Part shown: in pieces, positions 1 to 64,000 of the stretch | Numbering within the stretch: position 1 is the stretch's first letter | Layout of the letters: every line of letters starts with the position of its first letter | Assembly: GCF_006345805.1 (NCBI RefSeq) | Contig: NC_043021.1 | Location: 26,908,001-26,972,000 of the forward strand | Source of the DNA: Octopus sinensis | Lineage: Eukaryota | Direction: 5' to 3' | Length of the DNA stretch: 64,000 nucleotides | Notes under the pieces: generated by a model | Told to the model about the DNA's origin: nothing | Database searches by the model: none | Seen by the model: only the letters and a program-made list of their open reading frames with translations | Translations under genes and position numbers: made by a program

Positions 1-1192
1 AGCCAGGTACTTATTCTGTTAATCTCTTTTGCCAAACTGGTAAGTTATGGGGATGTAAACACACCAGCACTGTTTGTCAAGTGGTGTGGGGGAAAAACAC
101 AGACACATGCATGCACACACACTATGGGCTTCTTTCAGTTTCCGTTCACCAAATCCCCTAACAAGGCTTTGATCAGCCTGAGGCTATAGCAAGAATTACT
201 TGCCCAAGGTGCCATGCAGTGGGACTGCACCTAGAATCATGTGGCTACCAGTATGAAATCCACACACTGGCCCATGGTTCTACACTAATGAACTGAACCC
301 AAGACTACCTGGTTGGTAAACAACCTTCTTAACCACATAGCTATGCTTGCACTGATTACAATGTCTGAAAAACAATCAAGACAAAATAAATGAATGACAG
401 TACAGTTAGAGCTGGAGTGTCTTTTGCTAGCATGGAAAACAGACGCTAAACGATGATGATGATGATGATGATGATGATTTGCTAGATCAGGGCATGCATG
501 GTGGTGGTGGTGGTGGTGGGGCAAGCAACAACAATGACTCCTGAGATGGGATGAAAGGGGGCAGAGCTAGTCTGACTGAAATTTGAGCTCAGGACATAAA
601 AAAATGTAAATAAATTCTACTGGGTATCTATCTACTTCTCCCACTTCCCACTGGCCATCACTCAAAGTATTTAATATCCTTTCTACTATAGGCACAAGGC
701 CTGAAACTTAGTGGCTAATCAATTACATCAACCCCAGTGCATACCTGGTACTTATTTCATCGACCCCCAAAAGGATGAAAGGCAAAATTGGAATTTGAAC
801 TCAGAATATAAGGACAGATGAAATGCCACTAAGTTTTTTGCCTGGCATGCTAACAAGTCTGCCAGCTCACTGCTGTCAAGGTATCTAATATATAAACAAC
901 TACAGGTAATTTTTATCAAAATGTGAAGACATATACATGTCTGGTGTGATGTGAAAAGAGAAAGACATCAAATGGTTCAGGTAGGGTCATTCATTGATTG
1001 ATATTTCCTTTGATAGCATGCAGCCGCATACTTCACCTTTATATTACTTATGTAGGTGTGTTTCTCGGAGGTTGTGATGAGTTGTTGTTGTTGTTGTTGT
1101 TGATGGTGGTGGTGATGGTGGTAAGGAACTGATCATCACTGCTCTGATCTCATTGCTCATTGCTGTCTTTTGATGTGAAAAAGATTAGTTAC

Positions 1193-1223
1193 CTGGAGAA
1201 GGTTCAATGAAAAAGCTTGTGAA
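1193..1223 (-). CDS. candidate 31-nt micro-exon (FTSFFIEPSP+1 nt)
   Basis: Acceptor TTCTCATGCAG| and donor CAG|GTAACT. Phase-compatible with the 4391-4489 candidate. Confidence 0.35.
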
Positions 1224-3206
1224 CTGCATGAGAATATATGAAAATATATGTAACTGTATACATACGTATGTATGTATGTGCATCTATGAGTGCATGTATG
1301 TATGAGTATGTATGTGTGTGTATGTGTGGAGCCACTTTGTAGGACCCCATTTCTGTTTGACCTTTGCTTCAGCAATCTTTGATTGCAGTGAGGGGAGATG
1401 GGTCTGTGAGGGAAGGGGCAATGAAAGAAAGGAAGGAAGAAGATATGGAAGAAAAGAGGTTCTTGTCTATACCTGCCATGGTGCATCCACCACCACCACC
1501 ACCACCACTACCACCAAAAACATCAACACTTTCCTTATTAACACTTCTGTTAACCTTATCACCTTAATAACATTACCAGAACTCTCTATACTATTACCAC
1601 CACCACAACCACAATTATCATCACTACTGCCCCCCCCCCCACCACCTGCTGTTACTACCATCACATTCTCTGTCACCATTATCCTTAACCCACTACTACC
1701 ACCACCACCACCACCACCAATACTAAATCAGACAGAGGGTGACAATCACCGTATTCACCACTTCCCTGAATTATGGAACATGCAATTCTACAAGTGGCAG
1801 CTCAGCAGACTTTAAATTCATACATTCATACATACATACATACATATATATATTTATATACATTCATACATGCATACATATATACCTACATATAGGTGCA
1901 GGCGTGATTGTGTGGTTAAGAAGCTTGAGCATTGCTGCATGGTTTTGGGTTCAGTCCCACCATGCAGCACCTTCGGCCACAGACCAACCAATACCTCATG
2001 AGTGAATTTAGTAGACGGAAACTGTGTGGAAGCCCATTCTATGTATGAATGTGTGTGCTTTTGTGTCTAACCACTTGACAACTGGTGTTTGTTTGATTAC
2101 ATCCACATCACTTAACAAACAGTTCAGCAAAAGAGGTGGATAGAATAAGTACTAGACTTCAAAATAATAAGTCCTGAAGTTGATTTGTTTGACTAAACCC
2201 TTCAAGGTGACGCCCCAGCATGGCCACAGTCCAATGAATGAAACAAGTAAATGATAAAAGATATATAAAATATTCTGAATCCTAGGAATAAATTTTAAAT
2301 CCCAGGATCCAGGAACCTGCAGAATGTCATTAAACTCTGATACCTAGCTACTTGTAACTTGAGATAGTTACTTGTTAGACCCCTGATAAAGATACTTGGT
2401 GTTCATATCATAGCTCAGCTTTCCATATTCAGTGAATTTTGTGGTATGTGATGATATTGTAATATTTTCTTAATGTTTATTACAGAGATGACAGTAGCGA
2501 GCCGGCAGATTAGTTAGCATGCTGGGTAAAATCTTTACAGGTATTTCGTCCGTCCAAACGTTTTGAATCTAAAGTCCACTGAGGTTCACTCTGTCTTTCA
2601 TCCTCATGGAGTTAACAAAATAAGCATCAGTTGAACACCGGGTTCAATTTAATCAGCTCAGCCTCTCCCCCAAAATCGTTGGCCATACACACACACACAC
2701 ACACACATATTTGATTAATGGGAGAGACAGAAAATGGGAGATCTGAGAATCTTTAATGAACGCTACAATTCTTTTAACCCATCTAACATCAATACTTTCC
2801 AAGTGGGATACTGAACATCTGGTTTAGGTGTATCCCTCGGGGTATACCATATGATTTATTAACTATCATATTCTTTTATTTGTTTCAGTCACTTGACTGC
2901 GGCTATGTGGGAGCACCGCCTTTAGTTGAACAAATTGACCTCAGAACTTATTCTTTATAAGCCTAGTACTTATTCTTTTGGTCTATTTTGCTAAACCGGT
3001 AAGTTACGGGGGACATAAAAACAGCAGCATCGGTTGTCAAGTGATGTTGGGGCGACAAGCGCAATCACACAAACACACACACACATGCATATACATATAT
3101 ATATATGTATATATATGACAGGCTTCTTTCAGTTTCTGTTGACCAAATTCACTCACAAGGCTTTGGTCAGCTCGAGGCTATAGTAGAAGGTGCCACGCAG
3201 TGAGAA

Positions 3207-3215
3207 TATGTATAT

Positions 3216-3270
<55 letters not shown>

Positions 3271-3495
3271 GTATATATATATATGTATATATATATGTAT
3301 ATATATATATGTATATATATATATGTATATATATATATGTATATGTATATATGTATATATATATGTATATATATATGTATATATGTAATATATATGTATA
3401 TATGTATGTATATATGTATATATATATGTATATATATAATATATATATATGTATATATATATGTATATATGTATGTATATATGTATGTATATATG

Positions 3496-3531
<36 letters not shown>

Positions 3532-3563
3532 TACATATATATATAGTATATATATATACATAT
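3207..3563. repeat. compound (TA)n/(TATG)n microsatellite
   Basis: Direct reading. Confidence 0.95.
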
Positions 3564-3620
3564 ACAAAATGGCTGACGGTTAGTAAGGAGAGACACACAA
3601 ATAAGAAAGAAGAAAACAAA

Positions 3621-3665
3621 GGACCACTGATGAGGTCACAGGAGTGTGACGAAAGAACTCTGGCC
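3621..3665 (+). ncRNA. minimal type-I hammerhead ribozyme motif (Penelope-like element remnant)
   Basis: GGACCA-CTGATGA-G-GTCACA(GGAG)TGTGAC-GAAA-GAAC-TC-TGGCC: both core boxes, a 6-bp stem II, a short stem I and a tiny stem III. Confidence 0.6.
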
Positions 3666-3825
3666 AAAATAAGATTAAGATTAATGTAAAAAATAAATAA
3701 CGCTGAAGCAAAGTAACACCAAATATATAGTGCGTGTGTTTTTATTGGCTAAACTGGCAAAATGACCATTCCTAAATACAACAATATCTGTTTCAACACA
3801 CAATTTCACATCAAAAATCTTGCAA

Positions 3826-3868
<43 letters not shown>

Positions 3869-4018
3869 GAATGTATGTATATGTCCCACTGCATGGCACC
3901 TTGAACAAGTGTCTTCTATAGTCTTGCGCCAACCAAAGCCTTGTAAGTAGATTTGGTAGACAGAAACTGAAAGAAGCCTGTCGTAGATATGTATATGTGT
4001 ATATAAATATATACACAA

Positions 4019-4060
<42 letters not shown>

Positions 4061-4069
4061 GTATATGTG

Positions 4070-4106
<37 letters not shown>

Positions 4107-4390
4107 CTGTGTTTGTTTCCCCAACCACCATTGCTTGACAAGCAATGCTGGTGTGTATACATCCCTGTAACTTAACAGTTCGGCAAAAGACACCAATAGA
4201 ATATGTACTAGGCTTACAATGAATAAGTCCTGGGGTCGATTTGTTCGACTAAAGGCAGTGCTCCAGCATGGCCACAGTCAATTGACCGAAACAAATAAAA
4301 GAATACATATATATTTGCATACACCAATATGTGCACACACACACACACATACATAGGGTGACAATCTGAAGTGGCAGCAATGATAATTAC

Positions 4391-4489
4391 CTGAGGGGGA
4401 AATCCTCTCCAATAAACACTAGAATTCAGAATATACAATTCTTTATTATAGGAGTAGTTATAACTATGTGAGTTATCTAACATACATAT
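4391..4489 (-). CDS. candidate 99-nt coding exon (ICMLDNSHSYNYSYNKELYILNSSVYWRGFPPQ), product unknown
   Basis: Acceptor TTTTCACAACAG| and donor CAG|GTAATT. Open in phase 0-0. Unique island between repeats. Confidence 0.35.
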
Positions 4490-5766
4490 CTGTTGTGAAA
4501 ACAACTTCCCACATTCATTGAGTTTTTAAGGCACTAATACGTACATACATATATTGTCAGGGGCTCAACTCGGTTATCAATACCAGTGACTACCATCACT
4601 TCCATAAATGCTATCAACAACCACCATTACTACCATACTTCAATGCCATCCACCATCACAACATCACCTCCATAAAAATCACCCCGTTGAGTCATTGAGC
4701 CTTTAAGTCAGGAATTCCCAACATTTTACCTTTGCGACCTATTTTGGTAAATCAATAATTAACACTCCACAAATATTTTTTTGTTATTATTTTAATCAAT
4801 AACTCTTTGTCAGTATCCCACCCACTTTGCCAGTTCGACATTCTGATTTCTATACCTCCCACCCTGTGTAACAAGAAAAATGCAGTCTTGTGTACAACAC
4901 AATTTATTATATAATAGCCTTATGTTATGCCTTCTATACAACACAATGTATTATGTAACATTAATAGCCTTATATTAAAGTAATCTTACATATGGCTCTA
5001 TTACACAACATTAACAGTTTTATATTAAATGTGCCTTGTATACAACACTACTACATAACATTTACAGCTTTCTATTAAAGTAGTCTTGTATACTACACTA
5101 TTACATAAAATTAACAGTTTTATAATAATTTTATATAAATGTATATTATATCTCCATAAAATCAACATTTAGGAGAATTCATCAAGTGAAAACAGTACAT
5201 ACAATGATAAAGAATTTTTGATCCAAGAACAATTTTCTCGCTGAATTCTTCAAATTTTTTTTGAAATTGTGAAATTACCATATAACTTCTCCATCATTAA
5301 GAATTATGGAGTTAAAAAAAGTGGGGTTTGAGAGAAAGTGAGGTAGTATTTAGCAGAAAAATTAAATATTGTGCAGTGAAATGATAGCAGGATTTTACTG
5401 GTGGTGGTTTAGTGCTGGGTAGTTTAGCCCCATATCAGCCCTGATTGAGTAAATCTCTAATCAAAATCATTGCAGCCAAGATCATCCAATTTTAACCGGT
5501 GTAGCCAAATGTTTGATTCCCAACCAGGGGGTTTCTGGTTCAGTCCCATTATGTGGTGTCTTGGGTAAGTGTTTTCTACTATAATTCTAAGCCAGTCAAA
5601 AACTTATGAGAGGATTTGTTAAATGGAAACTGAAAAATGTTTGAATGTATGTATATATATATATATATATATACATATCTATATATATATATATACATAT
5701 CTATATATATATATATATATATAAATATCTATATATATATATACATACCTATATCTATCTATCTAT

Positions 5767-7303
5767 CATCATCGTTTAACGTCCGCTTTCCATGCTAGCA
5801 TGGGTTAGACGGTTCGACTGGGGTCTGGGAAGCCAGGAGGCTGCACCAGGCCCAGTCTGATCTGGCAGAGTTTCTACAGCTGGATGCCCTTCCTAACGCC
5901 AACCACTCTGTGAGTGTAGTGAGTGCTTTTTTTGTGCCAGGCGAGGCTGGCAACGGCCACGATTGGTTGGTGCTTTTTACATGCCATCGGCACGACGCCA
6001 GTCGGGGCGGCACTGGCAACGGCCACATTCAGATGGTTCTTTTACGTGCCACCGGCACTGGTATCACAACTACAATTTCCATTGATTTTTGAGCGATTTC
6101 GATTCTGATTTCACTTGCCTCAACAGGTCTTCGCAAGCAGAGTTTTGTGTCCCAAGAAGGAAAGGTATGCATAGGGGCCACGGGTTATGGCCTCACTTGT
6201 CCTGCCGGGTCTTCCCACGCACAGCATACTTCCAAAGGTCTTGGTCTCTAGTCATTGCCTCGGTGAGACCTAATGTTCGAAGGTCGTGCTTCATCACACC
6301 TCATCCCAGGTTTTCCTGGGTCTACCTCTTCCACAGGTCCCCTCAACCGCTAGGGTGTGGCACTTTTTCACACAACTATCTTCATCCATTCTCGTCACAT
6401 GACCATACCGGCGCAATCGTCTCTCTTGCACACTACAACTGATGCTTCTTAGGTCCAACTTTTCTCTCAAGGTACTTACACTCTGTCGAGTATGAACACT
6501 GACATTACACATCCATCGGAGCATACTGGCTTCATTTCTTGCGAGCTTACGCATATCCTCAGCAGTCATGGTCCATGTTTCACTGCCATGTAGCATGGCT
6601 GTTTGTACACATACATCATACAGTGTACCTTTTACTCTGAGCAAGCTCTCTGAACTTTGCCCAGGCTATTCTTACTCTAGCAGTTACACTTTCAGCACAC
6701 CCGTCCCCCACTACTGACTCGGTCACCTAGGTAACGGAAGCTATCGACTACTTCTAGTTTTTCTCCCTGGAAAGTGGCGGAAGTTGTTCTCTGCGCATTT
6801 TCAGTGTTTATTGCTCCTGAGCATCTGCCACAAACAAAAACTGTCTTCCCAGTTAGCCCTCCTTTGACATTGCTGCATCTGTAATGTGTCCATAGCTTAC
6901 ACTTGGTGCATCTTATAGAGTTCCTACCTATGCCTTTTCTACTGTTCGAGCATGGCCATCTACCTGAAGGCGTTTGTGATTTGTCTACCTTCCTACTTAA
7001 TATGACTTTGGTTTTAGCTAGGTTGACTCTAAGGCTCTTCGATTCTAATCCTTGCTTCCATACCTGAAACTTCTCCTCTAGTTCTGATAGTGACTCATCA
7101 ATTAGAGCAAGGTCATCAGCATAGAGGAGCTACCAGGGGCATCCTGTCTTGAATTCCTCCGTTATTGCCTGGAGGACTATGATAAATAGGAGGGGGCTGA
7201 GGACTGAGCCTTGGTGGACCCCTACCTCTACCCGGAATTCTTCAGTGTACTCGTTGCCAACCCTCACCTTACTAACAGTGTCCCTGTACATGGCTTTAAC
7301 CAT
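5767..7303 (-). mobile_element. RTE-clade LINE family 1, 5'-truncated copy
   Basis: HQGSVLSPLLF..W*LLYADDL..RGRPRKTW motifs, homologous to 28130-29778. Tail appears as (CAT)n at 5767. Confidence 0.95.
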
Positions 7304-8062
7304 TCTTCTATCCCTTGTTTCCTCATATATATATATATATATATAATATAGAGCAAAAGTGGCAGTTTTAATATCCAAAGGTAAAATATTTACCACTTAA
7401 TAGTGGATGTTGCATTACAGACAGACAGACAGATATCATCATCATCATTTTCATGTCCAGTTTCCCAGCTTTGCGTGTGTCTGATGGAGTTTATTGAATC
7501 AGATTTTCTAAAGCCAGATGTTTTTCCTCTAGCCAACACTCACCTCTTTGCAAGCAACGTAATATGTCCCCATAGCCCGATATTTTCTCACAGAATACTG
7601 GGAATGAATGACACCCATTTACAATTATCACATGATTTCAGAACATGAGTAGATAAACATACACTCTAGAACACACATATTGTGCGCGCGTGTGTGTGTG
7701 TGTAAATATATATATTCTTTTACTCCTTTGTTTCAGTCATTTGACTGTGGCCATGCTGGAGTACCGCCTTTAGTCAGACCAGTCGACCTCAGGACTTACT
7801 CTTTGTAAGCCTAGTACTTATTCCATCGGTCTGTTTTGCCAAACCATAAAGTTACAGGGACATAAACACATCAACATTGGTTGTCAAGCAATGGGGGGGG
7901 GGACGACAGACACCCATATACATACATATACATATATATATCTATATGATGGGCTTCTTTCAGTTGCCATCTACCAAATCCACTCACAAGGCTTTGGTCA
8001 GCCTGAGGCTATAGTAGAAGACACTTGGGACTGAACCCAGAACCAGAACCATTCCTGTGCCT

Positions 8063-8093
<31 letters not shown>

Positions 8094-8148
8094 ATAACAG
8101 TGGCTTGTAAGCAATTTTGCAAATGAAAGGCAAAAATATACACATTAC

Positions 8149-8349
8149 TAAAGGAACTAAGGGCACTAGTCAGCACCAGTATTGCTAGAAATAAGAGCCA
8201 AACAACTCATAGCCACAATAAGCACCATCTTAATGACTGACAGGGGGGCTTCTTTGTTAGTCATTAAGATGGTGCTTATTGTGGCTATGAGTTGTTTTGA
8301 CTCTAATTTCTAGCAATACTGGTGCTGACTAGTGCCCTTAGTTGCTTTA
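8149..8349. repeat. long inverted repeat (~94-bp arms, 12-nt spacer)
   Basis: 8149-8242 is the near-perfect reverse complement of 8255-8349. Confidence 0.9.
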
Positions 8350-9396
8350 ATCACGTGTATATTTATATATGTGTGTGTGTGTATATAAAGACACCCTAGG
8401 TCATGAATGTCTATGGGATTGCATCTAAAATGACCCCTTCCAAGGCACAAGTCCAGGAAAGGTTGTTTCCTGGAAGACCAGCAGTCACCCATGCATACCA
8501 GTCACCCTACTCCACACCAACGATGTTGTCCAAAGGAAAGGCAAAGGGGCCGATACAGCTTGGTACCAGTGACATTGCACCTCATTTCTACAGCTGAGTG
8601 TACCAGAGCAATGTGAAATAAAGTGTCTTGCTCAAGAATACAATGTACAGCCCAGTCCAGGAATCGAACTCACTACCTCACAATTGTAAGCCTGACTCCC
8701 TAATCACTGAGCCATGTGCCTTCATACACACACACACACAGATATATATATATATATATAATAAATATACATACAAGAGACTTCGTTTAGTTTCTGTCTA
8801 CCAAATCCACTCACAAGGCTTTGATCAGCCTAGAACTATGGTAGGAGACACTTACCCAAGGTGCCATGCAGTGGGAGTGAGCCTGGAATCATGCGGTTGG
8901 AAAGCAAAATTCTGACCACACAGCCATACTGGCCTCTATCTATTTATGTGTATGTATGGGGGGGGGGGGGTCAGTGCGTCTTTGTGTTAGCATCTCATCA
9001 TGACATTGTGAATGTCCATCATGCAATTTTCCTTCCTTTCCAATCCACTGTGAAAACATGTGGGGTCATGGAAGGAAATACTACCTTACTTAGAAACAAG
9101 AGACAGTTGGCACCGGGAAGGGCATATAGCCATAGAAGGTCCTCCTTAACCAATTCCATCTGACCCCTGTAATTGTGGAAAAATACATGTAAAAGCTATG
9201 ATGATGATGATAAATACGCATTCAGTTGAGAACACATTATCATTATCATCATCATCATTTAACGTCTGTTTTCCATGTTGGCATGGGTTAGATGGTTTGA
9301 TAGGGGCTGGCTAGGCAGAAGACTGCATCATGCTTCACTGTCTGTTTTGGCAGAGGTTTTATGGCTGGATGCCATTCCTAACACCAACCACCTTAA

Positions 9397-9429
<33 letters not shown>

Positions 9430-11675
9430 TACTAAATGCATATATATATATACATACATACATATACATACATGTTTATATACATACACATAGTAAAGTG
9501 TGATTTGAGGGAGATTTAACTGTTATTTCTAATATATCAAGTGGTGAGCGATATGGTGTTGTTTTTGTTGGTGGTAGTGGTGAGTGCAGAGTTGATTTTG
9601 TTGCTTAACCTCCAGGTTAGCTCCCATCATACAAACCAATGATCAAAACGCATTCCAGCTGTGACTGTCTTGTAATGACATTTCCTGATGTTAATCTCTC
9701 AAGGACTACACTTATTCAGTGTGTTCTTTTCTTCTTTTTTCCTTTTGTTTGTTTTTCAAGATTATAGGGTATAATTTGAGGGAGACTTGGTAACTGCTTC
9801 TAGCCAAATTGAGAGATCATTTTCTCAGTAGCTATCAAGTGCAGAATGGAAGCTCTAAGTATAGAGATGAGTCACTGAGAGAAGGTGGTGTGATATGAAG
9901 AAACTGGTGGTGGTTTTGATGAGGATGTGAGTGGTGGTGTTGAAGGTGATGATGATGATGGTGGTGGTGGTAGTGATGGTGTGGATTATAGTGGTATTGT
10001 TGTTGATGTTGTTGGTGGTGGTGGCGATGTAATAGGAAGAAAGTGCTGATGGTGCTTGTAGTAATAATACTGGAGGTGGTGGTTGTGGTGATGGTGGTGA
10101 TGGCAATGATGATGATTGTGACATTGGTGTTGTTGGTGGTGGTGGTGGTGGTTGACATGAAAGAATGGTAGTGAGTTAGGCTAGGGTTTATCATAGCAGT
10201 ACTGAGCATAACTCTGAACAGTAGCACTGAGCATTGATAATAGTAACACTGAATACTGCTACAGGGTCGAGGCCGGGTGGCTGTTGTGTTGCTGTTTAGC
10301 CTCAGGTCAAACTACAATCGAAAGCACTCCAGCCATGACCAAGGTTTGATTTGAGGAAATGTGGTTACTATATCTAACAGACTGAACATCCACTTCCTGT
10401 CACCACTCCTAACACATATCTTGTGGAGGCACATGGTTTAGTGATGTTGGACTCAGGGTTGTAAGATTGTGATTTTGATTCCTGGGCTGAGCAATCTGTT
10501 GTGTTCTTGAGCAAAATACTTCATTCCTTGTTGCTCCGTTTCACTCAACTAGCAAAACGAGTAATCCTGTGATAGACAGGCGTCCCATCCAGTGACTGAT
10601 ATGTGTGCCATGGAAAGTGGGAAACTGGCCCTATCAGTTGATATGACTCAGAAAGGACTTTTATCCTTATCCTATCCTAAGGAATACCTGTAATCCTATG
10701 AGCTTCCTCATTCACTCATGGGATAACAAGTATGTGTTGGTGGTGGGGACAGAAAGTGAAAAAGTATGAATGAAGGTATTTGTGGGTTTTGTTGTTGTTT
10801 TAATGGAGGTGGTGGTAATGGTTGTAGAGTCTGAGATAGTGTTGACAACAGTGCTTGTGGTAGTGATGGTGGCAGTGCAAAGAAGATTTTTTTTTTCTAT
10901 GTTTCCCTGTACCTATAAAAACTGATCTCAAACTAATAACCAATCATGAACAAGAATTTTTATTTAAGAATCTATATAAATTTTGGCTTGAAATTTCAGA
11001 TTGATAAAAAAAAAATGAGTCATTTTCATAAATTTTTGGTAAAAAAATGAGAAAACATTTGTTATAAATAAAAAAGAAAAGAAAATATGGAATCAAAATC
11101 GAAACTAAAAATTATTTTAAGAATTCAAATATCAGTTTATTATTATCAATTCAAATTTTAGTGAAGGGTTAAAATTTAAACAAAAACAAATTTATTTTTT
11201 CATTACAAGTTTGAATTTTGTTTTATTTCAAAATTGGTAAAAACACTTATGCTTTTAAAAATATCATTCTCATGAAATCTTTATTCTGTTTTTTAAAATG
11301 AAATTTCTGTTTCGATCCAATAAACTTGAATTTATTTTAAGAATTCAAATATCAGTTTCTTGTTATTAGTTTGAATTTTAGTAAAGAAAATTGGAAGAAA
11401 ATTTTCTTATTTTTTTTACAGGTTTGAATTTTATATTATTTCAAAATCAATAAAAACTTTATGATTTCAAAAAAAAAATGTGATTTCATTCAAATCCTTT
11501 TCCTTTCACTGCAATGTTCAGAATTTTTTTTAAAATGTCTCATTTTTCATTTTTTTTTTAACCTGAAATTTCAAACTGCAAAAGGGAAAAGAAGGATAAT
11601 GAGAAAAATTGATAAAAAAGTGAGTGAGTGAGTGAGTGAGTGTGTGTGTGAGTGACTGAGTGTGTGTGTATGTGT

Positions 11676-11714
<39 letters not shown>

Positions 11715-12040
11715 GGGACAGATAAAAAAAACCTGAAATAGGATAACAGAAATACAGTGGGGAACAAAAAATAGAAATTGGGAAAACAAAACATAAATAT
11801 AAAAAAAGACAAAATACAAGTGAAACTAAGGAAAAAAGAGAAATTTCCCAAAACAGAAAAGGTAAAATTTTAAAATGGCATAGTTCCATGCTTAAGTTTG
11901 CTTCCCAATCACATAGTTTAGAGTTCAGTCCCACTGTGTGCCTCTTGGGTAAAAGTCTTCTACTATAGCTCCAGACCAATCAAGGCCTTGTGAATGGATT
12001 TGGTAAAAGGAAATTGAAAGAAGCCTGTTGTGTGCGTGTG

Positions 12041-12078
<38 letters not shown>

Positions 12079-12283
12079 TCTTTTATTATTTTACTTGTTT
12101 CAGTCATTTGACTGTGGCCATGCTAGAGCACTGCCCTAAAGGGTTTTAGTTGAAGAAATCAACCCCAGGACTTATTCTTTGTAAGCCTAGTACTTACTTA
12201 TTTTATCAGTTGCTTTTGCTGAACCACTGAGTTATGGGGGACATAAACACATCAGCATTGGTTGTCAAGTGATGGTGGGAGGA

Positions 12284-12314
<31 letters not shown>

Positions 12315-12848
12315 GATGGTCTTCTTTCAGTTTCCATCTACCAAATCCACTCACAAGACTTTGGTCAGCCTGAGGCTATAGTAGAAGACACTTGCCTAAG
12401 GTGTTATGCAGTGGGACTGAATCTGGAATCATGTGATTTAGAAGCAAGCGTCTTACCACACAGCCACACCTGCACCAATGCAATCATTATATGTCAGGTG
12501 GTGAGTGACTAAATCAGCTCCTCCGTTTGAGTAGCTTGCTACCCTTGTGATGAGGGTGTCTGGACACCCACCAGGACTAAAAACAAGACCAGTCAAAAGG
12601 CAGATGAGCTCTTTGTGGACCAACAGTTACCTGGTTGGGGAGGGCAATAGCAAACCACCCCCAGTATCTCTACCAAGTAAACAGTATAAAAAAGTTTTTA
12701 AAAATTAATGCTACGACTTCATCTGATGAGAGAACTCACATCTAATTGGGAAGACTTGCATTGTAGTGTCATCAATGTACTGCAAAAATATACAATACAT
12801 GATAACAACAATACATTATATTACATTTTATATATATATATATATATG

Positions 12849-13051
12849 AATATATTAAATTAGAGATAAAACCACTATTAGGTAAATCAAACAGTGAAAA
12901 TCATAAACCAATACATAGAAATAAAATGAATTAATAAAAAATATAAAAAATAAAATTCAAAATTTAAATTATTTAAATTTAAAGTTAAAATTTTAAAAAT
13001 TATTTAAATTAATAATTTATACTTATAAATTTATATATATATATAATATAT

Positions 13052-13086
<35 letters not shown>

Positions 13087-13187
13087 TTTATTATTATTAT
13101 TATTACTTTTAATATATATAACTATCAAAGAGTATTAAAAGTTGTTTGATTTGCCTAATAGTGGTTTTATCTCTAATTTAATATATT
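12849..13187. repeat. 45-bp inverted repeat around an AT-only spacer
   Basis: 12849-12893 versus 13143-13187, one mismatch. Confidence 0.85.
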
Positions 13188-13272
13188 TATTTATACTATA
13201 AAATTAGATTTAATCCTAAATCTAATTTTTCCCTGTAAGTTTGGATTTACTCCCTAATATTATTATTATATA

Positions 13273-13668
13273 CTAGCAGTATCGCCCGGCGTTGCTCGGG
13301 TTGTAATGGAAATAACTATATAAGCATTTTTAGAGAGTTATAGGCAAAAAATAGCAAAAAAATGCATTAGAAATTGAAAAAAAATTAAGGTAAATTTTTT
13401 TTTTAAATCGTTGACACATCGTAGATATTTTTAGAGAGTTACTTCCCTTGTATAAAAGCGAAAAAAATGCATTAAAATGGAAAAAATATGATGGTAAATT
13501 TTTTAAAAATCGTAGACTCATCGTAGACGTGCGCTAATACCCAGAAGGGCTCGATATGAATCACGACTATAAGATACCCGCTTTTGGTTAAACTGCACTG
13601 CAAAATGTGGGAGTAGTTACGATCTAAATCAAAGGGGACAGACACACAACTTCACTCTTATATAAAGA
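13273..13668 (-). mobile_element. non-autonomous Helitron
   Basis: Minus strand starts A|TC and ends CTAG|T. Subterminal GC hairpin CCCGAGC-AAC-GCCGGG (13285-13300). Internal ~100-bp direct repeat. No TSD. Confidence 0.75.
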
Positions 13669-14476
13669 TGCTTTTTTTTTTTTCAGTCATAGAGTTAGAT
13701 TTATGAAGGTCTTCAGTAGAAAATCCGTCGAATTCTGACTCGCTGCTTGATATAATGAAATTCGTATCCATTTTTTGTCAGAATTACAAATTTTGAAAAC
13801 ACAATAGGAACAAATTTCGGAAAAAAATCTCCCATAATTCACGGAATTAAAATTACACTTCGATTTTTGTACAAAACTGTATTTGAAGTGTTTACGAAGT
13901 ATAATACGAGTTTTCACGAATGTACTAAAGAGATTTACTCTGATATTCTCATTTAAATATGAATAGGTAAATTCGGGCGGTTTGGTAACGAAAGGGTTTA
14001 TATAAGTGTCGTCTGTTTATACATAAACACTGTTTCATACTTTCAGTTTAGTCTTCCTCAAATCACTCTGTCGCTAATTTTCTCTCTTCCAAGAACATTT
14101 TCACTCACTCTTATCTGTTAGCTTCCCATACATTTTACTCATGTATCTATCAGCGTGATAGACAGAAACAAATATTACATCTAGTTTCACTTTATTCGTT
14201 GTACACTGTGTGTGTGCGTTTGCGTGTGCTGTAAACCAGACTAAGAAAAGCATTTGACACACACACCAGAATGTGAGTTTTCTGTAAATTTTGCTTAATT
14301 GGAGTTTAAATTTTAAAAACTGGACCTGGCATGATGCGATGCATTGTACTCTTAAAAATGCTAGGTAAATTGTAATTGAAGAAATCCTATATTGTAGATT
14401 TCTATAACTCCCAAAGGGAGGCAGATAAAATCTGCCTTTTATAATAAGAGATATATGTATATATATATATATATTA

Positions 14477-14665
14477 GGAGTGGCTGTGTGGTAGGCATAG
14501 GAGCGATTGTGTGGTAAGTAGCTTGCTTACCAACCACATGGTTCTGGGTTCAGTCCCAGTGCATGACACCTTGAGCAAGTGTCTTTTACTATAGCCTCAG
14601 GCCAACCAAAGCCTTGGTGACTGAATTTGGTAGACGGAAACTGAAAGAAACCCGTCGTATATATG

Positions 14666-14707
<42 letters not shown>

Positions 14708-14905
14708 TGTGTCTGTGTTTGTCCCCCCAACATCGCTTGACAACCGATGCTAGTGTGATTACATTTCTGTAACTTAGCAGTTCAGCAAAAGAGACCGATA
14801 GAGTAAGTACTAGGCTTACAAAGAATAAGTCCTGGGGTCAATTTACTTGACTAAAGGCGGTGCTCCAGCATGGCCACAGTCAAATGACTGAAACAAGTAA
14901 AAGAG
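14477..14905 (+). mobile_element. SINE family A, complete copy with duplicated 5' head segment
   Basis: GGAGTGGCTGTGTGGTA..GGAGCGATTGTGTGGTAAG, then the full body to GACTGAAACAAGTAAAAGAG. Confidence 0.9.
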
Positions 14906-17229
14906 ATGTGTATATATATCGTCATCATTGAATCCTTTTCTATTCTAGGCACAAGGCTCGGAATTTTGGGGGATGGAGCCAGTCGATTAGATCGACTCCA
15001 GTATGCAGCTGGTACTTAATTTATCAACTCCAAAAGGATGAAAGCACAGTTGACCCCAGTGGAATTTGAACTCGGAATGTGAAGACAGACAAAATATCGC
15101 TATGCATTTCGCCTATTGTGCTAATGCTTCTGCCAGTCCACCTTATATATATGAAGGGCATGTTTTTATGTGTAAATGTGCGAGTGTGTGATTATGCATC
15201 CTTGCCATAACATCACATGATAGTTTTAATTGTCACTGTCATACAAGCAGTATCATTCATTTCTGATATTTTGTGAGAATATGTCTGGCCACGGAGGAAA
15301 TATTTCCTTGTTTGGACAAACAATCAATGGTTGGTGACAGGAATAGCATCTGTCTGTAGAAAATCTGCCTCAACAAATACCATGTGACCCATGAAATCAG
15401 AGAAAGTGGATATTAAAACCATGATGATGACGATGATAATGATGGAGGAGGAGGAGGAAAAGAATAAAATGTAAAGAATATTTAGAAAAAGAATAAAGAA
15501 TTTCAAATATGGAGAAAGAAAACTGCAAGATCAAAATAAATAAATAAATAAATAAAAAATCTCAACAGAAATTTAGAATTCAGCAGAAAAAGAATTGAAG
15601 AGGGCTGAAAACTGATAACATAAAATGTTCTTACATAAAATACAGTTCCATAGAAAAGAGTTTTGGAATAAATTTTAATGTCTTTTCTTGTAGATTATTA
15701 ATTAGTCATGCAAGTGAACTGGTGAGCTTTGAAAGAAAAAGAAAGAGAGAAATTAAATCTACTTCCTAAAATTATTTATCAGTTTGAATTAACTGAAAAT
15801 AATGAATAAATAACTAAATAAATGTTCCAAATTGTGACTGAAGACCAGCAATTTTAGTGGTGGAGGTGTGTGGTGGGGGAAGATTAGTTGGATATACAAA
15901 CCATCACCACCCCGCTCCTTCCTAGTATTTGTCTGGTGTTTTATTTTATCTAAATCTAAGAAAAAAAGATGAACGACAAAATTAACCTTAGCAGTATTTG
16001 AACTCAAAATGTGAAGAGCTCCACAGATTTGCTTGTCCATTGCTTGACCTAAACCAGTTGAGCATGTCCAGTGGTGACTGATGACATGTGCATCACTGAT
16101 CATGAACAGTAGTAGTGGGGGAGCATCATAGCCATGGGTTGAGGGGGGTTCTTTGGGGTTTGAATAATTCACCTCTGGAAACATCAGTGTTTTGTTCATC
16201 ATCCTTATAAAAACCCTTATTCAGGGACATTTTAAGCAGGATGGGTTACTCGGCCTCAAGAAAATTCTAACTGGGCCCCACCTGCAAGGTCATGTGCTGT
16301 TTATCTTGATATGAGATCACCATGTCACGCACATATTGTTGTGATACCTGTGCCTAGTGTACCCTTATCAGACAGGTAGTCGTGATGGGTATATTAGGCT
16401 TCATATATTTGTACTCCAATGTCACTTTGATGGCATGCAATGCTCTCTCACTCAATAATAATAAAAATAATAATAATAATGATAATCTTTTCTACAGTAG
16501 GCACAAGGCCTGAAATTTGGGGGAATGGATTAAGTTGATTACATTGACCCCAGTGCATAACTGGTACTTATTTAATTGACCCCAAAAGGATGAAAAGCAA
16601 AGTCGACCTCAGTGGAATCTGAATTCAGAACATAGCAACAGACAAAATATCGTTAAGCATTTCAGCAGGTGTGCTAATAATTCTGCCAGCTCACTGCCTT
16701 AATAATAATCTATAATAATAAATAGCAAGTTTGTGTGTTTGTTACTTTAACTCCTCTGAGACTATTCAAATGAAAAGGGCCTGCATATGGTACTGTTAAT
16801 GGAGGTTTAACAACATTGTTGTACACAAAAACCTGAGTCCAAGAAGTAAAGTTTCCTTCAAGGCAGAGTTAGAAATGCAATTGTCAAGTAGTTAAGAGGT
16901 TTTAAACAGGAGCGATATATTCAAAATTGGTAAAACTAAAAATTGTCGAGGATAAATTAAATTTATTATTGTTACAGAATATGTTAGGGTTATTTAATTT
17001 CTGAAAGGTTTTGCTGCCGTTTCTTTGTGTAGTTTGATTTGCTTATCCATCAGTTTCTACTAAGACAGAGACGTGAGTAAAATTAATAATACAGAAATGA
17101 AAATAAAACTTTTGAAACAGCAACACCGCCATAACTTATGTAGAAACCATGAGCCTGCTTTCCAGGGGAGATAATCAGAGAAAGACTTGAAAGTGAACAT
17201 AAGATCATAATACTTCATGTAAAATAAAG

Positions 17230-17427
17230 TAAATGTAACAAATAATCCAGAATCTTTGTCCAGTACCAGATTGATCCCAAAACCTAATCAGTCTGTGACA
17301 GTCATGAGGCCAAACATTCTTGTAAAGGTTCATCCAAATTCATTTGGCGGTTCTTGAGATATCTTGTCCAAGACAAACAAACATGACTGGATTCAATACC
17401 TCCACCTTCAATAAGGCTGAGGTAACA
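17230..17427 (+). mobile_element. Helentron-associated/DINE-like element 3' end
   Basis: ACAAACAAAC tract followed by terminal stem-loop ACCTCCACCTT-CAAT-AAGGCTGAGGT. Confidence 0.45.
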
Positions 17428-17429
17428 AT

Positions 17430-17988
17430 TTGCCCTGATGCCGTACCAGGCACTGGCTCTCATGGCTTTTGATCTTAACTGATTGGAAGTGTTATCATGT
17501 AAATTGTTTTTTCTTGGTATAAAAGATGGGCTACAGCAAATATCTGCTCAATACCACAGATTTGCTTGTCAATTGTTTGACCATAACACGTTGGTCATTG
17601 ATGATATGTGCATCTCTAACCATGAGCAGAAGTAGTTGGGGAGCATCATAGCCATGTGTTGAGAGGAATTCTTTGAAGCCTGAATAATTCACCTCTGGAA
17701 ACATGGGTGTTTTGTTCAACATCCTTAAACAACTCTTATTTGAGGACCATTTGAGTGGGATGGGCTACTTGACCTGAAGAAAATTCTAATGGGGCCCCAC
17801 CTGCAAGGTCATGTGCTGTTTATCTTGATATGAGATCACCATGTCGTGCACATATGGTTGTGATGCATGTGCCTGGTGTACCCTTATCAGACGGGTAGTC
17901 ATGATGGGTATACTGGGCTTCGTATATTTGTACCCCAGTGTCACTTTGATGGCATGCGCTGCTCTCTCACTCACTCAATAATAATAAT
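17430..17988 (+). mobile_element. retroposon family D (3'-anchored, (AAT)n tail); other copies at 16020-16460, 18078-18115, 37250-37520
   Basis: Copies of different length share the 3' end GCTCTCTCACTC(AAT)n, the 5'-truncation pattern of a retroposon. Confidence 0.7.
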
Positions 17989-19485
17989 CGTTTCAAATTT
18001 TGCCACAAGGGCAGCAATTTTGAAAGAAAAGATGAGTCAATTACATCAACCCCAGTTTCCAACTCAAAAAGGATGAAAGTCACCTTGATGGCATGCACTG
18101 CTCTCTCACTCAATAACAATCCTTTCTACTATGTGCACATGGCCTGAAATTTCAAAGGAGAGATTAGTTTATTAAAACAAGCTTAGTACTCAAATGATTT
18201 CATTGATCTCGAAAGGATGAAAGGCAAAGTCCACCTTGGCCAAAGTTGAACATAGAACATAAAGACAGATGAAATGTCACAAAGCATTTTGTTTTGCATG
18301 CTTACGATTCTGCCAGCACATCACCTTAACAACAGCAATAATAACAATAATAATGGTTTAAAATTTTGGCACAGGGCCAGCAGTTTCTGAGGGGAGGGAT
18401 AAATCAATTACATCAACTGCAGTACTTAACTAGTTCTTATTTTATTGACCCTGAAAGAATGAAAGAAGAAGTCAAGCTTGGTAGCATTTGAACTCAGATT
18501 GTAAAGCCTGAAGAAATGCCACAAAGTATGTAGCAGTTCGGCAAAAGAGATCGATATAATAAGTACCAGGCTTCAAAAAAGTACTGGGGTTAATATGTTT
18601 GACTTAAATTCTTTAAGGCATTGCTCCAGCATGGCCGCAGTCTAATGACTGAAACAAGTAAGAGATAAATCAATCAAATGAAATGCTAAAAAAGGGTTTT
18701 AAAAGGGTATCACACAAAGAAAAAACAAACATGAAAAGCTTTGAATGTAAATTCTTCCAATATGAAACGAACAGAAATATTCCGCCCCACCCCAACCAAA
18801 TTCTCCGCCTTACTCTACCCCTATTTTAAGGAAATCTCATGAACGAACATGTTACCCAGTCCCCCTCTCTACTCTAGCACCTTTATAATTTTTCTCCTCA
18901 GTTACTTTGACTCAACAAAATGCACATACATACATATACATGCATAGCAATACATACATACATACACATCCTCAGAGAAATGCAAACACACACATACACA
19001 ACATCATTCACATACACATATTCATACAGATTACATATATATACTTATGTGTATATACATCAACAGATGCACACACACACATACATACACCCACTCACGC
19101 AGTCAAATCCATATACAGACACCAACACCCATACACACATACATACAAAGAAATGCAAACACATATAAGCTCACACATGAATGTATATACCTTATATACA
19201 CATGTAGGCAAACACACACATGTATAAATGCCCACATGCCCACATGCATGCATATGTACGTATACACAGAGAAATTCAAATGCACATAGGCATACACATA
19301 CAGATATACACTATTGCACACATACACACACACATATATACATACACGCCCATACATGCATTCATACACATATACACCCATACATTCATATATACATGCA
19401 TACACATACATTTCCATACATTCATACATACACACATGCACGCACAAACATACATACACATACATACACACGTTCATATGAAATT

Positions 19486-19528
<43 letters not shown>

Positions 19529-20949
19529 GGATTCAGAGTGATGATAAAAAGACAAGCCAAAATCTCAGCCAAGTTTCAACATTATCGTGGGGGTGGGGGG
19601 TTCCTCCCTCCACCCCACCCCCACACCCCAAACCTGCTCCTGCCACCACCCTTCCCTCCTTCCTAATATAATTGGTTAAGTATATGTATCATTTGTGTGA
19701 ACGCGTGTATGTGTGTGTGCATGTGTATATGTGTGTGTGTGTGGAGCTTATTGATTTCAGATCTGTCTGTTCAATCAGCTGCCTCATTCATCAGACTCTT
19801 TCAGAAGTTTTTAGACAAACACTGTTTGTTGTTGTTGTTGTTGTTATTGTAGTGGTTATGATAGTTGTGATGATGATGATGATGATGACGACAGTGTTGG
19901 CAGTTGTTGGAACTGTGTTTATCATAGTAAAAATAGCTGTTAGAGTTGTGGTGATGGTAATTGTTATAGTAGTTGTTGTAGTAAAAGCAGTAGAAGTAGT
20001 AGTGGCAGTGATAGTAGCTATGGTAGTGGTAGAGGTTGTGGTGATAGTACTTGGAGATATAGTATGGCTGAGAGGTTAAGATGCTTGCTTCTCACTCACA
20101 TGGCATCAGGTCCAGTCTCACTACATGGCACCTGGGGCAAGTGGTTTTTTTTTACTTATATCCCAGGTTAAATTCGATAGTTTCTCTCTCTCAATATGTC
20201 TGGGTAAAACAGATTTCTCAGTAGCAGAGGAGGATCCCAATATCTCTGACAAAGTAGTGGAGAAGGCAACACTTCTAGGAGAATGATACACTTTTTTTTT
20301 TCTACTCTAGGCATAAGGTCCGAAATTTTGGGGGAGGGGGCCAGTCAGTTAGATCGACCCTAGTATGCAACTGGTACTTAATTCATCATCCACGAAAGGA
20401 TAAAAGGCAAAATCGACCTTGGCAGAATTTGAACTCAGAACATGAAGACAGACGAAATGCCACTAAGCATTTCGCCCAGTGTGCTAACGTTTCTACCAGC
20501 TCGTCACCTTAGGAAAATGATACTCTGACATAAAACTTGCAGTCGAAAATATTTACTCGTCATCTTGCAATGCTCGTCACTGGAACCTACTATGGTAAGT
20601 GAGAGACAGGCAAAAGTGCTGTACAAGCTTTTGTCACTTAAAATCAAATGACATGCATTTGTCTCACTATCATTTCACTTTTCTTTTTATCTGTTTTGTA
20701 TTTTATGAAGTCCTGTAACCATGGATATGCATGTGCATGCATTGATGAAAGTAAATCAAAGCAATCAGGCTAAATGTGAGATGGCTATCATCAGACAACA
20801 GGTGACAATCATCATGTAATTTATAAATTTCTATATAATTCCCTGTTCCATTATTGGTGGCATCAACATCAGTCCAGTGAAAGATAAATACTATTTAATA
20901 CACATGGGATTTAAATTCAAGCTACTATCCTGCACATATTAAATGATCT

Positions 20950-23415
20950 GTGTGTGTATGTGTGTAGTAACACAGGCAAAAACAATACATAAGCTTGCTA
21001 CGTGGTATGGAAAATCCAACATTTTGGAGGCCTTCTCCAGGGAAAAAATTTGAAGGGGGAGGAATTAATGAGACAAAGTAGAGTTTTACATCCCCTAAGT
21101 TATAAAAAACTGGTTGCAACTAATAAGGAATGCAAGACCATGGGACTTTCCATTCCTGCTGGCAAGTTCACCATACGCTGTGCATCTATTTTATTAAATA
21201 ATACAAGTGTTGTAGATCAACAACAGTCTTTTTGGAGTCTTTTCTATTATATATACATTATATATATACACACACACATGCACATATGCTATATACATAG
21301 ACACACATCCATATATATATATATATATGCATGTATGTGTGTGCATGTGTATATCTGTACATGTGAATTTTTATTATACATATACAGATGCATACATATA
21401 CACATGCATGCACATATATATATATATATGCATATATCAGTTTGCTTGTATATGTGCAAGCATCTGTGCAGAAGGCATATACATGCATATACTCATATCG
21501 AACACACACACAGGCACGCCCATGTGTGCGCATGCAAAGATGTAATTTTGCCAATATTAAGTTCTTCCATCAGAAGCTCTCTGCACTCTCTCTAACAAAT
21601 ACAAGAACAACAAAAGAAAAAAAAACAAAACAGCAAAAAACATTTTTATTTATTTAATATGTAAAAAATCTGCAGCAACAACATGCATCATTGCACCGGT
21701 GCATTCAAACGCAATAAGAACTTTTGATATCAAAGTCGCTATGTAATTCAACATCATTATCTCACAACTACTACCAGTGAATGGAATCTCTACATAGTTG
21801 ATCAGATTGCTTGAAAAAGCAACCAAATGTCCCTCAAATCATACTCTACTGCCTTAACACTTTGCCATTCTGTGTATTCTGTGATATGCAGGACATACAG
21901 GTTGTTTCGATTAAATTTGATGATTTTATTTTACTTTCCTTTTGAACAGCATGATGCATTGATAAACAGTCAATAGCGTTGGAGAGCATAGAGATTAAAG
22001 TTACAGTTGTGGAAAAGTTAGCTGGTATGAAGGATTAGAATTCATCTGAATACTGGAAAATATTGCATATGTCATGATGATTTGTGCTGGGTGTTAAATT
22101 CTGATGCCGTGACTGCAATAGAGACTATGAAGCCATGGGAGGCAGGAATAGACACAGGGGGTATTCTGACTGCATTTGCATGCCACACATATAACCCCAC
22201 ATCTTTGAACGGGGCTTTAGGCTCAATTTAGATTGCTACATGAAACTACTGAAGACTGTAGTTAAACCCTGGCTAGAGAGGGTCACTACTGGAAGGCCAT
22301 ATGTGCAACAGCAGGATTTGGCTCCTTGCCATACCTCCAGAAGAATCAGAAGTGGTTATTGGAAAATTTCCATCACTTCATCAGCACCAATTCCTAGCCT
22401 CCTGATTCTCTCCATTTGTAGTCCTATGCATTACTGTGTGTGTGTGTGGGGGGGGGGGGGGCACAGCTGAGAAAGACACCAACCACTCTGTCTGCAACAC
22501 CAAAGCTGAGTTAGTGGCCAAGATCAAGTAGGTGTTTGAAGATCTTCCTACAGACACAATTAGGAATGCATGCACCAGTTCCAAAGCCATCTTGAAGATA
22601 TGGTGGAAACTGAGGTTGGCTACTTCAAGTGAAATGTTATCTCCTAGCCATTATCTAGTTGGCATATTTTAAATTTTAAAAAAATAATTTTTTTTTCATG
22701 GGATATTGTTTTCTTTTCCTTTTATGCAAACTGTCAAATTTAACCTGAACACCCTGTGTTTTCCTAGAGTCCATGCATCATATATAATACACATTCCTAA
22801 TATTTTTTTCAACCACCAGAGTAACTTGGGACTTATGTAAAGAAAGTGTTATATTACTCAGGAAACAGGGGCTAACTATAAGTCTGAAATCAGGCATGGA
22901 TGTTCCAGACAAATTTATGAAAATGCTTTTGACAAGTGTTTAAAAATAACATTAAACATATTAAATTAAGTGAACCCAATTAACATATTTTTTGCTTCAC
23001 TGTGAAGAAAGTTTGATCAACTTGAGACACTAAAGCAAGATGTGATCCTCTAACTGTGTTAGATGCTGTCAAACCTTCCAGTCCATGCCAAAGTAGATGT
23101 GATTGATGATTTTGTGTGTGTGTGTGTATGTGTAATAATATAGACAAAAACAATACATGAGCTTGCTATGTGGTGTGGAAAATCCAACATTTTGGACAGG
23201 GGCTTTCTCCAGGAAAAAATCTGACAGGAGAGAAATTAATGAGACAAAGCAGAGTTTTACATCCCTTAAGTTATAAAAACTAGTTGCAACTAATAAGGAA
23301 AGCAAGACCATGGAATTTTCCACTCTTCATGGCAAGTTCACCATTATCTGAGCATCTATTTTATTAAATAATACAAGTTTTGCTGATGCAGATCAACACA
23401 AGTCTTTTTGGAGTT
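20950..23415 (+). repeat. two diverged direct copies of a ~290-bp sequence (20950-21240 and 23115-23415)
   Basis: Shared blocks, e.g. GGAAAATCCAACATTTTGGA, AGAGTTTTACATCCC and TCTATTTTATTAAATAATACAAG. Confidence 0.85.
21898..22756 (+). mobile_element. IS630-Tc1-mariner (maT/DD37D-like) remnant with degenerate TIRs
   Basis: VKPWLERVTTGRPYVQQQDLAPCHTS motif. Ends CAGGTTGTTTCGATTAAATTTGA and TCAAATTTAACCTGAACACCCTG. Confidence 0.7.
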
Positions 23416-24115
23416 TGTTGTATTATATATATGATGATGATGATGATATATATATACACACGTATGTGTGTGTGTATATGTGTATATGTCAACACATATC
23501 TGGACATGTGAGTTTCTGTATATATGTGTGTATGTGTGTTTGTGTGCCTGCATGAGTGTGTGTGTGCATATGTTGGTGAAGGTGTGGCCATGAGGTAAGA
23601 AGTTTGCTTTCCACACTTATGGTTTTGGGTTCGGTCCCATTGCATGGCACCCTGGGCAAATGTCTTCTACTATGACCTTGGGTTGAGCAAAACCTACCTA
23701 GTGAGTGAATTTGGTAAATGGAAACTGAAAGAAGCCTGTTGCACCTATATACATTTGTGTACGTGTGTGTGTGTGTATGTGTGTGTCCCCACAATTGCTT
23801 GACAACCGATGTTGATGTGTTTATGTCCCTGTAACAAAAGAGACTGACAGAATAAGTACTAGAGTTACAAAGAATAAGTCCTGGGGTTAAGGCAGTGCAC
23901 CAGCATGGCCACAGTCAAATGACTGAAACAAGTAAAAGAATGTGTCTGTGGACAGTTTGACTGCCTTCGTGTTAATTCAGGTGATCAACCCACAAATCCC
24001 CATCCACACACATATACAACATATATACTAGCTTGCAGAATGGACATTAAGTGATGATGATGAATATGTGTATAGGTGTGTGTGTGTCCTCTGTATCTAT
24101 ATGTATGATTATATT

Positions 24116-24146
<31 letters not shown>

Positions 24147-24152
24147 TATTTT

Positions 24153-24430
24153 TGTGTCTGGAGAGAGTCATTCTCTTTTATTGACTTAACACACTCACTG
24201 GTTCAATTTCCACTCATTTACTTCTTTATTTTTCTAAAATCTTCGTTGCATCTTGGCTACCTTTTCAATAGTCGATAACTATTGAAAAGAGACAATGACT
24301 AATGACTATTGAAAAAGTTGCAAGACGTAATGGAAATTTTAGAAAAAATAATAAGTAAATGAGTGGAAATCAAACTGGTGAGTGTGTTAAATAATACGAC
24401 ACTAAAAGAGAATGACTCTCCCCAGACACA
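24153..24430. repeat. diverged inverted repeat (~120-bp arms)
   Basis: TGTGTCTGGAGAGAGTCATTCTCTTTTA... versus ...TAAAAGAGAATGACTCTCCCAGACACA. Confidence 0.85.
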
Positions 24431-24493
24431 ACAGAATATGCTTCAACACACGAATTCACTTAAAGAACCTTGCAAACCAAATACAAAAATGAA

Positions 24494-24530
<37 letters not shown>

Positions 24531-24798
24531 GTAAATGAAAGATGGAATATACAAGAATTTTTATTGACCACAACAATTGTTTTGACACATCTAACATACA
24601 GTCCTCATGGATGGGCCACTTAATAACTGGTTCAGTAGCATTGAGCGGCGCATATATGTCTCCTTGGGTGATAAATAGATATAACTCGTTAAAATAACAG
24701 TTCTGTAATGTATCTTCTCATTTTATAGAAAGAAAAACAGCAAAACAAAGGAAATATTTTCATTTATATAGAAGATTAAAAACAAAATCACAGATGTG

Positions 24799-24836
<38 letters not shown>

Positions 24837-24984
24837 TATATAGATATGTATGTATATGTATGACGTTAAAATAATAAAATAACAGAAATAAACAAATGAA
24901 GAAAAAAATAGAGTTGATGCTTATTTAGCAAAAAGAAAGAAATAAAATGACTATCCTGAAATAGAACTAAAGTGAGATGACAGC

Positions 24985-25357
24985 CATGGCCAATGCCAGT
25001 GTTGCATCTCTGGCCCGTTTAGAAGTACCCTTGAGAAGACCTGTTGAGTCAAGTAAAAGCAAAAGCATAGTTGTGGCCAGTGCACCCTGACTGGCTCCCA
25101 TGCTGGTGACATGTAAAAAGCACCATCCAAACATGGCCGATGACAGTGCCCCCTGACTGGCTACTGTACCGGAGGCATGTGAAAAGCACCCACTACACTC
25201 TTGGAGTGGTTGATGTTAGGAAGAGCATCCAACTGTAGAAACATTGCCAGATCAGATGGGAGCCTGGTGCAGTGCTGGCTTTCCAGACCTCAGTCAAACC
25301 ATCCAACCCATGCCAGCATGGAAAACAGACGTTAAATGATGATGATGATGATGATGA
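24985..25357 (+). mobile_element. RTE family 1 3' tail fragment (similar short tails at ~9245-9393, 40215-40428, 51079-51300, 55380-55500, 59638-59785)
   Basis: Shared terminal sequence ...CCAACCCATGCCAGCATGGAAA..GACGTTAAA(TGA)n. Confidence 0.8.
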
Positions 25358-25836
25358 TATAAATATATACATTATATGTGTGTGTGTATGTGAAGTATAT
25401 TACAGAAAGACAAAGAGAAGAATCATATACATCCATACCACATATAAATTTGATACATTCTTTTTTTTGTACAAACTTAAAAAAATATAAGACATCAACA
25501 AAACATAATGTCAAGGTATGAAATACTTTAGATTAGAGTAAACATCAAATGTAACACCTGGTCAGTGAAGAGTTTAAAAAAAATATAGGATACAATATAT
25601 ATCAGAAAAGAACAAACAAAATACCTGGTGTGATTAAGCATGTAATAATTCTAGTATTATTAAACGTGGAAGTGTATATATGATGTATTTATGCATGAGA
25701 GCATGTCTCCTTGTCTTTCTTTTTCACACACACACACATACACAAAGCTGTGTACATTCATATTTAACATGCTCATGCATATGGATGTGTGCGTGTGTGT
25801 GCATACACACATATTTATGTCTGTGATGAATATATG

Positions 25837-25888
<52 letters not shown>

Positions 25889-26289
25889 CTGAGTATGTTT
25901 ATAAAAGTATATGTGTGTGAATGCATGCATGCACGCATGTATGTGTGCGTGTATATATATTTATACACACACAAACACACTTTTATGTCTGTAAATATAT
26001 TTATATATATCTGTGTCTACACACACAGACCTATCCACACACAAATATAAACATGTCAGTAATCTCTTTCTTTTGTGACTCTTGTACCTTTGAAAGAAGA
26101 AACAACTACAACAACAACCGCTGCCGCCGCCACGATGGTGATGATGTTTGTGTGTGGTATGCATTTGTCTGTGTGCGTGTGTGTGTGTTAGCTTGTGTCT
26201 GTATACAAACACTACATACTCACAAACAAACATATGAACAATTACAGCTCAAGTATTGTTATTTGTGTGCAGTATGTATGTGTGTATGA

Positions 26290-26880
26290 ATGTATATATA
26301 CATACATACATATATACATACATACATATATACATACATACATATATATATACATACATATATATATACATACATATATATATATACATACATATATATA
26401 TACATACATACATATTATATACATACATATATATATATACATACATATATATATACATACATATTATATATACATACATATATATATATACATACATATA
26501 TAATATACATACATATATAATATACATACATATATATTACATACATATATATATACATACATATATATATACATACATATATATATATACATACATATAT
26601 ATATACATACATATATATATACATACATACATATATCATACATACATATATATATACATACAATATATATATACATACATATATATATACATACATATAT
26701 ATATATACATACATTATATATACATACATATATATATACATACATATATATTATACATACATATATATTACATACATATATACATACATATATACATACA
26801 TACATATATACATACATATATTACATACATAATACATATATACATACATACATACATATATATATACATACATACATATA

Positions 26881-26914
<34 letters not shown>

Positions 26915-26936
26915 CATACATACATACATACATATA

Positions 26937-26972
<36 letters not shown>

Positions 26973-27160
26973 TACATACATATATACATACATACATACA
27001 TATATACATACATACATACATATATATATACATATATACATACATACATACATATATATACATATATATATATATACATACATATATATATATACATACA
27101 TATATACATACATATATATATACATACATATATACATACATACATACATACATACATACA

Positions 27161-27194
<34 letters not shown>

Positions 27195-27212
27195 CATACA
27201 TACATACATACA

Positions 27213-27246
<34 letters not shown>

Positions 27247-27308
27247 CATACATACATATATACATACATACATATATACATACATACATACATACATACA
27301 TACATACA

Positions 27309-27342
<34 letters not shown>

Positions 27343-27497
27343 CATACATACATATATACATACATACATATATACATACATACATATATACATACATACA
27401 TATATACATACATACATATATACATACATACATATATACATACATACATATATACATACATACATATATACATACATACATATATACATACATACAT

Positions 27498-27531
<34 letters not shown>

Positions 27532-27540
27532 GTATGTATA
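26290..27540. repeat. ~1.25-kb compound (TACA)n/(TA)n microsatellite
   Basis: Direct reading; source of many spurious ORFs. Confidence 0.97.
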
Positions 27541-29778
27541 TATGAGAAGCTGCTAAATAAGGAAAATGAATGGGATAAAGAGTCTGCCGAATGTCGACCC
27601 AACAGAGGGACCAGCTATCCGAGTTGACAGTTCCTTAGTAGTTAAGGCAATTAGTAGCATGAAGACAGGGAAAGCCCCAGGCCCATCAGGAATTACTGCA
27701 GAGATGCTTAAAATATCTGGTAGTGTCGGCTATAGCCTGGTCACCCGTTTAGTTAACCAGGTGATACACGAAGGAGTCATACCCAATGACTGGTGTAGCA
27801 GCATAATAGTCAACTGCTACAAAGGTAAGGGTGAAGCTTTAGATACAAATAATTACAGAGGTATCAAGCTGTTGGATCAGGCAATGGATGTTACGGAGAG
27901 GGTCATAGCCCAACTGATTAGGGAGAGAGTCAGCTTGGATAAGATGTAGTTTGGTTTCGTGCCAGGAAAAAGCACCACTGATGCCATATTTCTGGTGAGA
28001 CAGCTGCAGGAGAAATACCTAGCCAAGGATAAGCCCCTGTACCTGGCTTTTGTTGACATGGAGAAAGACTTTGACAGGGTCCCCCGATCCCTTATCTGTT
28101 GGTCAATGAGGAAACTAGGGATAGATGAATGGTTAGTGAGAGCTGTGAAAGCCATGTACAGAGACACTGTAAGGTGAGGGTTGGCAACGAGTACGCTGAA
28201 GAATTCCGGGTAGAGGTAGGTGTCCACCAAGGTTCAGTCCTCAGCCCCCTCCTATTTATCATAGTCCTCCAGGCAATAACGGAGGAATTCAAGACAGGAT
28301 GCCCTGGGAGCAACTCTATGCTGATGACCTTGCTCTAATTGCTGAGTCACTATCAGAACTGGAGAAGTTTCAGGTGTGGAAGCAAGGATTAGAATTGAAG
28401 GGCCTTAGAGTCAACCTAGCTAAAACCAAAGTCCTAATATCTAGGAAGGCAGGCAAATCACAAATGCCTTCAGGTAGATGGCCCTGCTCAATCTGTAGAA
28501 AAGGTGTAGGTAGAAACTATAAGATGCACCAAGTGTAAGCTATGGACACATTAGAGGTGCAGCAATGTCAAAGGAAGGCTAACTAGGAAGATGGTTTTCG
28601 TATGTGGCAGATGCTCTGGTGCAATAAACACTGGAAATGCGCAGAGACCAACTTCCGCCACATTCCAGGGAGAAAAACTAGAAGTAGTTGATAGCTTCCG
28701 TTATCTAGGTGACCAAGTCAGTAGCGGGGACGAGTGTGCTGAAAGTGTAACTGCTAGAGTAAGAATAGCCTGGGCAAAGTTCAGAGAGCTCCTACCTCTG
28801 CTGGTGACAAAAGGCCTCTCGCTCAGAATAAAAGGCAGACTGTATGATGCATGTGTACGAACAGCCATGCTACATGGCAGTGAAACATGGGCTGTGACTG
28901 CTGAGGATATGCGTAAGCTTGCAAGAAATGAAGCCAGTATGCTCCGATGGATGTGTAATGTCAGTGTTCATACTTGACAGAATGTAAGTACCTTGAGAGA
29001 AATGTTGGACCTAAGAAGCATCAGTTGTGGTGTGCAAGAGAGACGTTTGCGCTGGTATGGTCATGTGACAAGAATGGATGAAGATAGTTGTGTGAAAAAG
29101 TGCCACTTCCTAGCGGTTGAGGGAACCTGTGGAAGAGGTAGACCCAGGAAAACCTGGAACGAGGTGGTGAAGAACGACCTTCGAACTTTAGGTCTCACTG
29201 AGGAAATGACCAGAGACCGAGACCTTTGGAAGTATGCTGTGCGTGGGAAGACCCAGCAGGACAAGTGAGACCATAACCCATGGCCTCTACCTGGGACGTA
29301 GCCAGCCCACTTTGTGACACAAACCCTACTTGTGAAGACCTGTTGAGGCAAGTGAAAATCGAAATCTTTCAACATCAATGGAAATTGTAGCTGAGATACC
29401 AGTGCCGGTGGCATGTAAGAGAACCATCCGAACGTGGCCATTGTCAGCGCCGCCCCGACTGGCCTCCGTGCCGGTGGCACATAAAAAGCACCATCCAATT
29501 GTGCTGTTGCCAGCCTCGACTGGCCCCTGTGCCGGTGGCATGTAAAAAGCACCATCCGATCGTAGCCGTTTGCCAGCCTCGTCTGGCACCTGTGCAGGTG
29601 GCACATAAAATGCACCCACAACACTCTCGGAGTGGTTGGCGTTAGGAAGGGCATCCAGCTGTAGAAACACTGCCAGGTCAGACTGGGCCTGGCACAGCCT
29701 TCTGGCTTCCCAGACCCCTGTTGAACCGTCCAACCCATGCTAGCATGGAAAACGGACGTTAAACGATGATGATGATGA
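27541..29778 (+). mobile_element. RTE-clade LINE family 1, 5'-truncated and decayed (RT region + 3' UTR + (GAT)n tail)
   Basis: Split frames give KAPGPSG, NYRGIKLL, FVDMEKDFDRV, HQGSVLSPLLF, LYADDL, FRYLG and RRLRWYGHV. Stops and frameshifts present. 3' UTR tandem repeats and GATGATGAT tail. Confidence 0.95.
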
Positions 29779-29780
29779 GG

Positions 29781-30840
29781 ATATATCACCTTGATCACCT
29801 TGACCGACCAGTCCGTCAGGCGTCCATCTGACACCGCTGGTCACAGCACGCTGTCCACTCCTCTCTGGATCGCGCCTTTTTCATCCACGTGATCCCAATC
29901 GTCCTCCTGAAATTGTAACTCCACCATCGTGGAGGTCTTTTCCGCTCGCGTGGGTACCACTCAACAACTGCGTGCGTCCACCGATTATCGGTGAGCCGGG
30001 CGACGTGTCCAGCCCATCTATACTTACTGCGTGTATACTCTGCGATGACATCCCTCACACTGGACTTCTTTCTGATGATCTCGCTACTTATGTGCTCTCT
30101 CAACGAGATACCAAGCATTGACCTTTCCATGGCTCTTCGAGCCGTTACCAGTCACTGCTCTTCTCTCTTTGTGGTAGCCCATGTTTTACTACCATATAAC
30201 ATTGCAGGCAGAACTGCACTGTTAATGAGGTTGGTGCGGGTGGTCCTGTCCAACCTTCCCTTGAGCACATCCCTTATGCCATTGAACGCCTTCTATCCGG
30301 CCCTTACTCTCCGTGAGATCTCCTTTTCGATATCTTGGCACATATTTACTTCCTGTCCCAGGTAGACATATTCCCTTACCTCCTCTATTTCATCACTGCC
30401 GATCACCATTCGACCTGTTGGTATGTTGTCTGACCGCATGAACTTTGTTTTCATGCGATTCATCTTGAGACCTACTGCAGAGCTTTTGATGTTGAGCTCG
30501 GTCAGCATGGTCTGAAGCTGATCCGTGTTTTCAGCGATGAGTACGATGTCGTCAGCGAAACGGAGGTGGGTGAGGAGCTCACCATTGATGTTGACACCAC
30601 CTCGCCAGTCTATGATCTGTTCGAGACGTGCAGTGAAAAGTTTTGGGGAGATTGTATCTCCTTGCTTCACTCCCTTCTCGACCAGCACTCGTATGGGTGA
30701 TGACAGTAGAGCTATGTTGGTGGTGCATCCGGAATTTGCCTCTCTGAGCAGCTGCACATATTGCGCTTCGACTCCTTGCCTCTGCAGTGAGTTCAGCACT
30801 GCATTGGTTTCAACGCTATTGAAGGCCTTCTCATAATCTA
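29781..30840 (-). mobile_element. RTE-clade LINE family 2 (RTE-1-like), 5'-truncated, tail-to-tail with family 1
   Basis: DYEKAFNSV, GVKQGDTISPKLF, LRFADDIVL, YVYLGQ and RWAGHVAR motifs with internal stops. Tail (CAAGGTGAT)2. Confidence 0.92.
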
Positions 30841-30938
30841 TATATTCTCATAGAGTATATATATGAACTCCTGAATATATATGTCTATCTATCTATATAT
30901 ATATATATATATGTATGTATACACAGGGAAATTATTAT

Positions 30939-30972
<34 letters not shown>

Positions 30973-30980
30973 CATGTGTG

Positions 30981-31282
30981 TGGAGGCGCAATGGCCCAGT
31001 GGTTAGGGCAGCGGACTCGCGGTTGTAGAATCATGGTTTTGATTCCCAGACCGGGCGTTGTGAGTGTTTATTGAGTGAAAACATCTAAAGCTACACGAGG
31101 CTCCGGCAGGGGTGGTGGCGATCCCTGCTGTACTCTTTTGCCACAACTCTCTTTCACTCTTTCTTCTGTTGGCCTGCTCGCTTAGCCAGCGGGGTGGCGT
31201 CATTTGAAGGCTAAAACAGTGTGAAGCGCATTGTGACCAGTGATGTGTAGCAACATCTGATAGCCTGGTCGGTCACGGTGAT
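30981..31282 (+). mobile_element. tRNA-derived SINE (possibly tRNA-Arg-like head) with RTE family-2-related 3' tail
   Basis: A-box TGGCCCAGTGG and B-box-like GTTTTGATTCC. The last ~57 bp align to LINE 29794-29851. Confidence 0.85.
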
Positions 31283-31819
31283 ATATATATGTATATATAA
31301 ACACACCACACGTATACATTCACACACACATACACACTTTATAAAAAGATATGAAAACTTACAAACCAAAATACTTTGTCTGAGGGTAGTATGTACATGT
31401 GTGTATTCATGGTTGATTGTTTGTGTGCATGTGTTGAGGTGGGTGGGTATTCTGTAAAAAAACGAAATAAGATAGGAAAATGAAAATGGTAGTGTTGTTG
31501 CCCAAAGGAGAGTTTTGTAAAGAAACTAGGTGAAGTATTCATGTGACACACAAACATATGAAAGAAAGAGAGGAAGGCGACACAGGGAGGGAAGATAGAT
31601 AGATAGATAAGGGGAGAGAGAGGGGGAAGAAAGAAAGGGATGAATGCCTAGTTAAAAAGAACAGCTTCTACAACACAATTAAGGGTAATGGTAGGGGACA
31701 ATAGAAAATAAAAATGATAAGATGAAAACAAACAAGTAGGGAATTCAGAAATGAGAACATGGATCAATAAAGCTGTTTATGGAAGGGAGCAATTCAAATG
31801 ATATGACTTTGAATCCGTT

Positions 31820-31850
<31 letters not shown>

Positions 31851-31991
31851 TTCTATCTCTCAGTGTCTATCTCACTAATTATTACTCAGGGGTGGGGAAG
31901 GGTTAAACATTGGACTGTAGATATGCTCTGCTCTCATCATATGTGTGTATGTGTGTGTGCACATGTGTACATGTATATGTATGTATCTATT

Positions 31992-32048
<57 letters not shown>

Positions 32049-32969
32049 GGAGAGAGAGAGAGATGGATAGATACATGCACGCATACATATACAGTACAGA
32101 CATATGTGTACATATAACTCGCAACTAAATGTGTTGAGTGTTTTCTTTCATTTGTGCACTCACTCATTTGTCTACATTCATGCACAATATGTACACACAC
32201 ACACACATGCACAAATGAATAAACACACACAGACCTGAAGGGTTATCAACCAGAAAAAGCCCATTTTAGAGAAACTGTTCATCCCATCCCAGGACAACTA
32301 CAAAGCCAATACAAGTACTCAACACACACACACACACATCAATCTATCACCTTATCTAGTTCACTTTGCAACCAAGTGGTTTCAATTTCAATCCCACCAT
32401 ATGGCATCTTGGGTAAATATTTTCTATATAGTACAAGGCTGACCAATGCCTTGTGAGTGAACTGGATCAAAGGAAACTCTGTGGAAGCTCATTATATATA
32501 TATGCATGTGTGTATGTGTGTGTGCATGCATGTTTATGTGTGTGTGTGTGTGCATATGTGCACACACACATACACACACACACATCTTTTATCTTTTACT
32601 TATTTCAGTCATGCTGGGGTACCACCTTGAAGAATTTTAGTCAAACGAACTGATTCCAGTAATTTTTTTTTTATAAGCCAAGTTACATATTCTATTGCTC
32701 CCGTTTGCTGAACTGCTAAGTTATGGAGAAATGAACACATCAACACTGTGTGGGGTACACACACACAAATATATATATTCAAAGGGGTTCTTTAAGTTTC
32801 CCTCTACTAAATCCACTCACAAGTTTCTCGTCAACCCAATGTTATAGTAGAAGATATTTGCCAAGGTGCCATGCAGAGAGACTGAACCGAGAACCATGTG
32901 GTTGAGAAGCAAGCTGCTTACCACACAGCCATACTTGCACTTCACAGACACACCTGTGTGTGTGTGTGT

Positions 32970-33003
<34 letters not shown>

Positions 33004-36000
33004 GTGTGTGCGTGTGTGTTACCTTCATTTCTGTTTATATATTTCAGCCATTGGACTATAGCTATGTTGGGGCATCATCTTGGTGGGTCTAGTTGAACAA
33101 ATCACCCCCAGCACATACATTCTAAAGTCAGTAATTCTATTAATCTCTTTTGCTGAACTGCTAAGTTACAGGATATAAACAAATCAACACTGGTTGTCAC
33201 ACAGTGAGAGTGGACAAACACATACACACACACACACACTGACGGTTTCCATCTACCAAATTTGCTCACAGGACAAGTCAGCTTGGGTGGAAATGGTAGA
33301 AAACAGCCAAAGTGCTATGCAGTGGCACTGACCTCAAAGCTGCATGGTTTTATGGTCAGTGACCTCCTTTAGCCATATGCTTTATGCTCTTGATACTTTG
33401 AGTGCTTCAGGTTTCTGCTTTCAAAGATGCAATGCAAATATACAAAGTTGAAAGAGACAGAGGGAAACAGTGAGTTATGGAGAGAGAAAGAATAATGGAA
33501 TAGAGTAAGAGAGAATAAAAGAATAGTATAGAAAGAAATTGAATGATAGAAGTGTGAAAGACAGAAGGTAATGGGACAAGAGAAAGAGATAGATAGAGGG
33601 GCAAGGAGAGACAGAGAGAGAGGGTAATGAAATCAGAAAGAAGAGAGAATCATGGGACAGTGATAAAAGCGAGATATAAGAAGCATGGCTGTTTTGGTTA
33701 AAAGGTTTGCATTGTGACCACTTGGTTCTCAGTTCAACTCCATTGTATGGCACATTTGGCAAGTGGGTTCTGCTATAGCCCCAGGCCAGCCAATGCCTTG
33801 GCAGTGAATTTGGAAGCTTGCTGTATGTATGTGTGTATGTGTGTATGTATGTATGTATGAGTATATAGGTGTGTGTAAATCTGTGTGTATGTATGAGTGT
33901 GTGTGTTGTGTGTATATGTATATCTGCCTGCGTGTTCGTCCCCAACCACTTGACAACCAGTGATGGTTTGTTTACATCCTTGTAACCTAGCAGTTTGGCT
34001 AAAGAGACCAACAGAATAAGTACCAAACTTTAAAAAAAAAATGGAAAAGCAAAAAGAAGTCCTGGGCGGGATCAATTTGTTCAATGAAAAACCTTCAAGG
34101 CAGTGCTCCAGTATGGCTGCATTTCAATGAATAGAACAAACAAATGATAAAACATAGACAATAGATGTCCGTGTGTGTGTGTGTGTGTGTGTGTGTATTT
34201 ATTTGACAGTAATTACAATAATGACAGCATCAACAATCACAATGATAGCAATCACCATAACAACAAAGATCAGTGTTTTTTATGAGAGGATCCAAAGATC
34301 CAAACGGTACCTTCTGGGAATAAGAAGATGTTACGGTGATATACAACTGTTTCTTAGACAGCTCATCATCATCACTACCACCTCTACCACCATCATCATT
34401 ATCGTCACCACAACCAACACCACTGTCATCACCATCACCACCAACACAACCGACACTACCACAACATCCACTAATGCAACCACTACCACCACCACCACCA
34501 CAATGAATGCTACAATCACCAACACTTCCACCACAATAAGTCACCTTTGACACCACCACCACCACTACAACAACAAATCACAACTGCTATTGTCATCATT
34601 ACCCCTATCATGACAGCCACCACCACCACAGTCACTGCCACCATTACCAATAAAACCACAACTATAATCACAACTACAGTCACCACCACCACCACCAATA
34701 CAACAACAATCTCCTACACTACTACTACTGCTACAACAACAGTTGCACCACCAACACTACAACGTTCACCACCACCACCACCAGAGTAACATCTGCTAGC
34801 ACCACCACTGTAAATACAAAGTTATTTTCCATTTGATCCGTGGGGATTGACAAAATTATGTCACCGACTGACAGGAATGGCAGGAAGGGAGCAGCAAAGA
34901 AGCACACATCTTACACACATACACATTCTCAGATGTATACACATATATGTATAGAGATACGTACATGCACGCACACATATAAGAATATTAACTTAGATCT
35001 TATGTAATAATATACATATGCTGTTGGTGACAACATGCAACCTTTTAAAAATATTATCCGGGATATTATGTAACTATGTACGGTATTGGCAGACATTATA
35101 CAATTGTACGTGTGTTAACTGACTTTATGCCATCACACATACACACATATAGAGATACATGCATACGCATACATATATATACACACACACTCATACATAT
35201 AGATACACACATGCTCTCATATACATGCATACACACATACACGCTCACACACATACGTGTGTGCATATATACACATGCACACACTCATATATATAGATAC
35301 ACACACGCTCTCATATATATGCATACACACATACACACTCACACACATATATGTGTGTGCATATATACACATGCACACACTCATAAACACGTATAGATAG
35401 ATAGATAAACATACATACATACAGATATATATATAAATGCATGCATTATAATATCTCAGTATTTCACATAAGGGTGGCGAGCCGGAAGAATTGTTAGTAC
35501 AACAGGCGAAATGCTTAGCGGTATTTCGTCTGCCGTTACGTTTTGAGTTCAAATTCCGCCAAGGTCAACTTTGCCTTTTATCCTTTCAGGGTCAATTAAA
35601 AAAGAACCAGTTATGCACCGGGGTCGATGTACTCAACTTAATCCATTTGCCTGTCCTTGTTCATCCCCTCTATGTTAAGCCCCTTGTGGGTACTAAAGAA
35701 ATAAATATTTCACATACACAGAATACATGTGTATGTGTGTTATGCAAAGACACACATTAATACATACACACATAAACACACACACATACACATTATACAA
35801 TGATATTACATTTATGCATATCTTAACCTATTTATTAAACATATTCACATATTAACACATATATTATACAGTCATACAAATACATTAACATATATATTAT
35901 ACAAACATACATGTATTAAAATACATGTATTATACAACCATATGCACTTTAATATATACAAATATATACATATATTAGCATATACATTATTGAACCATAT

Positions 36001-37688
36001 ATACATACTGACATACATAATTATCATATAACCATATGCATGTCAATATTTACTATAATACACATGTTATATAACCATGTAGACATATTAACATGAAGTT
36101 TATACATACATTAACAATATACATTAATAGCATACTGACAACATACATTATATATATACATGTGATGTACACACATTAGTAATATACATTATATCGATAA
36201 ATTAAAATGTCAACAACCAGGAGGAAAAATAATAAAAATACAATTAACAAGTAAAAGATGAATAAAAGAAAGAAATCTATCGATTGTCACAACAATCTCC
36301 GATAAGCATCAATATGTGAGCCAATGGTGGAGCTTTTAAGTGGTTGTCCCAATATGTTAGAAATAGCAGCCAGCAGGTACCTACAGAATCACACCTATAC
36401 TGTGTATATCTATCTATCTATCTATCTATGTATACACACACACATGCATATACAAATGTTACTTCTGTAAATATAGATGGAAGGTCACTAGTGGGATGAT
36501 TATAAGTCTGTAGAAGCAGAGTTGATCTGGGTTACGTGATAAGCACTCAGCTGTTTATGAGTGAAGTGGTAGATTGCATACTTGATGCAATAAACCTAGA
36601 AATTTTAATTTAATTAATTAAAAGGCAGCCCCATTAGTGATGATGATGACCTCATGAAAAGGTAAAACTGACAAAAAAAAAAAGAAAAAAGAAAACTCAG
36701 AAATTAATTAATGAATTAGAATTGATTGAATATGGAATTAAGTGAGAAGTAAGCTGTCTTTAACAGCATGGTGATTGATATCTCTAGCTATGTTCCTGCT
36801 TTATTAGGTCTCATCAATTAAATGTAAGGTTAACCAGTGGTTCTTAACCTGGGCAAATACAAGCACTCCTTTAAGGGCAGTGAGAGCTCACATGGAGGCA
36901 GCAAATTTCAAGGGAAGCATCTTTAGCATAAGGTTCCTTAGAAACCAGGTGTAATACTTAGATTCATCATCACTGCTTTAATGTTCACTTTCTATGCTTT
37001 CTAACGCCAACCACTCCAAGAGTGTAGTGGGTGCTTTTATGTGCCACCGGCTTCTTGATTTTAATAATTTGGGGTGGAGGCCAGTTGATTACATCAACCT
37101 CAGTACTCATCTGGTACTTATTCGATCGACCCTCAAAGGATGAAAGGCAAAGCAGATCTTGGAGGAATTTGAACTCAGAATGTAATGACAGACAAACTGC
37201 TGCTATGCATTCTGCCTGGTGTAATAACAATTCTGCCTGCTCACCACCATGTGGGGGAGCATCATAGCCATGTGCTGAGAGGAATTCTTTGGAGTTTGAA
37301 TAATTCACCTCTGGAAACATGGGTATTTCGTTCATCATCCTTAAACAAATTTTATTCAAGGACCTTTTGAGTGAGATGAAAATTCTAACTGGGTCCCACC
37401 TGCAAGGTCATGCATTGTTTATCTTGATATGAGATCACCATGTCGTGCACATATGGTTGCAATGCATGTGCTTGGTTTACTCTCTCTCTCTCTTGCACTC
37501 AATAATAATAATAATAATAATGACAACGGTTTCTAATTTGTCAGAAATAATGAAAATATTGTTCCTTAGTCTATTTATATATAGATATCAAAAGTCTTTG
37601 ATATCTAAGGAAATTATATGAAACACTGCTTTGATGTTTCATTTCATTCGGTGTTTCATATATATATAATGCATATAAATATATATAA

Positions 37689-37720
<32 letters not shown>

Positions 37721-37737
37721 CTTTTATATATTATCCT

Positions 37738-38430
37738 CATCATCATCATTTAATGTTCGCTTTCCATGCTCATATGGGTTGGATGATTTTGACTGAGGGC
37801 TGGCGAACCAGAGGGCTGCACCAGGCTCCAATCTTGATCTGGCAGAGTTTCTACAGCTGGATGCCCTTCCTAACGCCAACCACTCCGAGAGTGTAGTAGG
37901 TGCTTTTTATGTGCCACCGGCACGGGGACCAGTCAGGCAGTACTGGCAATGACCTTGCTCAAATCTTTTTACACATGCCACCGGCACAGGTGCCAGTGAA
38001 GCAACGTTGGTAACGATCACGCTCGAATGGTGCCTTTTTACACGCCACGGGTACGGAAACCATTGGCTGCTCTGGCAACGATCACACTCGGATGGTGCTC
38101 TTGGCACCCTACTAGCACAAACACAAGTGCCAGTAAGGCGATGCTGGTAATGATCATACTTGAATGGTGCCCTTTTATGTGCCGTTTAGCCGCTCTGTCA
38201 ATGATCACACTTGAATGGTGCACTTGGCACCCGCCAGCATGCATGCCAGTCATTGAATTGATTTTGATTTTGATTTCACTTGCCTCAACAGGTCTTCGCA
38301 AGCAGAGTTTAGTGACCAAAGAAGGAAAAGGTATGCATAAGCGGGCTGGTTATGCTCCTGGCATAGGCCACAGGTTATGGTCTCATTTGGCTTGCCAGGT
38401 CTTCTCAAGCACAGCATATTTCCAAAAGTC
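37738..38430 (-). mobile_element. RTE family 1 3' UTR fragment (older, diverged)
   Basis: Contains the CTGGATGCCCTTCCTAACGCCAACC motif, ~60-bp tandem units and a (CAT)n tail. Confidence 0.85.
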
Positions 38431-38843
38431 TGATGAAAATGATGATGATATAAATATATATATAAGGGAAAGAGAGAGAGAGGTAAAGCTATATATTGCT
38501 CTAATGCTTAGAGTGTGCTTTTTCTGATATATGATCTATTGACGATATACATATATATACATACATACATATATACACAGACAGACAGATAGATAAGTTA
38601 GATGGATCATGTATGTATATGTACATATGTGTATATATATGTATATACTATGAAGTGAAATTTCTGAAGTCCATTCCATTCTCACCATAATTAACACAGG
38701 TGACCTAAATGCTAAATGCAATCACACTTCATATGATGAGGGTGCCGAAAATGTTTCTGAGTACAGTGTATTCTTCTCAAATAAAGTCTAGAGCTGTCCC
38801 GATTGTAATCCAACTGAGAATAAATATTGATTAGAAGCCTTAC

Positions 38844-38956
38844 GTAATTATTGTTGTCGTTCTTAGAATGAAAGAATTACTTTTGGCTCTAATTTAGTTG
38901 CTATGGTTTTTGTCTTTACTCCTCCACAATTCTTTTTGACTCATAGCATTAAAAGA
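38844..38956 (-). other. candidate exon (UTR, contains short ORF MSQKELWRSKDKNHSN*)
   Basis: Long polypyrimidine tract ending TTTTTAG| and donor TAC|GTAAGG. Confidence 0.25.
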
Positions 38957-39346
38957 CTAAAAAAAGAAAAGAGGAAAAAAGAAAAATACACAAGAAGAGA
39001 AAAGAATTGCTCAACAATTCTTTCGACCATTAATTGCACTAATTGTCTCCCATAGCATATAAAAGACTGAAACTCTCCTACTTCAATGTCTTCTTTCTCT
39101 CTGTCTCTTTCTTTCTCTCTCCTAATAATGTCTTATTTGTCTGTTTTGTAAGATTTTTCTATTTCTTGGTCGAGTTCACTGACTTTTTTCTTTTTTATAT
39201 CTCTCTCATTCAGTACACTGGCTGAGCTATACACAGAAATAATAGCTACCTTTCTCTTTATCTAACATACTCTTTCCCTAACCACACTTCGCTCTATCGT
39301 TCAGTCTTTTATCTTTATTATTTCTTTAACTATTCATTTAACAGTC

Positions 39347-39382
<36 letters not shown>

Positions 39383-39529
39383 ATTTCATCTGTCTATTTT
39401 TTTTCCTCTCTGTCTCAATATTTATGATCACATATAGTGTTCTCTACATTTCTCTGTCCATCTTTCACTATATTTCTCTATCTTCCTCTTAACCTAAATA
39501 ATAATAATAAGAAAAATAATGATAATAAT

Positions 39530-42403
39530 CCTTTCTACTATAGGCACAAGGCCTGAAATTTTAGGGGAGGAGGCCAGTCAATTACATCGACCCCAGTGCC
39601 TAACTGACCCTAAAAGGATGAAAGGCAAAGTCGACCTCAGCGGAGTTTGAATAATAATAATAATAATAATAATAATGATGATAATAAAACAATGAAGAAT
39701 GATTTCAAATTTTGGCACAAGGCCAGCAATTTCAGAGGAGGGATAAGTTGAATACATTGACCCCAGTGCTCAACTGGTACTTGCTTTATCAACCATGAAA
39801 GGATGAAAGGCAAAGTCAACCTCAGTGGAATTTGAACTCAGAATGTACAGATAGATGAAATGCCACTAAGCATTTTGTCTGGCATGTTACACATTTCTAC
39901 CAGCTTGCTGTCACAATAATAATAATAATAATGATAATAATAATAATCATCCTTCGACCAACCATACGTTGGTCAGAACTGCATTGACAATCTCTTTCCT
40001 CACTACATGGTCCTGCATTGCTGTGTTCAGTTCTCTGATATCAGTTCCCTGAGTCCCGAGATATAGTATCTGGAAACGTCAGTTACCTGGAGGAAGCATT
40101 TCCAGAAGGATGCCATAGGAGTAGGGATGAGATAACCTCTTTCTCTGCTTGATGACAGTGGCCAGCAAATTGAATCTCTTTCTGCTTTAGCTTGAGGGAT
40201 TAGATTTCTATAGACGTTGCCAGTACCACCTGACTGGCCCTCATGCCAGTGGCATGTAAAAGCACCCACTACACTCTTGGAGTGGTTGGCATTAAGAAGG
40301 GTATCCAGCTGTAGAAACTCTGCCAGATCAGATTGGAGCCTGATACAACCATCTGGTTCGCCAGTCCTCAGTCAAATCGTCCAACCCATGCCAGCATGGA
40401 AAGCGGACGTTAAACGATGATGATGATGTTATTAAGTGTTGAGTGTGTTCTTCAACTTATGTTCTGTAATAACCCTTTGTACGACAAGCACAAGACCAGG
40501 AATTTATGGAAGAGATAGTTGACTGAGATAACACTAGTGTGCTCAAATGGTGCTCATTTAATCAACACCCAAAGGATGAGAGGCAAAAATCAGCCAAGAG
40601 TGAATTTGAAGTCAGAATGTAAAGAGTCACGAGAAATACCACAAAGTATTTTGTCCCACTTGCTAATAATATTCCGTCAGATCACTATCTTAATAATGGT
40701 AATTCTTTCTAATTTTGGTGCATGGGAAGTAGTCAATTATATTGGCCCCTGTGCTCAACTGGTATCTTTTATATTGACCCCCAAAAGGAAAGCAAAGTTG
40801 ATCATGGTGAAATATGAATTCAGAACATAAAGAATTAGCAGAAATGTTGCTAATACTTTTGCTAATAATTCTGACAGCTCAATACCTGAATAATCCTTTC
40901 TACGATAGGCACAAGGCCTGAAATTTGGTGGGAGGGAGTAATTTGATTATATTGACCCCGGTGTGAAACTAGTGCTTATTTTATTGATCCTGAAAGGATG
41001 AAAGGCAAAGTTGACCTCAGTGGAATTTGAACTCGGAATATCAAGGTGGGTGAAATTCTGCTAAGCATTTTGCCTAGCGTGCTAATGATTCCACCAATTC
41101 ACCAATAATTCTTTCTAATTTTTAGCATAAGGTAAGCAGTTTTGAAGAGATTGGTAAGTCAATTGAATCAACCCCTGTGCTCTGCTGGCACCCTATATTA
41201 TTGATCCCCAAAAGAATGAAGGGGATCTCAGTGGGATTTGAGTTCAGAATGTAAAGATCCAGAAGAAAAGCCACTAGACATTTTGTTCAAGTTTCTAATG
41301 GTTGTGCCTGCTCACCACCTTAATAATAATTATAGTCCTTTCAACTAAAGGCACAAAAATTGAAATTGTGGGGGAGGGGACTAGTCGATTACATCAACCC
41401 CAGTACACAACTGGTACTTAATCTATTGACTCCAAAAAGATGAAAGGCAGAATTTGAACTCAGAATGTAGCAACAGGCAAAATACCACTAAGTCTGTCAT
41501 TCTAATGATTTTACCAGCTAACCAATAATGATAATAATAATCCTTTCTACTGAAGGGACAAAGCCTGAAATTTGGTGGGAGGGGACTAGTTGATTACATC
41601 AACCCCAGTACACAACTGGTACTTAATTTATTGACACTGAAAGGATGGAAAGCAAAGTTGACCTCAGCAGCATTTGAACTCAGAATGTAGTGATGTGCAA
41701 AATACTTAGCAGCATTTTGCCTGGTGTGCCAGCTCACTGCTTTAATAATAATAATAATCCTTTATATTATAAGCCCAAGGCCTGAAATTTGGGGGAGGGT
41801 CCTGGCTGATTGCATCGACCCCAGTGCTCATTGACCAGAAGGATGAATAGCAAAGATGATGTTGGCAGAATTTGAACTCAGAACATAAAACTGGAAGAAA
41901 TGCTGCCAAGAATTTTGTCCAGTATGCTGACGATTCTGCCAGCTGTCTACCTTAGGAATAATGATAATAATGGTTTCAAATTTTGGCACAGAGCCAGCAG
42001 TTTTTGAGGGGAGGGGACTAATTGATTACATCAACCCCAGAACTTCACTGGTATTTATGTTATCAACTCCAAAAGCTGAATGGCAAAGCCAAACTTGGTG
42101 AAATTTGAACTCAGAATGTAAAGATGGTCAAAATGCCACCAAGCATTTTGTCCTGCATGTCAACAGTTGTGCCAGCTTGCTACCTCAACAACAACAACAA
42201 CAAGGCCAGAAATTTGTGGGCAGTGGGGTAAGCTGATTACATCAACTCCAGTGCACAACTGGTACTTGTTTTATCGAGCCCTGCCCCCGAAAGGATGAAA
42301 GGCAAAATCAACCCCAGTGGCATTTGAACTCACAACGTCAAGATGGACGAAATACTATTATGCATTTTACCTGGCATGCTAACGATTCTGTCAGCTCACC
42401 CCT

Positions 42404-42434
<31 letters not shown>

Positions 42435-42650
42435 TCTTTCTACTAAAGGCACAAGGACTGAAATTTGCGGGAAGAGCACTAATCGATTACATCTACCCCA
42501 GTGTTTCACTGGTACTTAAATTTATCGACTCCAAAAGGATGAAAAGGCAAAGTCGACCTCTGCAGAATTTGAACTCAGAACGTAAAGATGAATGAAATGC
42601 CGCTTTATATTTTGCCCGGTGTGCTAACGATTTTGCCAGCTCACTGCCTC
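39530..42650 (-). repeat. head-to-tail chain of ~12 SINE family B copies separated by (TAA)n/(TAG)n/(CAA)n
   Basis: Recurrent AAAGGATGAAAGGCAAAGTCGACCTC..GAATTTGAACTCAGAA core every ~200 bp, all in the same orientation. Confidence 0.9.
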
Positions 42651-42953
42651 AGCTGCAGCAGTAGTGGTGGTGGTGGTTTCAGTAATAACAAGATGAGTAG
42701 TCAATAAAGTAAATAAGCCCCACCCCGTCTCCCACAGACCCCAACAGATTTGAATGAAGACGACCAAAACTGACAACAGCAAGCAAAACCTATTAAAGCA
42801 GTTACATATATTTGTAGAGAGCCAGAGAAAGGGGGGGGGGAGAGGGATAAGATGAGATGAGAAAATAAAGATAAAAATGTATACTTTGTGTTATTTCATA
42901 AGGTGTTGCCATTCAATGCTTGTATTGCGGGTGGTGAAGGAAAAGAATATTAC

Positions 42954-43170
42954 CGGTTTTCGAAATTTGAAAGAAATATCGTTAGAAATGGGTCGACAAA
43001 ATGACGAAAGGAGGAGAGAGGAGTAACTGAACCCCTCGCCTTTAAATATATAGAGATAAAGAAAGCAATTTTCTTAAATAGATACTTTAATAGGATGTGC
43101 GAACGATCTGCCTTTAAATGTGACCAAAATCTATTTAAAGACGAACGTTTTTCTGTCTTTAAATAGGTAC
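42954..43170 (-). other. candidate 5'-UTR exon
   Basis: Acceptor TCTTTCTCTCTCCCAG| and donor CCG|GTAATA in unique sequence. Confidence 0.3.
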
Positions 43171-44604
43171 CTGGGAGAGAGAAAGATTTCCAGGTAGTCT
43201 GTCTGTCTGTCTCTTTCTTTTTTTTTCTTCTGTCTGTCTGAAAGGCGTGCGAAAATACGGACAACGTGGTCCACCCTCTACGGGTATGCAAAGAAACGAC
43301 ACAATAGAAACATGTGACCAAAAATATACAAAAAAAAAAAAAAGCAAAGAGAAATAGAAGCTTCTTGTAAGAATAAGAAACATCATTTTCTTTATTAAAC
43401 GAATCTTTTGCGTGTGTATTTACAATATTTACATCTAAGCTATGTTTGGTCAGGATAATTCGTTGATCGTCATCAGCTGTCATTATTCCCAGAAATATAC
43501 AGAGTCCCAGACTGGATTCAAATTTGAACGAGATCATTAGAAGCTGGGGGTTTTTTTTGTTGTTTTTTTTGTAGTAAATGAAGTGTAGTAGGATACAAGA
43601 TGACGACTGAAGATCAAATGGATCGATTTTCTATTATCGCCAGGTTGCCTTACTCCTTGATGTATATAGAGTCCCAGACTGGATCCCAGTTCGAAATTAT
43701 TTCATCTATAAATGAATACTACTAGAAAACATGATGACAATCGAACATCAAACGGACTGAAAGATGATGATACGTTTGAAAAATGGAGTAAATAATAACA
43801 ATGCATAAATTATAGTCTTGTTGTCAATAACACACCTGAAATATTTAGAAGCATACAGTAACGTACGCTTTCTCTGTTGTGGTAACCTTTAAGGTAGCGA
43901 TTCCCCAAACTAGGGTTCGCGAACCAGAACCGTCTTAATGCATAAAACACGCGAACAATTACCCGGAAAGATCCCACGAATCTAGGGAACCAATGCTATG
44001 ATGTGGCTATCCGTCAATTAATGAATACATTATTTTGCGCGGAGATTTCCTCTAAAGCAGTTTAGTTAACCCTAATGCGGACCCTAGGGACTCTACAAAG
44101 TTCTTGGCTTTCAGAAGCTGAAGTCAAAAGACCGACCTGTCAAAAGCTTTGGATCCGTGCAAAATTTCATATAAACGGGTCCTTGTTCGTGAAAAAGTTG
44201 GGAACAAGATTTCAGACCCCAATCTCTGAGGGCGCGAGCCAGGAAGCATGACCGATCCAACGAGATAACCTTTACATAGTCACTCGACCAGCTAGAATTA
44301 GTAACTAAATCACCTTCAAATCACACGTTACTAACTGTCTTTAAAAATAGGCAAGATCCATTAGACAATGGATGACAAAGACATTTAAAAGACGGTCATA
44401 ACTAGAATACCTATGTACATGGGTCTCTCCGGCTAATGTTCATCAGTAGCTAAAGAACGGCAAGAACAAAAGAAAAGAAAAACAACGAGTTAAAGAGAGG
44501 TAGGCAGGATTTGTGCGCCATCGCGTAACCTGTTAGAAATAATAGCCAAATCCCTCTCAACTCATATCCAACTATCTTGAAAAAGAACACATTGGATATT
44601 ATAG

Positions 44605-44672
<68 letters not shown>

Positions 44673-46112
44673 GTTTTTAGGCACGGGCACAAGGGACAGC
44701 TGCTAGGGGTTTCACAGTAGAGGGGCCTGATTCTGATATATGTACACTGTAGCCGGGTGTCAGTAAATAAATACTAGAGGGCTCAGTGCATTGGTTTGCC
44801 CAGGGGCCTATAATACTGCTAGGACGGCCCAATACTCAACAACACTATATATAAACACACACATATAGATGCACACTATGTATGATAGTTACATAGGGTG
44901 ATCACGGATGGAACGACTTTTGTACCATAGTTCAGTTTAATTAGTTCCAACCTGGAGCTAATCAACCAAAACAACAACAAACGCAATGAAATTTAATTAT
45001 ACATCCGAATGATTATGAAATAAAACACACACACAAACAAAAGTATCATTATTTAACATAACGAGTCCCACAAACGCCTGTTCTTCGATGCAATGACATC
45101 AACTTATTGCTGGGTGTACATTGTTAGTAACCCGAATGGATTGCTAAAAGTTCATTTGTGACGGGTCTGGGAATTCGATTAAAACTTCAGCTGCTTCAAA
45201 TACCAACCACAGAAATGTTAAGTGGAGGGTGCTGCTGCTGCTACATGATACGAATGTGTCATTAAATTTGGTGCTCGAGCGATCTGTTTGAAATATCGGT
45301 TTCAAATTTCGGCACAAGGCCAGCAATTTCGATTATATCGAACCCCAGTAATCAATTGGCACTTATTTTATCGACCCAGAAAGGATGAAAGACAAAGTTA
45401 ATCTCGGCAGAATTTGAACTCAGAACGTAAAGACGGACAAAATGCCGCTAAGTATTTTGACCGGCGTGCTAACAATTCTATCGACTCACCGTCTTATCTG
45501 TTAGAGTTATCAACGAAAAATCTTCAAATCACAGCCGACTCCCTACAAATTAAAAATAAAGTGTATTTAGTCTTGGATTCCCTATACTTTTTGACTATCA
45601 TCGTCATCAACCACTCGACATTACTATCGCGAGTCCTAGGGCTTCCAGAGTCGCTTACCCGGGTTCCCTGGCAAATGAGTGGCCGAGATTACAACATTCA
45701 CTCTGGACGGGACGTCGTAAGGTTACTCACTTTACGGCTGAGTAAACAGGAGCAGTTTACTGCGAAATGAAATATTTTATTCAAGAACATTGCGTAAACC
45801 ACGACCTTTCAGTTATGAGTGCAATACCTTCACCATTAGGCCACGTGCCTTCACTACTTCTTAAATTATATGAATGTCATGGCTGGGAAGTCTTTTATCG
45901 CAAGTCTGTTGGATTGGCGGACTGGCAGAATCGTTAGAGAGCGGGACATTCGTCAAGTAGGGTGTAGTCATGGTTGTCTACGGTCCTGATTTCAAATCCC
46001 GCCTTTCAGTAATCGATAAAACAAAAATATCAGTGAAGAATTGAGATCGATTTAAGTATTCCAAGAAAACTTTCTAGAATTATCATTATAAGACTATTTC
46101 GTCCGTTAATTA

Positions 46113-46362
46113 CCAGTGGTTGTCAAACCATTTTTAACTTATGGACCTTTTTAATCCCTATTTTTATTCAGATGAGCCATTTAAAGCTTTAAAAATCCCA
46201 TTATATCTTTTTGATTAAATATTATTAGAAATGATATAAACAAAGAACTGTGGAAATATTTTGTGTATAATACACGTATAACTAATTTACTGCAGATAAC
46301 TTTTAAAACTAAACTTTATATGGACCCCCACGTTTCCTATGGGACTCAGTTGAGAACAACAC
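46113..46362. mobile_element. degenerate hAT/Charlie-like MITE (similar remnants at ~43895-44205 and 44668-44830)
   Basis: CAGTGGTTGTCAAAC ... GTTGAGAACAAC termini and GGACCCC motifs. Confidence 0.5.
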
Positions 46363-47807
46363 TCTTAATGTGTTCTGAGTGAAAAATTCCGAAAGGATCA
46401 ACTTTGCCTTTTATCATTTCTGACTCGATAAAATAAGTAATAGTTGAGCACTAGGGTCAATGTAAATGACTTAACCCCTCCCCCGAAATTGCTGGCCTTG
46501 CGCCAGAATTTAAAACCAATATAAGACAGGATTGGCGGGAGTAGAGGGTGGAAGAGCAGGATGGGAGGGGAGAAGCGGTATACAACAGTTTTAAGGTTTG
46601 CAAACAGAAAATATTAAATTAGAATAATTGTTTTATTTTATTCTTGAAAAATCAATTATTTAATTAAGCAATTATTCGCATGTAGATTTTAAATCTCAGC
46701 ACTTCTGGAAGATGCAGTGTGAAAAACTTCCAAGATGAGTCGATATGGTACTAGCAACCACATGACTAAAAATAAATAACAATCAAATCTGTTTAGAAGC
46801 GTCTGAGGAAATCTCTGGCGGTTTGTTGTTCTTTCGCCACAGGTCAATTGTAACGAAGAAGAGCTATGATTAAAGGCATTCTGAACATGACCATTCCAAC
46901 TTTTTAATAGATTTAAGGACAATGAGGGAGAGTCCAAAGTGAGCGCTCGACTTGTTTGAAATAACAGTCAGATTTCCGCCGTATCACATTTACCGTCTTA
47001 TAAATGGAAGGCCACGTTGAAGACGGGGGTGGGGATGCTATATATTTAAGGAAAAAATGGAATAGGCACGGCTGGATTATCTATGATCATCATAGGTTTG
47101 TTTGATTAGGACTGACCAAGGGTTAAACGTCACCAATGTCCTGTGAGTGTATCCGTCTTCATTTTGTGCTTCTTTTGTATATTGCAGGCTGTTGATTTGA
47201 GGGAGATTTAGCTACTATTGCTAATAGGTCGAGATCATGAAGATGTTTCTGTATTGTAAGTTCGTGACAATCGGTTCGGAATTGGGCAAAAAGAAAGAAC
47301 AGAGTCGAAAGAAAGAAGGAAATAAATAAAGAGGAAATTTAAAAGGCGGTGGAGATCGTGAAAAGTGAAGAGTGTTTTAAAAATGAGCGATGGACCGTGA
47401 AGACACGTTGTTCTTATTCCTGTGTAAACAACGGACTGCAATGCTAAGAAACACTTTATGTGACAGATGTTTAAAACGATAAAGTACCTTACCCCTCAGT
47501 CTCTAAGCTTGCGTTGTGTGCGTGTTTGTATGAATGTGTGAACATTTACAGATATGTATATACGCATACAGACAGACGCACACATTGTTTGTATATATAT
47601 ATATTATATATATATATATATAGATAGGTGTTATTATTATAAGTGCAACATCAGTTAAGAGTGCTAAACACACCGTCGACCCACAGGAATGAGGCGAAGA
47701 TTGCCTCACACGCAGACAGGCGCGCACAGACTCACAGAGTGAGGACTGCACACATTAAATAGAGCAAGTACCCTTATATGGGGCAACTACTCTCTTTTGA
47801 ATATGAT

Positions 47808-47841
<34 letters not shown>

Positions 47842-48220
47842 GAGAAAAGCACTCGTGCAGTATACAATATGTTTTGTGTGTATATGTTCGAATATTTGTA
47901 TATATAAATGTACGCGATAGGATAAGGTTAAGGCATATAGAACTGGAACGGGTATTTAAAAAGAAAAAAGGAAAAGGAAACAATCCACTTGCAAAATAAT
48001 CATATAAATATGTATGTATACACAGGTATACGTGTGCACATGTGTATTGGTAGAGAAACATATGTGAGCGGAAGAAAGAGAGAGAAATAGCATGGGAAAG
48101 TAACCGAAAACAATTCACATGATTAAATGAAAATATTCGTAATCGAGAAAAATAAAGCAGATTGGAGAGGCCAGATGGATAGAGAGATAGATAAATAGAA
48201 AGATAGATGGGGACCACGTA

Positions 48221-48883
48221 CCTGGGGGAGTATTTTGATGCTATTCCTCGTGCAATATTACTTCCATGGCAGCAGGAAGCAGTTTTCGGTAAAGTTGCAG
48301 CCAGCCAGCTTACTACTGCAGGGAATTCCACAGATATAGAACTAGATTTGTCGCCGCATGAGTGTATAATTAATGTCTTTCTGCTTTTCCCTATAATGTG
48401 TTTATAAAATTTGTGTTGTGTGTATATATAATAAGTTTCAGTGTTCGTATTTGCCCGAGACGTGCTGTGTCTGCTTATGCGCTTTAACATACAGACAGAC
48501 ACGTTTTCAGTCTCTCACCCTCTCTCTCTCTCTTCCTTGTTTATCTTCTCACTCTATCTCTCTCATGTTCCCTCCCTCTTCTCCGCTTTTCTTAATTGCG
48601 CTCACACATACACATACTCCCCTCTCTCTCTCTCTTTCTTTCTCACTCTCTTATTACTTTATCCTCTTTCTTTTCTGTGCTTTATACTTTATCTCATGTT
48701 CCCGGTTTCTTTTTCCCTCTCTCTCTCTTAATTGTTTACTCTGTATAATTGCCCGACTACTTCTCTCCCAAACTTGTTCGCTCTTAATTCTCTACTTTCA
48801 CTCCTTTTGCTGTTTTTACTTTCGCCCGCTCTGTTTCAATTTTTTTTTTAGATTTTGAATCTACCTAACTGTTTGTTTCACTT

Positions 48884-48920
<37 letters not shown>
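48221..48920 (-). other. candidate first exon of an unidentified minus-strand host gene (5' boundary approximate)
   Basis: Strong donor CCCCAG|GTACGT at 48221/48220 inside the CpG-rich zone, downstream of a GA-rich tract. Confidence 0.35.
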
Positions 48921-49059
48921 TTCGCAGCAAGTTCCCGGCACCAACTGTTGACGTTAGTCACCCTCTCAAATATGGATGCCCTAAAGTGGTTGAAACAGTC
49001 ACCACCCCTTAAAATATTACCGTTATTTCAAACCAATGAGGGAACCTCTACATAATCGT

Positions 49060-50470
49060 TCTGCTCGCTAGAAATAGCAGCCAAATCACTTTGAAATCAC
49101 TTACTCCAGACTTAAAAACAATGAAAGATTATTGAATAATATATAGGTCTAAGTCCTGGAATCACTGTCAGAAAGAAAATAAATGGGACGGTCACATCTG
49201 GAAATATTTTAAACTCTATATCTGCTTAATAAGGGCTCGCCTGGCACCAAATGATTTCAAATTTTGGCACAAGGCCAACAATTTTAAGGGGGTGGGTTTA
49301 GTCGATTACCTCGACCTCAGTGTTCGACTGGTACTTATTTTATCGACCCAGAAAAAATGAAAAGCAAAATCAACCACGGCGGAGACACGAATATGATCGC
49401 TATTTCGCGTTCTCTTTATACAGAGGATTTACACATTTTCCGTCTTTTGTCCACGAATTAAAAGACTTTTGTATGTGCGTTTTTTGTTTATGGTACCGTA
49501 GATTATGTTGCTCTATCTTCTCTCTCCTTGCTTAGACATATGTGTTTGCGAGCGAGGCAAAGGAGCCTCTACATAGCTTAATCAACTAAAAATAGTAACC
49601 AAATTCTCTCAAATCACACCTTACAGTCTTAAGAGGGAGAAAGAGTGATATAGAGAGGGAGGGAAGGAGAGACAGCAGATAATAGAGTCGTGGATGAATG
49701 TACTTTGCCTTAAAAATAAATTTTAAAAAGGTGGGATGGTCACAATTTCTATATATTTGTTTGTTCAATCCTCATTCAGGTTTGACCTGTGGTTAAACAA
49801 CAACACGTGTGTGAATGTGTATGTCGGGGTGTATATGAAAAGCAGAGAAGGACTGATAATATAAACAAGTATACGAATAGAGTCAATGATGAAGCGTCTT
49901 CGTAGTCGCTCGAAATGCTAAAAATAGCAGACAAGTCTCACTCAAACAAAACCCCAGTCTTAGAAAATACGGAGCCAATTTATAATGTGGTCTTGGATGT
50001 ACAGTGCCTATGAGAAAGACGTGATTGTCATTATTGGAATGGCGTTGATCGTAGGTCTGCTCGTTCAATTACTGTCCGGGGCTAAGCATCGTAGTTTACT
50101 CATGCATACGTCAAATATATACACACGGATATGCATGCATGTGTGAGTGTGTGTATACATGTGCATACTCGTTGCAAGTGACGGAAGCAAGATCAATGAC
50201 TGCTACAGTTGCTGCTGTTGTGCAGTTGCTGCACTTGCTGCTACTATCGATGTGACGGAAGCGAAACAACCATCTTCACTGCAACATCTGGTGACAACAA
50301 CAAGCAGCTTGTATGTGGATGCGCCCAACCTGCTAGAAATAGCAGCCAAATATAGGTCCCTACCAATGTTGCGCAAACGAAACACGTGCCCCATTGCAAT
50401 ATTGAGTCTCAATAAAGAGCCTATATATGATCGCTCAACCTACTAGAAATAGCAGTTAAATATCCCACAA
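49060..50470 (+). repeat. cluster of an old dispersed repeat (family F, core GCTAGAAATAGCAGCCAAAT.CCTCAAATCAC)
   Basis: Core recurs at ~49067, 49585, 49917, 50332 and 50443, and also at 36358, 44290, 44533, and on the minus strand at 9500, 9772 and 47195. Confidence 0.65.
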
Positions 50471-51435
50471 ATTATACCTAACGATGTTATACGAAAGCGA
50501 AAATATGAGATCAATTGCAAAATCTGTTGACAATGAGGAGCCTGTTTGTGGATACCCAGCAGTCAAATGTCCCACGTAGCCCTTTCCAATATCTGGTGAT
50601 AAAAGGAAGCTTTTAAGTAGTTGCTCGTATTGCGAGAAATTGCAGGGAAATATCGCTCAAACCATGTCCTACAAGTGTTACAGAAAGGAAGCGTTTACCC
50701 CATTGTGACATCTTGTGACATCTGGAAGCATCTAGATGGACGCTCGATACGCTAAAAATAACGGCTACATGTACCTCAAAATCACACTATTTTACCTTAT
50801 TAATGGATTAAAAAGTGTTAACCATTGGATAATGCATTCATGTGTGTGTGTGTGTGTGTGTGTGTGCGTTATCTTTTACTTGTCTCAGTCACTAGACTGT
50901 GACCACGCTGGCGTACTGTCACGAAGGACTTTTTTATTCAAATGAAGCGACCCCAGTATTTCTTACTTTTTTTTTTTAAGTTGATACTTATTCTATCGGG
51001 TGCTTTTGCTGAACTGCTAAGTTACGGGGGACACACACTGGTTGTCAAGCGATGGTAAGGGACAGAGACACAAAGACACATCATCATTATCATCATCATC
51101 ATTTAACGTCTGTTTTCCATGCTGGCATGAGTTAGATGGTTTGACCGGAGCTGGTGAGCTGGAGAGCTGCACTAGGCTTCAGTCGTCTGTTTTGGTTCGG
51201 TTTCTACAGCCCTTCCTAATGCCAACAACATTACAGAGTGTGTCCTGCGTGTTTTTAAATGTGTCACCGGCATGGATACCTTTAACATGTTACTGGCATA
51301 ATGATAGGTCTCTTTCAGTTTCTATCTGCTAAATCCATTCACAAGGCTTTGGTCAGCTCAAGTTGAAGACACTTGCCCAAGATGCCACACAGTGAGATAG
51401 AACCCAGAACCATGTAGTTTGGAAGCAAGCTTCTT

Positions 51436-52862
51436 TATTTCATTAAATTTGCCATAAAGGCAATACACAGAGGGGACACTACAACACATGTGGGGACATA
51501 TAACAATTAAAAATAAAATATGATATAATGAATGAACATGAAAATGCACATGAAGAAAAAATTCAAATATGATAATATGAAGAGTGTGCCCCACACTGAG
51601 TAACACAACTCGCTGTCTCTGGGTCCTGAGTCCTTTTTCTCTTTTCGTCCAATCCTTTTCCCTTTTTCACTGACACTTAATGATACCATTCTCTCTGCCA
51701 TGCATTCATAACCTTTTTCACCGGGAGTGGGGTCTTCTAAATTTTGTGGTGTTTGTTCTTCCTTTTTCTTTTTTTCTTGAGAGGAAACGGGGTGGGTGGG
51801 TTTGGTGTATGTATGGGGAGGGTGGGTCTGAGGAGTCTTGGGTGGGATGGGGTTGGACTGGGGTGCCACATCATACTCAGTGTCTTTTCTTTTTTTCCTC
51901 TTTCTCCTATTGCGCTCTGCAATTTTCCATTCTTCCTCCTTTTTATCGTTTCCTCCGTCTATTTTGTCTTCCTCTCTTTTCTCTTCTGTCTCCGCAACTA
52001 TATCCTCAGCCGTAGTCCTTCGTAGAAGGCAGTGTGCTCTAATGTGGCCCCTCTGGCCACACTTGAAACAACGTGGCACTCCGCCCTCCACCCACACCCT
52101 CAGCATGACCTCCCCCAGCGTCACAGTCTCCGCCAAATCCTCAAGCTGTCCCTCCTCCATCTGAACAACCAACTCGAGCGTTCCTCCCCTCCACCCTCCC
52201 TCCTCGGCCTCCATGGCCTGGAGGACAGCCACCCTCTCCTTGCTTCCAACAAGGACAGCCGCCGCCACCCAAGCCACATCTACATCAGGCGGAACTCCTT
52301 CCACCCCCATCCTGGAGGTCCCTCCTCCAAGATACGTAGGTAGAAGGACCATTTCCTTCGTCTTCACCGCCCCGCTCGCCAGCCTCCCCGTGTCCGCCTC
52401 TGTTCCAAACTGGACCACCACCATCCCACATTGGCATTCTCCTGTCATGCACATTACTCCTTTGGACTCCTCCTTCACCGCCCTTTCTACCTTCTCCATT
52501 TCTATTTGGTCGACCCTCCCACTCCTCATCGAGCAAACCCTGCACATGACCGCTCTTCCTCTCATGCCATCCACTACTCTTTGTGGGGGTGACAATGTCA
52601 CGCTGCTGCCCACCTTCTGCACCACTCTTCCATGCTCCCTCATTCCTGATAAATCCACCTCCCCTCTCTTCACCTCCACAGCCCCTGCGAAACTCCTCAC
52701 TTTCCTCAAACACTCATCCATGCCTTCCACTGTTCTCAGCAGCTCCTCCTCTGAAGAAGACAGCTCAGACCCGCCAAGGTCCGAGTACACTGTCCCACCG
52801 CAGCAACAAAACCGACGTCCGACTCGCACACAAACGACAAACCAAATGCACTATGGGCAACC
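51436..52862 (-). mobile_element. ORF1-only non-autonomous non-LTR retroelement (HAL1-like, L1/Tx1-type ORF1) inserted in a SINE head
   Basis: Perfect 15-bp TSD GGAAGCAAGCTTCTT at 51421-51435 and 52863-52877. Host SINE-A continues on both sides. The 3' end reads ...AATGAAATAAA into the TSD. One long ORF, no RT or endonuclease. Confidence 0.85.
51507..52829 (-). CDS. gag-like ORF1 protein with CCHC zinc knuckle (first ATG at 52721; the hydrophobic C-terminus may be read-through into the 3' UTR)
   Basis: Uninterrupted 440-codon frame with CFKCGQRGHIRAHC (CX2CX4HX4C), preceded by VEGVPP...V...LRVWVEG typical of L1/Tx1 ORF1, and followed by a W-K...RRKRKKRK basic stretch. Confidence 0.8.
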   Translation of the reverse strand: MRVGRRFCCCGGTVYSDLGGSELSSSEEELLRTVEGMDECLRKVRSFAGAVEVKRGEVDLSGMREHGRVVQKVGSSVTLSPPQRVVDGMRGRAVMCRVCSMRSGRVDQIEMEKVERAVKEESKGVMCMTGECQCGMVVVQFGTEADTGRLASGAVKTKEMVLLPTYLGGGTSRMGVEGVPPDVDVAWVAAAVLVGSKERVAVLQAMEAEEGGWRGGTLELVVQMEEGQLEDLAETVTLGEVMLRVWVEGGVPRCFKCGQRGHIRAHCLLRRTTAEDIVAETEEKREEDKIDGGNDKKEEEWKIAERNRRKRKKRKDTEYDVAPQSNPIPPKTPQTHPPHTYTKPTHPVSSQEKKKKEEQTPQNLEDPTPGEKGYECMAERMVSLSVSEKGKRIGRKEKKDSGPRDSELCYSVWGTLFILSYLNFFFMCIFMFIHYIIFYF

Positions 52863-53176
52863 GGAAGCAAGCTTCTTACCACACAGCCACGCATGCACCT
52901 TCCTTCAGGTATAGTGAAACTAAAGAGCTGCTGTTGGAAATCAATATACATATGCTTCAGAATAAAGTGAGTACAGAGTGCAATATTAACTGAATGACAA
53001 GGGAATATGGATTATGTAACCAACATTATTAGCTTACAGTGTTTCTGCTAAAAGATGTAGCACATTCAGAGCTGAATGCTTGTTGTGCATCACCTCAGGC
53101 CCTCTAAAATGAAGTACACTGCATCTAACAGCAGAAACAAATGTAAGCTACTGTAGTTTATTATGTAATTCCTGTT

Positions 53177-53391
53177 GAAGGCAGCAATCTGGCAGAATCG
53201 TTAGCATGCTGGACGAAATGCTTAGTGGTATTTTGCTCATCACTCCATTCTGAGTTCAAATTCCACTGAGGTTGACTTTGCCTTTCATCCTTTCAGGTTT
53301 GATAAAATATGTACCAGTCGAGCACTGGGGTCGATGTAATAAACTTATCCCCACTTCTCCCAGGCTTCCCTTGTGGCAAAAATCTGAAATA
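53177..53391 (+). mobile_element. SINE family B copy with 17-bp TSD
   Basis: ATTATGTAATTCCTGTT at 53160-53176 and 53392-53408. Head TGGCAGAATCG...GAGTTCAAATTCC (A/B boxes). Other copies at 680-875, 14935-15140, 16488-16700, 18000-18525, 20300-20510, 35472-35700, 45298-45492, 55315-56040. Confidence 0.88.
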
Positions 53392-53417
53392 ATTATGTAA
53401 TTCCTGTTTCCTTGCAA

Positions 53418-53645
53418 GGCTTAGTGATTAGGGTGTTGGACTTGTGATTGTAAAATCAGGATTTTCGTTCCTGGACTGAGTGATGCGTGGTGTTCTTGAG
53501 CGAAACACTTTGTTTCATGTTTCTCCATTCCACTCAGCAGGCATAAGTAAGTGTTCCTGTGATGGACAGGCATACCATCCAGTGGGGAATATATACACCA
53601 CAGAATCCAGGAAAGCAGCCTTATGAGCCAATGGTCTGGGAAAGC
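53418..53645 (+). mobile_element. SINE family E (tRNA-like head + GTGTTCTTGAGC..ACT core); other copies at 10427-10660, 8575-8722(-), 45610-45855(-)
   Basis: A/B-box-like head followed by the shared core and a CCTGTGATGGACAGGCATACCATCCAG block. Confidence 0.65.
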
Positions 53646-53662
53646 TCTTTGATATATATACA

Positions 53663-53711
<49 letters not shown>

Positions 53712-54134
53712 CATACTTTCATATATATTATATGTATAAAACAGTGTAATCTATGAGGGATTATCAATCCAGGCAAAATATATTATAAGCTCTCTGTTAG
53801 TACACCAGGCTAATAATATTGTTTAGATTAGTAAAGAACTCCGTGTATTCTTGTGGCAGGGTCCAATGGTATAGTCCATCAGCATTCTATATTGTAAATT
53901 TAGGGTTGTGCTCCAGTTATACTGGTTTTTGCACAAAGTAATATACAAGACAAATATATCCGATGGCCGGATAACTGAAGAAATGGTGGTGTGGATTTCC
54001 ACCTCAGCATCTGAAACTCAGAGTTTTATCTTGGCTACCATATAATTGTCATATATTATATTTACAGATAAATTCCTCTATTTACATAGTATTGAGGTCT
54101 CTTTCTTTCTTTTGTTATCTTACCATTTTTACCA

Positions 54135-54171
<37 letters not shown>

Positions 54172-54460
54172 TATATACACACACATATAATGGGATGGTC
54201 ACCATTGAAATACCTTTGATTATAGATCTGTTTAATAAGAGAACAGCTCTGTAGTTAAATGACAAGAACAACATGAACAATAATGGTGACAAGGAGGAGA
54301 TAATGATGATGAAAGAGGAAGAGCTGCAACAGGGTATGTAGAGTATGTGGCTGCTATTTTTAGCAAGTTGGATACGCAGTGCATAAAAATTTACCTTAGT
54401 CAGAGCAATGTAAGAGCATCGAATTTCAACTTACTCAGGACACCAATCTTATGGCTAACC

Positions 54461-54867
54461 CAGAGACATGCCACCTAGGTAGGCAAGGTAGGCAGTGCCT
54501 ACCCTGAATAAAATAGATTGATAGCAACGTTTTCCTTTCATGTCAAAATATGTACATAATTCAATAAAATTATGGAGGTTAGTCTGATTACTATGCATAA
54601 AATACAAAATGTTTTATTTTTTTGTAGATTAGGTAGGCATAATTCACCCCTGCTTTTCCATATCAGTAATTAAAATATGCATAGGACTGCTGTAGCACAC
54701 ATGCTGCATACATTCCTACAACAATGTTTTCTTTACGTACTACAAAGGCAGAAATAGATCTGCCTTCAACTCAGTCACACACCTGTGTTTCACTTGTTTT
54801 TTGTGTGTTTTACTACATAAAGGTCACCAACTGCCTACCCTGAGTAATTACTGGTGGCACGTGCCTG
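54461..54867. mobile_element. hAT-type MITE with 8-bp TSD
   Basis: TSD GGCTAACC at 54453-54460 and 54868-54875. TIRs CAGAGACATGCCACC and GGTGGCACGTGCCTG. Subterminal TGCCTACC motifs. Confidence 0.85.
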
Positions 54868-56071
54868 GGCTAACCCTAGTCTATACAGAAATGGTTATTT
54901 GTCACTCTGACTATACTAACTATAAGTGGGTTGTTGGATATATGTCTTGATTCTCATACTATATTTACTCCAACACCCAAGTTGGTATAATTCCTAAACT
55001 TTAATTCCTACGCAAATATTGATTTAAAATGTTGACACAAGGCCAACAAGTTTGTGGGGACCCCAGTGCACAACTGGTACTTATTTTATTGGCCCTGAAA
55101 GGATGAAAGACACAGCTGACCTCGGCACCTACAAATATTACAGTCGTTTTCATCTCTTTAAATTCGTTATTAATGTTGTCGTTTCTGTTGTGGAAAATAA
55201 TTTCAGGATTATCCTCATGCGTTGTCATTATTGCTCTCTCCCTATCTTACAGTTTCACTGAATCTCCACTGAATTGCCACTTTCTAAAGCAGTTTATTAT
55301 AATCATTATTTGCTAAGGCAGCAAGTTGGCAGAATTGTTTGCACACTGGGCAAAATGCTTGATGGTTTTTCATCCTCCTCCTCATCATCTTTGTTTAATG
55401 TCTGCCTTCCATGCTGGCATGAGTTGGGTAGTTTGACAGTAGCTGGCCAGGCAGGAGCCTGCACCAGACTTCTGTGTTGGTTTTGGCAGGGTTTTTACCT
55501 TTCAAATTCTTTTCAAATTCTTCCAAGCTTGACTTTGCCTTTCCTCCTTTTGGGGTCAATAAAATAAGTACTGGTCTTGTGCCAAAATTTGAAACCATTA
55601 TTATTATCACTATTAGGTGGCAGAAGCGTTAGCACGCCAGACAAAATGTTTAGTGGCATTTTGTCTATCTTTACATTCTGAGTTCAAATTCTGTTGAGGT
55701 CATCTTTACCTCTCATTCTTTTGGAGTCTATGAAACAAGTACCAGTTAAGCAGTGGGGCTGATGTCATCAACTTAACCCTTGTCCCCAAATTTCAGCCCT
55801 TGTATCTATAGTAGAAAGGATTATTATTATTATTATTATTAGTAGAATCATTCGCATGCTGGACAAAATGCTTAGCAGCATTTAGTCTATTTTTACATTC
55901 TGAGTTTGAATTATGCCAAGGTTTACAATGTCCTTCATTTTTTCAGGGTCAATGAAATAGATACCAGTTAAGTAATGGGGTTGATGTAATTGATTAAACC
56001 CCTTCCCCCAGAATTTCAGACCTTGTGCCTATTGAAGAAAGAATTATTATTATTATCATTATTATTATTAT

Positions 56072-56471
56072 TACTCTTTACTCTTTTACTCTTTTACTTG
56101 TTTCAGTCATTTGACTGCGGCCATGCTGGAGCACCGCCTTTAATTGAGCAACTCGACCCCGGGACTTATTCTTTTGTAAGCCCAGTACTTATTCTATCGG
56201 TCTCTTTTGCCGAACCGTTAAATAACGGGGACATAAACACACCAGCATCGGTTGTCAAGCAATGCTAGGGGAACAAACACAGACACACAAACACACACAC
56301 GCATATATATACATATATACGACAGGCTTCTTTCAGTTTCCGTCTACCAAATCCACTCACAAGGCTTTGGTCGGCCCGAGGCTTAGTAGAAGACACTTGC
56401 CCAAGGTGCCACGCAGTGGGACTGAACCCGGAACCATGTGGTTGGTAAACAAGCTACTTACCACACAGCCA
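56072..56471 (-). mobile_element. SINE family A, young near-complete copy (tRNA-like head, internal (TA/TG)n, (AGAGTAAA)n-like tail)
   Basis: Head TGGCTGTGTGGT...GGGTTCAGTCCC with CpGs intact. About 18 further copies in the window, e.g. 1-345, 1893-2260, 2872-3200, 3884-4302, 7716-8050, 12080-12475, 23575-23940, 32585-32940, 33680-34150. Confidence 0.9.
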
Positions 56472-56719
56472 TTTTAAAACTACTATAAAACTACAATAAA
56501 ACTACTATTAAGTAGTTTTATTTTTATATCGTGCTTTCACTTCACTACCAAGTGCAGCTCTGTGTGCCTTGGATATGTGCTGTGGTTTGTTGTAATGCTC
56601 TTATGGTTACTGCATTGAAAATGTTTTACATAGGATGTATGCAGTGCCTAGTAATGCTATTTTCTGTATGTCATATATATTTGCTAGTCCTAGTATTTTT
56701 GTTATGTATTTTGTTATGT

Positions 56720-58036
56720 CATCATCATCATCATCATCATTTAGCGTCCGCTTTCCATGCTAGCATGGGCTGGACGGTTCAACTGGGGTCTGTGAAGCTG
56801 GAAGGCTTCGTCAGGCCCAGTCAGATCTGGCAGTGTTTCTACGGCTGGATGCCCTTCCTAACGCCAACCACTCCGTGAGTGTAGTGGGTGTTTTTTACGT
56901 GCCACCTGCACAGGTGCCAGACAGAGCTGGCAAATGGCCACGAACGGATGGTGCTTTTACGTGTCACCGGCATTGGGCCAGGCGATGCTGGCAACGGACA
57001 CGAACGGATGGTGCTTTTACGTGCCACCGACACGGGGCCAGACAGAGCTGGCAAACGGCCACGAACGGACGGTGCTTTTACGTGTCACCGGCACGGGGGC
57101 CAGGCGAGGCTGGCAACAGACACGAACGGATGGTGCTTTTACGTGCCACCGACATGGGGGCCAGACAGAGCTGGCAAACGGCCACGAACGGACGGTGCTT
57201 TTACGTGTCACCGGCACGGGGGCCAGGCGAGGCTGGCAACAGACACGAATGGATGGTGCTTTTACATGCCACCGACACGGGGGCCAGACAGAGCTGGCAA
57301 ACGGCCACGAGCGAATGGTGCTGTTACGTATCACCGACACGGGTGCCAGACGAGGCTGGCAGTGGACATGAACGGATGGTTCACTTAACCCCTGCTTTCT
57401 GATATATGATTTATGATTTGATTTTGATTGTTCTCACTGGTCTTGCCGGGTCTTCTGACGCACAGCATACTTCCATAGGTCTCGGTCTCTGGTCATTTCC
57501 TTGGTGAGACCTAGAGTTTGAAGGTCGTGCTTCACCACCTCGACCCAGGTTTTCCTGGGTCTACCTCTTCCGCAGGTCCCCTCAACTGCCAGGGTGTGGC
57601 ACTTTTTCACACACCTATCTTCATCCATTCTCACCACATGACCATACCAGCGCAATCGTCTCTCTTGCACACAACATCTGATGCCTCTTAGGTCCAACTT
57701 TTCTCTCAAGGTACTTACACTCTGTCGACTATAAACACTGACATTACACATCCAACGGAGCATACTAGCTTCATTTCTCGCGAGCTTACGCAAATCCTCA
57801 GCAGTCACAGCCCAAGTTTCACTACCATGTAGCATGGCTGTACGTACACATGCATCATACAGTCTGCCTTTTACTCTGAGCGAGAGGCCTTTTGTCACCA
57901 GCAGGGGTAAGAGCTCTCTAAACTTTGCCCAGGCTATTCTTACTCTAGCAGTTACACTTTCAGCACACCCGCCCCCGCTACTGACTTGGTCACCTAGGTA
58001 GCGGAAGCTATCAACTACTTCTAGTTTTTCTCCCTG
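56720..58036 (-). mobile_element. RTE-clade LINE family 1, 5'-truncated copy with expanded 3'-UTR tandem array
   Basis: Open frame 57434-58036 (QGEKLEVVDSFRYLG...KYAVRQKTRQDQ) nearly identical to 28665-29268. (CAT)n tail at 56720. Confidence 0.95.
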
Positions 58037-58040
58037 TGTG

Positions 58041-58075
<35 letters not shown>

Positions 58076-58668
58076 TTTTCCTTCTTTCTTCAAATTTTCT
58101 TCCGTTTCTCGATGAGTGTTTTCCGTACACCTCGGGCAGAGAAGCTCATTGTATGCATTCCCAGATTACACATGCAAATTCACAGGTAAATTAGGTATTT
58201 TAAAAAATTAATAAATAAATAAATTCCTGAATGGATGTTGTTTTCACAGCGATAATGCTCTTCTCAGTACATGAGCCGTTCCAGTTAACACGATTTTTTG
58301 CACTTCCTGTAGGGATGGTAAGCCTGGAATCATTTTCAAATAGATTTCGGTACCTTTTGTTTTAATCATTCCTAGAGATCCTACAATCACTGGTCCTGTA
58401 GTCGCCTTGAGATGCCACATTTCTTCAATTTCTATTAGCAAGTCTTTATATTTACTGATCTTGTCAAATTCTTTTGCCGCTATATTGTGATCGTAAGGAA
58501 TACTCATGTCAATTAATAAACATATCTTTTTTGTCGGATCTTTTATGATAATATCCAGTTTATTAGCTTTTATAGTTTTGTCGGTATGTATGGGAAAGTC
58601 CCATAGAATCGACACATTTTCTCCCTCAGTCACAGCTTCAGGATGGTGATTATACCATCTGTCAGCAG

Positions 58669-58670
<2 letters not shown>
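58076..58670 (-). mobile_element. R4/Dong-clade non-LTR retrotransposon 3' fragment (restriction-like endonuclease) inside (TAA)n
   Basis: ORF 58244-58633: ILWDFPIHTD..ANKLDIII..LLIDMSIP..K..KYKDL..PVIVGSLG..QKIVL.GTAHVLR (PD-(D/E)xK RLE region). Flanked on both sides by (TTA)n. Confidence 0.88.
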
Positions 58671-58703
<33 letters not shown>

Positions 58704-58969
58704 GGGATGCTGTCAGGTGCTCACCACTCTTTACCAGCTGGGCAATGCAGTTAGTGGAAGCTTGATATTAACAATACATAGAGAACAGGTGAGTGGTTAG
58801 AGCAATGATGTTCTCAGATAAATGAGGATGAACTAGTTGGTCTGTTCCGGAGGGCTTTTTAACCAGGAACTACTATGGATAACTTCCAGAAATCCCTGGG
58901 TTGGCAGTTTTACCAATGGGCATTGCTGGTTCAAGATAAACTCTACAGGCAGGACTGCCCAATATGTTT

Positions 58970-59180
58970 GAGGGAGTGCAGAAAAGTTCCTGGCTTTAGG
59001 TAAAAGAAAATACACGGGAATCAGTTAATTATGATTTTATTCAACATATTTCCCTCTCAGATTCACACACTTACTGTAGCAGTCCTTCAGTTTTTCTAAG
59101 TTGTGAAACAGAACTCGGAAGGTTGGGTCTCCAACCAGGCTGTTCATGTTACCTTAAAGCCAGGAACTTTTCAGCACCCC
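58970..59180. mobile_element. mariner-type MITE
   Basis: ~26-bp TIRs GAGTGCAGAAAAGTTCCTGGCTTTA and TAAAGCCAGGAACTTTTCAGCACCCC. Confidence 0.8.
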
Positions 59181-59248
59181 ATTACATGCAGAGCAATGAA
59201 AATTAACTGCATGCTCTCATTGCTGACTTGTGGAGTTATTTTGAACAG

Positions 59249-59299
59249 CTGTTGTTACATGTAGGATGAACCCAGCTGTCAGCCAAGTCTATTGCAAAG
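59249..59299 (+). other. candidate 51-nt plus-strand exon (..VVTCRMNPAVSQVYCK)
   Basis: Acceptor TTTTGAACAG| and donor AAG|GTAAGA. One open frame. Confidence 0.2.
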
Positions 59300-61039
59300 G
59301 TAAGAATTTCCCTACCATCTGCTTTAAATGAGGCAGGGCTGGCAGTGTTGCTCTGTTTGGTGGTTGCTAAGGCGGAAGAGGTTGTGTGGTGGATGAGGCT
59401 GAAAGGAATGAGTAAAGACACCTTCGACTTTGGTCAAGCACTCATCAAACTTTTTAGGATTGAATTGGGAAGAAAAGTGAGGATAGAGAGGAAAGAACTC
59501 TCTCCCAGCAAATTTAAGAAAAGGAAGGTCACTGTAGCAAAAAAACAAAAAAATGGTGGGTCAACAACAACAACAATACACAGACACAGACATACACACA
59601 CACATACACACTCACACATGCACAAAAACATATATACATCATCATCATCATCATCATGAAATGTCTGTTTTCCAGCTGGTATAGTTTGGACAATTTGACT
59701 GGAGCTGGCAAGCCAGAAGACTGCACCAGCCTTGCTGTCTGTTTTGATATAATTTTTCCTGCTGGATGCCCTTCCTAATGCCGACCTTCTCTATATATGT
59801 GCCTATAGATTGGAGAACAACTATTTGGTGAGGGCTTGAGCCTTTGGTTGTCTGGGTGGTCCTAAGTCTGTAGGGTTTCGTGATTGGCTTGGTTCTTCCT
59901 CCCCATAATGTTACTCCAATGGAATTCCTTCCCAGTACCTATTTCCTGCAGTTACCAATTTACAACAGTATAAGCAAAATATTGACCATTTCAGTATAAC
60001 TGGCCTTGGAGGACCCTGGAAGACCATGGCACCTCATTTCCCCACAGTAAATGACCAAGCTAATGTAAAAAAGAAAACAAGGAGAGATATGTTGGATAAT
60101 GTAGTCTTAGATGAATAAGAAAAGTAAGATGGGATAGTCACATCAGGAACGTTTCTGCCAGCTCGACGCACTACCACTACCACCACGACTACGACACCCC
60201 TTCCACCACCACCAACACCACGACCACCACCACAACCACTACCACTACTACCAACACCACTGTCACCACCACCACCACCACCACCACCACTACCACTACT
60301 ACCAACACCACTGTCACCACCACTACCACTACTACTACCAACACCACTGTCACCATCACTACCACCACCACCCAATCAAAATCAAAACCATCATTGTTGC
60401 CCCCCCCCCCTACAATCATCACAACCACCAGTCACCATCACCATTACTGCTGCAATACGAAATGCACAAATGGCAGCATCAAGTGCTCCAGCTTGGCACT
60501 GTTCCCTCTCTTTCATGCTGTGCCAAATGGGTTGGTGGCACTCTTGGGAGAATGGAACAAAAACAAAACCAACAATTAATATAGAATTATTGGAAAACAT
60601 TGAAACGGGGCTGTTGTAGGGTCTTCATGTTTCCTTCAATTCCTACTCAACGCATGAAAAGGTTATAGGCATCATCGTCATTGTCTCATCATCATCATCA
60701 TCAACAGCAGTAGCAGCAGCTGTAGTACCACCATCAACACTGCTACCGTCTCTACCATCCTCATCCTCATCATCACCATGGCTACCACCATCGTCTCCAT
60801 CATCATCATCATCATCATCTTCTTCTTCTTCGTTGTAGTTGTCAATGTCATCCTCAACACCATCCCTTTGTTGAACAGATTATCTTACTAGCTCAGTAAC
60901 TCAGTAACTCACCCCTTGTGCTAATCCCTTTTCATCTCCTTTGTAAGATTTAGACTCCTGAGATCCGTCTTCATGAATTCTTTTCCCAAGTCAAGGGAAA
61001 TCCTGGTCATGTGACTGGCAGCCATACTGGTGGCATTGA

Positions 61040-61506
61040 CCTCACAGAGTTAAAGTGGCTGAGTTCCTTTCGAGTGTAGGGCCTCGTGGAGGCAAAGTGG
61101 CCAAGTTCCTTTGAGTGTAGGGCCTCGTGGAGGCAAAGTGGCCAAGTTCCTTTGAGTGTTGGGCCTCACGGAGGCAAAGGGTCTGAGTTCCATTTGAGTG
61201 TAGGGCCTCGTGGAGGCAATGACTGAGGCCTTTGGCATTATGTAAGTGTTTGAGAAGAAAACCCATCAACCTGAGCAAAATTGCAGTTGTGGCAGATACC
61301 AATGTCACGCAAATGGCACCCATGTCAGTGGTACGTAATAGCACCCATTACACTCTCAGAGTTGTTGGCATTAGGAAGGGTATCCAGCCATTGAAAACCA
61401 TGCCAAATCAAACTGGAGTCTGGTGCAGCCTTCCAGCTTACCAGCCCTGGTCCAACTATCTAACCCATGGACAACGGACGTTAAATGATGATGATGATGA
61501 TGATGA
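61040..61506 (+). mobile_element. RTE-type 3' end of a different subfamily with a 41-bp tandem array
   Basis: Four 41-42-bp units (61052-61217) followed by a family-1-like terminal region and (GAT)n tail. Confidence 0.75.
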
Positions 61507-61514
61507 TATATACA

Positions 61515-61970
61515 TTTTTATTACCTTCAAAGTATTCTCCATTTGAAGCAATGCATTGGTCAAGATGTATTTTTCTCTGTTGGAAGCAGTCCTAGAACTC
61601 TTGTGAAGTGATGCCTTTTAATGCCTCCATCATTTTTTCTTTACCTCTTCTGCATCTACAAATTCCTTAGCACCAGTGATAACCTTCGAAAAGAGTTCAG
61701 GATTAACTTCCTCCATGAGCAAGCGAGACACAAATTTTGCTGCAACTCTTTTCTTTTGTAATTCCTCACTCAAAATTTGTTGGCAGGTGCTCTGGGTCAT
61801 ACCAGTCATATCAACAAGTTCAGTGACGGTCCTCCAAGATCAGTTCCTGAATTTTCATGTATTCATTTGTTTGGGAGGTCGACGGTCACCTTGAATGAGG
61901 TTGGTCCTTAAGCGACAAGTGACCATTACTAAAACATGAAAACCATTTGTAAGCTTGTGATTTGCTCATA
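61515..61970 (-). mobile_element. mariner-like transposase remnant (internally deleted)
   Basis: AYKWFSCFSNGHLSLKDQPHSR*PST (mariner HTH-like region) and C-terminal CIASNGEYFEG. Confidence 0.75.
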
Positions 61971-61981
61971 TATATATATGT

Positions 61982-62047
<66 letters not shown>

Positions 62048-62055
62048 AACACATG

Positions 62056-63309
62056 CAGGAAGTAAATAGACACCTTTAATTTTCAAAATCTTTTATTTAA
62101 TACACAAAGTGAACAATTGAAATGTAATCAATAGGTAGGACTACATACTTTAGTATTTAGTTGACATTTCCTTTGCAGTTTTTAATTCAGAAACTCTTTT
62201 TGGCATTGGACTGATGAGCTTTGTGATTGTCTCTTGTGGAATTTCTCCCCACTTTTCATGCAACAATCGAAACAATTCATCTTTAGATTTAGGTTTCTGT
62301 CAAGTTTTTCATATAGCTAGTATGCTCCAAAGATTTTCAATTGGGATCATGTCAGGAGATTGGCTCAGCCAAGGAAGCTTTTTGATCCCATTTTCAGGCA
62401 ACGATTGTTGATTCCTTTTCACTGTGTGGCATGGAGCCCCATCTTCCATGAATAAAACTCATTTTTCATTATGTTATTGTGTGAATACATCGGAAGTAGT
62501 CCTTGTTTAAGTATTTCGATGTATTTTTCAGAGTTTATGGTTCCAACACATTCAATTAGCTCAGAACGACCACTGCTGGTGACAGCTCCCTATACCATTA
62601 CAGAGATACTGTCATGTTTCACAGTTGGTTGGAGTTGTTTCAAATCAAATTCTTGATTGGGAAGCCTCCAAACCCAAACCCGAACACATCCACTGTCTGA
62701 AAATAATGCAAATCTGGATTCATCTGAGAAAATCACTCTATCCCAAAAGGAATTGGATTTTTCTGACATCTCCTTAGCCCATTTCTTTCTTTTCATGATA
62801 TTAATTGGTTGAAGGAGAAATTTTCTTCTAGCTTCTTGCCCATAAAATCCAAGCTTATGCAGATATGTAACACACGTTCTTGGACTAACTTCTAGCTGTT
62901 TTGCAATGTCAGAAGCCCTTGAACAGGGTTCATTTTCCACAATTCTCTCCAAACAGCGAAGCTTCCTTTCTGAGGAGCCAGGTCGTCCAGGACGAGAATC
63001 TGTTGATTCTTTTGCTTGGCTTTTGAATTGCCCTATAATTCTATTAACAGTAGCAAGAAGAATTTGAAGATTTTCGGCAATTTTTTGCTGGCTAAGACCA
63101 GCCTCAGATTACCCGACAATACAACCTCTTTGAAAATCTGACAGTTCTGCTGAATTTTTTGTGCGCAGCATGGTTACTTTTTGCAAATGTTTAATATAAT
63201 GGTAACTGGAATGGGAAAGAGTAATTACATTGTAAATTCTACACCGCTGAAAACATTAAGACACTTAGATCAGAAATTTTGAAAATAAAAGGTGTCTATT
63301 TACGGCCAG
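62056..63309 (-). mobile_element. Full-length decayed Tc1-family DNA transposon
   Basis: TIRs GTAAATAGACACCTTTAATTTTCAAAAT (62062-62089) and ATTTTGAAAATAAAAGGTGTCTATTTAC (63276-63303). Confidence 0.9.
62150..63171 (-). pseudogene. Tc1 DDE transposase pseudogene
   Basis: MLRTKNSAELSDFQRGCIVG*, VIFSDES, FMEDGAPCH, SPDMIPIENLW and ...STKY* motifs, with internal stops. Confidence 0.9.
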
Positions 63310-63499
63310 GTTGGGGCAATCTTGAGTATAACCAGCTGAAATTGCAATGATATTCTGGAATTTGACTGAAGAAAGAAAACTCCGAATGACCCATCCTTGT
63401 TCTCTTTGTATCGTCTATCTGGATGTTTTGTTGTTCCTTTCTTGTGTCACCTAACTGTCTGGATGTTTTGCGTTCTTGTCCCATTTTGTATTTTTTTAC

Positions 63500-63546
<47 letters not shown>

Positions 63547-63547
63547 C

Positions 63548-63578
<31 letters not shown>

Positions 63579-63621
63579 TATATGTATATATGTATATATA
63601 TGTGTATATATATATATATAT

Positions 63622-64000
63622 ATCATCATCATCATCATCATCGTTTAACGTCTGCTTTCCATGCTAGCATGGGTTGGATGGTTCAACTGGGGTCTGAGAA
63701 GCCCGAAGGCTGCACCAGGCCAGTAAGATCTGGCAGTGTTTCTACAGCTGGATGCCCTTCCTAACGCCAACCACTCTGTGAGTGTAGTGGGTGCTTTTTA
63801 CGTGCCACCGACACTGGTGCCAGACGAAGCTGGCGAACGTCCACGCTTGGATGGTCCTTTTTATGTGCCACCGGCACGGGGGCCAGGCGAGGCTGGCAAC
63901 AGCCATGATCGGATGGTGTTTTTTTATGTGCCACCAGCATGAGGCCAGTCGGGGCGGCACTGGCAATGGCCACGTTCGGATGGTTCCCTTACGTGCTACC
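63622..64000 (-). mobile_element. RTE family 1 3' end (continues past the window)
   Basis: (CAT)n tail, same terminal ~140 bp and tandem units as the 56720 copy. Confidence 0.9.

What the first reader, a model, noticed from the sequence alone, without database searches (positions are those of the whole stretch)
51421..52877. ORF1-only retroelement with intact gag-like ORF inserted inside the tRNA-derived head of a SINE (possible SINE-targeting half-LINE system)
Seen: a 1427-bp unit bounded by a perfect 15-bp TSD, a single 440-codon open frame with a CCHC knuckle, no RT or endonuclease, and a 3' end with a small TTGCC-TTTAT-GGCAA hairpin and AATAAA. It lies in the same orientation as the host SINE-A, between the A-box and B-box, so it retrotransposed as an ORF1-only unit rather than arising as an ordinary 5'-truncated LINE (those keep ORF2 ends). 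Established: HAL1 elements are ORF1-only L1 derivatives, and Tx1-clade LINEs are often sequence-specific (U2 snRNA, 5S rDNA, tRNA arrays, other transposons). Inference: a non-autonomous Tx1-type family supplies its own ORF1p, borrows ORF2p in trans, and uses an extremely abundant SINE as a safe-harbour target while disabling the SINE's Pol III promoter.
Basis: partly seen in the sequence, partly recalled or inferred. Interest (0 to 1): 0.8.

Follow-up and report, generated by a model that had tools for sequence, protein, structure and literature searches.

The report
SINE-nesting half-LINE with RNA-editing scar
This is one copy of a family of short jumping genes that carry only an RNA-binding protein gene and insert at one fixed spot inside a very common small repeat, likely by borrowing the enzymes of a full-length partner that inserts at the same spot; this particular copy also carries about 100 one-strand A-to-G changes, likely a permanent DNA record of RNA editing.

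Summary
Confirmed and extended. The 1427-bp unit is one of at least 27 near-full-length copies; all 29 fetched copies that reach the 3' end stop at the same SINE-head site. A 5.48-kb APE-RT element hits the same site (36 of 36 copies), sits in tandem with the short unit, and shares only its last 44 nt; ORF1 proteins are 31% identical. ORF1 (two predicted RRM-like domains plus CCHC) evolved under purifying selection between subfamilies (dN/dS 0.16-0.23). So this is an old ORF1-only lineage, not a deletion of its partner; relatives with another tail use other targets, one a second SINE.

Correction: the window copy is not intact. It lacks the family's ATG, lost the family's stop by a 32-nt deletion, and carries 99 A-to-G changes at 486 A sites (sisters 2-7 each), sense strand only, with G depleted upstream: an ADAR-like signature. 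The stretch is also in DNA runs of two other organism labels, and 2 of 84 units of a related family show the same. Targeting is strong, not absolute (18 of 30 tail-only matches). Tx1-clade membership was not tested against named references; 'safe harbour' and promoter silencing are unshown.

The parts
51436..52862 (-). ORF1-only non-LTR retroelement, full-length copy (1427 bp)
52863..52877 (-). 5' copy of the target-site duplication
51421..51435 (-). 3' copy of the target-site duplication
51507..52850 (-). open frame, 447 aa stop to stop; damaged ORF1 (52 residues changed by A-to-G alone in the first 260 codons)
52788..52790 (-). family start position; GTG here, ATG in 8 of 8 sisters
52323..52586 (-). 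first predicted RRM-like domain (approximate; mapped from the model of sister L002)
   Evidence: Z 9.4, rmsd 2.8, 80 aligned
52077..52322 (-). second predicted RRM-like/ferredoxin-like domain (approximate, weaker support)
52029..52070 (-). CCHC zinc knuckle
52051..52858 (-). A-to-G hypermutated zone: 92 of the 99 A-to-G changes
51587..51588 (-). junction of a 32-nt deletion that removed the family's stop codon
51449..51463 (-). 3' hairpin, part of the 44-nt tail shared with the autonomous partner
51434..51439 (-). AATAAA straddling the element/target junction
52878..52899 (-). 5' piece of the host SINE head with A-box-like motif (52879-52889)
51305..51420 (-). rest of the host SINE with a degenerate B-box-like motif (51394-51404); far end approximate

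Best explanation
This is a dead copy of a multicopy ORF1-only non-LTR retroelement family that inserts at one fixed site in the head of an abundant SINE, likely mobilised in trans by a 5.48-kb endonuclease/reverse-transcriptase element that uses the same site and shares only the last 44 nt, and this copy was likely reverse-transcribed from an ADAR-hyperedited RNA. Shown: copy number, common site, tandem arrays, partner with APE-RT-zf-RVT at the same site, shared tail with a 4-bp covarying stem, purifying selection on ORF1, separate ancestry of the two ORF1s, and one-strand A-to-G excess with upstream-G depletion. Inferred mechanism: a source copy is transcribed, probably by Pol II (a run of four T near the 5' end would stop Pol III); its ORF1p packages its own RNA; the partner's ORF2p recognises the tail, nicks the SINE site and primes reverse transcription; each insertion duplicates the site, so later elements of several families stack into arrays. 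In this case the RNA was first paired over its 5' 810 nt, probably with an antisense RNA, and edited; inosines were copied as G, which destroyed the start codon and fixed the edits in the germline.
For: 27 of 53 matches span nearly the whole unit. 29 of 29 fetched copies that reach the 3' end abut the site within 0-3 mismatches in 13 nt, two after a short spacer; these were chosen by likeness to the element alone. Chance per insertion is about 1e-4 even with a tenfold margin on 61,294 empty sites. 1330 exact junctions genome-wide, control 0. Partner: 36 of 36 copies on the site; APE, RT and zf-RVT; best solved relative L1 ORF2p, E 2e-63; directly in tandem with the short unit in L109 and with a related short unit in L111; last 44 nt 84% identical, nothing else at DNA level, ORF1 31%. 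Stem: 4 cells with change on both sides, 1 of 500 shuffles as high. dN/dS 0.16-0.23 between three subfamilies over codons 1-260, against 0.46-0.79 for changes private to copies. AU test rejects a clade of these ORF1s with the partner's, p 6e-5. Editing: 99 of 486 A against 34 of 3908 in 8 sisters, p 3e-69; T-to-C 8 of 302; upstream base T 27/70, A 56/177, C 8/82, G 7/146. Edited stretch in DNA contigs of organisms B and C with 2 and 3 differences over 775 and 428 nt. Same pattern in 2 of 84 units of a related family (38 and 68 A-to-G, 1 and 0 other changes; upstream G 3/144 in the flagged units).
Against: No biochemical test of cleavage, tail binding or trans-mobilisation. Specificity is not absolute: with a tail-only pattern 18 of 30 fetched loci (of 34 matches) abut the site, one more after a spacer; by eye 10 of 11 for this family's UTR and 8 of 17 for a sister family. 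Downstream base preference is mildly G (40/143 against A 28/177), whereas PMC5625713 reports A preferred downstream in invertebrates. No antisense or inverted partner RNA was found. The AU group was named after a first tree had been seen. dN/dS used simple counting without transition correction, and synonymous divergence is far higher in the 5' core than in the tail, which suggests mosaic ancestry. The two edited relatives lie in one array, so they are not fully independent.
Confidence: 0.85

Rival explanations
1. The unit spread passively as part of a composite SINE (head + insert + body) or by segmental duplication, not by repeated targeted insertion.
For: L112 and L113 begin with the same two families in the same order, so some co-mobilisation of neighbours may occur.
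Against: Closely related copies sit in different SINE variants with left and right repeats matching locally; 16 of 29 copies are followed by something other than the SINE body, mostly other units, and arrays differ in order; 5'-truncated copies end at the same site; a different, autonomous family hits the same site.
Confidence: 0.04
2. The short unit is a recent internal deletion of the autonomous partner.
For: Shared tail and homologous ORF1.
Against: No DNA similarity outside the last 44 nt; ORF1 31% identical; AU p 6e-5; none of the loci of this ORF1 lineage examined had ORF2 inside the unit.
Confidence: 0.04
3. The real target is a tRNA gene or a short motif, and the SINE is hit only because it resembles it.
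For: A related family sits at a U1 snRNA gene; off-target insertions often begin with a partial motif; the head resembles tRNA.
Against: 33 of 36 partner copies continue into the SINE body; none of 27 genomic tRNA sequences shows the site, but they cover only six amino-acid types. This rival concerns the origin of the preference more than its present use.
Confidence: 0.15
4. The A-to-G excess comes from reverse-transcriptase error, DNA-level deamination after insertion, or an assembly artefact, not from ADAR.
For: No duplex partner identified; edited A are not enriched in the RNA's own predicted stems (0.35 against 0.36, p 0.76); downstream preference differs from the invertebrate pattern in PMC5625713.
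Against: One strand only (T-to-C 8 of 302; no T-to-C cluster in 101 unit pieces); upstream-G depletion matches the ADAR signature (PMC2873906, PMC5625713); A after A is edited too, so it is not a TpA rule; present in independent DNA runs.
Confidence: 0.1
5. The window copy is a domesticated host gene, its long open frame kept by selection.
For: Open 447-aa frame; shared by three organism labels; a 261-nt contig without differences in a run only guessed to be RNA.
Against: Start codon lost; frame lengthened by a deletion; dN/dS 0.60 like neutral copies; A-to-G changes cannot create stops, so the frame stays open without selection; organism C has a 12-nt deletion in it.
Confidence: 0.03

Closest known systems
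HAL1 (half-L1) elements of mammals (PMC5753468, PMC3627910 passages; the original paper PMC2923044 was not held)
   Same: Non-autonomous, encodes ORF1p only, coding capacity kept over time, inferred to need ORF2p in trans.
   Different: Here the partner is a target-specific L1/Tx1-type element in an octopus-like genome; ORF1p is RRM-RRM-CCHC; there is no poly(A) tail but a shared 44-nt structured tail; insertion is at one fixed site; the ORF1 lineage is not derived from its present partner.
Sequence-specific Tx1-clade LINEs: Tx1, Keno, Kibi, Koshi, Tx1-Mar (PMC4494074 passages and section 15)
   Same: APE-RT element with fixed target in a multicopy sequence, tandem insertions sandwiching a duplication; a relative here sits at a U1 snRNA gene.
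   Different: Targets named in the passages read are snRNA and 5S genes, microsatellites, satellites, DNA transposons and LTR elements; none is a SINE head. No ORF1-only rider is described there.
SINEU-3 / Tx1-Mar pair in crocodilians (PMC4494074)
   Same: Non-autonomous element shares its partner's target, another transposon, in about 90% of copies.
   Different: SINEU is non-coding and snRNA-derived; here the rider encodes ORF1p and the target is itself a SINE.
ADAR hyper-edited repeat RNAs (PMC5625713, PMC2873906 passages) and APOBEC-edited retroelements fixed in genomes (PMC2873906)
   Same: Clustered one-type changes on one strand with upstream-G depletion; octopus has very high hyper-editing (PMC5625713 Table 1).
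   Different: Those papers find A-to-G clusters in RNA and G-to-A clusters in DNA; here A-to-G clusters are in genomic DNA copies.

Membership tests
HAL1-like ORF1-only retroelement (works like) | Multicopy full-length unit with ORF1 and no ORF2 | tested here: met
HAL1-like ORF1-only retroelement (works like) | ORF1 kept by purifying selection | tested here: met
   dN/dS 0.16-0.23
HAL1-like ORF1-only retroelement (works like) | Mobilised in trans by the partner's ORF2p | not testable with these tools
   inferred from shared tail and site
HAL1 proper (mammalian) | Derived from mammalian L1, with L1-type ORF1p | tested here: not met
   ORF1p has a CCHC knuckle and no Pfam L1 ORF1 family match in 20 members; nearest homologues are in this genome and one named octopus protein
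Tx1 clade (partner) | ORF2 with APE, RT and C-terminal zinc domain, L1-group | tested here: met
Tx1 clade (partner) | Sequence-specific insertion into a multicopy target | tested here: met
   36 of 36; relative at U1
Tx1 clade (partner) | RT groups with named Tx1 elements in a tree | tested here: inconclusive
   No named Tx1 reference came; the tree holds only unnamed outside rows
tRNA-derived SINE (host) | tRNA-like head with A and B boxes | tested here: inconclusive
   colinear alignment above most shuffles; no Rfam tRNA match
Octopus OR1/OR2/OK SINE families (host) | Sequence match to the published family | not testable with these tools
   No SINE library; OR2 is named as an octopus CORE-SINE in PMC4758252; the resemblance is recalled only
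ADAR hyper-editing footprint | Clustered A-to-G on the RNA strand only | tested here: met
ADAR hyper-editing footprint | G depleted upstream of edited A | tested here: met
   7/146, p 6e-14 for T/A against C/G
ADAR hyper-editing footprint | A long duplex covering the edited zone | tested here: inconclusive
   own fold does not explain the sites; no antisense RNA data

The most novel reading that the evidence does not exclude
The genome holds nested parasite guilds: target-specific LINE families that each use a SINE head or small-RNA gene as landing site, ridden by ancient ORF1-only lineages that attach to different LINE partners through a 44-nt tail; the host attacks the riders' RNA by antisense pairing and ADAR editing, and edited RNAs are written back into the germline at a few percent of insertions, giving a datable fossil record of germline A-to-I editing in octopus.
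Probability: 0.4. Interest if true: 0.88.

Novelty: new variant of a known kind. Interest (0 to 1): 0.76.

Why it matters
It extends the half-LINE strategy from mammalian L1 to a target-specific invertebrate LINE group and names a SINE head as a fixed target, which ten literature searches did not show. A 44-nt tail shared by unrelated riders and the partner gives a minimal, testable recognition signal, and selection on a rider's own ORF1 bears on why ORF1p acts in cis. The hyper-edited copies are direct evidence that A-to-I edits can become heritable DNA changes in an animal group known for heavy editing, and they show which part of the RNA was double-stranded in germ cells. The family may already be catalogued in Repbase or Dfam, which could not be searched.

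Tried and rejected
ARAGORN found no tRNA in the window; Rfam gave no tRNA match for the SINE head. The 30 best zf-RVT loci were other families, not the partner; the partner came from junction loci. Intramolecular folding as the editing substrate: rejected, although the 5' region folds better than shuffles (12 shuffles). Editing as a driver of subfamily divergence: synonymous A/G changes not significantly above C/T (p 0.10-0.70). Hyper-editing in the partner: 0 of 36 (3' 3.6 kb) and 0 of 39 (5' part), but these copies were chosen as top matches, which biases against edited ones. In one search the script's label for autonomous rows failed; labels were set by hand; the window's own ORF1 was left out. 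No listed sequencing run is on record as RNA, so nothing is claimed on expression; joints come from other SINE copies and say nothing on empty alleles. Homolog searches gave 2 and 21 proteins, none named Tx1 (only 8000 candidates scored). The Atlas gave a ZCCHC3-like cluster at 0.89, a lead only. No L1 ORF1p chain appeared among the fold matches listed. Literature searches (Tx1/HAL1/SINE target; ADAR-edited genomic copies) showed no listing that describes either phenomenon; subscription papers, Repbase Reports and supplements were not seen. Earlier scan findings: none by sequence or by the Tx1 words.

Full report
Observation. The unit lies on the minus strand at 51436-52862 between two identical 15-mers. 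It holds one 447-aa stop-to-stop frame with a CCHC knuckle and no RT or endonuclease match. It interrupts a SINE head in the same orientation. The AATAAA straddles the junction: two of its bases belong to the target. The only named homologue of ORF1 is an octopus protein, so the host is probably an octopus.

Family and target. A search of the own genome gave 976 candidates, 40 scored, 53 matches; 27 span nearly the whole unit. Of 30 fetched loci, 29 reach the 3' end and all 29 abut the same site, two after a short spacer; L012 is cut at both ends. Upstream, of 27 copies with a 5' end, the script called 18 SINE head, 5 tail of another unit and 4 other; downstream 13 of 29 continue into the SINE body and 16 do not, most of them starting another unit. 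The exact junction occurs 1330 times, control 0, and the exact empty site 61,294 times. A tail-only pattern is the harder test: 18 of 30 fetched loci (34 matches) abut the site, one more after a spacer; by eye 10 of 11 with this family's UTR and 8 of 17 of a sister family. The preference is therefore strong but not absolute.

Partner. Five of 30 junction loci carried ORF2 sequence upstream. L109 shows SINE head, the short unit, a 5478-nt element, then the SINE body. Its ORF2 has APE, RT and zf-RVT and is closest to L1 ORF2p among solved structures. All 36 copies examined end at the site and 33 continue into the SINE body; they were the top matches plus six fetched. The short unit shares only the last 44 nt (84%) and a 31% identical ORF1. 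Across 28 distinct tails a 4-bp stem is kept with compensatory changes; the fifth pair is not. In an RT tree the site-using family is one clade among 18 related RTs of this genome; one relative sits at a U1 snRNA gene, as expected of Tx1-type elements (PMC4494074, passages and section 15 read). No named Tx1 reference was available, so clade membership is likely but untested.

ORF1. A model from a 20-sequence alignment (pLDDT 81.8) has an N-terminal helix, two small alpha/beta domains and the knuckle; the best matches are tandem-RRM proteins and the first domain fits RRMs at Z 9.4. Between three subfamilies dN/dS is 0.16-0.23 over the core, against 0.46-0.79 for changes private to copies: source elements needed their ORF1. 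The ORF1 tree puts this lineage together with ORF1-only families that have a different tail (99 SH-aLRT), and rejects a clade with the partner's ORF1 (p 6e-5; group named). Those relatives form young 1.75-kb arrays, share their tail with other autonomous elements and in L120, L197, L204 and L207 sit in a second SINE's head. A second, more distant ORF1-only lineage also uses the first site. Either the lineage changed partners by replacing its tail or it co-diverged with them; the data do not decide.

The window copy. It is 86-89% identical to sisters that are 93-96% identical to each other. The excess is A-to-G on the sense strand: 99 of 486 A sites against 2-7 in each of 8 sisters, other changes at near-normal levels (p 3e-69). 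92 fall in nt 1-812. Upstream base: T 0.39, A 0.32, C 0.10, G 0.05; downstream G 0.28, T 0.22, C 0.18, A 0.16. Upstream-G depletion is the ADAR signature (PMC2873906 and PMC5625713, passages read); the latter reports A preferred downstream in invertebrates, which this copy does not show. The start codon is GTG where all 8 sisters have ATG, 52 residues in the first 260 codons changed by A-to-G alone, and a 32-nt deletion removed the stop. Since A-to-G cannot create a stop, the open frame is not evidence of function. The stretch is in DNA contigs of organisms B and C, so it is not an assembly error and predates their split or is shared among them. None of the 14 copies in the two other subfamily groups tested shows the pattern. 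In the related 1.75-kb family 2 of 84 units covering the zone are hyper-edited (38 and 68 A-to-G; 1 and 0 other changes), both in one array and over a similar 5' zone; a third has 8 A-to-G in 22 nt; no T-to-C cluster occurs in 101 unit pieces. Edited A are not enriched in predicted stems, so the duplex was probably formed with an antisense RNA (inference).

Mechanism. Shown: shared site, shared tail, selection on ORF1, independent ORF1 ancestry, the editing signature. Inferred from established target-primed reverse transcription (PMC3747384, passages): partner ORF2p binds the tail, nicks the site and copies the RNA; the duplication renews the site and arrays grow. The junction-spanning AATAAA suggests transcripts end inside the target and may pair with the nicked strand; untested. 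With at most a few percent of sites filled, an effect on the SINE family is unlikely; loss of activity of the single interrupted copy is plausible but untested.

Novelty. ORF1-only elements are known as mammalian HAL1 (PMC5753468, PMC3627910, passages; PMC2923044 not held). Target-specific Tx1 families are known, with targets including other transposons. Searches listed no paper on a SINE-head target or a Tx1-type ORF1-only rider, and searches none on ADAR-edited retrotransposon copies fixed in genomes; I saw listings only for most hits, and subscription journals, Repbase and supplements were not seen. Two unchecked notes of this scan report similar A-to-G L1 copies in other genomes. PMC4758252 and PMC9004415 (passages) added only the names of octopus SINEs and nothing relevant, respectively. 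Verdict: a new variant of a known kind, with an unexpected second finding; interest 0.76.

Noticed in passing
L226:6347-6522: A related autonomous element ends directly at the 5' end of a U1 snRNA gene (Rfam 125 bits).
   Followed up: partly
L197:2692-4424 and L119:6435-8167 (G000:C5:48433434-48440423): Two A-to-G hypermutated units in one tandem array of a related ORF1-only family; 25 sites shared, neither set nested in the other.
   Followed up: yes
window 53189-53400; L227:7270-7360; L020 5' flank: A second SINE family whose 3' tail resembles the tails of these LINE families; it is also the target of the second guild, so it may be both rider and target.
   Followed up: partly
L212, L222, L223, L224, L225, L215, L228, L211, L219 3' flanks: Other related autonomous families each show a repeated, family-specific 3' flank; no Rfam match at the gathering score for those scanned. 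Their targets are unidentified.
   Followed up: no
L005 element nt 521-571, 590-656, 774-843: Strong local hairpins inside the ORF1 coding region (window z -6.5 in L005, -6.7 in L007).
   Followed up: no
L106, L113, L130: Arrays of three to six units of several different families stacked at one SINE site; L112 and L113 begin with the same two families in the same order.
   Followed up: partly
5' ends of units in L001-L030: Units begin with CTTCCGG or GCGCATGCG, which resemble ETS and NRF1 promoter motifs (labels recalled, not tested).
   Followed up: no
family alignment, nt 1-600 against 600-1460: Subfamilies differ far more in the first 600 nt than in the rest, which suggests recombination or 5' replacement.
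   Followed up: partly
window 28666-29273 and 57429-58036: A 608-nt inverted pair at 92%, probably two copies of another interspersed repeat.
   Followed up: no
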